The notes under the pieces were generated by a model that saw only the letters and a list, made by a program, of their open reading frames with translations, did not search any database and was not told where the DNA came from. From positions 63,798,001-63,862,000 of the forward strand of contig NC_135887.1 of the NCBI RefSeq assembly GCF_964194155.1: a DNA stretch of 64,000 nucleotides, given 5' to 3'. This document shows positions 1-64,000 of the stretch, piece by piece. Made by a program: the position numbers and the translations under genes. Position 1 is the stretch's first letter. Each line of letters starts with the position of its first letter. The stretch is from Cetorhinus maximus (taxonomy: Eukaryota).

Positions 1-844
1 TCATTTCCACCCATGTGTTGATGAACTGGAGCACAGTGTTGTTGTCTGTTCAAATGGAAAGTGATTGGCCTTGAAGTCCAATGTGATGGTCATTGCGATT
101 AAAGCCTGTTGATCTGATAGTCTGGACACTGCTGGAGGCACCATGGGTGAAAAATTGGGTCTGCTAGCAACTGTTATTTTGGGTGCTATGAATTTGTTTT
201 GAACTCCAAGCATTGGGTCAATCATGATGAGCACCATATTGGTGCAGGTGTTAATGTGCACATTAACGATTAATGCGAACAGTCAGATGTATGCAGAGCA
301 ACCAGATTGTGATATCAATCAGTCTGCAATACTTATTTAATCTCAGCAGCATCATTTTAGAGGTCCAAGCTCCAGCTAAACCATCTCTCGACTTCACACA
401 GCTGAATAAGTGTTCAATAACAGGAAGGACCCACTCCACCTGTGCTATCTCAAGGAACTGGCATACCTAGAGGTTAATTGCTGGTTGATTTCTTCCCGCT
501 GTTGTTTTGATTCTACAAGTGTTAGGTGCTTTCTAAAACTGTTTCAAGTTGCTAAAATCTACTGCAAACAGTTTGGCAAATCCAGAAGCACATTTTGCTT
601 CTTCATAAATCAGTTGCTCCCAGACATGTGTGCACAAGTAGCCATTCCCCTTGGAGGATGCACAAAGGACACATAGAGCAGGGCAAGCTGTCTGAAGAGA
701 GAGGAGGAGGGGGTAGAAGGGTTGGGGGAAAAGCTTTCAGCAGGAAGTCATATCCACCCAGAGTGTTCAGGGCGCATTCACCTATCTCAACCTCAGCTGT
801 GAACAAGGTGGGGTGTTTGATACCATGGAGAGGGTCAGTTTGAT

Positions 845-1860
845 CCAGAGCTCATGGGTTGATACATTAGCATGGATAGAGCATCAGTAAGCTAACAGGA
901 AAAAGGTTGGGATAAATGGGTCATTTTCAGGTTTGCAAACTGCAACTCGTGGAGAGCCTCAGATCAGTGCTTGGGCCTCAACTATTTGCTACCTATGTGC
1001 ATGACTTGGATGAAGGAGGTGACAATATTATAGCCAAATTTGCTGACGATAGGGAAGAAAGCAAGTTGTGAGGAGGATACAAAGTGTCTGTAAAGGGATT
1101 TAGAAAGGTTAAGTGAACTGGCAAAAATTTGGCAGATGGAGTATAATGTGGGAAACAGAGTCACAGCCCTATCACTTCAAACCTTCAAGGTCCATCTTTA
1201 GATCAATTTCATTTAAAAGTTTTCATTCTCAAGACTATCATCTCAGCAGCTCATGCTGGTTTAGCTAGCACGACCCATATACGCATATTACTGAGATGCC
1301 GACACAACAAAAAAACTAAAGCAGAAGCAAAAGGAGTTTGTCCGCTTCAGCAGGAAGAATAGAAAAGCAGAATATTATTTAACTGGACAGAGAATGCAGA
1401 ACTGTATGGCACAGAGGGATCTGGGTGTCCTGGTACATGAAGAGTATCAGGGACAGACAGGAAAGTTGAGCCTAAGGCCACAGGGTCACAATCAGATCAG
1501 CCATGATCTTATCAAATGGTGATGCAGACTCAAGGGGCCAAATGGCCTACTCTTGCTCCTAATTCGTATGTTTGTATTTTTGTAAAAATAAAGGGACTCC
1601 CATTTCAGATGGAGATGAGGAGGAATTTCTTCTCTGAGAGAACCATTAATTGTTGGAATACGCTTCCCTAGACAGCAGTGGAGGCTGGGTCACTGAATAT
1701 ACTTGAGGCTGACTTAGATTTTTCATTGACAAGGGAGTTGAGGGTTATGGGCAACAGGCAGGAAAGTAGAGTTAAGGCGACAATTAGATCAACTATGATC
1801 TTACTGAATGGTAGAGCAGGCTCAAGAGGACGAATGACCTACTCTTGCTCCTATTTCTCA
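845..1860 (+). mobile_element. Degenerate CR1 LINE fragments (RT pieces and two 3' UTR ends)
   Basis: AAATTTGCTGACGAT (KFADD) and TGGCAGATGGAGTATAAT (WQMEYN). CR1 3' UTR motif GATCAGCCATGATC...AATGGCCTACTCTTGCTCCT at about 1495-1560 and a variant at about 1790-1850. Confidence 0.8.
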
Positions 1861-1892
1861 AATCTAATGATCTTATAGGGAGGGAGGAGAGG

Positions 1893-2545
1893 GAGGGTCC
1901 GATTGATGCCATGTGGGGACGGGGTGGGGTGGAGGGTCCGATTGATGCCATGTGGGGACGGGGTGGGGCGGAGGGTCCGATTGATGCCATGGGGACGGGG
2001 TGGGGCGGAGGGTCCGATTGATGCCATGGGGACGGGGCGGGGCGGAGGGTCCGACTGATGCCATGGGGACGGGGTGGGGCGGACGGTCCGATTGATGCCA
2101 TGGGGACGGGGTGGGGCGGACGGTCCGATTGATGCCATGGGGACGGGGTGGGGCGGACGGTCCGATTGATGCCATGGGGACGGGGTGGGGCGGACGGTCC
2201 GATTGATGCCATGGGGACGGGGTGGGGCGGACGGTCCGATTGATGCCATGGGGACGGGGTGGGGCGGACGGTCCGATTGATGCCATGGGGACGGGGTGGG
2301 GCGGACGGTCCGATTGATGCCATGGGGACGGGGTGGGGCGGACGGTCCGATTGATGCCATGGGGACGGGGTGGGGCGGACGGTCCGATTGATGTCATGGG
2401 GACGGGGTGGGGTGGAGGGTCCGATTGATGCCATGGGGATGGGGTGGGGTGGAGGGTCCGATTGATGCCATGGGGATGGGGTGGGGCGGAGGGTCTGATT
2501 GATCCCATGGGGAAGGGGGAGGGTCTAATTGATCCCATGGGGAGG
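1893..2545. repeat. 37-bp G-rich minisatellite, about 17 copies
   Basis: Unit GGTCCGATTGATGCCATGGGGACGGGGTGGGGCGGAC. Central copies are identical; edge copies are diverged. Confidence 0.95.
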
Positions 2546-2819
2546 GTTGGACAATTTAAAATGAGGGACACCTCAACAATTGGGGTAGTAGACGGTAGTT
2601 ACTGGCAATACTCGAGAATGTGCAGCAATGGGTGCTGGTGGGGTTGGAGAGATGAGGGATGGTCTTGATAGTCATCAACTCAATAAAATAATTAATCACT
2701 CAACTTTAAGATTACATCCCTTGCAACATTCCACATATAAAATGTTTTACTTACAGTCTGCCTCCTTCACCCTGTCCACGTTCCTATTGTTCCTCTCCAC
2801 ACAAAAACACTTTATTAAA

Positions 2820-5800
2820 CATTTAACATTTATTAACTACTAGAAACTATATACCTAGGCACAGTAAAGGTCTAAGCTATGAGCCATCTCCAAGTCTGCT
2901 TCTACACACAGCTCTATCCAACACTACACTGACTCCTTAGTGGTCATGTGTTTTCTTACATCAATATGTGGGCGGTTCTGTACTCAGTCCTATGTTAACC
3001 CTTTATATGCCAGAACCTCTACTGCACCTCCGCCAAGTCTTTATTCAATTTATTTACAAGTCATCCCAGTTTACTCTATCATTACTACAACCCCATCTTC
3101 CTCCCTCTCAGGTCTCTGAGTTCATAGGTTCAGGTGGTTTGGAGGCCTTATAATCCTTCCATATCATGTTCTCTCTGCTGTCGGAGGAGCAGTAGGTTCT
3201 ATCACTGCAGCTAAACTTTGTTGAATCTGAAGTTATACTGGCATCCGGGTGTCTTTTCGCCCTCTTTTTCTGTTCTTTGGCATTGAATCGCTCTTTATCG
3301 ACCCCTAAATTATAGTGATAGAAGGCGGTTGGTTTATCCCACTCTTTATGGGGCGGACAAACGCTGGACTCATCTCTATAGTGTTTTTATCTCTTCTTTT
3401 GTGTGACTTGCCATGACCTGCACTGGGATGGAAGATGGCTCTTTCTGTTGTGAGGGTGTGGCTTGGTAGTAAGCTAATCTTCGTGTTTGGCTGTATGGAG
3501 TTCTGTCACCAATGGATGGCTGCTATTGGGTTCCAATATCGTTTGTGGCACTGCCATGCTGGCTGGGATTGCAGCATCTGCTCTGTGGTCTCAGGGTTTA
3601 TCTCTCCAACTGGCATTGGAGCTGGAGATTGAGGCTCTTCCCATTGCTGGATCCTCTATTAACTGTCAGCTTCTCGAGGTATCAAGTGTTGGCTGGTCTG
3701 ACCAATGAGGGGCTTCTGGCACCTGTAACAAAAGTGAACAAACCTGCTCTGCAAAGAGAGAAGACAATTCAGAGCTGAAGTCCCAGTCGAGAGAATCTTT
3801 CTTGTTGGAGCCCTTAGGAACTTGCAGATCTGTATCATTTATGATGGTGGTTGTCTTGACATCTTCTGCCATTTTGAGGAGATTCAGGGCGATACGGCAT
3901 CTCTGCTCAAGAGAAAGTGACTGGTTACAGATGGGATTCCTCCAGGCCCATAAAGTCTGTTGTTTGTAACTAGATGTCTCTCAGCCATGGATCTTTGTCC
4001 GATAGGACCTGAACACTGGCTCCTGTGTCCAATTTAAAGTTTGTGAGATGGCCATTAACCAAGATGTCCACGTTCCAAAACGAAAATCCAGGACATTTGA
4101 CCTCACCTAAGAAGCATGGCTCTGTGTCCTCTCGTGTGCTGTGTCGACTCATTAATCATCTGTGCATTTGATGTTTTGGCTTTGCACAGCTTTTTGAAGT
4201 GTCCTATTCAGTGTCATGAAAAGCTGAATATAACCATGAATTACTTACTTTTTAAGGAATTTTTAAAGAACTTTTTAAGGAAGATTTGCGTGTTTTTAAA
4301 GAAATACAAGCAAGAAAATTGAGCAAAAGATGGCTGATATGTAATGTGACCACTGTCTGGAAAATTCCAATGTGGATTATACGGAAAGACCTGTCCTGAG
4401 AGAACATGGAATGTCGTACCTGAAAAGATGTCATGGCCCGCTTCAAGCAGAGTCACTTGAAAAGGAAATAGGAAAGATGCAAAAGGCTGAACTTTAATCT
4501 CCTGTGGTTGCGGAGACAAAAGACTGATTTGCATGTCTCAGCAGTCACCCAAAAATCCATCTCCTGTTGATTTATATCTCAGAATGTGTAAAATGGTTGG
4601 AGATAAAAGAAAGCAGATTCTGGATGCAAGACATGGTTTACACAGGACTGCTCAGGGAAAAATTGGTCAAAAGGCTAGCTGTAGAGCAGTGCAGTGTGTC
4701 CTGGTGTGCTATGAGAGTGACAGCACAAGAATACCAACTAGCCACCCCTGCAGTTGCAGGTGAAGTCTCTCTCTCTCTCTCTCTGTTGCTGGAGGCAAGG
4801 CTTAGCAAAAGCCACAATCAATAAGTAAATAGGACAGCTTCTTCAGCTACCCTGCAGAACCAAGTGTATCCAAACCAACTATGCAACTGCCAAAGTCAGC
4901 TCTACAGGAATCACCCAACTTAGCCACAACATACCACCATCTACATCTCAGGGACAAGCCAAAGACTGATCTGTATATTTCATTAAAGTTTTATTTGGCT
5001 CTTAGCTTCTCATTTCTGATCTGTGTGTATGTGTGTTATGTTTTTATTTTTTTTCTCAGGGCTTTAGTAACTAATAAACTTACTCTTTATTTGACTCAAA
5101 AAAGCCTGGTTAAATTTCCTCCTTCTAAAAACTAAATACATTTTGACGGGGAAAAGGGATCCATGGGGAGGAGCAATCCCTTTTAAATTAACCTTGTTGC
5201 AACCAACCGAGAACGTTGAATAAAGAAGGGGAGTCAGCTCATTCCTCCTCACCTGGGAGTATAACAAAATTGGGGTCCTGTTCGGGAAGATAACAAATTG
5301 GGGGACCTCACCCGGGGACTGGTTGTAACATCGGTTACATTGAAAACATTGGGCTGAAATTGCCGGACATTGATCTCGCCTGTGGGAGCTCTTTGCTTCA
5401 CAGTGCTGGCATGGTCACTTTACTCATTGGTTAGGGTATTGCTTCCCTTGGTCTGAAGTGTCCCTGTTTCACTAAGTAGATAGTGGGGTTTACTTTGTAC
5501 CATGGTTTGCTTTCTCCCCTAAATATGGATCTGTGTTGCAAACAGATTTCAGATTGCCTGACAACCTGCGTGCCTTTCTCAATGGTTAGGTCTTCCTTCA
5601 CTTGAAGCATGTCTGAGAGTGCGTCATTCATTACTCTTACAAATATTCAGTGCACCGTGATCACAGCCTTCGGCCATTCCGTACAGCTCATTAATAAAGG
5701 AGTTGACAGGTTCTCCTGTCTGCTAGACACGTTTATTAAATTTAGCCCTTTCAAGGGTTTGTTACTTCTGAGGTTAATATAGACATTGAATGATTTTAAA

Positions 5801-6785
5801 ACTTCATCAAATTTTGCAGATGATTTGCTAATTCCTTGTCTAGCTATTATATTATTGACTATCGGGCCTACCATACCTGAAGCAATCATGCATCTAAGCC
5901 AGGGTCCCTAATTTGGCGATTGATCTGAGTCTTGGATAAGTCCAAACTGATCTGGAAGAGCGGATTTCTGATCCATGGTTAAAAATTTTAAATTGCAGGT
6001 TCAGCTTTAAGAGGTTTCCAAAAATCTAAGATGGTGCCGCAATGCGCTTCTTCACAAAGGGTTTTCCCCACACTTGCTGGTTTTGCTGTAACCACCTTCG
6101 TGATCTTAGCATTTAAATTTTTTCAACAATGGCTGCCTGGATCGACTGGTTAGAGTCTTCCCCATTTAGGACAATGTTCTCAGATCTTTGAAGCGTCAAA
6201 TCCTGGCTTTTGCTAGGTTTTTAATTTGCCTATTCAGACTCGATTAATTTTTAATTAATGTTTTTTTCTCGCTTTGGAGCAAGTTCGGCCGCCACGAGTT
6301 CAGGCGCCGACTTGGGAATCGGGTTTCTCAGACTGCAATTTAAACAGCAATTTCTGGCCACTGCAGTATTTAACATATTTCTGGACTTGTGTTGTCCAGG
6401 AATTTTAAATTTTTACCTCACCCCTGCTGGGTCTGCTGACTCTGTATTGAAGCTGGACTTCCATTGGATTCAATGGAGTCTCCTGCTGCAGTGAGTAATT
6501 TAATTTATACCTTCAGCTTCCAAGCCTTTTTTGGAGCTTTTCTCTGGTGATTTCCTTCTGCGCCTTCACTTCTTGAGCTTTTCTTCAGGTCAGGATGCTT
6601 CTTTGATTTTATTCTTCAGTTTTTTAGGGTTTTAATTTTCATCTGCAGTCTCTGCGAGGTTTTGAGTTGTCCATTCGTTGCCACCATGTTGTAAAGTGTG
6701 GGGCATAGTTCAGTAGGTCTTATTGGGGTATTCTTAGTCTTAGATAATTCAACAGTATTTATTAATTACTAGAGACTATATACGG
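2820..6785 (-). mobile_element. Degenerate, internally deleted Ty3/Gypsy LTR retrotransposon (gag and protease only)
   Basis: Gag-like DLTIEKGTQVVRQSE (5431-5631) and KFNKRV*QTGEPVNSFINELYGMAEGC. Split CCHC knuckle. Protease FKLDTGAS (3970-4152). Pol-like end RPPNHLNL* near 3125-3150. PBS TGGTGGCAAC next to the LTR edge at 6687. Partial LTR match TTTATTAA.TACTAGA.ACTATA at about 2830 and 6757. No RT or integrase recognised. Confidence 0.75.
4212..5330 (+). mobile_element. Solo LTR inserted in the Gypsy gag
   Basis: TGTCATG...TGTAACA termini; 4-bp TSD TCAG/TCGG; internal AATAAA. Removing it restores the host CX2CX4HX4C motif. Confidence 0.85.
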
Positions 6786-6789
6786 GCAG

Positions 6790-8329
6790 GGCAAGCTGTT
6801 GATGGTTGGGGGTGGGGCTGGGCAGTGCCAGTTGGGGGCAGGGCCAGGTAGTGATGATGGGGTGAAGCCAGGTGGTGACGGTTGGGAGCGAGGCAGGGCG
6901 GTGACGGTTGGGAGCAAGGCTGGGTGGTGATGGTTGGGAGCGTGGCGGGGCGGTGATGGTTTGGGGCGGGGCTGGGGATGGCGGTTACATACTGGGCTGG
7001 CTGCTCACAGTGTGGTAGCGGCTGGGCGGTGACAGTTGGGCAGATGGCCAAACGGTGGTGTTCGGGATTGGATGGTGATGGCTGGGGTTTGGCCGGGGGG
7101 TGATGGTTAGGGCCGGGATGCTGGTTGAGGCTTGGGTGTGGAGACTTACGGTGACAGTTGGGAGTGGGCCAGAGGTCTCAGTTTGTGGTGGTCCCGGGCG
7201 GTGACAGTTCAGGGTGGGGCCAGGTATTGGGGGTGGGGCTGGACGGTAATGGTTGCAGTGAGCTAGGGTGTGTCAGTTGGGGCGGATCCAGGAGGTGACG
7301 GTTGGGTTGTGAGCCGCGGAGTGATGGTTGGGGTCCTGTCCGGGGTTGGCCATTAGGAGGTTGGGCTGGGAGACTGACATTGGGGGCAAGGCTGTTGTGG
7401 TGATTGTTGTGGGTGGGGCCCGGTGGTGACAAGGGAGGGAGTCCAGGGGTTTGGGGGCAGGCCTGCTGTTTTGGGGGGCGGGACTGTGTGTTGTGGTGGT
7501 GCTGGCATTTGGGAGGCAGGGGTGGGGAGTTGGGGGCGTGTCAGGTATTTGGCAGGGCTGGGGGTGTTGACAATTGATTCCACAGCTAGGGGTTTTGGAG
7601 ATAGGACCCAGAGTTTGGTGGTGTGGCCAGTCTTTTGATAGCAGGCCAGGATTTTTGGGTGGTGCTGGGGGTTTGGGAGCAGGACTGGGGTATTTGGTGG
7701 GGTGGGGCATGCAGTTTGTGAGCGGTGCTGGGCATGTTGACGAATGAGAGAGCATCCAGGGTCTTAGGGGTCCGTGCAATCGGTATAGGGGGCAATGCCA
7801 GGGTTTATGGCTTTGGGGTTTGTGGGCGCGGCTGTGGTTTTGGGGCGGGGCTCTGGTAGGCTTGGAGCAGAGCCTGGTGTTTGGGGGCGGAGCTACGGCT
7901 GTTGACGATTGAGTGCGAAGCGGGGACGTTCTGAGCGTTGCTAAGGGCATGGCCCAGGGATGGTTTACAGTTGGGGGGGTGGTGCCAGGGGGTTGAGGGC
8001 GGGGCCGTTGGTTTGGGGTGGGGCCAGGAAATGTTGCCTGTTGGAAGCGGGGCCTGGTGTTACGACGGTCGTGCCATGGCTGGCGGTCGGGGCAGGAGGC
8101 GGTTGACATTTGGAAACGGGGCCGGAAGATGGTTTGCGGTTGGGGTTGGGCGGGGCCGTGTGGTTGTTGATGGTTGGGGGCGGGGCCAGGTGGTGGTTGA
8201 CAGCTGGGGTTGAGCAGGGAGGTGGCTGACGGTTGGGGGCGGGGCTAGGTGGTGGTTGACAGCTGGGGTTGGGCAAGGCGGTGGCTGACAGTTGGGGGCG
8301 GGGCCGGTGCTCGCGCGCTGGCGGGGGAG
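6790..8329 (+). promoter_or_regulatory. G-rich degenerate tandem array with GC boxes, directly upstream of the ATG (putative promoter/5' UTR)
   Basis: Recurrent units of about 28-30 nt such as GGTGGTTGACAGTTGGGGGCGGGGCCAG. Several GGGGCGGGGC Sp1-type boxes between about 7840 and 8305. TSS cannot be determined. Confidence 0.55.
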
Positions 8330-8396
8330 ATGCCGGTTGTGGCGAAGGGAGATGGGATGCGGGGTTTAGCTGTCTTTATATCGGATATTAGAAATT
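8330..8396 (+). CDS. AP2A2: AP-2 complex subunit alpha (AP2A2-like), coding exon 1
   Basis: ATG at 8330 gives [23 protein letters not shown], the alpha-adaptin N-terminus. 67 nt, donor GTGAGT at 8397. Confidence 0.95.
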
Positions 8397-8719
8397 GTGA
8401 GTATCAGGGCTGAGGAATAACTGATAGAATCCCCCCTCCACCATCGGGGTAAACAACCCTCCCCCCGGGGTAAAGACCTCAACCCCTGACACTGGGGCCA
8501 ACATCCCCCCCCTCCCGCCCTAGGGTAAGCAGCCCCCTTGGGGGCTAACACTGCCCCCCTCCACCGCTCGGGGGTTAACACCGCCCCCCCGCGTGTTAAC
8601 ACTGCCCCCCGGGGGTTAACTCCTCTCTGGGTGGAGCGGATGTTTTCAGGGGATTCTTTTCAATGGACATCGGTGGGAAAGCTCTGCGCTGGCCAGAGCC
8701 ATTTCCAGCATGATGGAAG

Positions 8720-10305
8720 GTGAATGGGGGCCCATCATCTCAGCCCCAGGACATCAGTGTAATCAGGGAGGAATAAATCAATGAGAGAGGAAACGTTAAC
8801 ACCTTTGAAGCTGGATTAATCCCCAGGCCTGATGAAATGTATCCCAGGCTGTTAAGGGAAGTGGAGACCGAGGCCATCATTTTCCAATCGCCTCTTTCTA
8901 TGGGCATGGTGCCAGAGGACTGGAGAACAGCTGGCATTGTACCATTGTCTAAAGAGGGAGAAAGGGAGAGACCGAGTAATTACAGACCAGTCAGTCTAAC
9001 CTCGGTAATGGGAATATTACTGGAAAATATTCTGAGAGACAGGATAAGTCTTCATTTTGAAAGTCATGGTTTAATCAAAGGCAGTCAACATGGATTTGTT
9101 AAGGGAAGTTCATGTCTGACGAGCATTGAATTTTTTGAGGTGATAACAAGGAGCGTTGATGAGGGTAATGCATTTGATGTAGTGTATTTGGCTTTTAGCA
9201 AGGGTTTTGATACGGCTTCACATGACAGACTGGTCACGACAGTAAAACCCCATTGGATCCAGCGAAGTGACAAATAGGATCCACAGTTAGCTCAGTGGCA
9301 GGAAGCAAAGGATAATGGTCGTTGGGTTTTTCTGTGACCATAAGGCTGTTTCCAGTGTGGTTCTGCAGTACTAGGCCCATTGCTTTTTGCACTATCTATC
9401 AGTGATTTGGACTTGAATCTCGGGCTATGATTTAGATATTTGAAGATGATTCAGAAATTGGGTGTATGGTTGATAATGAAAAAGAAAGCTGTCAACTGCA
9501 GGAAAATATCAATGGACTAGTCAGGTGTATGGAACATACGAACAAGGAGCAGGAGTAGGCCATTCAGCACCCTGAGCCTGCTCCACCACCTAATAAGATC
9601 ATGGCTAATGGAGTTCAATATGGAGAAAATGTAAGCTAATGCTTTGGGCGAAGGCGAACAAGGTATAAGAACACCCAAGGAATGGTTTGATATTTGAGAA
9701 GCGTAGAGGAAAGAGGGAGCTTAGAGAGCATGTCCACAGATCCCTGAAGTTGTTTGGTTAGGAAGGTGTAGGGGATGCCTGTCTTTAATTGCTGAAATAT
9801 AGAATATAAGAGCTGGAAGTTTATCCTGGAGTAGTTTGTACAGTTCTGGTCACTGCACTACACGAAAGATGTGATTGCACTAGAGCAGATTTATGAGGAT
9901 GTTACCAGGACTGGAGTATTTAATTCTGAGGAAAGATTGGATAGGCTGGGGTTGTTTTCTTTGGATCAGAAGCTGAAGAGAGATTTAAGGGAAGTGTATA
10001 AAACTGAAAAGGGTTAAAATAATGTGGTTAGGAAGGCCCTATTCCCCTGGATTGAGGTTACCCCAACCAGGGTAAGAGGTAGAGGGATTTGAGGGGAAAT
10101 TGTTTCACCCAGAGGGTGATGCGTATCTGGAACTTGCTGCCTGACAGGGTGGTAGGCTCGTTATATTTAAAGTTCTTGGATATGCCATAACCTACAAGGC
10201 TATAGACCAAGAGGTGGAAATTGAGATTAAACTGGATAGCTCCTTGTTGGCTTATGTGGAAATGATGGGCTGAATGGCCTCCTTCCATACTGTCAATTTC
10301 TATGA
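8720..10305 (+). mobile_element. 5'-truncated CR1 LINE (ORF2 RT region to 3' UTR), degenerate
   Basis: ORF 8837..9277 VPEDWR...NYRPVSLTS...QHGFVKG...VVYLAFSKGFD. CR1 tail near 10270-10305. Small reverse CR1 3' end at about 9535-9607. Confidence 0.9.
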
Positions 10306-10871
10306 TCAGGATTAGTTTCTCCCTGCCTCCCCTCACCACTCCCCACTTCCTCCACCAACAACCCCTACCCCGGCCCCATCTATGGAGTCCAGAACCATTG
10401 TGGCCATTTCTAGTGTCCATTCTGAGAGTAACAACACACAGTCACATTCTGACCTACACATGTCATGTTGGAGCCAAAGAGGTTCAAAGTTTCTCCCTAT
10501 AACTCACTTTAAATCAGCCAATTGATCTTTAGCAGGGCAATGGCAGATTCTTCACTCCCGTTGGTGCCTGTGATTTGCCTCCTTCATGAGCCCCTGATGG
10601 GGAAAATCTGGCAGATCTTCCAAAAGGCACGTTTGGTTTTCCAGGAGCTGGAAGTTCATTCCATTATTATGCAGTGGGAGCAGCTGGGTGGACAAGATAA
10701 TTGAAGGTTTATGATTAGCTCATTTTCTACCCATAGGCAATTTGTCCCATCCCTTCACCTGGAGATCTGTCACGTGTACAGTACAGTACATAAAACCAAG
10801 TAAAATAATTTTTGTTTTTGAGTTTTAGTTCCTCAAACAATAAATATTTATCCTTGTATTCCCACAAACAG

Positions 10872-10940
10872 GCAAAAGCAAAGAAGCAGAAATAAAGCGA
10901 ATCAACAAAGAATTGGCAAACATTCGTTCTAAGTTTAAAG
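10872..10940 (+). CDS. AP2A2: AP2A2-like exon 2
   Basis: CAG acceptor; (C)[23 protein letters not shown]; 69 nt; GTAAGG donor; phases match neighbouring exons. Confidence 0.96.
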
Positions 10941-11274
10941 GTAAGGATTGAGCCCATAGGGTAGAGGAGCCTTGTGATTATGGGTGCTGGATCAGCAACT
11001 TAAAGGCCAAAAGTTCAAACTCAGCCCCAGGAAAGATGCAGATTACCTTGGAAATTATCATTATTTTGGATTAGCTGGAAAGGAAACCCAGTCACCTCTA
11101 GTCAGGCTGACCCACAAGTGGTTTCAGTGCCTTGCCATGTGATTGCCTCTCAATACACTTTGCAGTGGTTTTACAAGTTGTAATTGCAAAAGAATTGCTA
11201 CTCATTTCTTAAAATCATGAGCATCCAGTGCCAGACAATAAATGCAGCCTTGCCAGCAGCAAATACTGCTGCTT

Positions 11275-11590
11275 AGGCGACACCTTCCAAATCCGTGACC
11301 GCTGCCATCTAGGACAACGGCAGCAGACACATGGGAACACCACCGCCTGGAAGTTCCCCTCCAAGCCACTCGCCACCCTGACTTGGAAATATATCGCCGT
11401 TCCTTCACTGTCGCTGGGTCAAAATTCTGGAACTCTCTCCCAACAGCACTGTGGGTGTACCCACACCACATGGACTGCAGCGATTCAGGAAGGCAGCTCA
11501 CCACCATCTTCTTGAGGGCAACTAGGGCTGGGCAATAAATACTGGCCCAGCCAACAATGCCCACACCCCATGAATGAATAAAAAAAAAAT
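11275..11590 (+). mobile_element. 3' end of an L2/CR1-group LINE
   Basis: TGGAACTCTCTCCC (WNSLP), AATAAA and a TGAATGAAT plus A-rich tail. The same family occurs on the - strand at 15992-16978. Confidence 0.7.
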
Positions 11591-11961
11591 TGTCCTGAAA
11601 CACATGAAGTAAAAGGACCCCACCATACTGAAATCCACTGTTTACATGTACAGCAGGCAGTAGTAATTGGGATATCTTGGGAATGGGCCATTAGGTTCAG
11701 CAACTCCATCCTTTTTGATCAACCCTATACACACAGCCTTCCTCCATATCCCTTAATTCTTCTCTTTAGAAAAACTCTAATTGTATCTCTAAGTTATTTA
11801 TACTGTTGCCTGCAAACCTACTGCACAAATCATTTTGGTGGTAAAGGCTACCCCTCTGACTTCCCTTCTTGTTTTTGAGATAAATAGTGAAACACTATGA
11901 ACAATTTGTCTGCTTCAGGTATCAGTTTCCTTCACGATGAAAACTTTGTTCTGCAGATGAT

Positions 11962-12819
11962 TGTTCCAACCGAGATGGGAGGAGTGCACTGTCTGTCTCT
12001 AGTTCCAACACTCCACTGGTCACAACATATATTTAAATGATTTCTCCAGCTAGCTATACGGCCAAATATGTGCTTTCCCTATTCATCTCAGAATGACTAC
12101 TCAATGCCTAGGTTTATTCAATAAACAACAAAATTAATAGTTTATTATAAAACCAGACTTGTCAAGTAGAAAGGCGCACACTCTCATACAAACCACCACC
12201 CCCCCACCCAGCAACCAAAAAGTAATAAAATGAAATAGAGGAATTCTGCCAAAAGATTAAAAGTCAATGGTTCAAGGGAGAATGATAGATGGTGGAGTCC
12301 TTGAAATGGCGTCCAGATTAGATGGTTGCTTTCTCAACACTGGTCTGCGAAACAATCGATGACTCTTGCACTACTTTTCGGGCAGACTCGAGGAAAACTT
12401 GAAGACACTCAATTTCCGAACAAAGTGACTTCGGAGCAAATGCCATTCACCCTCTGCTTTGGACTGAGTCTAGAGCTTCAGGAGCTGGTGTGTCTTTATC
12501 CAAGCAGTTGATTTCTGTTTTTTCTCCTCCAGAGCAAAAACCAGCTTTTAAACACAGTTTTCAAAGCAGTTTTTTCCCAAAGCATAAACCACCATGTGAC
12601 CCTTTAGTAAACGGTCCATCAGGGTCAAGGGGTTTCCAGTTTCTTTAAAACTGCTTAATTGCCTTTTCTTGTAAATACTGTCTTTTCCAGGAACATCAAC
12701 AACCAGAGCCCTTGCATTAACCCTTTAAAGGACAGTGTCTTTTATAAAATACAAATTCTTCCAGAATGTTTTAAGTCCTTGAAAATGAACCATTTCCTGT
12801 GATTAAAGTGTTTATGACA
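11962..12819 (-). mobile_element. Solo LTR (same family as 32439..33281)
   Basis: TG...CA termini; TSD TGAT/TAAT; colinear similarity to 32439..33281 along its length. Orientation is inferred. Confidence 0.85.
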
Positions 12820-13009
12820 TAATGTAATGTTGACTTGAATCACAATTTGTAAATTGTCTAGTTGGGAAGTTGAAACAGTACTAGAGAAATTAATGGACGC
12901 AAATGGAAAGCCCTCCAAACATGGAAGAGGGAGGCACAATTGATGAACATGATGCCTCTTGCACTTGCTGCTGCCAATTTAGTGTGGCGGCCTGAGAATA
13001 TGGTGCAGC

Positions 13010-15990
13010 AAAGAGTTAGTGAGTGGATCCAGAGGAACAGTGTATACAGACAGAGTTAGTGAGGGGATGCAGAGGGACAGTGTACATGGGACAGCATTAG
13101 TGATGGGATCCAGAGGGACCGTGTGTATGAGACAGGGAATTAGTGAGGAGATCCAGAGGGACAGTGTACATGAGACAGAATTAGTGAGGGGACCCACATG
13201 ATACAGGGATTTAGTGAGGGGATTCAGAGGGACAATGTACACGAGGCAGGAAGTTAGTGAAGGGATCCAGAGGGACAGTGTACACAAGACGGAGTTAGTG
13301 ACGGGACAGAGGGACAGTGTACACCAGACATAGATAGGAAGGGGATCCAGCGGGGCAGTGTACATGAGATAGGGAGTTAGTGAGGGGATCCAGAGGGGCA
13401 GTGTACATGAGATAGGGAGTTAATGAGGGAATCCAGAGGGACAGTATACACAAGGCAGGGAGTTGGGGGATCCAGAGGGACAGTGTCCAAGATATAGGGA
13501 GTTAGTGAGGAGATCCAGAAGGACAAAGTACACGGGGCAGAGTTAGAGAGGGGATCTAGGGGGAAAATGTACAAGATATAGGGAGTTAGTGAGGGAATCC
13601 AGAGGGATAGTGTGCATGAGACAGAGTTAGTGAGGGAATCCAGAGAGACAGTGTACACGAGAAAGAATTAGTGAGGGGATCCAGAGGGACAGTGTGCATG
13701 AGACGGTTAGTGAGGGGATCCTTATCACAGGCCCTTATGACAGATGTCAGGTAGAAAATACAATTGAGAATCAAGAGAAATACAGAAGGTTCAGAGGTGA
13801 GGTGAAAAAGCATGTTAGAGAAGTGAAGAGGGATTATGAGAAAAGACTGGCAGCCAACATCGAGGGGAATCCCAAAGTCTTTTATAGGCACATAAAGAGT
13901 AAAAGAATGGTAAAAGGAGGAGTAGGGCTGATTAGGGACCTAAAGGAATTTATACATGGACGAAGGGGCCATGGCTGAGGTATTGAACAAACACTTTGCG
14001 TCTTTACCAAGGTGGTAAATGCTGCCCAGGCCTTGGTGACAGATGAGGAAACTCTGTCACTAGAAGGGTTCAAAATTGAAAAGGAGGAAGTGTTGAATGG
14101 ACCGTCGGCACTTAAAATTGACAAGGGGCACTGGGACTGGACGAAATGAATCCAAGGATATTGAAGGAAATGAGAGTTGAAATTTCAGGGCACTGCCAAT
14201 AATCTTTCAGTCTTCCCGAGACACAGGGGAGGTGACAGATGACTGGAGAGGTGCAAACGTTACTCCCTTGTTCAAAAAAGATTGTAAGGATAAGCCCAGA
14301 AATTTCAGACCAGTCATTTTAACTTCAGTGGTGGAAAGATTCTAGAAACAATTATTCGGGATATAATTAGTAGTACATGGAAAAATATGGGTTGATAAGG
14401 AAGAGCCAGCATGGATTTCTAAAGGAGAACTCATGTTTAACTAACTTTCTGTAGTATTTTGAATAAGTAACAGAAAAGGTCGATGAGGGTAATGATGTTG
14501 ATGTAATGTACATGAACTTTCAAAAGGCATTTGATACAGTGCCACACAACAGACTTGTGAGAAAAATTATTGCTCATGGAATAAAAGGGACAGTAGCAAC
14601 GTGGATACAAAATTAGCTGAAAAATAGGAAACAGAGTCATGGTCAATGGATATTTTTCAGACTGGAAGAAGGTTTGTAGTGGAGTTGCCCAGGGGTTGGT
14701 ATTGGGACCCTTACTTTTTCTGATATATATTAATGATCTAGATCTTGGTGTGCAGGGGACAATCTCAAAGTTTCCGGATGACACGAAGCTTGGGAGTGTT
14801 GTAAACTGCAAGGACAGTGTAGAACTTCAAAAGGACGTAGACAAGTTGGTGGAGTGGGCAGATAGGTGGCAGGTGAAGTTCAAAGCAGAAAAGTGTGAGG
14901 TGATGCATTTTGGTAGGAAGAACACAGACAGAAAATATAAAATAAGGGGTGAAATTTTGAAGGGGGTGCAGAAGCAGAGGGACCTGGATGTATATGTGCA
15001 TATACATGTGCAGGATAGGTGCAGAGAGCAGTTAATAAAGCATATGATATCCTGTGCTTTATTAATAGGGTCATAGAGTACCATAACAGGGAGGTTATGC
15101 TGAATTTATATAAGACACTCGTTAAACCTGAGCTGGAGTATTGTGTACAGTTCCGAGTGCCACATCATAGGAAGGGTGTGAACACATTGGAGAGAGTGCA
15201 GAAGAGGCTTACAAGAGTGGTTCCAGGGATGAGAAATTCAGTTACAAAGATAGATTGGAGAGGTTGGGAATGTTCTCCTTGGAGAGAAGAAGGCTAAGAG
15301 GAGATTTGATAGAGATGTTCACAATCATGAGGGGGCTGGACAGGGTAGATAAGGAGAAGCTGTTCCTGCTCTTAAAAGGATCAAGAACAAGAGAGCACAG
15401 ATTTAAAGTGATTTGCAAAAGAAGCAAAGGATGAAGTGAGAAAAAACGTTTTCACACAAGTAGTTCGGGTCTGGAATGCACTGCCTGGAAATGTGGTAGA
15501 GGCAGGTTCAATCGAGGCATTCGAGAGGGCACTAGATGATTTGAATAGAAACAATGTGCAGGGGAAAAGGCAGGGCAATGGCACTAGGTCATAATACTCA
15601 TTTGGAGAGCTGGTGCAGACACGATGGGCTGAATGGCTTCCCTCAGTGCCGTTAAAATTCTGTGACTCTGGATACAGCGGGACAGTATACACGGGACAGA
15701 GTTAGTGAGGGGATCCGGAGGGACAGTGTACATGATACAGGGAGTTAGTGAAGGGAGCCAGAGGGACAGTATATACCAGGCAAAGTTAGTGAGGGGATCC
15801 AGAAGGATAGTGCACAAGAGACTGAGTTAGTGAGGGGATCCAGAGGGACAGTGTACACGATACAGAGGGTTAGTGAGGGGATCCAGAGGGACAGTCAATA
15901 GACAGAGTTGGAGAGGGTATCTAGAGGGACAGTGTGAACGAGACAGAGTTATTGAGGGGCTCCAGAGGGAGAGGTGCACGAGACAGGGGT
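13010..15990. repeat. About 42-bp minisatellite split by a CR1 insertion
   Basis: Unit GAGTTAGTGAGGGGATCCAGAGGGACAGTGTACACGAGACA(G) at 13010-13720 and 15670-15990. A remnant GTTAGTGAGGGGATC lies at about 16977. Confidence 0.9.
13722..15670 (+). mobile_element. 5'-truncated CR1 LINE
   Basis: ORFs 13694 (NPKVFYRHIKSKR), 14639 (QGLVLGPLLFLIYINDL...KFPDDTKL) and 15019 (LEYCVQF). Tail AATTCTGTGACTCT. Confidence 0.93.
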
Positions 15991-15991
15991 T

Positions 15992-16978
15992 TTAAAAATT
16001 TATTGCTTCACAGCATGTGGGTGTCACTGGCTAGGCCAGCACTTTTATTGCCTGTCCCTGATTGCCCTTGAGGCAGTGGTGATGAATTGCTGTAAGAGTT
16101 TTAGATTCAAGACCACAGATACGTAAATAGGCAGCCGCCTATTGATAAGTAATTTTAAGATGATTTATTAAATGATTAAGAAGCAGTAGTTTAGATATAC
16201 ATTAAGTAATTAATCAGAGAAAGGTATACGACCTGTTACAGTGAGAGCGGTTTACTGATCTAGGAGGGCAGGCAAATGGCTGGCGCTTTGTTTGTTGATC
16301 TCATCTTCGTCGTCCTCCTCGTCCATTCTGAAGAAGGCAGCTACTGATGAGTATTGCACTCTCACCACGACACCCGCAGTATCTCACGTGGACCTCTCGA
16401 GCATCTCCACAGCACCTCAGCCCCAGCACCTCGGCCCTCTATCACCAGCATGACACCGACTTATATACCCTTATTTGGGGGCTGGTAGCTTACCCAGTGT
16501 CAATTATCTATCTAACTATTCTGACCAATAGACAAAGGACAGGTACTCTATGTGTCAGGGTGGTTACCACCCCCACCTTTGTGCATCACCCTGCTTGAGG
16601 TCAGCTTTTTACATCTCGCTGAGGGTCATATCCTGGCCTTTTCTAAACACTAGGGAGATAAGCGGGTGCACAGGACATCATCTAACAACTCAGGAATGTC
16701 AACATGGCAGCTTGAACTAAGCCTGTTTAGAGGTCAAAGTGTTTAGAAATCCTCTTTCCAGAAAGAAAATCAATGCTGCTTAGCTAATCTCATAAAATGC
16801 AGAAAATACCCGTCTATTAAAGATCCCAATTTCTGACACCACCGCCTTGAACTGGTGCAGACCCTGTGGTGTAGTGCTGTTAGGAAGGGAGTTCCAGGAT
16901 TTTGCTCCTGCGACTTTGAAGGAACGGCGATATCCTTCCAAGATAGGATGCTGTGTGACTTGGAGGGGAACTTGCAGT
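15992..16978 (-). mobile_element. 3' end of an L2/CR1-group LINE, interrupted by an LTR-like insert
   Basis: Reverse-complement match to 11275..11590 in two pieces, about 15992-16090 and 16839-16978. Confidence 0.7.
16091..16838. mobile_element. Probable solo LTR
   Basis: TGTAAG...CTGACA termini; it cleanly interrupts the LINE 3' fragment. The TSD is degenerate. Confidence 0.55.
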
Positions 16979-17772
16979 TAGTGAGGGGATCGAGGTGGGT
17001 GGGGTGCGAGAGACATTGGGAGCTGTTGGCAGGAGATAACCACTTTGCTAAGATATTGCACCTGTGGAATTTCTGAATGTGGCTGTGTACATGCCACCAT
17101 TTTGCTTGACTATCCTGCCCTGATATGTGGAGGAGGAGATAGCTGGTAGAAAGTAAAGTTCAGTGTGCCTTTGCTGTGGACCATCTGGTCTAAAGGCATT
17201 ATTGTAATTCGGCTTCTTAACCTTTTTTTTAAATTGCACTGTTGCAGTAATCCTGCACAGGCCATACTTGGGAATATGACAAGTGCTGGCCTTGCCAGCT
17301 GTGCCATGTCCCTTGAACAAATAAATAAAAAATGTCACTGTGATTAACCATGTTGTATTTAATTCCACTGGGTGAAGGTGGAATCTTTTTAGCATTAAGT
17401 CATGCAGTAATAAAACTCATGCACCCTACCCGTACTACCCTCCAGATCTCTTTACACCAGGAAAAACAGCATGCCAAATGGTTCAGACTAAAAATGACAG
17501 TTGGTGTAGTGAGTGCACTGAAGTAGAATTATTTTCCCAAGTACAGTTTGAAGTAAAATGAGGTTCAAGTGTTTAGTGCTTAGTGCTAACACTGGTTAAA
17601 GTTACACTTCCTCACAAGAATTCAAGAAAACCTAGGATTGTGGTCATCCAAAATCACATTCACATACTCCCTCCTTAAGATCAGATCAAGAGGAAGTATT
17701 GCCTCACGCATGTCTGTCTCTCATAGGTTTCATATGCTGCATAGTGCTGGAAGGGAATACATTTAAAAATGA

Positions 17773-18127
17773 AAAAAAAACGGAAAATGCTGGAAAAACT
17801 TGACTAGTCTGGCAGTATCAGTGGAGGGAGAAACGGAGTTAATGTTTCAAATCCGATATGACTCTTTGGAACTGAAGAGAGGTAGGGGGCTCTCGCTTCC
17901 TAACCAATCCTTGACCTTCTATTTTGCTCCAGCTGTCCCTCCCCTCATTTTTCAACAGCATAAAACCCATAACATTTCTATCTCTCTTCAGTTCTGAAGA
18001 ATAGTCATACGGAGTCGAAACGTTAACTGTGGTTCCCTCTCTGCAGATGCTGCCAGACCTGCTGAGTTTTTCCAGCATTTTCTGTTTTCCTTTCAGATTT
18101 CCAGCATCTGCAGTATTTTGCTTTTAC
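17773..18127 (+). mobile_element. Penelope-like element terminus (inverted plus direct pseudo-LTR) with hammerhead motif
   Basis: TSD TTTAAAAATGA (17762-17772 / 18128-18138). Inverted copy at about 17773-17875, direct copy at about 17990-18125. Confidence 0.8.
17989..18029 (+). ncRNA. Minimal type I hammerhead ribozyme motif (stem II damaged)
   Basis: CAGTT-CTGAAGA-A-TAGTC-ATACG-GAGTC-GAAA-CGT-T-AACTG: stem I is perfect, the core is canonical and stem III is the palindrome ACGT. Confidence 0.65.
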
Positions 18128-18173
18128 TTTAAAAATGAGATGTTTGTGAAATGTTCCTTCCTTTGATTTGCAG

Positions 18174-18316
18174 GTGACAAGGCTTTGGATGGCTACAGCA
18201 AGAAAAAGTATATTTGCAAACTTCTTTTCATCTTCCTCCTTGGTCATGATATTGATTTTGGTCACATGGAGGCAGTGAACCTACTTAGTTCCAATAAATA
18301 TACAGAGAAACAAATT
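18174..18316 (+). CDS. AP2A2: AP2A2-like exon 3
   Basis: (G)[47 protein letters not shown]; 143 nt; AG acceptor, GTAAGT donor. Confidence 0.97.
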
Positions 18317-18728
18317 GTAAGTAGGACAGCGGTTACTGCCTTATTGAATTTAACAGACAGAAGACTTGTTTTGCTTCTTGAATGTAGTTGGCCATAGTAA
18401 CACCAGCAGGAACACTGTCCTTTGACAGCATGGAAATGGATAGTGTTTTCAGGGAATCTTTACTTTGACAAGCCCAAGGAGGCATTTTGTGTGGATATGC
18501 TGGCCATGCTTCTTGTTAAATCTATTGGTTGTAAATGAGGAGTTGCGTAATTTAAGCTCCCATTTGTCCTATTTTCAGTCAGATTTCCAGTATCCTGTGA
18601 ATCCACATTGAATTTTTTCTCCTTTTTCTGCCTATTCATTTTTCTGCAGTGCTGTGGCTAGGGATCATATCTGGCTCCTGCTTGTGGACTTTCCTTTTAA
18701 TCAGTGCAGCCAGCAAGTACATTTGTGC

Positions 18729-18802
18729 GGCTGTTTGGCTCTGTTGGTTAGACTGTGGCGCTCATGATGCCAAAGTCTCAGGTTTGATCCTCTCAATAGC
18801 CA
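18729..18802 (+). pseudogene. tRNA-Ile(AAT)-derived retropseudogene with no poly(A) tail
   Basis: 74 nt colinear with my recalled vertebrate tRNA-Ile-AAT (GGCCGGTTAGCTCAGTTGGTTAGAGCGTGGTGCTAATAACGCCAAGGTCGCGGGTTCGATCCCC...GCCA), with many substitutions. Flanked by direct repeat AGCCAGCAAGT(A/G)CATTTGTG. Confidence 0.75.
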
Positions 18803-19019
18803 GCAAGTGCATTTGTGGTTACCACATAGAGCAGGAGCTGTTCACAGCAAGTCCCAATCACTATGCAGAAAAGGTCAAGATGGGTAAGGCTGAAGGCGAT
18901 CACCATTGGCTTCTTGGCGACTTTCTCATGCAGGGTTGGATAAAGAATAATCATCCTGTTAAGAATAGGTGTTGGCCATTTAGCTTAACTTTGGGCTTTG
19001 TGCACAAATAGCTTTTGCA

Positions 19020-19840
19020 AAGAGCTTTCAGGCTGAGGTCAGCAAGAATTATAGAATAGTTATAATGAGGGACTTTAATGATCCAAGCTGAGCTAGGCAT
19101 GGTGTTAAAGGGTGGAGAGAGGCAAGAATTTCTAGAGTGTGTTCAGGAAAATTTTCTATATCGGTATGTTTTCATTCCAAGGAAGGAGGCATCATTGGAT
19201 CAGGTTCTGGGGAAGATGCTGTGTCAATTGGGGAACACTTAGGGGACAGTCATCATTGTATCATAAGGTTTAGTTTCGTTGTAGAAAAGGACATGGAACA
19301 ATTCAGAGTAAAAAAAACTTCAACGGCATGAGAAAGGATCTGTCCTAGGTAAATTGAAATCAAAGGTTGGCAACAAAACTGTCGTGGAACAATGGGCTGC
19401 CTTTAAAGAGGAAATGGTTCAGATCCAGTCAACGTACATCCCCATGAGGAGGGAAATGTAGGGCAAACAAATCCAAAGGTCCCTGGACAATGAGAGGGGT
19501 AGAGAGTAAATAAAAGATGCATATGACACATGTCAGGTGGATAGTACAAGTGAGAACCAGACTGAACATAGGAAGTTCAGAGGGAAATTGATAAAACAAT
19601 GAGAGAAGCAAAAGAGAGTATCAGAAGAGACTGGCAGCTAATGTAACAGGGAATCTAGAAGCATATAAATAGTAAAAAGGGTGGTAAAAGGAGGAGTGGG
19701 GCTGGTTAGGTGCTTTAAAGGAAATTTGTGTGTGGAGGCATGGGACACGGCTGAGGTTTTAAATGAGTACTTTATATCTATCTTTACCAAAGACCATGAC
19801 GCTGCTCAAGTCATAGTGAAAGAGGAGGTAGTTGAGACCC
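19020..19840 (+). mobile_element. CR1 LINE ORF2 endonuclease/linker fragment
   Basis: GACTTTAAT (DFN), GEHLGDSHH, and AEVLNEYFISIFTK in ORF 19681. Confidence 0.8.
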
Positions 19841-19844
19841 TAAT

Positions 19845-20030
19845 AAAAACAGAAAGTGCTGGAAAAACTCAGTAGGTCTGACAGCATCTGTAGAGAGCGA
19901 AACAGAGTTAACGTTTCAAGTCTGTATGACTCTTCCCTGGAACTTCTCTTTGGAACAGTTCCGAAGAAGAGTCACACTGGACTCGAAACGTTAACTCTAT
20001 TTCACTCTCCACAGATGCTGGGTTTTTCCA
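19845..20030 (+). mobile_element. Penelope-derived inverted pair with hammerhead motif (19957-19996)
   Basis: Reverse copy at about 19845-19945. Forward copy AGTT-CCGAAGA-A-GAGTC-ACACTG-GACTC-GAAA-CGT-T-AACT. No clear TSD. Confidence 0.7.
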
Positions 20031-21121
20031 ACTGTGATTAAGTAAACTTCTATAGCATATTAGTGTGGGCTAATGGGGAGGTGTGGGCTGTCTTTGTGGA
20101 TGCCCTTCTGTTTGAGCTAGAGAAGACAATGGCTTGATGTTTGTTGGTACATCTGTGCTCATCTGTTTGACTCCCCCTCCCCGTGCCTGACTCTCTATGC
20201 TGCTCTCAGCCCCTCGCCCTGTCTAGGACTCGAATCTCATTCTGCCATTCTCTCACACCCAATAAATCACATACCTGTATTCCCACTGCCAACAACCTTT
20301 TTACTTCCATGTCCCCAATGCCTCAGCCTTGCCATCATGTTTTGATACTGTCCCATTGCTATCTCACACACAATCCTCTTTAATTGTCCCGAAACATGTG
20401 ATCATTCCTGCTTTCACTCTATGCCCCAGGACTTTCTCCAATGATGCCAGATCCCAAAAGCTTTCTCCTTCCCTGGTATCCTATTCCAATGTTTCAAATA
20501 CTGCAACTCTGGATTCACACATCATGGAATCCCATCCCAGCTCTTTGAGATTTCCCTATTGCTTTAAAGGTGCAGGATCACCATCCCAACATAGCTCAAC
20601 TTCCCACTGCTCCCTTGTTTTATATTCAGAGCCTGGAGAAAAAGAGAGATAAAATTAACTACACAGTTAAATGAGTTTTTAATAAAAGTCAAGGAGACTG
20701 TGAACATTATCATCAACATTCCCCTTAAGCAGTCACCAACACTCCTACAGGATTTCTACTAATAATGGCAAAGCTCTGATAATTGCACGTAAGTAAGCAG
20801 GACATCTTCTTTCTCACCGTGAGCAATGTGGCATGAAATCTGCCAATAAAAATCAATCTTTGTAAGCCAGTAAAACAATCATCAGATTAAAAAGATCTGT
20901 CATTAAATCTGAGTAATGGGCTGTCTACTGTTACTGCCTAAGAGAGTATATTCCATTATATATCTATGGGGACTGCAGGTAGCCTGTGCAGAAGACTCCT
21001 CAGCTCAGAGCTGGTGTGTTTGATAGATGCCTGAATGTGGTGATGAGTCAAGTTCTGGATGCTGTATTGCAGGTTCTGTAATTAATGTCTCCCCTCTCCC
21101 TGTCTCTTTAAATAATTGCAG

Positions 21122-21315
21122 GGTTACCTTTTCATCTCAATCTTGGTGAATTCAAACAGTAAGTTGATGCGTTTAATAAACAATGCTCTCAAGAATGACC
21201 TGGCCAGCCGCAACCCTACGTTCATGGGGCTGGCCCTGCACTGCATTGCAAATGTTGGAAGCCGGGAGATGGCAGAGTCCTTTGCTGGTGAGATTCCAAA
21301 AATACTTGTCGCTGG
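21122..21315 (+). CDS. AP2A2: AP2A2-like exon 4
   Basis: [65 protein letters not shown]; 194 nt; AG/GTAAGT. MGLAL and AGEIPK are alpha-2-type residues. Confidence 0.97.
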
Positions 21316-23356
21316 GTAAGTGTTACTGTGACAGTAAATTTCATTTTTAAAGGACAGGTTTGATACTTTGTCTGTAACACTCTGCAACAGTGCTATCGGC
21401 ATATTTATCCCAGTGCCTGTACCAGGAGCCATGAAGTCCTTATCATTGACCTCATTTTCCGTGGTCATATCATGTTGAACAAAATAAAAAGTAGTGATAA
21501 AGAGGCAGCCAGATACCTGGAATATTCCGTCCTGCATTGCTTCAGTGATCTGCTCCAAATAGCATTTGTAGTTTTAGCTAAAGTTTGGTTTTGGTTAATT
21601 CTTGCCCATTTTCTTCTCTTCACCCTCTCCTCAGTCTTTGGTGTGTGCTTAGACTATCATTCCACTGTCACTGGTGACTCCTTCCACTTGTATTTACATG
21701 TGTGAGGCCAGACATTTCAGTATATACAACTACAGTGGAGAGAGGCTGCAGGAGGCCACTCTGCTCATTCTCTCTCTCTCATTGGGAGTCACAGTGAGCA
21801 GGAGTAGGGATGCTTCTTCTCCATTATAGTGCAGGGGCATTGAGACTAACTAGCCCCCACACTTCCCTCAGATCAGTTGATGCAGAACAGACTGAGCCTG
21901 TGACCTGCTGGTCTGTATAGCTGAGTTAAATGCTGAATTTAGTAACTGAACCATCAAGTCAGCTATTAGAAAGTGATGACATTTCTCTGTATAGGATGAT
22001 GGCTTCATGTGATGCCTCTTGTATTTTCTCTGGATTGTTTCCGATTTAACCTTAAATTTAAAATTAATAATAGCACTTGCAGCTGGTGAGATATCAGCTT
22101 TTAGATAAAACTTAAATCTTTCACAACAGAGTTAAAACAGAGTGCACTTTTTTTGTGACACCATTGAATGCCTTCTGTATATTTGTAGTTGTAAAATGTA
22201 TATGTGTGTGTGGACACATGCATATATATCTATTAAATTTACCATGTACTGCTACCTCTCCATTCAAAAGGCCTAAGTCAATCATGCCTGATCTCTTCAA
22301 TGTTAATTATGACCACATCTGTACGTCATGTTTCTGCTGGGGTTTTCCCATCATTATGATGGTGTGTGACACTGTGGTTCTTCACTGCTGTACCCACCAG
22401 GTGATTGCAGAGAATAATTAGTTTGATTTCCTTCTTATCCCATTTTGGACTGTTTTTAACCTCCTCAGGTAAGTTAATATTCAATTCCTTTTTATGTCAA
22501 AGATATTGTTCTGGTGATTCCTATTTACCAGGCAATTAACTGACAGAATTACGCTGCAAGATTTCACATTTTTAAACAAAAATCAATTTTATTATATATT
22601 AAAAATATTAACTTTACACTATAGGTTACAACTGCGTATGTTCTGAATTCAGTTTCACTTTGTTACAGCTCCTCTCTTCGCCCCCCCAAAAAGAGTTCCC
22701 TTAAACATTTTTGACAATCTTGAAGATTAATTCACTTCTTTAGGGACCAACCCACAAATTATGCCACAGCCCTCTGGAATTAAATTTAATTCTCTTTAGT
22801 ATTCCAGCTATTATTCCAAGGTAACATTCTATGGGGGTCCTTCCATTAGATTTTGGCTATGTGACCCTCCACTTTTTCTTTTACAGGCTTCAAGACTGTG
22901 GATTCCTCAGCTCCTTGTTTGGGTTGTTGGCAGATATCCAACTGCCTTCCCACAGCCTTCCAAACTAACTCTGCTGACTGATTTCTGCCATAAGGCTTTG
23001 TGAGGATCACTGTAGATTTCTTCCATTAGCTGCAAACTAGAACAAATTGTCCAGCTGCTTTTCCCTCACAAAATCCAAACTAAGATAGAGCCCCATGCGC
23101 ATTCCACACAGTGAACGACAAAGTTAGTATTTTCTTGACTGGGAGTGCAGGCCTAACTGATGATCACTTCCTGTTGGCTCCCTCAATCCGTTGAGATGCA
23201 GTCAACACCAAAGCAAAGCTGCAATTGCCTCTGTCTGTTCCAAACCAAACCGCTTACTTTTTTCAGCAAGCGTGCACATATAAATTAAACAGAAGAACTT
23301 TCTAATGAAGGCTCCACCCTGAATCACTATCTCCAAGGCAACTTGGCATGCTTTGG

Positions 23357-23647
23357 AACAAAAACAAAAATACCTGGAAAAACTCAGCAGGTCTGACAGC
23401 ATCTGCAGAGAGGAATACAGTTAACATTTCGAGTCCATATGACTCTTCAACAAAGCTAAGGAAAAATAGAAAAGAGGTGAAATATATTCCACCTCTTTTC
23501 CATTTTTCCTTAATTCTGTTGAAGAGTCATACGGACTCGAAACGTTAACTGTATTCCTCTCTGCAGATGCTGTCAGACCTGCTGAGTTTTTCCAGGTATT
23601 TTTGTTTTTGTTTTGGATTTCCAGTATCCGCAGTTTTTTGCTTTTAT
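23357..23647 (+). mobile_element. Penelope-derived palindromic insertion with hammerhead motif (23512-23550)
   Basis: 15-bp TSD CTTGGCATGCTTTGG (23342-23356 / 23648-23662). 128-bp inverted arms centred at 23484/23485. Confidence 0.88.
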
Positions 23648-24261
23648 CTTGGCATGCTTTGGGATGGTTCAAACAGAAATGCAAATAAATTATTTTACCT
23701 TCAATACAACTCTTTGATTCTGTCACTGATATGAATAATGTATATCTATAATGGAGTTTTATGACCCTCTTTCCCAGAATTGCTAGCTTTTAGATTATTT
23801 ATGGAGATAACATTTGACACCCTGGCTCAACCAAGAGGAGCAGAAATGGGTCACCCATTGTTCAATTTTTTTTCATTATCAACACTGACCTTATAAATGC
23901 AGATTAATTAAACCTAGGTTTGTTTCATTTGCCTTTACATTAGGGTTGTTTATCAGTTTCTTAACCAAGCTTTTTGCAGTCATCTATAGTTAAAACTTTA
24001 ATTCTTAAAAATAAAAGTTATATTCTAAAACATACGAATTATGAATTGGATTTTCATGACAGAAGTCTCACTGTGACACTCTTGTACTCCGTTCACTTTG
24101 TGCCCGTCGATATTTAGTAACTTAATTTCAGGTCGGTGATACCATTTTATTTGTTTGCTTTTAAATTCTTGATTATTCCCCCCTCCCCTTCTATTCCCAT
24201 CTGCATGCATGACCCCTATGACACCACAACACCCCCAACCCCCCCGTATCTTTCTGCTCCA

Positions 24262-24545
24262 TGATGAATGGTATGTCGATCAAGCAGACTCTTTGTCCTG
24301 GATCATGTTGAACTTCTTGAGTGTTGTTAGAGCTACACTTGTCCAGGCAATTGGAGAGTATTCCATCACACTCATGATTTGTGCCTTGTAGATGGTGGAC
24401 AGCCTTTGGGGAGTTGGGAACTGAATTAGTCATTGCAGAATTCCCAGCCTCAGATCTGTTCTTGTGGCCACTGTATTTATATGACTGCTTCAGTTAGGTT
24501 TTTGGTCAGCAGTAACCCTCAGGATGTTGATGGTGGGGAATTCAG
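24262..24545 (-). mobile_element. LINE RT C-terminal fragment (L2/CR1 group)
   Basis: Minus strand reads LSTIYKAQIMSVMEYSPIAWTSVALTTLKKFNMIQDK. Confidence 0.7.
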
Positions 24546-25764
24546 CAAAGCGAATACTCACTCTTCAAACTGATCTGTGGGAAACACTTCTTGAACTAGC
24601 ACAGACTGAATGAACTCAAAAAATATCACATTGGCCCACCAGGATGTTAGGGCCACTTGATCCTTTCAACTTCAACTTAATGAACTTTGAAAATATTATT
24701 TCACTATCACCAATATGTTGGGACTGTTTTCTTGTTTCAATTCATTTTGTTACTTCAAACATTAGAATACGCAGGCAATAACTGCAGAATCAGATCTTTA
24801 ATGAGACATCGCACTACACAAGCCATTATGTGTACAGGGTCTTTCATGAACTTGCCATTGAAATGAGAACTTGGATAGATAACACTTCGCAATCCCAGCA
24901 TAAGTACAACATACAGTGATTCAATTACAGCTCCTGCTATTTCTACATTCCATGCATGCTCCACTAAATAATAGTTCGTATTGATGCATAAAAGTGACAT
25001 CAGAATAACAACATGAAGACATGATGCACTTATGTCCCCTCTATCTCTCCTAATCATTTTGTTACCATAGTCATGTGGTCCACAATTTTATTACTTGTAA
25101 GCACAGCAAATAGATCAACATGTCCCAAACTAAAGACATGGATGAATGACTTTCACACATTCCATCAGTAACTTTAGGTCCACTTGCATAGTACTGCTTA
25201 GCAGAAAGCTGCTTTAACTCATTGTGCCTTGATCCCACAAACGGTCCAGCACAATGGTGGTGTGAGCTGTCATTTCCACATCATTATTTTGGGCCTTATC
25301 ATTAATGTGCAAGAGAAAGGAAGAGCTAGTTAGTAACTTGGACAATCCCAGTTAAACTTCTGACACTATTGGAGCTTGATTGTTACATCAAGTTTGGCTG
25401 TGCTCACTGTTTCCTGTGTGGCACATTTCTGGTCTTGACCATATTATCAGATGGATATGGCAGGGATACAGTGTGCTATTTTATAGGGAGGCAAGGCAGC
25501 AGCATTTAGAGAACACATTCAAAGTAATTGAGCAATCACTGCTAATTTGTAATATACACAGCAGGTTCCAACAGCCTCTGGATGAGCAAACCATTTTGCT
25601 GCTTTGGGTGTGACTCTTTGCAAGTTTTGCTGAAGAGGTAATCTTTCAGATGTTGGTGTGCATTTTGAAGATTTTCAGTTCCAGTGTTACTTTTTGTCAG
25701 CCTAAGAAAGGAGTGGTTGGGTTGTGTTGTTTCCTCTGTTATAGGTTGTATATTCACGTTTCAG

Positions 25765-25894
25765 GGATACTATGGACAGTGCGAAGCAGAGTGCTGCTCT
25801 ATGTCTGTTGCGGTTGTACAGGACATCTCCTGATCTGGTACCCATGGAAGAATGGACGTCACGAGTGGTTCATCTTTTGAATGACCAGCACTTG
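25765..25894 (+). CDS. AP2A2: AP2A2-like exon 5
   Basis: [43 protein letters not shown]; 130 nt; AG/GTAACA. Confidence 0.96.
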
Positions 25895-25984
25895 GTAACA
25901 CCATTCAAGATTTCCTTCCAATAACGTATAATCACTGAAGGATCATTATAGTTTTTTTGATTGCCCTATGTCTCCTCCATCCAG

Positions 25985-26086
25985 GGCGTTGTAACTGCTG
26001 CTACAAGTCTGATCACCATACTTGCGCAGAAGAACCCTGAAGAGTTTAAAACTTGTGTTTCCATGGCGATTTCAAGGCTGAGTCGG
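25985..26086 (+). CDS. AP2A2: AP2A2-like exon 6
   Basis: [34 protein letters not shown]; 102 nt; follows a 90-nt intron; AG/GTAATA. Confidence 0.96.
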
Positions 26087-26279
26087 GTAATACGTTCTTT
26101 TGCTTTGTTCATGTGTAGCACTTCACTGTCAGCTAACATGAATGAGAAATGTAAAATGAAAAAGAGCGCAACTGCACACACCCTGGAGGGTCAAGTATAG
26201 TTTATTGTGGGAACATGAATCCTATAGGGCAGGATGTAGTTTAGTGTGGGAATTGATCTCGCAGCAGTTACATTTTGCA

Positions 26280-27140
26280 GAAGAGAGTTCCAAGCTTCTT
26301 GTCACCCTTTTCATGAAGAAACATTTCCTAATTTCAACACTAAAAGGCCTGACTCTGAATTATTTTGACTATGTGCCCAGTCCTAGTCTCCCCAATGAGC
26401 AGAAATGGTTTCTACCAATCTATCCCTTTGATCAAACTGCTCCATAACCTTCTAAATTCCAAGGAATACAACCCTAGTTTATTTATTTGTTCCTTGTAGT
26501 TTTTTGCCCTTTGACTACAGTTCTAGTAAAGCTATCCTGCACTCCCTCTAAGGCCAATGCATCCTTTCTAAGTGCTTGGTGCTCAGATCTGCTCACAACA
26601 CCCTAGGTGTGGTCTAACCAGGGCTTTGTGTAGCTGAAGCACATCTTCTACCAACTTCTAGTTGGAGCAGCATTCCACGAGCCCTTTTGATTTAGTTTTG
26701 TACCCGCTCATGTCATTTTAATGAGCCGTGTACCTGGACCTCAAATTCTTTGAACCTCCACTTATTCTAATTTTTCACCAATTAAAAAGTATCCTGTTCT
26801 ATCCTTTCTAGGTCCAAAATGGATAACCTTACATTTATTTACATTGAAATCCATTTGTCACATTTTTTACCCATTCATTTAATCTATCAGTAATACTATT
26901 TAATTTTGTGCTTCCATCTACACAACTCATAATACTGCCTATCTTTGTGTCAAGTTTATATATATATAGCCTTTTATCATATTATCTAAGTCGTTAAAGA
27001 ATACAATGAATAGATGAACCCCCAACACAGATAATTGCAAGACATTGCAAGATGTCTCTCTGATAGCCCAGGTAAATAACATCACTGGCAGTCCCCTGTC
27101 CACTACTTTATCACTACCTTTGGAAAATGAAACCAGATAC
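26280..27140 (-). mobile_element. Old CR1 LINE fragment
   Basis: Reverse-strand CR1 motifs ALVRPHL, MDFNVNKCKVIHFG and VFFNDLD. Confidence 0.7.
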
Positions 27141-27457
27141 ACTAGGCATGACCTATCTATTTTTTATTCAGCCGTGGCATGTAAGTGCACTGGTAAGGCC
27201 GGCATTGATTCCTATGAAACTCTAGTCCTAAGTGACAGGGAGCATTGTGGTTTGGGAACATCAGCTCTGGAGGATGTGATAAAATTTAGTGCTGGAACGA
27301 GAAGTCTATAGGGTGCTGTGAAGTTTTAAGAGGGAATGTGAATCCTGTAGTGTGGATTGTACTTTGATGTGGGGATGTGAATATTGTAGTCTGGAGTATA
27401 GTTTATTGTAGTGTAGAGTGTAGTTTAGTGCGGGAATATGAATATTGTATTGTGGAG

Positions 27458-28017
27458 ATAAAAGCAAAAAACTGCGGATGCTGGAAATCCAAAAAAAAAA
27501 ACCTGGAAAAACTCAGCAGGTCTGACAGCACCTGCGGAGAGGAACACAGTTAACGTTTCGAGTCTGTATAACTCTTCAACAGAACTAAGGAAAAATAGAA
27601 AAGAGGTGAAATATAAGCTGGTTTAAGGGAAGGGTGGGACAGGTAGAGCTGAATAGAGGGCCAGTGATAGGTGGAGATAACCAAGAGATGTCATAGACAA
27701 AAGCACAAAGAGGTGTTGAAGCTGGTGTTATTATCTAAGAAATGTGATAATAAAGGTACAGATAGCCCTAGTGGGGGTGAGGTGGGGGGAAGGGATCGAA
27801 ATAGGCTAAAAGGCAGAGATAAAATAATGGATGGAAATACATTTAAAAATAATGGAAATAGGTGGGAAAAGAAAAATCCATATATATTGGAAAAAAGGGG
27901 GATTGGAAAGGGGGTGGGGATGGAGGAGAGAGTTCATGATCTAAAATTGTTGAACTCAATATTCAGTCCGAAAGGCTGTAAAGTGCCTAGTCGGAAGATG
28001 AAGTGCTGTTCCTCCAG
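27458..28017 (-). mobile_element. 5'-truncated Penelope-like retroelement (GIY-YIG C-terminus plus 3' pseudo-LTR with hammerhead motif)
   Basis: Minus strand LEEQHFIFRLGTLQPFGLNIEFNNFRS*, typical of the end of a PLE ORF. Hammerhead motif at 27547-27586. 15-bp TSD TATTGTATTGTGGAG (27443-27457 / 28018-28032). Confidence 0.85.
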
Positions 28018-29931
28018 TATTGTATTGTGGAGTATAGTTTAGTGTGGGAATGTGAATATTGTAGTATGGAGTATAGTTTAGTGTGGGACTATGAATGCGA
28101 AAGTGTGGAGTATAGTTTAGAGTGGGAATGTGAATCCTGTAGTGTGGAGTATAGCTTAGTGTGGGAATGTGAATGCTATAGTGTGGAGTATAGTTTAGTG
28201 TGGGAATGTGAATATTGTTGTGTTGAGTATAGTTTAGTGTTGGAATGTGAATATCGCAGTGTGGACTGTAGCTTAGTGTGAGAATGTGATTACTGTAGTG
28301 CGGAGTATAGTTTACTATGGGAATGCGAATCCTGTAGCGTGGGAATGTGAATATTGTAGTGTGGAGTATGGTTTAGTGTAGGAATATGATTGTTGGAGTG
28401 TGGGAATGTGAATATTGTCATGTGGAGTCTAGTTTAGTTTTGGAATGTGAATATTGTAGCGTGGAGTATAGTTTAGTGTGGGAATGTGAATATTGTATTG
28501 TGTAGCATAGTTTAGTGGGGAAATGTGAATCCTATACTGTAGAGTATACTTTAGGGTGGGAATGTGAGTATTTTAGTGTGGGGTATAGTTTAGTTTGGGA
28601 ATGTGAATATTGTAGTGTGGAGTATAGTTTAGTGTGCGAATGTGAATATTTTAGTGTGGAGTACAGTTTAGTTTTGGAATGTGAATATTGTAGTGTTGGG
28701 TATAGTTTAGTGTGAGTATGCATTTTGTCATGTGGAGTACAGTTTAGTGTGGGAATGTGAATATTTTAGTGTGGAGTATAGCTTAGTGTGGGAATGTGAC
28801 TATTTTACTGTGGAGTCTAGATTAGTGTGGGAATGTGAATGTTGTAGTGTGTAGTATAGTTTAGTGCTGGAATGTGAATCCTATAGTGTGGAGTATAGTT
28901 TAGTGTGGGAATGTGAATATTTTAGTGTGGAGTATAGTTTAGTGTGGGGATGTGAATGTTGTAGTGTGTAGTATAGTTTAGCGCTGGACTGTGAATCCTA
29001 TAATGTGGAGTATAGTTTAGTGTGGGAATGTGAATATTTTAGTGTGGAGTATAGTTTAGTGTGGGAATGTGAATGTTGTAGTGTGTAGTATAGTTTAGTG
29101 CTGGAATGTGAATCTTATAGTGTGGAGTATAGTTTAATGTGGGAATGTGAATATTGTCGTGTTGAGTATAGTTTAGTGTGGGAATGTGAATATAGTTGTG
29201 TGTTGTATAGTTTCGTGTGAGAATGTGAATCCTACAGTGTGGAGTATGGATAAGTGTGGAAATGTGAATATTTTAGTGTGGGGTATAGTTTAGTGTGGGA
29301 ATGTGAATCCTGTAGTGTGGCGTATAGTTTAATGTTAGAATGTGAATATTGCCTTGTGGACTGTAGTTTAGTGTGAGAATGTGATTATTCTAGTGCGGAG
29401 TAAAGTTTAGTGCAGGAATGTGAATCCTGTATTGCGGAGTATAGTTTAGTGTGGGAATGTGAATATTGTCGTGTGGAGAATAGTTTAGTTTGGGAATGTG
29501 AATATTGTAGTGTGGAGTATAGTTTAGTATGGGAATGTGAATCCCGTGTGTGGGAATGTGAATATTTTAGTGTGGAGTATAGTTTAGCGTCTCAATGTGA
29601 ATATTGCCGTGTGGACTGTAGCTTAGTGTGAGAATGTGATTACTGTCGTGCGGAGTATAGTTTGCTGAGGGAATGTGAATCCTGTAGTGTGGGAATGTAA
29701 ACACTGTAGTGTGGAGTATAGTTTAGTGTAGGAATATGAATATTGTAGTGTGGAGTATAGTTTAGTGTAGGAATATGAATATTGTAGTGTGGGAATGTGA
29801 ATATTGTCGTATGGAGACTAGTTTAGTTTTGGAATGTGAATATTGTAGAGTGGAGTATAGTTTAGTGTGAGAATGGTGAATATTGTAGTGTGGAGTACAG
29901 CTTAGTGCGGGAATGTGATCATTGTTGTGTA

Positions 29932-30275
29932 GAGATGTTGAGAAGATGTTTCCACTAGTGGGGGAATCTCGAACTAAGGGCCGTCGTTACAGAATAAGGG
30001 AGCACTCATTTAAACCTGACATGTGAAGGAATTTCTTCGCTGAGGTAGTGAATGTCTGGAATTCTCTACCTCAGAGAGTTGTGGAGGCTAGATCACTGAA
30101 AGTATTTAAGGAGGAGATAGATAGATTTTTGAAATATCAGTGAGTTGAGGGCTATGTGGTGCTGGCATAAAAGAGGAGTTGAGGCCTGGGACAGATCAGC
30201 CATGATCTTATTGAATGGTGGGGCAGGCTTGAGCGGCCGAATGGCCTAAATCTGCTCCTCTTTCTTATGCTCATA
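29932..30275 (+). mobile_element. CR1 3' fragment inserted in the minisatellite
   Basis: WNSLPQRVVEA motif followed by the CR1 3' UTR GATCAGCCATGATCTTATTGAATGG. Confidence 0.88.
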
Positions 30276-31060
30276 TGGAGTATATTTTCATGTGGGATTG
30301 CGATTATTGTAGTGTGGAGTATAGTTTAGTGTGGGATTGTGAATATTGTAGTGTGGAGTATAGGTTAGTGTAGGAATGTGAATATTGTCATGTGGAGCAC
30401 GAATTCTGAAATTATCAATTCATCCTCAGTCTCAAAAACATTTTGGAGACGAGAGTTCTCAATTTGCAGTCGTCTTTTTGTGATGGGGTACTTCCTGACA
30501 TCACCCTAAAATGGCTTTACTCTAATTTTAAGGTTATGTCTCCTGACTCTGCACTTTGCCACTGGAGAAAATAATTTCTCTCTATCTACCCATTAACTCT
30601 TTTGATGATCTTTAGTACTTCAATTCGCTCACCTTGTTTATGTTCTCTACTCTCATGATATTTGGCATTCTTATCTGACTCCCTGTATGACACGTTGATG
30701 TTTGAATAAGGGTTTTCATACACTCGTGACGACCTTCCATTACAGTAGCTACTCTGAAAACAAGGATTAGAAATTATATGGTGCTGAGTGACATCTTGAA
30801 GCACTGTGCACTTAACAGTGCAGTGATTGTGATGTAGGCAAGCTAGGCCTGTGGATACTAGAATGGTTAGAATACTTGATTCATCAATTGAAAAATGGCT
30901 GTTAATACTCAGTGGCAATTTTTTAAATGAAGTGTCTTGATGTGTGATTGAAAAAGAATAGGATCACACTATCTTGATGATGGGTCCCTTGGTTGGTTTG
31001 GTCAGGTTGCATAGGACTTCCTGCCTTTATTTAAACTGTTCATACTTTTTGTTATTTCAG

Positions 31061-31169
31061 ATTGTATCATCTGCTTCGACTGACCTCCAGGACTACACCT
31101 ATTACTTTGTCCCGGCACCTTGGCTTTCAGTGAAGCTTCTTCGGCTGTTGCAGTGCTATCCTCCACCAG
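31061..31169 (+). CDS. AP2A2: AP2A2-like exon 7
   Basis: [36 protein letters not shown]; 109 nt; AG/GTGAGG. Confidence 0.97.
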
Positions 31170-32438
31170 GTGAGGCCATCCATACCTCTGCCAGGGGAGC
31201 CACCCAGTTCGCCGCTGGGGTGAACTATAATCATTTTCATGGATAACACCATCATCCATTTTCGAGCAATCTGTTTATAGCAAATGACCCCATGTTTTGT
31301 CCTTGATCTGTGTATCTTGTGGTGAATTGTTTGTTGTCACTCACTGGGCTCACTAATGAAGAGTGGCGATTTGGATGACATAGCAGAAAGCTGCTGGCCA
31401 CGAGGGTCTCACTGGGTAACACCATGTATACTCATGTAAAATTCGAGTTTTTAAGACTCAACTTTTAGCCAAAAAAGTACACGAGTAATATTTTCAAGGG
31501 GATGAAATCCTCACACTATCACAGCATTACCAGGTTGGAGATTGTTCCCACGAACCCCGCCTCCAAAAGTAGCGCAAATGAATCCGAGAAGTATTTTTAT
31601 GATTGAATTTTTATTTGTAAATAAGTAATAACCACAGTAGAAACAGACATTAATTTGTGTACACTAATCAAATAGAAAAGCCATATATAAAAATTTATAC
31701 AATTTCATACAGTTTTTGTTCATTGGCAGCAAAGCATGCACTCAATGTGTATTAAAATCCATAAAAATTGCTGCCCTCCTTGTCTTCACAACAAAATAAC
31801 AAGTCCTAATCTCCTTGATTGGCATCATTATATGGATCATCAACATCATCTTCACCAGCAACCACATCATCATCAGCCATATCCACTAATAATCACCTTA
31901 TATGCCATCAAGTGCATTGGATATCCCACATTATTGAATGATTTGATGACAGCCGCTGTTCCAATTTCATCCCAGGCTTCTTCAACCCATTCACACAGGG
32001 TTGCTAACATCAGAGCCCGTAGGGCTGCCTCCTTGGTGAATGTCTTCTCACCACCAATCGTGCAGTCATTGCACTTTGTTCTCAATTCTTGAAGGGTTTG
32101 TTTAGAGAGACACCAATGGTTGAACAAGCCTGATTCGACCACTGCGAACCACTGCAGTGTCACTGTTTTGTGATCTAACTTCAGCAACAAAGTCATTAAC
32201 GAGGTATGATTTGAACGTATCCCAGATGAGAAGACTTTTTTCTTTTCGTAATCCTATTGGTTGGAAACTCCAAACGTTCTTTCATCATATTCTCAAGCCA
32301 TCTTCATCCATCCATCCTTTATTGTGAACGCGGATGACCACGCCTTTGGGATTTGCTGTTTTGGGAGCGTTTATCTCAAATTTCACGATTGGCTTAAGCT
32401 TTGTCCCACCGGACATGCACAACAGCACAACTGTGAAT

Positions 32439-33281
32439 TGTTACGACTGGGCTGGTAGGAGTGCACTGTCTGCCTCTCGTCCCACTAGTCCACGGGTCAC
32501 AACATATATTTAAATGATTTCCCAAGCTAGCTATACGGCCAAATATGTGTTTTCAGAATGACCTCTCAATGACCAGTTTTTCTCAATAAACAATAAAATT
32601 ACTAGTGTATTATAAAACCAGACTTATTAAATAGAAAGGCAAAGCTTATTAACATACAGTATGAAATATGAAGGTCTTTCGAAATAAGTCTCACACGCAC
32701 ACAAAAAATAAAAGCAGAAGAATTCTGCCAAAGGTTCAAAGTCAGTGGTTTAAAGGGGAAATGTGTACACGGTGGAATCCTTGAAATGGCATCCGGGTTA
32801 TACGGTTGGTCTGCGAAACAATTGCTGACTTTTGTACTGCTTTTCAGATGGGCTCGAGGAACACTCAAGGGTACTCAAATCCAGCACATAGAGCAACTCA
32901 GGAGCAGCTTTTATTCACTTCTGGCTGTGGACTGGCGCTGGACTGCAAAAAGGCTGCTGTCTTCCTCACAAGCAGTTGGACCTTCTCTTCTCAAAAGCAA
33001 AAGAAAAACCCACTTCAAATGCAGTTTTAGGCATAGCTTTTTTTCCAGAGCCAGAAAATACCATGTGACCTCCTTTGTACACGGTTGACCAGGGTCAGGA
33101 CTTTTAGTTTCTTTACAACTGTTTAAATGCCTTTTCTTGTAAATGGATGTCTCTTCCAAGAAAAACAATCAGAGTTCAAGCATTAACCCTGTCAGAAACA
33201 GCGCCTTTTAAAATGCAAATTCTTCTAGGATGTTTAGTTGTTGAAGATAAGCCATTTTCTGTGATTGAAGTGTTCATGACT
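32439..33281 (-). mobile_element. Solo LTR within the pogo transposase
   Basis: Perfect 4-bp TSD GAAT (32435-32438 / 33282-33285). Homologous to 11962..12819. Confidence 0.88.
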
Positions 33282-33340
33282 GAATCTACTGTTTTCATGG
33301 CTAGTTGCCTTCAGTAACCCTGTTTTCTCTCCAACTCTGC

Positions 33341-36300
33341 AGTTATGACACAGCTGGTGGTAAACGCTGAGCTGCTCAAATCCCAAAGGGAAACTTGAAA
33401 CAACTGCCACAACTGTTCTGCAATTTGTATATTTATTTCGAGGTGCATGCCTTGAATTCAGTAGTATTAAGTCCACCGAGTCTTAGCGGGTTTTTACAAA
33501 ACTAAATTAAATGTTCATTAATAAAAGAAATAATTTTAAGTACATACATAGGTCTACAAATTACTACTATGATAACTCCCAGCACCCCTGATTAATCTAA
33601 CTCCCAGTTACACTTCTGTTAAGGCAAGAGTAAAACAGCGTAGATTTCAAAAGACCCAGGCAAAGCAACACCAGACCCTGAACAGTCAAATTCAAAGTGA
33701 GTTTTCTTAATTTCAGTTCTTTGTAGACAGCAGCTTGAGGCTTAGATGCTGGCGGCTTTTCACACGTGTGTTAGAGCTTAAAATGCCTGCCCTTACACAC
33801 AGCCTTCTGCACTTTATACATGTTTTCCCCATTGAATGCAAATTCCCATTGTTTCACTATGTTTTTGGACTTTACCTCTCTAATAATAAAACCTATCATA
33901 ATACTAATTTTACCAGTAATCTTTGGGAAAAATAAACACACTGTTTCTTAACTTTTTCTTGCTAGGTGTAACATTTCACCTCCTCCTTTGAATTCAAGCT
34001 ACTCTGGTTTATTTAAAAATGCAAATGTTCCCTTTACACCTCATATTCTAAAACTTCACCCATGTTTACTTATTTAGCATTTCAAACCTAGCTTCTCTTC
34101 TTACATCAAAGCCTTCAGACCAGCTGTTTTTAATTCAATTAAGTCCCCCCACAAACACACACTCCCCATTATTATTGTATTTTACAATAAATTCCAATAA
34201 CATTATGAAAAGCATTATATCTTCCTGACATCTCCCTCCTTATTAAAAAAATAATTTGAAATGATGACTTCATTTTCTGAACCTATCTTATATTAGCTCG
34301 AAACTTATTACACTATTACATTACTAGGTGCATGTATTAACATAATATATATATAAACCCTTCGTATCAACAAATCATTCCAGTCGTGTTCAGTTTTTAA
34401 ATGTCCAATTTTTCTCTTTAAGCTTCAAACTCTTGACAAAGCACCTGCCATCAGATTTTCTTGTCCAGTTACATGTATAATTTGTAGATTAAATGTTTGC
34501 AGCAAAAAACTTCATCTGAATAGCCTTGCACTTTTGCCTCGAAATTTGTCCAGAAACTTTAAAGGATTGTGGTCTATATAAACAATTGTTTCTGATGAAT
34601 TGCTTGCAATGTAAATTTCAAAATTCTGCAATGCTAACACCAGACCTGAAGTTTCCTTTTCAATCGTTGAATGTCTTCTTTGTTGTACATTCAATTTTTG
34701 TGAAAAATACCCGATCGGTTTTCCAATTCCACTGTCGTCGCCTTGTAACAGTACGGCCCCAATGCCTATAGCACGTGCATCAACAGCCAACTTAAATTGA
34801 TTGGCATAATTTGGTACTGCCAAAATTGGTGTCATAGTTAATACAGTTTTCAAACTGCCAAATTCCTTCTGACGCTCCTGTGTCCATTGAAACTTCTTGT
34901 TTTTTTTAATAATTCAATAGAGCAACCACACTGCTAAAATTTGGTACAAATTTCTGGTAAAACTCACTCGTGCCCAGAAATATCAGAACTTCGTGCTTTG
35001 TTGTAGGCACGGGGAAATCCATGATAGCCTTGACTTTCACATCTCTTGGAGCCACCTTAACCATGTCCAATGGTATGGCTTAGATATGTAACTTGCGCTT
35101 TTGAAAATTCACTTTTAGCCAAGTTCATCACCAAATTAGCTTGCAATCGATTAAGTAATTCTTCCAGATGTTGTAAATGCTCCTCCCATGTCTGACTGAA
35201 AACGATCACGTCGTCAATATAAACAACATATTTGCTCAGACCTGCAATTACTTTGTCAGTTTTTGAAATGTGCAGGTGCTTTTTTCAAACCAAACAGCAA
35301 GACTTTAAACCGACAAAGTCCATCTGGCGTCACAAAAGCAGATATTTCCTTTGCTGTCTCTGATAGCGGTACTTGCCAATATCCTCTTAGCAAGTCAATC
35401 TTTGTGATAAATCTTTGATTGTCCCATTTTCCCAATGCAATCTTCCAACCTTGGTATAGGATATGAATCCACTTTTGTCACCACATTCACCTTTCGATAG
35501 TCTACACACAGTCTTTGTGTTCCACCCAGTTTCGGTACAAGCACAATAGGTGTACTCCAGTTACTGCAACTAGACTCAATTATATCATTTTGAAACTTGA
35601 TTTAATTGCAGGAAAATCAATTTCAGAATCCTGCATTTCTACCACTTTCCCTTTATTTACCACCACTAACACCTCCTTTTGTCCTGTTCCTTGTCAAAGT
35701 ACTTTTGAGCATATTTACATGACATACCCTCTGCTTCTTTCTTCTATCTGGAGTATTTATTAAATAATTTACTTCACTCAGTTTCTTAGTCCTGTAAGGC
35801 CCATTAAATCTTGCCTTTAACGAGTCACCGTGCTGTGACATCTTTGAATGTTCCCTAGCTAATTCACATTCTTTGTCCAATCTCTCACTGAAGTTTGATA
35901 CATAATCCAGGAGAGTAGTTCCCAAATTTTGATCCGCCAATTTCTCATGAATTAATTTGTGGTCCCCTTACCTCACGACCATAAACTAGTTCAAAAGGAC
36001 TAAAACCAGTAGGTGCATTAGGAGCGTCCCTAATAGCAGATAACATGATTAGAATTCTCCGACCCTAATCCTGTGGATAATCCTAACTATATGCCCTCAT
36101 CGTAGCTTTTAGAGTTTGATGCCATCTTTCCAAAGCCCCTTGTGACTCAGAATGGTAAGCTGTTGACTTAAACTGTTTTATTCCCAAACTGTTCATTACT
36201 TCCTTAAACAGCTGTGACATGAAATTTGAACCCTAGTCTGATTGACATGAAATTTGAACCCTGGTCTGATTGTATTTCTTTAGGTAAACCATATCTTTTA

Positions 36301-39300
36301 AAAAAAACTTAGTCAACTCTTCCATGATTTTCTTTGTTGTAATATTTCTCAAAGTTATCGCTTCAAGAAACCCTGTAGACACATCAATTGTTGTCACTAA
36401 GTACTAATTTCCACTTTTAGTCTTAGGGAGGGGTCCTACACAATCAATCATGACCCTAGTGAAAGGTTCTTCCAATGTTGGAATTGGAATTAAAGGTGCT
36501 GGCTTAATCACTGCCTTTGGTTTCTCTATCACCTAACATGTGTGACATGTTCTACATAATTTGATTACATCCCTAAGCAATCCAGGCCAATAAAAATGTT
36601 TTTGTACTTCCGCCTGTGCCTTTCTAATTCCTAAATATCCCCCCATTGGAATTTCATGAGCTATCCTCAGAATCTCAGTTCTATGTCCAAATGGTATTAC
36701 AATCTGATGCACCTCCCTCCAGCTTTCATTTGCTGAAGAATAATAAGGCCTCCATTTTCTCATTAAAACATTACCTTTAAGGTAATAACATTTTGTAATA
36801 CATTTTGCCTCTGTTTCTGAGTAAGTTGTCTGATATAGCTGTTTTATTTGAGAATCCTTTTTCTGCAACTCCACCATCTGCCTTGACTTAAACACCTCAG
36901 CTGCATTGTCTTCCAGTCTTTCTTCCTGAACAATGTCATCAAAAACAGTGCCAGCTAATTGGACTTCCACATCTTCTCTCTGCCTTTGAACTTTCTGTTC
37001 TTCTTGTTTCATCCTATGAGCCTGTGATCTTGTTATCACACAATCTGGAAACAATCCAGGATGCTCTTTCTGCAACACTTTTGTTGAAAACACTTTTACA
37101 AATATCTCAACTACCATAGGCATCACTCACATCTGGAACCCAGCTACATCATTACTCAAAATAAATTGAACCCCTGCAATGGGCGATTTTTCCACCACTC
37201 CAACAATGACTTTGCCTGTTTTCCACTTACTCCTTAAATTCACCTTCCGCAATGGAATAGGTTTAGCCTCTCCATGAACCCCACTTATTATCACCTGCTC
37301 CTGCGTTACTCCCTCTGAACAAAAAATATCACTATCCCACAACATTAAGGATTGACTACCCCCTGTGTTTCTTAAAATTTTAACATGTTTACCTACTCCA
37401 CCCTGGACACGTGGAAAGACTTTCCCTTCACACAGAAAATCTTTAAACATTTCTGCATTCTGCTCCTCAGAATTCTCTTGGGTAAATTTTGAACACATTC
37501 CCACTTCTTTACCTATCACCGATTCTTCCTGCTTTACCTGTACACAAACCTCTGGTTTTTCCTGTGCCTGAACCTCAGAACCTACAATACTTTTACTTCA
37601 AGAACTTTTCTGCACCCCAATAATCCCAACAGATTTTCCCTGCAATTTCCAACACACTGGCTTCATATGTCCAACTTTATTATAATGAAAACACCTCAAT
37701 TTTTAAGTGTCACCTCTACCCTCAGCACCTTCCTTTTTGATCTGAGAAAAAAACTTCCTGGGAATTTCCAGCTACTCCTCTCCCCTGACTACCCACCTTC
37801 CTTTCACCTTCCCACTTTCTATCCTTTTCTGATTTAGAAAGGTGACAAAAAAAGGTTTAGCTCTATGAACTAACTCATAATCATCAGCTTTCTCTGCTGC
37901 TTTTCTTACCGTTTGAACCCTCTGTTCTTCCACATGAATTCTCACTATCAAAGGAATTGAGTCTTTAAATTCTTCCAAAAGAGTTGCCTCTCTGAGAGCT
38001 GCATATGTCATTTCCATCTTTACTGCCCATATCCATCGGTCAAAATTATTTTGTTTTACTCTTTCAAACTCAATATAAGTTTGCCCAGGCTGTTTTTCCG
38101 TATTCCTAAATTTCTGCCTGTATACCTCAGGAACCAACTTATATGCACTCAAAATAGTCTTTTTTTTTACCACATCATAGTTCACTGACATTTCTTCTGA
38201 CAGTGAAGCATAAACTTCATGTGCTGTACCCACCAACCTGGATTGTAACAATAATGCCCAGTTCTCCTGTGGCCATTTCATCTGCTTAGCTATCTTCTCA
38301 AGTGAAATAAAGAATGCTTCAACACCTCTTTCCTCAAATTTTGGATGAGCTTGTACAAATTTGAACATCTCCCCACTGGGTTTTAGGATAAAAGTTTTCT
38401 CATCATCAGAACTTTCCTCAGAATCTGATGTCTCCTTTTTAAAATCCAGCTTTTAAGCCAATACTCCCTGTCTCTTCATTCTCTCTTCCATTGCTAACTT
38501 TTCCCTTTGGAGATCAAGTTTTCTCATTTCCATTTCTTTTTGAAATAATCTCTCTTTTTCCCTTTTTTTTTGCTGCCTCTAGTTCAAGTTTTTTTCATTT
38601 CCAATTCTTTTTCCTTTTCATTTTCCTCCAGTTCAAGTTTTCTCAGTTCGTTTACTTGTTCAAATTCGGGCCTCTTCATTTCTAACTGAGGTCACACTAC
38701 CTCCAGCTGTCAGGTATCACTTCCAACTTCAAATGTTGTTCCAACACTTGAATTATGTCTGTTTCCTTTGCCCCTACAGGTAACCTCAACTGCAACTTAT
38801 CCGCCAACTCTGTTAACTTACCCTTAGATATTTTTTGCAACCCAATCAGAGTTACATCTTCTACTTCCAAAAAGGTTTAAGCCATGGATACAGCCATTTT
38901 TGCAGTCTCACCGCTTTAAAATTACCTCATATCAATTCCTGAATTCAAAGTGCTTCTCTCACTCGTAACTTTAAGATTCACCAGCTCTAAACCAATCAAG
39001 GAGGATCAGATACATCCCACAAAGAGCCCCCAATTTTGTTATGGCACAGCCAATGGTAAATGCTGAGCTGCTCAAATCCTAAAGGGAAACATCAAACAAT
39101 TGCCTCAACTGTTTTGCAATTTGTATATTTATTTCGAGATACGTGCCTTGAATTCAGTAGTAAATAGTCCACTGAGTCTTAGAGGGTTTTTACAAAACTA
39201 TATTAAACCTTTATTAATAAAAGAAATGATTTTAAGCAAATACATAGGTATACAAGTTACTACTATGATAACTCCCAGCTCCCTTGATTAATCTAACTCC

Positions 39301-39920
39301 CAGTTAAACCCCCGTTAAGGTAAGAGTAAAACAACATAGATTTCAACAGACCCAGGCAAAGCAACACGAGACCCTGACCTGTCGAAATCAAAGTGAGTTT
39401 TCTTAACTTCAGTTCTTTGTATACAGCAGCTTGATGCTTAGATGCTGGAGGCTTTTCACATGTATCTTAGATCTTAAAATGCCTGCCCTTACACATAGCC
39501 TTCTGCACTTTATACATATTTTCCCCTTTGAATGCAAATTCCCATTATTTCATTATGTCTTTAGACTCTACCTCTCTAATAATAAAAATCTACCATAGTA
39601 CTAATTTTACCAGTAATCTTTGGGAAAGATTACTGTTTCTTAACTTCTTGCTAGGTGTAACATTTCACCCCCCTTTTGAATTCAAGCTACTCTGGTTTAT
39701 TTAAAAATGCAAATGTTCCCTTTACACCTCGCATTCTAAAACTTCACAAATGTTTACCTATTTAGTATTTCAAACCTAGCTTCTCTTCTTACATCAAAGC
39801 CTTCAGACCAGCTGTCTTTAATTCAATTAAGACGCGCACACACACACACACAGACAGACCCTGCTATTAGTCTACAATAAACTCCAAAAGCATTATGAAA
39901 ATTATTATATCTTCCAGACA
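33341..39920 (-). mobile_element. Full-length Gmr1-like Ty3/Gypsy LTR retrotransposon (gag-PR-IN-RT-RNaseH), inactivated by stops and frameshifts
   Basis: LTRs at 33341-34230 and 39037-39920; TSD CTGC/CTGT. PBS TGGGGGCTC..GGGAT (tRNA-Pro-like, 39014-39032); PPT beside 34231. Gag 37772-38368; integrase zinc finger and core about 36700-35950; RT YIDD near 35215; RNase H 34512-34853. Confidence 0.95.
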
Positions 39921-40991
39921 CTGTTCACCATTTGGCTGGCTGGCATGTTAAAATTCTTGGGTCCTTCATCTGAGTTCCCAATACAGGCGAACCTGTATCC
40001 ATTCTTTTACTGATGTTTGATTATAAACTGCTGAAATGTGATAAGCCTGTCAACAAGTTCTGCTGAGAGACACTGTGACACTTTGGTCTTCTATCGCAGT
40101 ACAAAGTTGTTTCTCTTCATAAACCTGGTACATTATCCAGGGCTGGCTTTGAAATCTGCAATGTCTGATTTTCTTACCTGTTTCAGGGCGAAGGTTCAGA
40201 TAGATCGACGAGAAACTGAGTGTCAATTCTGACAATTTTCATTGATACATTTTGCAACTCCAATTTCCAACTGCGGCCACATGCTAGGCTTGTTTGCATA
40301 TATATTCTTCAGCACCTGCCTAAGCTGTGTGATGAGCTTCCTCCTATCTCTAACATTCTTCCCTGATATCTTGAATTCTGTTGCCGCTGCACAATTATTT
40401 ATCTTTTTGCAGTCTCTGTGACTTTAAGTTTGAACAGGGTTTGTATCTGCTGTTCTTTCTTGATACCACGTTGCTATATTAGTGGGCGACATTGGTGGGA
40501 ATGCAGCGTGCACCTTTAAGTTGGTAGCCTTGCCATGATGTGTTGATGTATACAGACATGAGCTGAACAGTTCGATAGTGTGCTATTCTATGGTTCTATC
40601 AGTGGGTAGGTTTGCACCGGGACGAGTTTGACTTCAGCGGTGAGCAGGTGGTAAGTACAAAGAGTTTGGATTTTTTGGCTTGTGTCGGGGGTCGACCTAC
40701 ACACAAGATCAACCATTATTTGAGTATATATGGGATGTACTTGCACCCTTTCCAACAGGGCTCACTGGAGCAGAATCACTGGCCAATGTTTCTACCTCTC
40801 CAGCTCAGAATTACAGGAAAAATCTGCGATCAACTAACTTGGCACAAATCAGGAATTAAATCAGGGATTTAGGTGCTTTCTTAAAGATTCTGTTCTACTT
40901 TATAATCTTAATGGAGCTCTATAATGTAACTTAGAGTCTCTCCTAATACTTGAAATGAGGAGTTGCAGTTATCCTTTTCTGTGTCTTTCAG

Positions 40992-41142
40992 AGGATCCTG
41001 CTATCCGAGGGCGTCTGACTGAATGCCTTGAAACTATTCTGAACAAGGCTCAGGAGCCTCCCAAGTCAAAGAAAGTGCAGCATTCGAATATCAAGAATGC
41101 TGTCCTGTTCGAGGCTATTAGCCTTATCATTCACCATGACAG
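40992..41142 (+). CDS. AP2A2: AP2A2-like exon 8
   Basis: [51 protein letters not shown]; 151 nt; AG/GTGAGC. Confidence 0.97.
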
Positions 41143-41514
41143 GTGAGCAGAATATGCTTGCAAAAATTGGGGTCAGCTGAGCTATGCAGATGACAAGGGG
41201 GAAACTTGAAGTGGTCTTCTGTTTACCTTATTATGTGTCCCCTTATTCCAGCTTTCCAACTGTGGCAGATCTCTTGTTAATTACCTACAAATCTCATCCT
41301 TAATTCATTTTCATTGATCAATAGTTATAATTTTCTTCCAATCTGTAAATAGATTCCTCGTTGCTTCTTGACTCAGCCCAGTCAAACTTTATTACATCTG
41401 GTTACACATCTTGTCCAAGTCATTTTTTAATTCTGCACAACCTACTCCAGTTCCACTGTCCATTCTAGTTTTCAGATGCACCGGATTCATTTTATGGGCT
41501 ACATGAGTCCAAAT

Positions 41515-41935
41515 GATGCCATTGAATGACACGGGACGATGTTTAGATTCTCTCTTGTTGGAGATGATCATTGCCTGGCACTTGTGTAGCGTGAATGTTA
41601 CTTGCCACTCATGAGCCCAAGCCTGAATGTTGTCCAGGTCTTGATGCATTTGGGCATGGGCTGTTTGAGTATTTGAGGAGTCACGAATGGTGTTGAACAT
41701 TATGCAATCATCAGTCAACATCCCCAACTCTGACCCCAACTATGATAAAAGGAAGTTCATTGACGAAGCAGCAGAAGATGGTGGCCCTAGAACACGAGCC
41801 TGAGGAACTCTGCAGTGATGTCCTAGAACTTAGATGATTGGTCTCCAACAACCACAACCACCTTCCTTTCTGCTTGGTATTACTCCAACCAGCAGAGAGT
41901 TTTCGCCCTGATTCCCATTGACTCCAGTTTTGCTA
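41515..41935 (-). mobile_element. LINE RT fragment (L2/CR1 group)
   Basis: ORF 41392..41739 MLTDDC...QDLDNIQAWAHEWQVTFTLHKCQAM. Confidence 0.75.
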
Positions 41936-41939
41936 GGGC

Positions 41940-42210
41940 CCTCTCTCACACCCCCATCCCCTCAGCCCCCTCACACAACCCCACTCCTCCACCTTCTCAC
42001 ACTCCCACCCCCTCAGCCTCAAACACACATCCATCCCCTCAGCCCTCACACACATCCCATTTCCCACCATCCCCTCAGCCCACACACCACACACACACAC
42101 GCACACACACAGGCCCCACACACCCTCATGCAATGAGCCCTGTCTCTCACTCACTCACACATACACACAGCCATTTCTCTCACGCACACACACACACTCT
42201 CAGCCCTCTC
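41940..42210. repeat. C/A-rich low-complexity sequence with (CA)n
   Basis: Repeated CCCCTCAGCC motifs and CA runs. Confidence 0.8.
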
Positions 42211-42776
42211 TCTCGGTGGAGCAATTTTAATTGGGGATGCACAAGAGGTGAGAATTAGAGGAGCGCAGATATCTTGGAGGGTTGTGGAGCTGGAGGAGAT
42301 TACAGAGATGGAGGGATTTGGAAACAAGGATGAGACTTTTAAAATCATTAGCTGCTAAATTCCTGTTACACTATTGAATCTTTGATGCTTAGATGCATAG
42401 AAGGCCGCAGTTTGGTCCATTGTGCCTGTGTGAGCTCCGAAACTAATCCCTTGACCTGCTTTTTCTCCATATTCCTGCATCTGCTTTAAATGTTCATCAT
42501 CTGTCCCATCAATCTCACCATACACCAGCTATTCTGTATGAACTAAATTCTCTCATCTTTCTCCCTCCTCACTCACTCAGTGACAGTTTCAAATTGGTGA
42601 CCCCTCATTACTTGATTGCCAACCAGAAGGATCTCCAGTAAATCCTCCAGTAAGAACCTCCAGTAAATCCCCTTTTAAGCTCCTGTTAAGTTTTTGGCTT
42701 AATCAGTTTAAAGGTTGGTTGACAGTTTCATAACAGTGATCCCATTATTTTGTATAACATTATTGTGTTTTTATAG

Positions 42777-42945
42777 TGAGCCCAACCTACTTGTACGTGC
42801 TTGTAATCAGCTGGGGCAATTCCTGCAACATCGTGAGACCAACCTGCGATACCTGGCCCTGGAGAGCATGTGGCTGCTAGCTAGCTCCGAATTCTCTCAT
42901 GAGGCAGTAAAGACATACATTGATACAGTCATCAATGCGCTCAAG
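42777..42945 (+). CDS. AP2A2: AP2A2-like exon 9
   Basis: [56 protein letters not shown]; 169 nt; AG/GTAACT. Confidence 0.97.
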
Positions 42946-43602
42946 GTAACTGCACTTACTCCACCCCCCTGCATTTGTCTGGTTTTACCCCCAACACTGT
43001 ATTTACAAAAAACGCACCATCTGGGTGGGCAAGGAGGCATTTTACAACAGGTGTCGCTTTTTGGCACTGAAGATAGCAGAATACAGTTGGTCTGTCCAAA
43101 TACCTGGGTCCTGTATATGTCAAACCTGTAAGCAGCACAACAATTTTTACCCAATGCACCTGCATTTACGCAGAGACACCAGCGCATCTATATTTCTGCA
43201 CTGCCCTCTGCCCCTGCCTGGCCTTCTGCAGGAAGCACCCCCTACTAAGCTCCGCAGTGTGGCCCATGAACAGACTTTGACTTTAACTCATCACTGAGTA
43301 TCAGAATTGTGAAGTTCCTTTAGTTCTTCTGCCCAGTTCCTTTAGTTCTTCTGTCCCAATACACTTGGATCTCCATTTTAATCTTTTCCCTCCAACTAAT
43401 TTTGTGCATTGTAGAACTTGCGCACTGATTTGAATGTCTTAGTGGAAAAAGCGTGATTGTAATTCTGTCCTTTGTTGCCGAGGCAGGTGTTGTGAAAGAT
43501 CAGATTGAGGGATTGAACATTAACCTTAAAGAAAGCCCTGCTCTGTTGGTCAGTCATAGCCCAATAGCCCGTGGGTCACTGACTTTGCTGTTTGTTTGGC
43601 AG

Positions 43603-43740
43603 ACCGAGAGGGATGTGAGTGTGCGACAGAGAGCAGTGGATCTCTTATATGGGATGTGCGACCGGAGCAATGCCCAGCAGATTGTGGCAGAGATGCTGAA
43701 TTATCTGGAAAATGCTGATTATTCCATTCGGGAAGAAATT
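43603..43740 (+). CDS. AP2A2: AP2A2-like exon 10
   Basis: [46 protein letters not shown]; 138 nt; AG/GTGAGC. Confidence 0.97.
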
Positions 43741-44199
43741 GTGAGCCCTCCTATCTTTGAATGATTGTACCTGGTATCTATTAGTACTCAGACACTTTGT
43801 TGTTTCGTTTCCACTCCCTTCCTGCAGTAACAGAAGTTTTACGGGTTCAGAATATAACTTGCTTCTATTTTCTATTAACTCCAGCAAGTTTTCCTGTGTT
43901 ACACAACACCTAAGGGTGACAGGACAGGTGAAGAACTAGGTTCGGATGGATAACAGGGTGGAATGCTTGACCAGAAACAGTAATGGAAGCAGAATCCATA
44001 AAAGCCTTTGAAAGAGAAGTGAAATAAATATTTGAAAAGACAAATTTAAATCAGTGTGGGAAAAGGTACTCTGAAATGGGACTGAGGGAGAAGTAAATGA
44101 ATTAGTAAGTGTATAAACACAGAGCAGGTCTACAGGTATTCATCAAAATTAATAGCTTAAACAGGGTACTAACTGGGAACAGAGCTTTTGTTTACTTCA

Positions 44200-47100
44200 T
44201 GGATGGGCTTCTGAGACTTGTTCTTTGCAATTCCTACACCATGTGTCTGGTGACTATGTATGTGGGATTTCTGAGCTTCAGGGGCAGTTGGAGCCACCAC
44301 GGAGCAGCAGGGAGGACGAGAGTTTCCTGGATCATACGTTCCAGGAAGTGGTCACCTTGCAGGCAGTGAGAGGTCAGCATAGTAGGTGGGTGGCCATCCA
44401 TAAGATGAGGAAGAGGCAGATAGTACAGGAGTTTTTTGGGTGTGCATCACCCTGTGGGCAAGGGATTGTACAGGAAGGAACAGAAAAACTTAGAACTGTA
44501 GTTGCTTTAGGAGACCCCATAGTTAGGGAGGCAGACAGGCATTTCTTTAACTGTTATTGTGCATGCTCTGTTGCCTCCCTGGTGCCAGGGTAAAGGGCAT
44601 CATGGAGAGGGTGCAGAATAGGGGGATGGGAGTGAGCCAGAAGCTGTGTGGTACATGTTGCCACCAACGACATAGAGAGGGCAGGTATTGAGGGCAGGCC
44701 CTGAGGTCAAATTTTCATGAGCTAGGGAGAAGTTTAAAAAGTAGGATCTCATGGGTAGCAATCTCTGGATTACTCCCAGTACCAGGCACCCTCCAGTGTA
44801 GAAACAGGAAGGTAGGGAGGATCAATGCATGGCTTGAAGCATGATGCAGGAAGGAGGGCTTCAGATTCTTAGGGCTTTAGGACCAGTTCTGGGACAGAAG
44901 ACACCTATTCATAAGGGATGGGTTGTATCTCAGCAGGACTGGGACCATTGCCCTCATTGGGAGATTCACTAGTGTGGCTGGAGAGGGTTTAAACAAAGTT
45001 GGTAGTGGGGGGATGGTGATTGGGCACCAGTAAATCGAAGTAGGAAAGAGAAATAAATGTATAAAGTGAGATTATTGGACAGTACCAGAGAAGGAAGTAG
45101 TTCCATATTAGATAAAAGCAGACTAAGGAGGACTGTGAGGAATGCAAAGATAGGATTACAATGCATGTATGTTCACACACAAAGTGTGGTAATTTGAGGT
45201 TGGTGAGCTACAAGCACAAATAGCATATGATGAAGAAGAAACAATGGAATCCTGCCTCAAAAATGGTGAGGACGGGCACTTAATATACAAGAATATATTG
45301 TTCAGAAGGGCTTGCCTTAATCTATCAATCTTCCATAGATATGGGAGGATTGGAGAGTGGCAAATCTAACACCCTTATTCAAGAAAGAGTGCAAGGACAG
45401 TCTTAACATCTACAGGCTTGTTAGTTTAATATCAGTGGTGGGTAAGGTTTTGGAATCCAAAATCAGGGAAAAAAATCAACAGCCACTTGGAGAGGTTTGG
45501 GTTAATTAAGGAGAGCTACCATGAATTTGTAAAAGGCCGATCGTGCTTGACTAATCTAATTGAATTTTTTGATGAAGTAACAGAGAGGATTGACAAAGGG
45601 AATGCAGTGGATGTTGTCTATATAGATTTCAAGAAAGTACCTGACAAGGTACCACAGAAAAGGCTGATTAACAAAATTGAGGCTCATGGAATAGGAGAGT
45701 CAATGCCAACATGGATTAAATATTGGCCGAAGGGCAGAAAACAGCCAGTCGAGTAGTTGGTTGATTTTCAGACTGGACTATGGTAGACATTGGTGTTCCC
45801 CAAGGGTCACTGCTTTTTTATAATATATAAATGACTTGGATATTGGAATACAGAGAAAAATTTCAAAAGTTGCCAGTGATATCAAATTTGGAGGAATGGC
45901 AAATAGTGAGGATGATATAATTGCCTGCAACAGGACGTAGATAGGCTAGCAGAATGGTCAGACAAGTGGCAGATAGAATTTAATACAGAGAAGTGTGTGG
46001 TGAAACATTTTGGCAGGAGGGATAGGGAAGGCAATATAGACTAAATGACACAATTCTAAAGAGTACGCAGAGACAGAGGGACCTGGGGGTTCATCGATCT
46101 TTAAAGGTGGCAGGACATATTGAGAGAGCACATGGGATCTTGGGCTTCATAGGAAATAGGAGCTAATGTAGGCTATTCATCCCCGCGAGCCTGCTCCATC
46201 ATTCAACTAGGTCATGGCTAATCTACCTCAATGCTATTTTCCCACACTATTCCCATATCCCTTGATGTCTTTAATGCATAGAAATCTATTGATCTCATTC
46301 TTGAACGTACTCAATGACTAAGCCTCCACAGCCTTTTGAGATGGAGAATTCCAAAGGTTTGCCACCCTCTGAGTGAAGAAACTCTTCCTCACCTCAGTGC
46401 TAAATGGCCTGCTCCTTATGCTGAAACTGTGTCCTCAGGCTCTAAACCACCCCCCACCCCCATATCCAGTTATCACATCCTTTATAATAGATTCTAGACG
46501 TCAGGCTAACAGGTCTGTAGTATCTTGTTTTCTCTCTCCCTCCTTTCTTAAATAGTTACATTTGCCACCTTCCAATCTGCAGGCATCGTTCCAGACTCAA
46601 TAGAATTTTGGAAGATGACCATTGACTCTTCCACTATCCCTGCAGCCATCTCTTTCAACACTCTGGGATGTAGATCATTATGTCCAGAGGATTTATCAAC
46701 TTTCAGTGCCATTAACTTCTCCAGTATTACTTTTTTAATAATAATTTCATTCAGTTCCTCATTCTGAGTAGTCCTTTGTTTCTCTAGTATTCATGGGAGA
46801 TTTTCTGTATCTTCCTTCATGAAGACAGACACAAAGCATTTGTTTATTTGCTCTGCCATTTCCTTATTCTCCATTATAAATTCTCCTGTCTCTGCGTGTA
46901 ATGGACCCATATTTGTCCGTGCTAATCTTTTCCTTTCTACAGACCTATAGAAGTTGTTACTGTCCGTTTTTATGTTTCTCACTAGTTTACTGTCACATTC
47001 TAATTTCCCATTCTTTATCAGTTTCTAGGTCCCCTTTTGCTGAATTCTAAAAAGCTCCCAATCTTCAGGCTTCCTAGTTTTGGCAACTTTATTAACCTCT

Positions 47101-48065
47101 TCCTTTGATCTCATACAATATTTAACTTTTCTTAGCCACGGTTAGATCACCTTTCCTGCTGGGATTTTGGGTCTCAAAGGAATATAAATTTGTTGTAATC
47201 CATGTATTAATTCTTTAAATGCTAGCCATTGCCTGTCTATCATCATACCTTTTAACATAGTTTCCCAATCTACCACAGCCGACTTGCTCCTCATACCTTC
47301 GTAGTTTCCTTTGTTTAGATTTAAGAGCTTAGTTTCAGATTGAACTACATCACTTTCAAACTTCATGTAAAATTCTAGCGCATTATAGTCACTTAAATGC
47401 TCCTTTGCAATGAGATTATTAATTAGCCCTTTCTCGTTGACAAGACTAGACCCAAAATATCCTGTTCTCTAATTGGTTCCCCAACATACTGTTCTAAGAA
47501 ACTATCATGTATACATAAGTCGAGGCATTTGGTACAAAAGCAGGGAAGTTAGGCTGAACCTTTAGAAAGCTCTGGTTAGGCCCCAACAAGAATACTGTTT
47601 CCAGTTCTGGTCACTAAACTTTAAGAAAGATGTGAAGCTCTTTGAGAGGGTGCAGAAGAGATTTACCAGAATGGTTCTAGGGATTAGGAGGGGCAGGGGT
47701 GAGGTTTAGTTACAAGGTTAGGTTAGAAAGACTGGAGTTGTTCTCCTTGGAGCAAAGAAGATTTGATAGAGGTGTACAAGATTTGACAGGTTTGGATAAT
47801 GTAGAAAAGGAAAAATTCTTCCCATTAGCTGATGGTACAAGGACTAGAGGATGCAGTTTTAAGATTTTAGATGAGATGCAGGGGAATGTGAGGAAGAACT
47901 TTTTATACAGCGAGTGGCAATGAACAATGCTGAAATCAATAATTTCAAAAGGAAATTGGATGGTCACTTGAAAGAAGTCAACCTGCAGGGAACCGTGAAT
48001 AGAGTGGGGAAATGGGATTGACTGGATTGCTCCGTGGACAGCTGGCATGGAGTCAGTGGGCTGAA
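44200..48065 (+). mobile_element. Degenerate CR1 LINE (ORF1 esterase and deleted ORF2), interrupted by a reverse CR1
   Basis: VVALGDPIVREADRHF (ORF1 SGNH-like). RT motifs in ORF 45487. RT reading stops at LGFI near 46150 and resumes near 47516. 3' region in ORF 47699. Confidence 0.85.
46147..47515 (-). mobile_element. Internally deleted CR1 LINE nested in the opposite orientation
   Basis: Reverse 3' UTR at about 46150-46440. ORFs 46791 and 47142 (LNLNKGNYEGMR). Confidence 0.85.
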
Positions 48066-48099
48066 TGGATGAAGAACAGGGGAATGGGGATGTGGGGAG

Positions 48100-48830
48100 A
48101 AAATTTTCAGTACGCTGATACCAATCATTGGTCTTAGTCTGGAGAGCTTCAACTATCCTAATGTGCACAACCTTTTGGGGAAGGAAATTTGTGCTGAGCT
48201 CTAATTTTAAGATCATGCCCCTTGTCCTGGATTCCCCTTAACAGGAAACACTTTCTGTCTCTATTATGGAATCCTTTTATCATTTGAAAAACCTCAATTA
48301 GATCATTCCTCAATCTTCCATATGAAAGGGAATATTAGGCACGTTCATGCAATCTATCCTCATAGTCTAATATTTTTGACTCCAGTATCGTCATGGTGAA
48401 TTTATGTCAATCAATTTGTGAACCAGTATATCTTTACTGAGGTATGGTGTCCAGAAATGGGGTTTGATTAAAGCTCTGTACAACTGTCATATTACTTCTA
48501 TGCCTTTGATTACAGCTTCTTTGAGATAAAGGCCATCATTCCACCAGCCTCTTTGTTTTTTCATATTTTGCACTAATGTCTGGGATTGTGTATATGTATA
48601 TTCACACTCCCCCACATTGAACTCCATTAGCCAGTTTTGTCCGCTTATATTTTTATGTTTCTTTGTAACTTCCTGCACCCATCTGCACTACGTATTGTGC
48701 TTAGTGCTATGTACAAAGTTGAACATACACTTCTCTATTCCCTCAACCAAGTCATTGATAAATATGCTGAAAAGCTAAGTCTGCAGTACAGATTGCTGGG
48801 GAATACCACTTGTAACATCCCGTCAATCAG
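48100..48830 (-). mobile_element. Old CR1 fragment
   Basis: WLMEFNVGECE and SGIPQQSVL-like motifs on the minus strand. Confidence 0.6.
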
Positions 48831-48954
48831 CATATATACCCTCCCTTTATTCTCTGTGTCTTAACCGTGCACCCGCCCCTGACAAATTTGCAGCCTATGC
48901 TACAAGGTTCCTTCCAATGCAGTATGCCATCTATTTTGCTGCAAAACTCTTGGG

Positions 48955-49425
48955 AATATTTGATGGGGACCTTTTAGGGGAACTTCACTCTGCACTTAAC
49001 CCATTCTGTACCTGCCCTGGGAGTGTTTGATGGGGACAGTGTAGAGGGAGTTTTACTCTGTATCTAATCCCGTGCTGTACCTGCTTTGGGAGTGTTTGAT
49101 GGGAACAGTGCAGAGGGAGCTTTACTCTGTATCTAACCCCATGCTGTACCTGCCCTGGGAGTGTTTGATGGGGACAGTGTAGAGGGAGCTTTACTTTGTA
49201 TCTAAGCTAGTGCAATACCCGCCCTGGGACATTTTGATGGGACAGTGTAAAGGGAGTTTTACTCTGTATCTAACCCCATGCTGTACCTGTATTGGGAGTA
49301 TTTTATGGAGACAGTGTAGAGGGAGCTTTACTCTGTGTTTAACCCCATGCTGTACCTGCCCTGGGAGTGTTTGATTGGACAGTGTAGAGAGAGCTTTACT
49401 CTGTATCTAACCTGTACCTGCCCAT
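48955..49425. repeat. About 70-bp minisatellite, about 7 copies
   Basis: Unit GGGAGTGTTTGATGGGGACAGTGTAGAGGGAGCTTTACTCTGTATCTAACCCCATGCTGTACCTGCCCT. Confidence 0.92.
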
Positions 49426-49692
49426 GGTGATGCTGACCAACTGAAATGAAAATGATCCATTATCCAGTATGAACATCCCTCACGTTGAGCACAGACCTCA
49501 ACAGAAATTAATCATGGATTTGCCATTCAGGCAGATTTTCAGAGAATTTTAGTGGCTTCCAATTCACTATGTGTTTTGAGTGGTGGAGCATCCTAGGAAG
49601 TGTCTACACCCTCACCTTTGTGCAGGAATCTGCATCACTGATCACTGTCCTAGTGAAGAACTGCAGTTGAAGTTGGGATTTCATCTCTCAAA

Positions 49693-51692
49693 AACAAAGG
49701 CATACCAAATTGCAAAGGTCAGTGGCAGGCTGGAAGATTGGGAAAGTTTTAAAGATCAACAAAGGGTTACTAAAAAAATAATAAAAAGAGCAAAGGTAAA
49801 TTATGAAAGAAAACTAGCGCAAAATGTAAAAACTGATAGCCAAAGCTTATACAAGTATATAAAAGGAAAGAGAGTAGCTAAAGTGAATGTTGATCCCTTG
49901 GAGAGTGAGACTGCGGAGTTAATAGTGGGGAACACAGAAATGGGAGAGACGCTTAATCAATATTTTGCCTCAGTTTTCACAGTGGAAGACACTTGTACCA
50001 CCCTAATAGTAACAAGTAGTGCAAAGGGTATAGAGAAAGAGGAACTTAGAACAATCACCATCACTAGACAAAAAGCACTGAGTAAACTATTGGGATGAAA
50101 GGGTGACAAGTCCCCAGGACCTGATGGCCTACATCCCAGGATCTTAAAGGAAGTGGCAGTGGAGATGGTGGATGCATTGGCTATAATATTCCAAAATTCT
50201 CTGGACCCTGGAAAGGTTCCAGTGCGTTGAAAAAATGCTAATGTAACGCCCTTATTCAAAAAGGTGGGGGGGAAGCAGAAAGTAGGAAACTATAGACCAG
50301 TTAGTTTAACGTCTGTCATTGGGAAACTGTTGGAATCCATTATTAAGGAAGTAGTAATGGGGCATTTGGAAAGTCAAAATGCAATCCATTAGAGTCAGCA
50401 TGGTTTTATGAAGAGTAAATCGTGTTTGACTATTTTGCTAGAGTTCTTTGAAGATGTGACAAGCAAAGTGGATAATGGGGATCCTGTAGATGTAGCATAT
50501 CTGGACTTTCAGAAGGCCTTTGATAAGGTGCCGCACAAAAGATTAGTACATAAGATAAAATCACACGGAGTTAGGGGTAATATATTAGCTTGGATAGAGG
50601 ATTGGCTAACCAATAGAAAACAGAGAGTCGGGATAAATGAGCTTTTTTTCTGGATGGCAAGCTGTAACTAGTGGGGTGCCACAGGGCTCGGTCCCTGGGC
50701 CCCAACTATTTACAATCTATGTTAATTACTTTGTTAATTCGGGGAAAGAAAGTACTATAGCTAAATATGCAGATGACACCAAAATAGGTGGGAAAGTAAG
50801 TTGCAATGAAGAAATAAATTTACAAATGGATATGGACAGGTTAGGTGAATGGGCCAAAATTTGGCAGATGGAGTTTAACGTGGCTAAGTGTGAGGTTATC
50901 CATTTTGGTCGGAAGAACAAAAAGGCGACTGATTATTTAAATAGAGAGAAACTTCAGAATGCTTCACTGCAGAGGGATCTGGATGTCCTCGTGCATGAAT
51001 CGCTGAAAGCTAGTATACAGGTACAACAGGTAATAAGGAAGGCAAATGGAATTTTGGCATTTATTGCTAAGGGAACAGAGTATATAAATAGGGAAGTATT
51101 GTTGCAACTGTACAAGGCATTGGTGAGACCGCACCTGGAGTACTGTGCACAATTTTGCTCCCCTTACTTGAAGAAGGATGTAGTTGCATTGGAGGCGGTT
51201 CAGAGGAGGTTCACGAGATTGATTCCAGAGATGCGGGGCTTGTCTTATGAGGAGAGATTGAGCAGTTTAGGCCTATACTCGCTAAAGTATAGAAGGATGA
51301 GAGGAGACCTAATTGAGGTATATAAGATGCTAATGGGGATAGACAAAGTAGATGTGGAGCGGATGTTTCTCCTCGTGGGGCATTCTAGACTGAGAGGCCA
51401 AAGTTTTAGGTCAAGGGGTGGTAGATTTAAATCAGAGATGAGGAGGAATTACTTTTCTCAAAGGGTCGTGTGAATCTGTGGAATTCACTACCTCAGAGTG
51501 CAGTGGATGCCGGGACACTGAATAAATTTAAGGAGGAGATAGACAGATTTTTAATTAGTAATGGTTGAAAGGTTATGGGGAGAGGGCGGAAAATTGGAAT
51601 TGAGGCCGAAATGAGATCAGCCATGATCGTATTGAATGGCGGGGCAGGCTCGAGGGGCTGAATTGCATACTCCTGCTCCTAGTTCTTATGTT
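49693..51692 (+). mobile_element. 5'-truncated, comparatively well-preserved CR1 LINE
   Basis: ORFs 49580, 50408 and 50637..51473 (GVPQGSV...KYADDTKIGG...RPHLEYC), followed by the CR1 3' UTR ending TTCTTATGTT. Confidence 0.95.
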
Positions 51693-52214
51693 ATCTCTCT
51701 GTAGGTTGGAAGCCTCTGGTGTAAAACTGGAATCGGTAACTGAGTCATCCTTATTATAGCCATTTTTCAGGACTGGTAGCATTACTCATTGTCCCAGCTG
51801 GTCTCCGCAAGGCTTTCCCACTGTCATTGTGATACATGTTGAAGGTTTGTCCTGGCCATCAAGCTAGATCTGGCTTGTAATGACCCTCCTTATAGGTAAT
51901 GTAGGGACAGACTTGCACACAGACATACAACTGAAATCAGCGAAGCATTTTGGAGAATTGCACCTATCTTCTACCATTCTCTGACAGCATTTGTCACAGG
52001 CTCATTCTGTAACTAATACCCTGCATTCTTAGAGTGTGCCAAACATAGTGAATTGTAATGAGGAATCTGTAGACCAGGAACATGGTTCACCGTCCCTTCT
52101 GAGGTCAGCTGGGAGCATTGAGGCTGATTGAAATATTCCCACACCATGCTAAGTGAAATTGGCACAGAGCAGGGCTTCAACCTGGAAAATCTCCCTCATC
52201 TTTGTAAAGAAAGA

Positions 52215-52587
52215 ACAAACTTACATTTCTACAGCACCTTTCACAACTTCAAGGCATCCCAAAGTGTTTCACAGACAATGAAGTACTTTTGAAGTGTAAC
52301 CATTGTTGTAATATGGAACTGTGGCAGCCAAATTGCGCACAGCAAGACCCTACAAACAGCAATAAGATAACAACCTAATAATCTGTTTTTAGTGATGTTG
52401 GTTGATGGATAAATATTGGCCAGGACACCAGGAAGAACTTCCTTTCTCTTTTTCAAAATAGTGCTATGGAACTTATTCCGTCCACCTGAGAGGACAGATA
52501 GGACATTTGTTTAATGTTTCATCCAACATACAGCATTTTTGAAAATGCAGCACTACCTTAGTATTGTATTGGAGTGTCAGCCTAGTC
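52215..52587 (-). mobile_element. Deu-domain SINE (SacSINE1/AmnSINE1-like)
   Basis: Reverse complement contains GGCTGACACTCCAATACAATACT...GGCCAATATTTATCCATCAACCAACATCACTAAAAACAGATTAT...GCTGTGCGCAATTTGGCTGCC, matching the recalled Deu-SINE core. Confidence 0.75.
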
Positions 52588-52654
52588 TTGGGACATTATT
52601 AATTGGACCATTGAGGATTTTTGTAGGTCTCATCAGTCCATTACCTCACTCTAG

Positions 52655-52837
52655 GTTTTGAAAGTAGCAATCCTGGCCGAGAGGTATGCTGTGGACTACA
52701 CTTGGTATGTCGACACCATCTTGAACTTGATCCGAATTGCTGGTGACTACGTTAGTGAGGAGGTGTGGTATCGAGTCATTCAGATTGTCGTCAATCGCGA
52801 TGATGTGCAGGGTTATGCTGCCAAGACCGTGTTTGAG
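52655..52837 (+). CDS. AP2A2: AP2A2-like exon 11 (GC donor)
   Basis: [61 protein letters not shown]; 183 nt; donor reads GAG|GCAAGT. Confidence 0.95.
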
Positions 52838-53199
52838 GCAAGTCATTATCCAACCCGATGTTGTTCCCTCTTGATGATGATGTATGACAGTGCATATTTC
52901 AGTCATGTATATCAGTCACATAACTTTTCATACATCTCCAGATTTTCAGAGTATAGGTAATGATTTTTTGATGCTGTCTGAACCTGACGTTGGACTATTC
53001 TGACCATCATTCATTGTACTGTGGTATATATCTTCACGAATTTTATGAAATTTTGCCACTATTTTTCCCTTCGCTCCTGAAGACACTGACTCCCACAGTA
53101 CCTCACTCTAGGACTTCCTTCATTTGAGCCCAAAATATGATTGTCGGAAGGACATTTGCTTTGTAGATGACATCATAATTGAGCCCCATTCTGTCCTCA

Positions 53200-53332
53200 C
53201 ACTTAAAACACACAGGCACACACGTGCACACATGCACGTGCGTATACACAGACACACGTACACACACGAACACATGCACAGTCACGTGCGTGCATGAATA
53301 CACACACAATCACGCTCACACACAGACACACT
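53200..53332. repeat. Alternating purine-pyrimidine (CA/CG/TG) simple repeat
   Basis: CACACGTGCACACATGCACGTGCGTATACACA... Confidence 0.75.
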
Positions 53333-54559
53333 TGTTGAACATTGACCCAGAGCAGGGTCCCTGGCTCATTGATCCTAGCTTGGATGCAGAGGGAGTAATT
53401 GAAACACCGAAGCCTTCATCCAGGTGGGATCAGTTAATTGACTGGTCAGAATCTGGTATGTATGCATCAATACTGCACCATGGTCTTTGTCCGCTAGGCA
53501 ATAGCAGGAGCTGTCCTGTTGAAACTCACCGATCACTGTATAATGTTGCCATTTAATCGTTTGTGTTTGAGGGTGATGGGTGCGTGGTAATCATGGGGTC
53601 TGGTAATCATAGTTAAGCTACTACTGTTTATCTTCAGGTTTTTCTCGGGTATATATGATAAAAACAAAACCTAGAACATGATCATATATTCTGTATGAAC
53701 ATCTTCCTATGGGAAATCCCAGAATAAAAATGTCAACTTTTCAGTAATGCTTGACTGTGACTCCACTCTGGCTCTGAGAGGAGTTTTAATTTTAGCGATT
53801 GCCTGTCACATCACACTCCAAGTCTTAATATCGTCATTTCCCCACAAATCATTCACAATGTTTTCTGGGAACATTTAATCTGACAATTTCATTTCACAAT
53901 AACTGAAATTTCTAATGCCCAAAATAAAGTTTTAAACAAAATCATTCAAAAAAATTACAATTTCACAATAATGTGATTAAGTTTTGCATTCAGTTGTCTT
54001 TTAATGCATCCAGCCACAACTGTATATAAAGCATCTTTAATATGGGAAAATATCAAGTGGGTTTACAAAGGTGTATGGAAAACAGACGCTGAGCCAGGTA
54101 AAGTGTATTTTTAATCTACTTTTTAAATGACGTGTCTGATAGGAGTGTACTGATTAAAGGTCTCTTCTTGCTTTTGTGTTCTATAAATGTCAGAAAGTAC
54201 ATTAAGCTGAGTGCCTTTTCCTAATCTTAATGTCAGTTCGTATATCAAAAAAAAAGTTGCGTATTAAAGCAAACAATAAGCATCTAATTATCTCACTAAA
54301 GAGCAAGCTTACCAGTATTTTGTAAATGGTTAGTCATTGGAAGGTTTACTTTTTTTTTAAGAAAACAGCTGTATGGTAAAGACATATTTTAATGTACATT
54401 TTGTAAAATGAACTGAAGTTTGAAATCTATTACAAGCCCTCGACTATATGCCTGTTTTCATTAGTAAGGAGGAAATTCCAGGGTGATTTTATTTGATAGA
54501 AGTGTTTAAAATTATGAAGGGATGAATAGAGTAGATAGAAATGGGCTGTTTCCAATGAC

Positions 54560-55085
54560 TGGAAACCAAATTCATCACCCCATCACCTCTCCCTCATCCA
54601 TGCCTTTGTTACCAATGGCCTTGACTATCCAAATGCTTTCTAGACCAGTCTCTCATCTTCCACATTCTTTAAACTTGAAATCATCTAAAACTCAGTTAAC
54701 CATATCCTAACTTGGACCAAGTCCCATTCATCTATCATCCCTTTGCTTGCAGACCTACATTAGCTTCCAGTTCACCACACCTTGATTTAAAAATTCTCAA
54801 TCTTGAGCTCAAATCCCTCCATTCACTTCCTACCTGTAATCTCCTCCAATCCGAGAACCCTCTGAGAAATCTGCATTCCTCCATGTTAGCCTTTTGTGAA
54901 TCCCTTACTTCCTTCACTCAACCATGGTGGTGTGTCTTCAGCTCGCTAGGCACTAAGCTCTGGAATTCCCTCGTTTAAGACATTCATTTGACCAAGTTTT
55001 TGATCATTTGTCTTAATATTTCCTCTTGTGACCCTGTGTCAATATTTCTTGGATTATTATGAAGTTCTTTGGGACATTGTACTCT
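54560..55085 (+). mobile_element. Old L2-like LINE 3' fragment
   Basis: LKILNLELKSLH...LWNSL in ORF 54712, typical of an L2 ORF2 C-terminus. Confidence 0.55.
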
Positions 55086-55308
55086 GGTAATGCTGCTTGA
55101 TTTAACAATAGTTTAGATGTGTAGTTGGAGGTAAAGAATAAGACAAGGAGAGTGGACACATGGGATTAGGACGACTACTCATGTAGAATAAAGACTGAAA
55201 CAGACTAGTGGAGCTGATGACCAGTTTGTATTGTAATTTTTATGTAATTAAATGTTTAATGTAATTAAATATTGATTCTGGAGATTAATGTGTGTTATTT
55301 TTTGACAG

Positions 55309-55406
55309 GCCCTTCAAGCCCCTGCTTGCCATGAGAACCTCGTGAAAGTGGGTGGATATATCCTGGGAGAGTTTGGAAACCTTGTTGCTGGTGATCCAAG
55401 ATCCAG
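55309..55406 (+). CDS. AP2A2: AP2A2-like exon 12
   Basis: [33 protein letters not shown]; 98 nt; AG/GTTAGT. Confidence 0.96.
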
Positions 55407-56439
55407 GTTAGTTGAATTTGCTGCACTTACTCTCCTTTGGAAAGCTATTTGCTGTGGCATCTCATCTTTGCTTTGTGGTGGACTGTTGTACAGTGACTAC
55501 ATCTGCCAATCAGCAGCTAGTTAGCTGGGCCTGAAATGGTGCATTGAGCTCTTCCTCCCTCAAAATTCTTGCACAAAGGGTGCGATTTGCTGCTCTAGCT
55601 AAGTGCTGTATGTATGTTTTAGTTTTTGCAGCAGACACAGGTCCATTGTGGGCTTTATCTAGTCATTAGATGTAGCAGCACTTGCTGCTTGGCAGGTGTA
55701 CAGTTGCACTGGTAGGATTCAGTGTTCAAGCACAGCGGAACATAGAGTGACTAAAACATTATTCTGTGTGCTGGTACTGTACTTTCAGACGGACCTAATC
55801 TAATAAGTACAATGAATATTAACACTTGAGTACTTATGAAATAATTATGCAATAATAATTTTGCTCCCTTGTGCCCTTGGAGTTTAAAACAAAATTATAT
55901 TCCCATTATAACAATGTTTTTACTTTGCCATTTTTCTTGTGGTACTGTTTCACAATTAATGGGCACCATTCCCAGGTGACTATTCTAGTGAGTGTTACGG
56001 GCTGTTTCACATAGTAGCATCACTGCCAGATTAGATTTTTGTCCTCATTTGGCAAGGGCACATTCCAGGAGGGATTTCTGGACAGGGATCAGGTATAGAA
56101 TCCCTGCAGAATTCCCCTTCCTAGCCCTCTGAGGCCAATTATAGCCCCCAGATTGCAGGCCCAGCTCAGGTCAGCTAACTTGGCCCAATTTGAGAATTGA
56201 ACCTGGGAACTTTCTGGCCCACATGGCTGTGTGACTCACTACCTTTACCAACAGAGAAAAGCTGTGGTCAGTCCTTCGTGATAACAATACATTTGAAATT
56301 CTGTGATAGGTGATTACCTAGAGCTACCAGGCTATATTAAACTGTTAAGAGTGCAGTACTTCTTTCATTACATTAGGAGGGTGTTCCATAATCTGGCTTT
56401 CTTTTATTTCAAACTTGACCTAGTTGGCAACACTTAGCC

Positions 56440-56700
56440 CATATTCACTCCCACTCCACAAACTTGAACACATAATTTAAGCTGACACTTCAGTGTGATA
56501 CTGATGGAATGCTGCACTGTTGGAGCTGTCGTCTTTCAGATAAGATGTGATGATTCATCTGCCCTCTGAAGTGAATGGAAAAGATCCCACAGCACTGGCC
56601 AATATTTATCTGCCCAGTAACAACTAAAACAGATTATCAGGTCTTTTATCTCATTGTTGTTTGTGGGAACTCGCTTCTATTTGGCTGCTTTGTTTCCTGT
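56440..56700 (+). mobile_element. Deu-domain SINE fragment
   Basis: GCTGACACTTCAGTGTGATACTGATGGAATGCTGCACTGTTGGAG...AAAGATCCCA...GGCCAATATTTATC...CTAAAACAGATTATC. Confidence 0.72.
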
Positions 56701-56742
56701 ATGGGTCTTCTGTTGTTGTGAAGCTTTTTTTTTTGCTTTCAG

Positions 56743-56974
56743 CCCTTTAGTACAATTCAATCTGCTACATTCCAAGTTCCACCTGTGCAGCGTGCCCACG
56801 AGAGCCCTCCTCCTTTCCACATATATCAAGTTGATGAACCTGTTTCCTGAGATTAAGTCTACCATTCAAATCGTGCTTCGTAGTGACAGTCAATCGAGGA
56901 ATTCGGATGTAGAGCTGCAGCAGAGGGCAGTGGAATACCTGAGGCTCAGTTCTATAGCAAGCACTGACATCCTG
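56743..56974 (+). CDS. AP2A2: AP2A2-like exon 13 (gene continues beyond window)
   Basis: [77 protein letters not shown]; 232 nt; AG/GTAGGT. No later exon found before 64000. Confidence 0.96.
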
Positions 56975-57529
56975 GTAGGTACAGGAGCTTCAGAGATATC
57001 TGCACTTTGGTGTATCCATGTCTGCGCGACTCTGACCTTCTCTTGCCCCTGTTGTATCTGCGAGACTTACCAGTTCAGGTTTTTAATTTACTGCATCTTG
57101 TCTTTGTGAAGAGCTATTATCAACCTTTTCTAGTTTTCTAGTTCACTCCTTGTCTACTTGTGTGCACATATTGACATGTTGGCTGTCCCTCTGCCTGCCT
57201 TCTCTCTGTCTTGCTTTGCTGACCCAGCATCCTCTCCCTGTTCCCTCTGTCCCTTTCACTGATCTGTGCCATTCCCTCAACTTCTTCCACTGGACCCTGC
57301 TTGGCTCCCTATGCTCCACCCTGCCTCCCTTCTCGACCCCTAATACATTTCCTGAATACATTCAAGATAGTTGGAGCAATATGTTCTAGTTCCAGCACCA
57401 GGGCAGGCTATGCTAGATTTAGTAATGAGCCAGACTGAGATAACCTGCTTAGAGCATTTAACTAACAGTGATCTTGACATGATTAAATTCAATGTGATGG
57501 TGCAAAAATCATGAAAAATGAAGTAAGAC

Positions 57530-58455
57530 CAGCAAAAAATAAGATGAAAAACAATAAAACCAAAGGCCCAGATGAAATAGCCGATCGAGCAAATTAAAAG
57601 TTTAGATAACTTTAGAATAGACAAACAGACTCTCATCTTTAATGAAGTTTATGACTTAAGTAAATGAATATTTATTGTGCTCCCTAAAAAGCCCAGAGCA
57701 ATTGAATGTGAACTCCATCGCACCATCAGCCTGAGTCACATTACTAAGATCCTTCTTCGAGTATTGGTGAAAAGGGTCAGGAGCAAGATAAAACCAGAAA
57801 TCTTAGCTCTTCAATGTGGTTTTGTAGAAGATAGAGGAACGAGAAATGCTATCTTTATGGTATGCATGCTATCAGAAAGAGCCATTGAGATGAAAAAAGA
57901 TGTAACCATGTGTTTTAATGATTGTAGTAAGGTACTTGATAAGATGAAACATGAAGAACTGATGAGCATGTTCAAGTCTCTTGACCTTGGTCACAAAGAT
58001 GTTATAGCCAAAAAAGATGAAAAAAGATGTATGCATGTGTTTTATTGATTGATCATCGTAAGGCACTTGATCAGATGAAACATGAAGAACTAATGAGCAT
58101 TTTCAGGTCTCTTGATCTTGATAGCTAAGATCTTAGAGTGATAAATCTTTATTCGGAACAAGCTGTAGCTGTAAAAGTTGAGAATGATCTAAGCGATTTT
58201 GTGAAGATTAAAAGAGGGATCAGATGGGTGTGTTTTCTCCCCAGATTTATTCAATTTGTATCGTGAAAATATTCTTAGAGAGATTAAAGAACTTCCTGGA
58301 TTATTAGTTGGAAGTTGCAACTTTAATAATATATGTTGATGATACTGCTGTTATTGTGGACTCTGAAGAGAAACTGCAAAAGATTTTGGAGAGAGTAGTG
58401 GGTGAAAATGAGAAGTAAGGGCTGAGCATAAATTGTAAGAAAACAATGTCTAGTG
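57530..58455 (+). mobile_element. RTE-clade LINE RT fragment with an internal tandem duplication
   Basis: LPKKPRAIECELHRTISL...QCGFVEDRGTRNAIF in ORF 57677. Later PDLFNLY and DSEEKLQKIL..GLSINCKKT. Confidence 0.8.
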
Positions 58456-58459
58456 GTTA

Positions 58460-61400
58460 ACATAACATAAGAAATAGGAGCAGGAGTAGGCCATTCGGCC
58501 CCTCAAGCCTGCCCCGCCATTCAATACGATCATGGCTGATTTCCCCCAGGCCTCAACTGCTCTTTCGTGCCAGCTCCTTATAACCCTCAACTCCTCAATA
58601 TTTCAAAAATCGATCCACCTCCTCTTTAAATACTCTGTGATCTAGCCTCGGCAACTCTCTAGGGTAGAGAATTCCAGACATTCACTACCCCCTGAGAGAA
58701 GAAATTTCTTTGCATCTTAGTTTTAAATAAGTGTCCCCTTATTCTGTAACTATGACCCCTAGTTCAAGGTTCCTCCACTAGTGAAAACACCTTCTCAACA
58801 TCGAGCTTGTCAAGCCCCCTCAGAATCTTGTACGTTTCAATAAGATCACCCCTCATTCTTCTAAACTCTAATGAATAAAGGCCTAACCTGTTTAGCCGTT
58901 CTTGATAAGTCAACCCCTTCATCCCAGGAATCAGCTTGGTGAACCTCTTTTGAACTGCCTCCAATGCCAGTATATTCTTTCTTAAATATGGGGACCACAA
59001 CTATACACAGTACTCCAGGTGCTGCCTCACCAACACCCTTTACAGTTGTAACAAGACTTTCCTATTTTTAAACTATGACCACCTAGTAATACAGGCCAAA
59101 ATTCCATTTGCCTTCTTAATTACTTGTTGCACTTGCATGCTAACTTTTTGTGTTTCATGCACAGGAACATCCAGATCCCTCTGTGCTGCACATTTTTGGA
59201 GTCTCTCTCCATTTAAATAATAGTCTGCCTTTTGATTCTTCCTACCAAAGTGCATGACCTCACACTTCCCTACATTAAACTCCATCTGCTAAGTTTTTGC
59301 CCACTCAATCTGTCTATATCCCCATGCAGATTCCTTATGTCCTTATCACAACATGCCCTCCCACCTATTTTTGTATCATCAGCAAGTTTGGATACATTAC
59401 ACTCTGCCCCCTCCTCCAAGTCATTAATATAGATAGGAAATAATTGAGGCCCTAGGACTGATCCTTGTGGCACTCGACTAGTTACGTCTTTCCATCCTGT
59501 AAAAGACCCATTAATCCCGACTCTGTCTTCTGTGTGTTAATGAATCCTCAATCCATGCGCTCCTATCTTGTGCAACAACCAATTTTATGTGGCACATTAT
59601 CGAATGCCTTCTAGAAATCCGAATACACTACATCTACTGATTCCTCTTTATCAACTCTGCTTGTTATATCCTCAAAGAACTCTAGCAAATTTGTCAAACA
59701 TGATTTTCCTTTCACAAAACCATGTTGACTCTGTTTGATTGTATTAAGCTTTTCCAAATAACCTGCTATTTCTTCCTTAATGATGGATTCTAACATTTTC
59801 CCAATGACAGACGTTAGGCTGACTGGCCTATAGTTTCCTGCTTTTTGTCTCCCTCCCTTCTTGAACAGGGGCGTCACAGTAGCAGTTTTCCAATCTGCTG
59901 GGACCCTCCCAGAATCCAGTGAGTTCTGGAATATTCCGATCACTTCCTTTAAAAACCTTGGATGCAGGCCATCGGGACCTGGCAACTTGTCTGCCTTTAG
60001 TCCCATTAGTTTGTCAAATACTTTGCCCCTCGTTGCAGAGTGTTACAAGATCTTTCCTTCCATTAGCTCCTTGATTATCTGATATCTTTGGGACGTTTAT
60101 AGTGTCCTCCATTGTGAAGACCGATGCAAAATATTGGTTTAAATTATCTGCCACTTCCCTGTTCCCCGTTATCAATTCTCCAATCGCATCCTCCAAGGGT
60201 CCCACGCTTTCTTTGGCCACTCGCTTTTTATATACCCGTAGAAGCTCTTGCTGTTTGTTTTTATATTTCTTACCAATTTACTTTCATAATCAATTTTCTC
60301 CCTCTTTATTAGCTTTTTAGTCATCCGTTGCTGGCTCCTAAAAAAATTCCCAATCCTCTGGCCTACCACTAGTTTTCGCCGTTTTGCGTGCCTCAGTGTT
60401 TGTTCAGATACTCTGACACCTATGTTAACCACAGGTGGTTCATCCCTCTCATTGAATTGTTTTTGACCGGGATAAATTTTTGCTGAGCATAATGAAATAC
60501 CCGCTTATATGTTTGCCACTGCTCATCCACTGACCTTCCTCTCAGTCTATTTTCCCAGCTCGCTTTAGATAACTCTTTCTTCATAACTCTGTAATTGTAC
60601 TTATTTAAATTGAGGGCACTGGCTTGAGACCCGAGTTGCTCGCCCTCAAACTGAATTTGAAATTCTACCATGTTGTGATCACTACCCCCTAGAGGATCCT
60701 TAACTGCAATATCTCTTATTAATCCCCCCTCATTACACATTACTAGATCTAAAATAGCCTGTTCCTGGGTAGGTTCTGCAGCGTATTGCTCTAATCCCTG
60801 ATGCACTCTACAAATTCGTCTTCCATGTTAACCCTGCCAATCTGATTTGTCCAGTCAATATGCAGATTAAAATCACCCAGGACAATTGTAGCGCCCTTCT
60901 TACCCACCTCCTTTATTTCCCAATTTATACTTTGTCGAACTGTGAGGCAACTCTTCGGGTGCCTTTAGACAAGCCCCACCCGTGACTTCTTCCCCTTGCT
61001 ATTCCTTATTTCCACCCAACTGATTCCACATCACGATCTATTGCATCTATATCACTACTCACCGCCGCCCTGATACCTTCCTTTATTAACAAAGCTACCC
61101 CATCTCCTTTTCCTTTCTGCCTATTTTTGTGAAATGTCGAATACCCTTGAATATTGAGTTCCCAGTCTTGGTCACCCTGCAACCATGTCTCTGTAATAGC
61201 TATCAAGCCATATTCATTTATTTCTATTTGTGCCGTCAACTCATCTATCTTGTTACAAATACTGCATGCATTTGGATAAAGAGCCTTACGCTTCGACTTT
61301 TTACCATTATTACTCATTCTGGTTCTAACTTCTGCTGCACTCTTCTGCTTATATTTTCTGCCCCTTCCTGTCACACTTTGATTATCATTCGCCTCTTCAC

Positions 61401-62590
61401 TACCCTGCACCTCTGCTCTCTTGTTTCTTTTTGATTTTTTAAACTTCCCTTCAATTGAACCCTCCCCCCCCCACTAATTAGTTTGAAGTTCTATCTACAA
61501 CCCTAGCTGTACAATTCGCCAGGACACTGGTCTCAGCACGGTTCAGATAAAGCCCACCCCAATGGAACAGATCTCTCCTTCCCCAGTACTGGTGTCAGTG
61601 CTCCATGAATCGGAACCCATTTCTCCCACACCAATCTTTGAACCACGCATTTACCTCTCTAATCGTATTTACCCTATGCCACATGGCTCAGGTAGTAATA
61701 TGGAGATTATTACTTTTGTGGTTCTGATTTTTAATTTAGCCCCGAGCTGCTCGTAGTCCCTTAGCAGAACGTCTTTCCTAGCCCTACTTATGTCATTGGT
61801 ACCTATGTGGACCACGACAGCTGGACCCTTCTCCTCCCACTCCCAAGTTCCGCTCCAGCCCAGAAGAGATGTCCTTAACCTTGGCCACTAGGCATCACAG
61901 CCTTTGGGACTCTCTCTTTGCTGCAGAGAACTGTATCTATTCCTCTAACTATGCTATCCCCCATTACTAGTACATTTCTCTTTTCTCCCCCCACTTGAAT
62001 GGCACCCTGTACCACAGTGCTGTGGTCAGTTCGCTCATTCTCCCTGCAGTCTGTGCCCTCGTCAACACCGGGAAAAAGGACCTTGTACCTGTTGAGCGGG
62101 GGCACTAGCTGAGGCTCCTTGAAAGCAAATTCTGGATCCTCATACCTGCCTCACTCGCAGTCACACCCTCGTATCCCTGACCACGGTCCAAATTTGAAGT
62201 AATTAATCTAAGTGGTGTGACTGTCTCCTGAAACACAGTGTCCAGGTAACTCTCCCCCTCCCTGATTTGTCACAGTGCTCGCAGCTGGGATCCCAGCTCA
62301 TCAACCGAGTCAAAGTTCCTCGATCAGGCAGCACTTGCTGCAGATGCGGTCACCCTGGATCGCACCAGCTCGAAGTCCCTCAGCAGAAGAATGTCTTTCC
62401 TAATTCTGTGATTCTGTGATAATCCTCCACCACCTCTCACATGCTACAGGTGCAATACATTGCCTGCCCAGCCATTTCTATTCTATTTAATTAATTAATT
62501 TGGATGTTAAATATTTTAAAAGTGAATTTCTTAACTGTACTCTTCAGCTGTTATAAAGTCTCCTGATTTAAACTACTTGGCCAAGCAAAA
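58460..62590 (-). mobile_element. Near full-length CR1 LINE (ORF1 esterase, ORF2 EN-RT), frameshifted
   Basis: 3' tail at 58460. RT PQGSVLGP/ADDTKIGG (59270-59473). EN IAITETWLQ (61006-61410) and GSDHNMVEF (60420-60806). ORF1 VLVMGDSIVRG (61875-62105). Confidence 0.95.
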
Positions 62591-62597
62591 GAGACAC

Positions 62598-64000
62598 GGG
62601 GCAGAATTTTCTGTTTGACGTGCGGGGGGCGGGCCCCACATGTCAGCATGTAAAATGACGCGCAGTGACATTGGGCGAGCGTCCTAATGTCACCGCGCAC
62701 CATCGCGATATTTCGATGGGCGGGCGTGCGATGAAGTTCGATGCGTGCCCGCCATTAATTAACGGGCTAGTTAAGGCCCTTAATTCGTCAATCGACTGCG
62801 ATTTTCAGGTGCCCATGCGATCTTCGGGTCGGCGCACGGGCGCAATGGGCAGGCAGATAAGAGATTTTTCTATGAACCTCAGCCATGGGCGGGATAAGAG
62901 GGCCAAGTGGGCTCATCACTTTGCTTTGTGGGGTATTTATTGGAGAAAGTATTTTAAACTTGCCTGTGTGGACTGCAGCATCTAAAACAGCTGCTGACTC
63001 TGCCCTCCTGTTGGCCTCGATGACCTCGCGGTCGTCCTCTGGCCCGTGGAGCCTGTGCTGGGCTTGCCTGGGAGGGATCTGCCAGTTCCACAGCTGGCAT
63101 CACCCCAGTCGTCGCAGCCTCACCTGATGAAGCGGTCACTGGGAGAGGGGCGGAGGAGTTGTCGCCCTCACTCGGAGCGCCGTGTGAGGAGCCCACAGAT
63201 ACGACAGGCAGCTGCTGCACCAATGTGAGGTTGCCTCAGAGCTCCCTGCTCACCGTCGATGGATGGGCAACAAGCTGGGAAGCTTGAAGCCCACATCATT
63301 TCTCACATTGGCACTGACCAGCTGTGGCCACTGGCGCTGTGAGGGCTTGCAGGTCCGAGCGTAACCCCTGGAAGACCTGATTGTTCTCCTGGAGGCCCCT
63401 CTCCACAAGAGTCGCCACTCTCTCCATGGAGGAAGCATGATGCTCTGCCACGAGGCTCATTGCATCAGTGATGCTCTGCGTGGACTCCTCCGCCACGGAC
63501 ACCAAGCGAAGCACAGCGTCATGTATCACTCTCAGATGCTCCCGCACACCCGGCCGCTTTTCCTGCAGCTGCTGCGTTGCGGATGACTCCAGAGGCACAT
63601 CATCAGGCACCCACTGAACATCTGCCTGGTCCCCTACGGTCCTCTGACTGCTGGCGCCATCGGCACTCTCCGTTTCTGCCAGCTCCTCCAGTGATTGTGA
63701 AGTGCCCTCTCCACTGCGCCCAGGGACACTAGCCAATGTTCCAATGCCCACTGAGGTGCCAGTATCTGCGCTAGTGCCTGCCTCGCAGAAATGGTGTGAC
63801 ACAGGTAACACTTGAGGGCCCTCAGGTGTGAGAAGGGGCATTTGCAGTTCCTCCTGGCGGCCGTGCTCTGATGATGCTGAAATGAACAACAAGGACAGTG
63901 GATCAGTTAGCGTGCACACAGTGACACACTTCATCCCTTTTCCCCTGGCTCATTATGCGCTCAACCTTCCAGAACCTATGGAGACGAACATTGGTGGGGT
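62598..64000 (-). mobile_element. Probable PIF/Harbinger-type DNA transposon end with a spliced accessory-gene exon (runs off window)
   Basis: Abrupt CpG-rich segment beginning GGGGCAGAATTTT. Minus ORF 63296..63934 has a Ser/Glu-rich then coiled-coil-like region and a TTCATTTCAG acceptor near 63879. No transposase is visible in the window. Confidence 0.45.

Follow-up and report, generated by a model that had tools for sequence, protein, structure and literature searches.

Introduction

Penelope-like elements (PLEs) with an endonuclease (EN+) are known to insert as compound units. In the available parts of the reports on such units (PMC8557442; Pen2a_Av, PMC3846280; D. virilis Penelope, PMC2377424), an inverted copy (5'-truncated in PMC8557442 and PMC3846280) lies head to head at the 5' side, a tail of 30-40 bp occurs at one end only, the target is duplicated, the junction shows microhomology, and the protein combines a reverse transcriptase (RT) with a C-terminal GIY-YIG domain. 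The insertions described here are alike in all these respects and differ in that most units are reduced to two ends and in their far higher copy number.

Metazoan PLEs carry minimal type I hammerhead ribozymes (Cervera and de la Pena, 2014; PMC4209133). The portion of that report available to us describes a short helix I, an extra base between 9 and 10.1, G10.1-C11.1 and a palindromic 15.2-16.2 without helix III, all shared by our motifs, as well as opposite-strand pairs separated by 100-700 bp. PLE ends that fold back and bear a minimal hammerhead are an already described layout. A difference lies at core position 6, which is U or C in most of our intact copies, whereas the available portion of PMC4209133 gives only a U3-A8 core variant. 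For the Poseidon element PAc of the green anole, the accessible sections of PMC11167929 report a protein that nicks both strands and extends them from two internal start sites bounding the tail, an end arrangement also seen here. Its activity is independent of hammerhead cleavage, and the hammerhead in the pLTR is dispensable for insertion in vitro. PAc belongs to the Penelope/Poseidon clade and its frame starts in stem II. In our element the linker is of the Neptune type, and stem II contains no start codon that lies in an open frame.

Phage Bcep176 has a natural hammerhead with A6C, the core substitution of the youngest sub-lineage found here (PMC3088659, PMC7151607). The phage has one such motif, which is slow in Mg2+ but recovers with Mn2+, whereas the same substitution is transposon-fixed here, in thousands of copies and after a U6 step. 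The role of PLE hammerheads is described as an open question in the available parts of PMC8557442 and PMC4209133. Our literature search found nothing on shark-type PLE hammerheads or on U6 or C6 cores in PLEs; supplements, or the work of Lunse et al. on reportedly about 150,000 PLE-linked variants, may list such cases.

Results and discussion

Four insertions in introns of an adaptin gene

We analysed a window of 64,000 nucleotides of the Cetorhinus maximus genome (contig NC_135887.1, positions 63,798,001 to 63,862,000), in which an earlier note had recognized four related insertions in AP2A introns, three of them inverted pairs and three with target duplications of 11-15 bp. All of these were recovered. 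The host is a + strand adaptin gene of the AP-2 alpha type, whose exon 3 (18174-18316) and neighbouring exons (10872-10940, 21122-21315, ~25765-26087 and 31061-31169) map between and around the four insertions. A profile search of the window located seven arms, all within these insertions and no others.

Insertion 1 (17773-18127) is a head-to-head pair of the old A6 type with 76% arm identity, composed of a damaged minus arm without a tail (17773-~17890) and a tailed plus arm (~17903-18127). It is flanked by an 11 bp target duplication (17762-17772 and 18128-18138), and its 3' boundary lies 46 nt upstream of the exon 3 acceptor. Insertion 2 (19845-20031, right boundary approximate) is also head to head (90% identity). 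Neither arm is tailed, the plus arm has lost internal sequence, and a target duplication was not found, even with mismatches allowed. In insertion 3 (23357-23647), of the U6 sub-lineage, two 128 nt arms (23357-23484 and 23485-23612, 95% identity) are joined without a spacer at an ATAT microhomology, the 35 nt tail is on the plus arm only, and the target duplication is 15 bp (23342-23356 and 23648-23662). Insertion 4 (27458-28017, minus strand), likewise of the U6 sub-lineage, is an unpaired, 5'-truncated copy of 560 nt with a tail, antisense to the gene. It sits within a 39 bp minisatellite and has a 15 bp duplication (27443-27457 and 28018-28032).

A minimal hammerhead motif is present in every insertion. 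The motif of insertion 1 (17989-18028, +) has a canonical CUGAAGA core and two stem II mismatches, that of insertion 2 (19956-19996, +) has U4C, that of insertion 3 (23511-23550, +) has A6U plus a stem I change private to this copy, and that of insertion 4 (27548-27587, minus) has A6U. The last three thereby depart from the canonical core (C3 U4 G5 A6 N7 G8 A9, G12 A13 A14, A15.1-U16.1, H17), to which the older A6 sub-lineages conform. The proposed layout of a minimal type I hammerhead with an extra A after A9 and a palindromic ACGU is supported, and the cut is expected after GAAACGUU/C. A generic minimal-hammerhead descriptor matched three of the four insertions (19961+, 23516+ and 27582-) and gave no match in any of 20 shuffles. 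Rfam models searched against the window at E<=10 gave 16 matches, none to a hammerhead family; a mir-627 match on the insertion 3 hairpin was far under its cut-off. In agreement with the earlier note, every copy in the window departs somewhere from the quoted motif. The stem II mismatches, U4C and A6U that it had listed as deviations of the sense copies are all present, but A6U is the inherited state of the family and not a copy-specific defect.

The parent element

The insertions had been taken for a short, non-coding fold-back family derived from PLEs. The PLE origin stands. However, the insertions are very probably 5'-truncated copies of an abundant autonomous PLE with a Neptune-type linker, whose fold-backs likely come from dual-primed cDNAs joined head to head. 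Insertion 4 is coding: at 27934-28017 (minus strand) it translates to the last 27 codons and the stop of a PLE GIY-YIG endonuclease frame. RT and GIY-YIG sequence is common to 12 extended genomic loci. One of them, L261, has an open frame of 539 aa with a match to RVT_1 (E 3e-7) and another, marginally under the cut-off, to GIY-YIG (E 3e-4), so that RT and a C-terminal endonuclease lie in the single frame that insertion 4 ends. By eye, a CCHH zinc finger whose two cysteines fall between the GIY and YIG motifs is visible as LVYCIRCSQCG(F/L)LYIGET followed by EH...H. Together with 5' truncation, the inverted 5' copy, the 30-40 bp tail at one end and the target duplication, these traits are those of EN+ PLEs. 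The L261 protein had 0 hits when its sequence was searched against the PDB. Ahead of the endonuclease is a CX4CxxC linker, CPRRRCNTC in L261 and CNRRRCNTC in other loci. Since CX2-5CxxC is a Neptune feature, common also to Nematis in the part of PMC8557442 available, this one motif suggests a Neptune-type clade.

We recovered no complete element with an intact start, and 20 long loci contained no complete pLTR-ORF-pLTR unit; direct repeats are present in L060, L067 and L261. The units are single or head to head and linked to a coding frame, unlike the head-to-tail tandems of non-LTR retrozymes, in which every unit has a hammerhead and none is linked to coding sequence. Genome-wide, 58,583 sites match the hammerhead motif exactly, and the copy number extrapolates to about 2.6e5 insertions if intron density holds genome-wide.

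Formation of the fold-backs

One tailed and one tail-less arm make up 79 of the 91 classifiable pairs (109 pairs in total), where the singles (77 tailed, 82 not) give an expectation of 50% (p 1e-13). Twelve pairs break the rule, insertion 2 among these. The one-tail rule points to dual priming and not to host selection. In young pairs the longest flank match peaks at 14 bp (20/66) and is 13-16 bp in 34/66, compared with duplications of 8-10 bp in the rotifer PLE examples accessible to us. Two 3' ends, at 27456 and 27491, appear in contigs from sequencing runs, whose RNA status is a guess; neither RNA starts nor cuts appear in them. From this end geometry we infer dual priming: the enzyme of the element would use both nicked strands of the target as primers, one cDNA beginning at each of two start sites that lie 33-35 nt from one another, and the products would then join head to head.

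Self-priming on an antisense template has been proposed for this PLE layout in the accessible part of PMC3846280, and pairs could accordingly arise by snap-back of one cDNA or antisense template instead of two primings. Symmetric pairs meeting at palindromic microhomology, namely insertion 3 and one pair on contig C6 with both arms at -32, would suit such an origin. Many pairs, however, have very unequal arms, and some combine arms with differing sub-lineage letters: U6 with A6 at C1:3195123/3196004, and C6 with U6 at C1:1731422/1731467. Because one copied strand would not give two letters, these mixed pairs speak against single-strand copying. We consider the snap-back origin unlikely and retain dual priming.

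The 5' ends of the copies were counted with an 89% identity filter, which removes alignment stops of old copies. Within 5 nt at the helix I start (-5..-1 of the core) fall 19 of 123 young 5' ends. Short arms would be run-off copies stopping at the 5' end of the RNA, the first A of helix I. At the predicted cleavage site (+30..+34) we found 5 of 74 nearby ends, not a significant pile-up (p 0.13). Old copies seemed to peak at +24 and +28..+32, but these proved to be alignment stops against a library without those families. Splicing at the pyrimidine tract and AG just before helix I was rejected as an explanation of the 5' peak, since the AG is retained in short copies and these have no common upstream exon.

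The same 5' clustering, with many short pairs meeting near one point, might also be expected of a separate non-autonomous family, MITE- or retrozyme-like, copied as a unit. Against this, arm lengths run continuously from <100 nt to >1.5 kb and extend into the coding frame, junctions vary among loci, the tail may be on either arm, and fold-backs specific to each sub-lineage of the coding element occur. A separate family is scarcely credible beside truncation of the autonomous element. The fold-back layout itself matters little here; the one-tail rule and the 5' peak, as genomic tests of a two-start priming known in vitro, matter more, as does the drift of the core.

Fate in introns

It had been suggested that fold-backs owe their persistence in introns to the antisense arm, which would zip up the ribozyme and so spare the pre-mRNA from being cut. 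The zipping itself is supported as a prediction, with hairpins of -153.6, -93.4 and -203.4 kcal/mol for the three pairs and a local stem II probability of 0.000 in all of them. The persistence argument fared less well. Our intron sample covers 1.4 Mb in five genes, perhaps not expressed where it matters, and contains 93 insertions, 26 pairs and 67 singles. This sample shows no orientation or pairing bias: the singles are 29 sense and 38 antisense (p 0.33), and arms are paired in 52/119 cases compared with 11/30 in a positional sample on contig C1 (p 0.54). Leaning towards sequestration, young arms are paired in 26/47 cases in introns vs the same 11/30 (p 0.16, not significant), young singles are 8 sense vs 13 antisense (p 0.38), and a preprint, in the part available, reports retrozymes as rarer in Xenopus introns than between genes (10.64898/2026.07.22.740005).

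On the other side, unpaired canonical sense copies are not depleted in this sample of low power. All four fully intact canonical motifs in the 1.4 Mb are unpaired and sense, and singles with a canonical core are 12 sense and 6 antisense. Canonical-core sense arms are paired in 4/16 cases vs 22/39 for other sense arms (Fisher p 0.042, confounded with age), the opposite of what sequestration predicts. Single minimal motifs also showed no cleavage in vitro in the accessible part of PMC4209133. Sequestration as the reason for persistence is therefore highly unlikely in our view. The window motifs would instead ride along inertly in the host pre-mRNA, because a minimal PLE hammerhead depends on dimer formation or on the aid of a protein, because the window copies are damaged or of the U6 type, and because three of them would be zipped into hairpins.

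Drift of the hammerhead core

Exact copies with A6U outnumber canonical A6 copies genome-wide (4,315 vs 2,835), which identifies A6U as inherited and not as decay. Among the first 100 intact copies listed, position 6 is A in 17, U in 42, C in 39 and G in 2. In a tree of 44 copies, A6 is the oldest state, followed by U6 and then by C6 as the youngest, and stem II is preserved by compensatory change. The covariation in stems I and II that the earlier note had asked for was found: in 66 distinct rows, stem II is 98.8% and stem I 86.1% paired, compared with 19-44% in slid controls. In stem II, one pair alternates between U-A and C-G (9 rows, one lineage event) and another between A-U and G-U (29/37); the set holds few independent events, and its core letters are fixed by row selection.

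A core letter that is normally fixed has thus likely been lost two times from the self-cutting motif of an element that went on spreading. We tentatively propose, as a possibility somewhat short of an even chance, that position 6 went from A to U to C in one active PLE lineage while the other core letters and both stems were kept, stem II by compensatory change in the youngest branch, with the motif at the RNA 5' end from the first A of helix I, and that fast free cleavage is not what the fold was kept for. If so, the motif might be a cutter that is assisted by protein or tuned to Mn2+, or might serve in binding and priming at the 5' end, and the lineage would be a ready natural series on what PLE hammerheads are for. 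Having amplified through A6, U6 and C6, it offers three variants, natural and dated, that a single cleavage assay could compare. A rod fold formed by U6-U7 pairing with the core was rejected as the selected structure, as it is lost in the C6-C7 branch.

Four intronic insertions and their parent element

The four insertions are real and belong to an already described kind of Penelope-like element (PLE) copy; the weight of the finding is carried by the drift of the hammerhead core and by the statistics of the copy ends, while the mechanism that headed the earlier note, in which an antisense arm sequesters the sense ribozyme in the pre-mRNA, is unsupported. Their positions (17773-18127, 19845 to about 20031, 23357-23647 and 27458-28017) were correct. 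Insertions 1 to 3 are indeed inverted, head-to-head pairs of arms, each arm being one 5'-truncated PLE copy, and insertion 4 is a single copy on the minus strand. Target duplications of 11, 15 and 15 bp surround insertions 1, 3 and 4, respectively; none was detected in the flanks of insertion 2. A minimal-hammerhead descriptor matched three arms in the window and nothing in 20 shuffles, and an Rfam search of the window at E<=10 returned 16 rows, none of them a hammerhead. The host gene, on the plus strand, encodes an adaptin (Adaptin_N matches), and exons were located on either side of each insertion; from the similarity of the translated exons, we take it to be AP-2 alpha. Insertion 1 ends 46 nt upstream of the exon 3 acceptor (18127-18174), near the expected branch point site. 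Insertion 4 sits within an intronic array of a 39 bp minisatellite (27231 to at least 28500; also 26181-26253), and its 15 bp duplication is a piece of one unit.

The insertions had been regarded as short and non-coding, which fails for insertion 4: on the minus strand it starts with 27 codons and a stop. In 12 longer copies from the genome, this stretch closes the GIY-YIG domain, and the reverse transcriptase YIDD motif is present as well. An open frame of 539 aa at one locus combines RVT_1 and GIY-YIG matches with a CX4CxxC linker, a type given as a mark of Neptune/Nematis in PMC8557442. A relaxed motif pattern had 58,583 exact matches in the 4.0 Gb genome (reversed control, 0), and a profile search of 1.4 Mb from inside three ryanodine-receptor-like and two IP3-receptor-like genes, all large, found 119 arms, or 93 insertions. 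The window thus holds ordinary truncated copies of a single abundant autonomous PLE family. This family also occurs in sequence runs X1-X24 from several coded organisms (A-E) and is therefore common to related species. The gene sample (e.g. contigs C14 and C33) also holds an older related family with a canonical core and stem II AGGUC/GACCU, A-U replacing the usual G10.1-C11.1.

At 23568-23647, an ATG 3' of the motif opens a frame across the tail, as read by eye. The first protein residues of other PLEs are encoded by pLTR and tail, and by analogy the protein of this element may begin with this frame. At 23485-23514 and at loci L031-L090, a pyrimidine tract and AG directly precede helix I, similar to D. 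virilis Penelope, for which an intron is reported to end at helix I; short copies retain this AG, so no splice was seen there.

Proposed sequestration in introns

The physical premise of sequestration stands, as the hairpins formed by antisense arm zipping are predicted to abolish the local hammerhead fold. That fold-backs persist in introns for this reason is unsupported by the intron counts (1.4 Mb, five genes, low power). Unpaired insertions made up 67 of the 93 (29 sense, 38 antisense, p = 0.33), canonical-core singles were 12 sense and 6 antisense, and all four fully intact canonical motifs were unpaired and sense. Canonical sense arms were paired in 4 of 16 cases versus 22 of 39 for other sense arms (p = 0.042, confounded with age). 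Weakly in favor, 26 of 47 young arms were paired in introns, while a sample taken by position on contig C1 had 11 of 30; this sample may include genic and intergenic copies alike (p = 0.16), and young singles were 8 sense and 13 antisense (p = 0.38). PMC4209133 reports no in vitro cleavage by single minimal motifs, so there would be little to sequester.

Drift of the hammerhead core

The A6U change in the window copies does depart from the canonical core, but it is not decay, since one exact 35-mer has 4,315 genomic occurrences with U6, compared with 2,835 for its canonical-core form. A hand tally of the first 100 relaxed-pattern matches listed gave A 17, U 42, C 39 and G 2 at core position 6. 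A midpoint-rooted tree of 44 long copies, drawn from searches favoring little-diverged copies and built with the motif left out, was a ladder on which the position-6 letters need six changes (minimum two), and median end-branch lengths were 0.060 for A6 (n = 8), 0.035 for U6 (n = 21) and 0.014 for C6 (n = 15; p = 0.004 and 9e-5); the order from A6 through U6 to the youngest, C6, is hence one that we infer from these lengths. In this order, stem II would pass from GAGUC/GACUC through GGGUC/GACUC to GGGCC/GGCUC, the two-sided change being one lineage event; pairing in 66 distinct motifs was 98.8% for stem II and 86.1% for stem I. A6C is described as greatly slowing a hammerhead in Mg2+, with a milder effect in Mn2+ (PMC7151607 and PMC3088659). 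Insertion in an anole assay was independent of hammerhead cleavage, according to PMC11167929, so by analogy either the motif may be cut with help or its fold may have another role.

Copy ends and the origin of the pairs

Ends were placed relative to core position C3. Among 220 arms chosen independently of the motif, 123 were young enough (at least 89% to a library copy) for 5' end mapping. Nineteen ends fell at -5 to -1, seven of them precisely at the A of AGUU, where about 2.6 per 5 nt were expected (p = 1e-11 over 74 ends within -70 to +69); five fell at +30 to +34, around the cut site (p = 0.13). Because the peak lies behind the hairpin from the polymerase's side, it more likely marks the 5' end of the element's RNA than a polymerase stall. 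Its sequence, (T/C)(T/C)AGTT, resembles an initiator.

At the other end, arms stop at two sites, about +97 and +131. Tails could be classified in 91 of 109 pairs: in 79 a tailed arm met a tail-less one, in 11 neither arm was tailed and in one both were, whereas the 159 classed singles predict 50% mixed pairs (p = 1e-13). The longest flank match of young pairs (n = 66) peaks at 14 bp. Published studies describe inverted copies with a one-sided tail in PLEs (PMC8557442, PMC3846280, PMC2377424), mention hammerheads paired across opposite strands at distances of 100-700 bp (PMC4209133), and report that an anole PLE protein nicks both strands and extends them from two internal sites bounding the tail (PMC11167929). 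Each target strand would prime one cDNA, one per start site, and the two cDNAs would join via microhomology; the junction of insertion 3 is ATAT. Self-priming, as set out in PMC3846280, remains a rival origin of the pairs, although as the sole route it is opposed by pairs of unequal arms and by pairs whose arms differ in sub-lineage letter. Such mixed-letter inverted pairs, seen in this genome (G000) at C1:3195123/3196004, C1:1731422/1731467 and C1:3022412/3023725 and at locus L213:6020-6556, look as though two different RNAs or pLTRs had been copied into one site.
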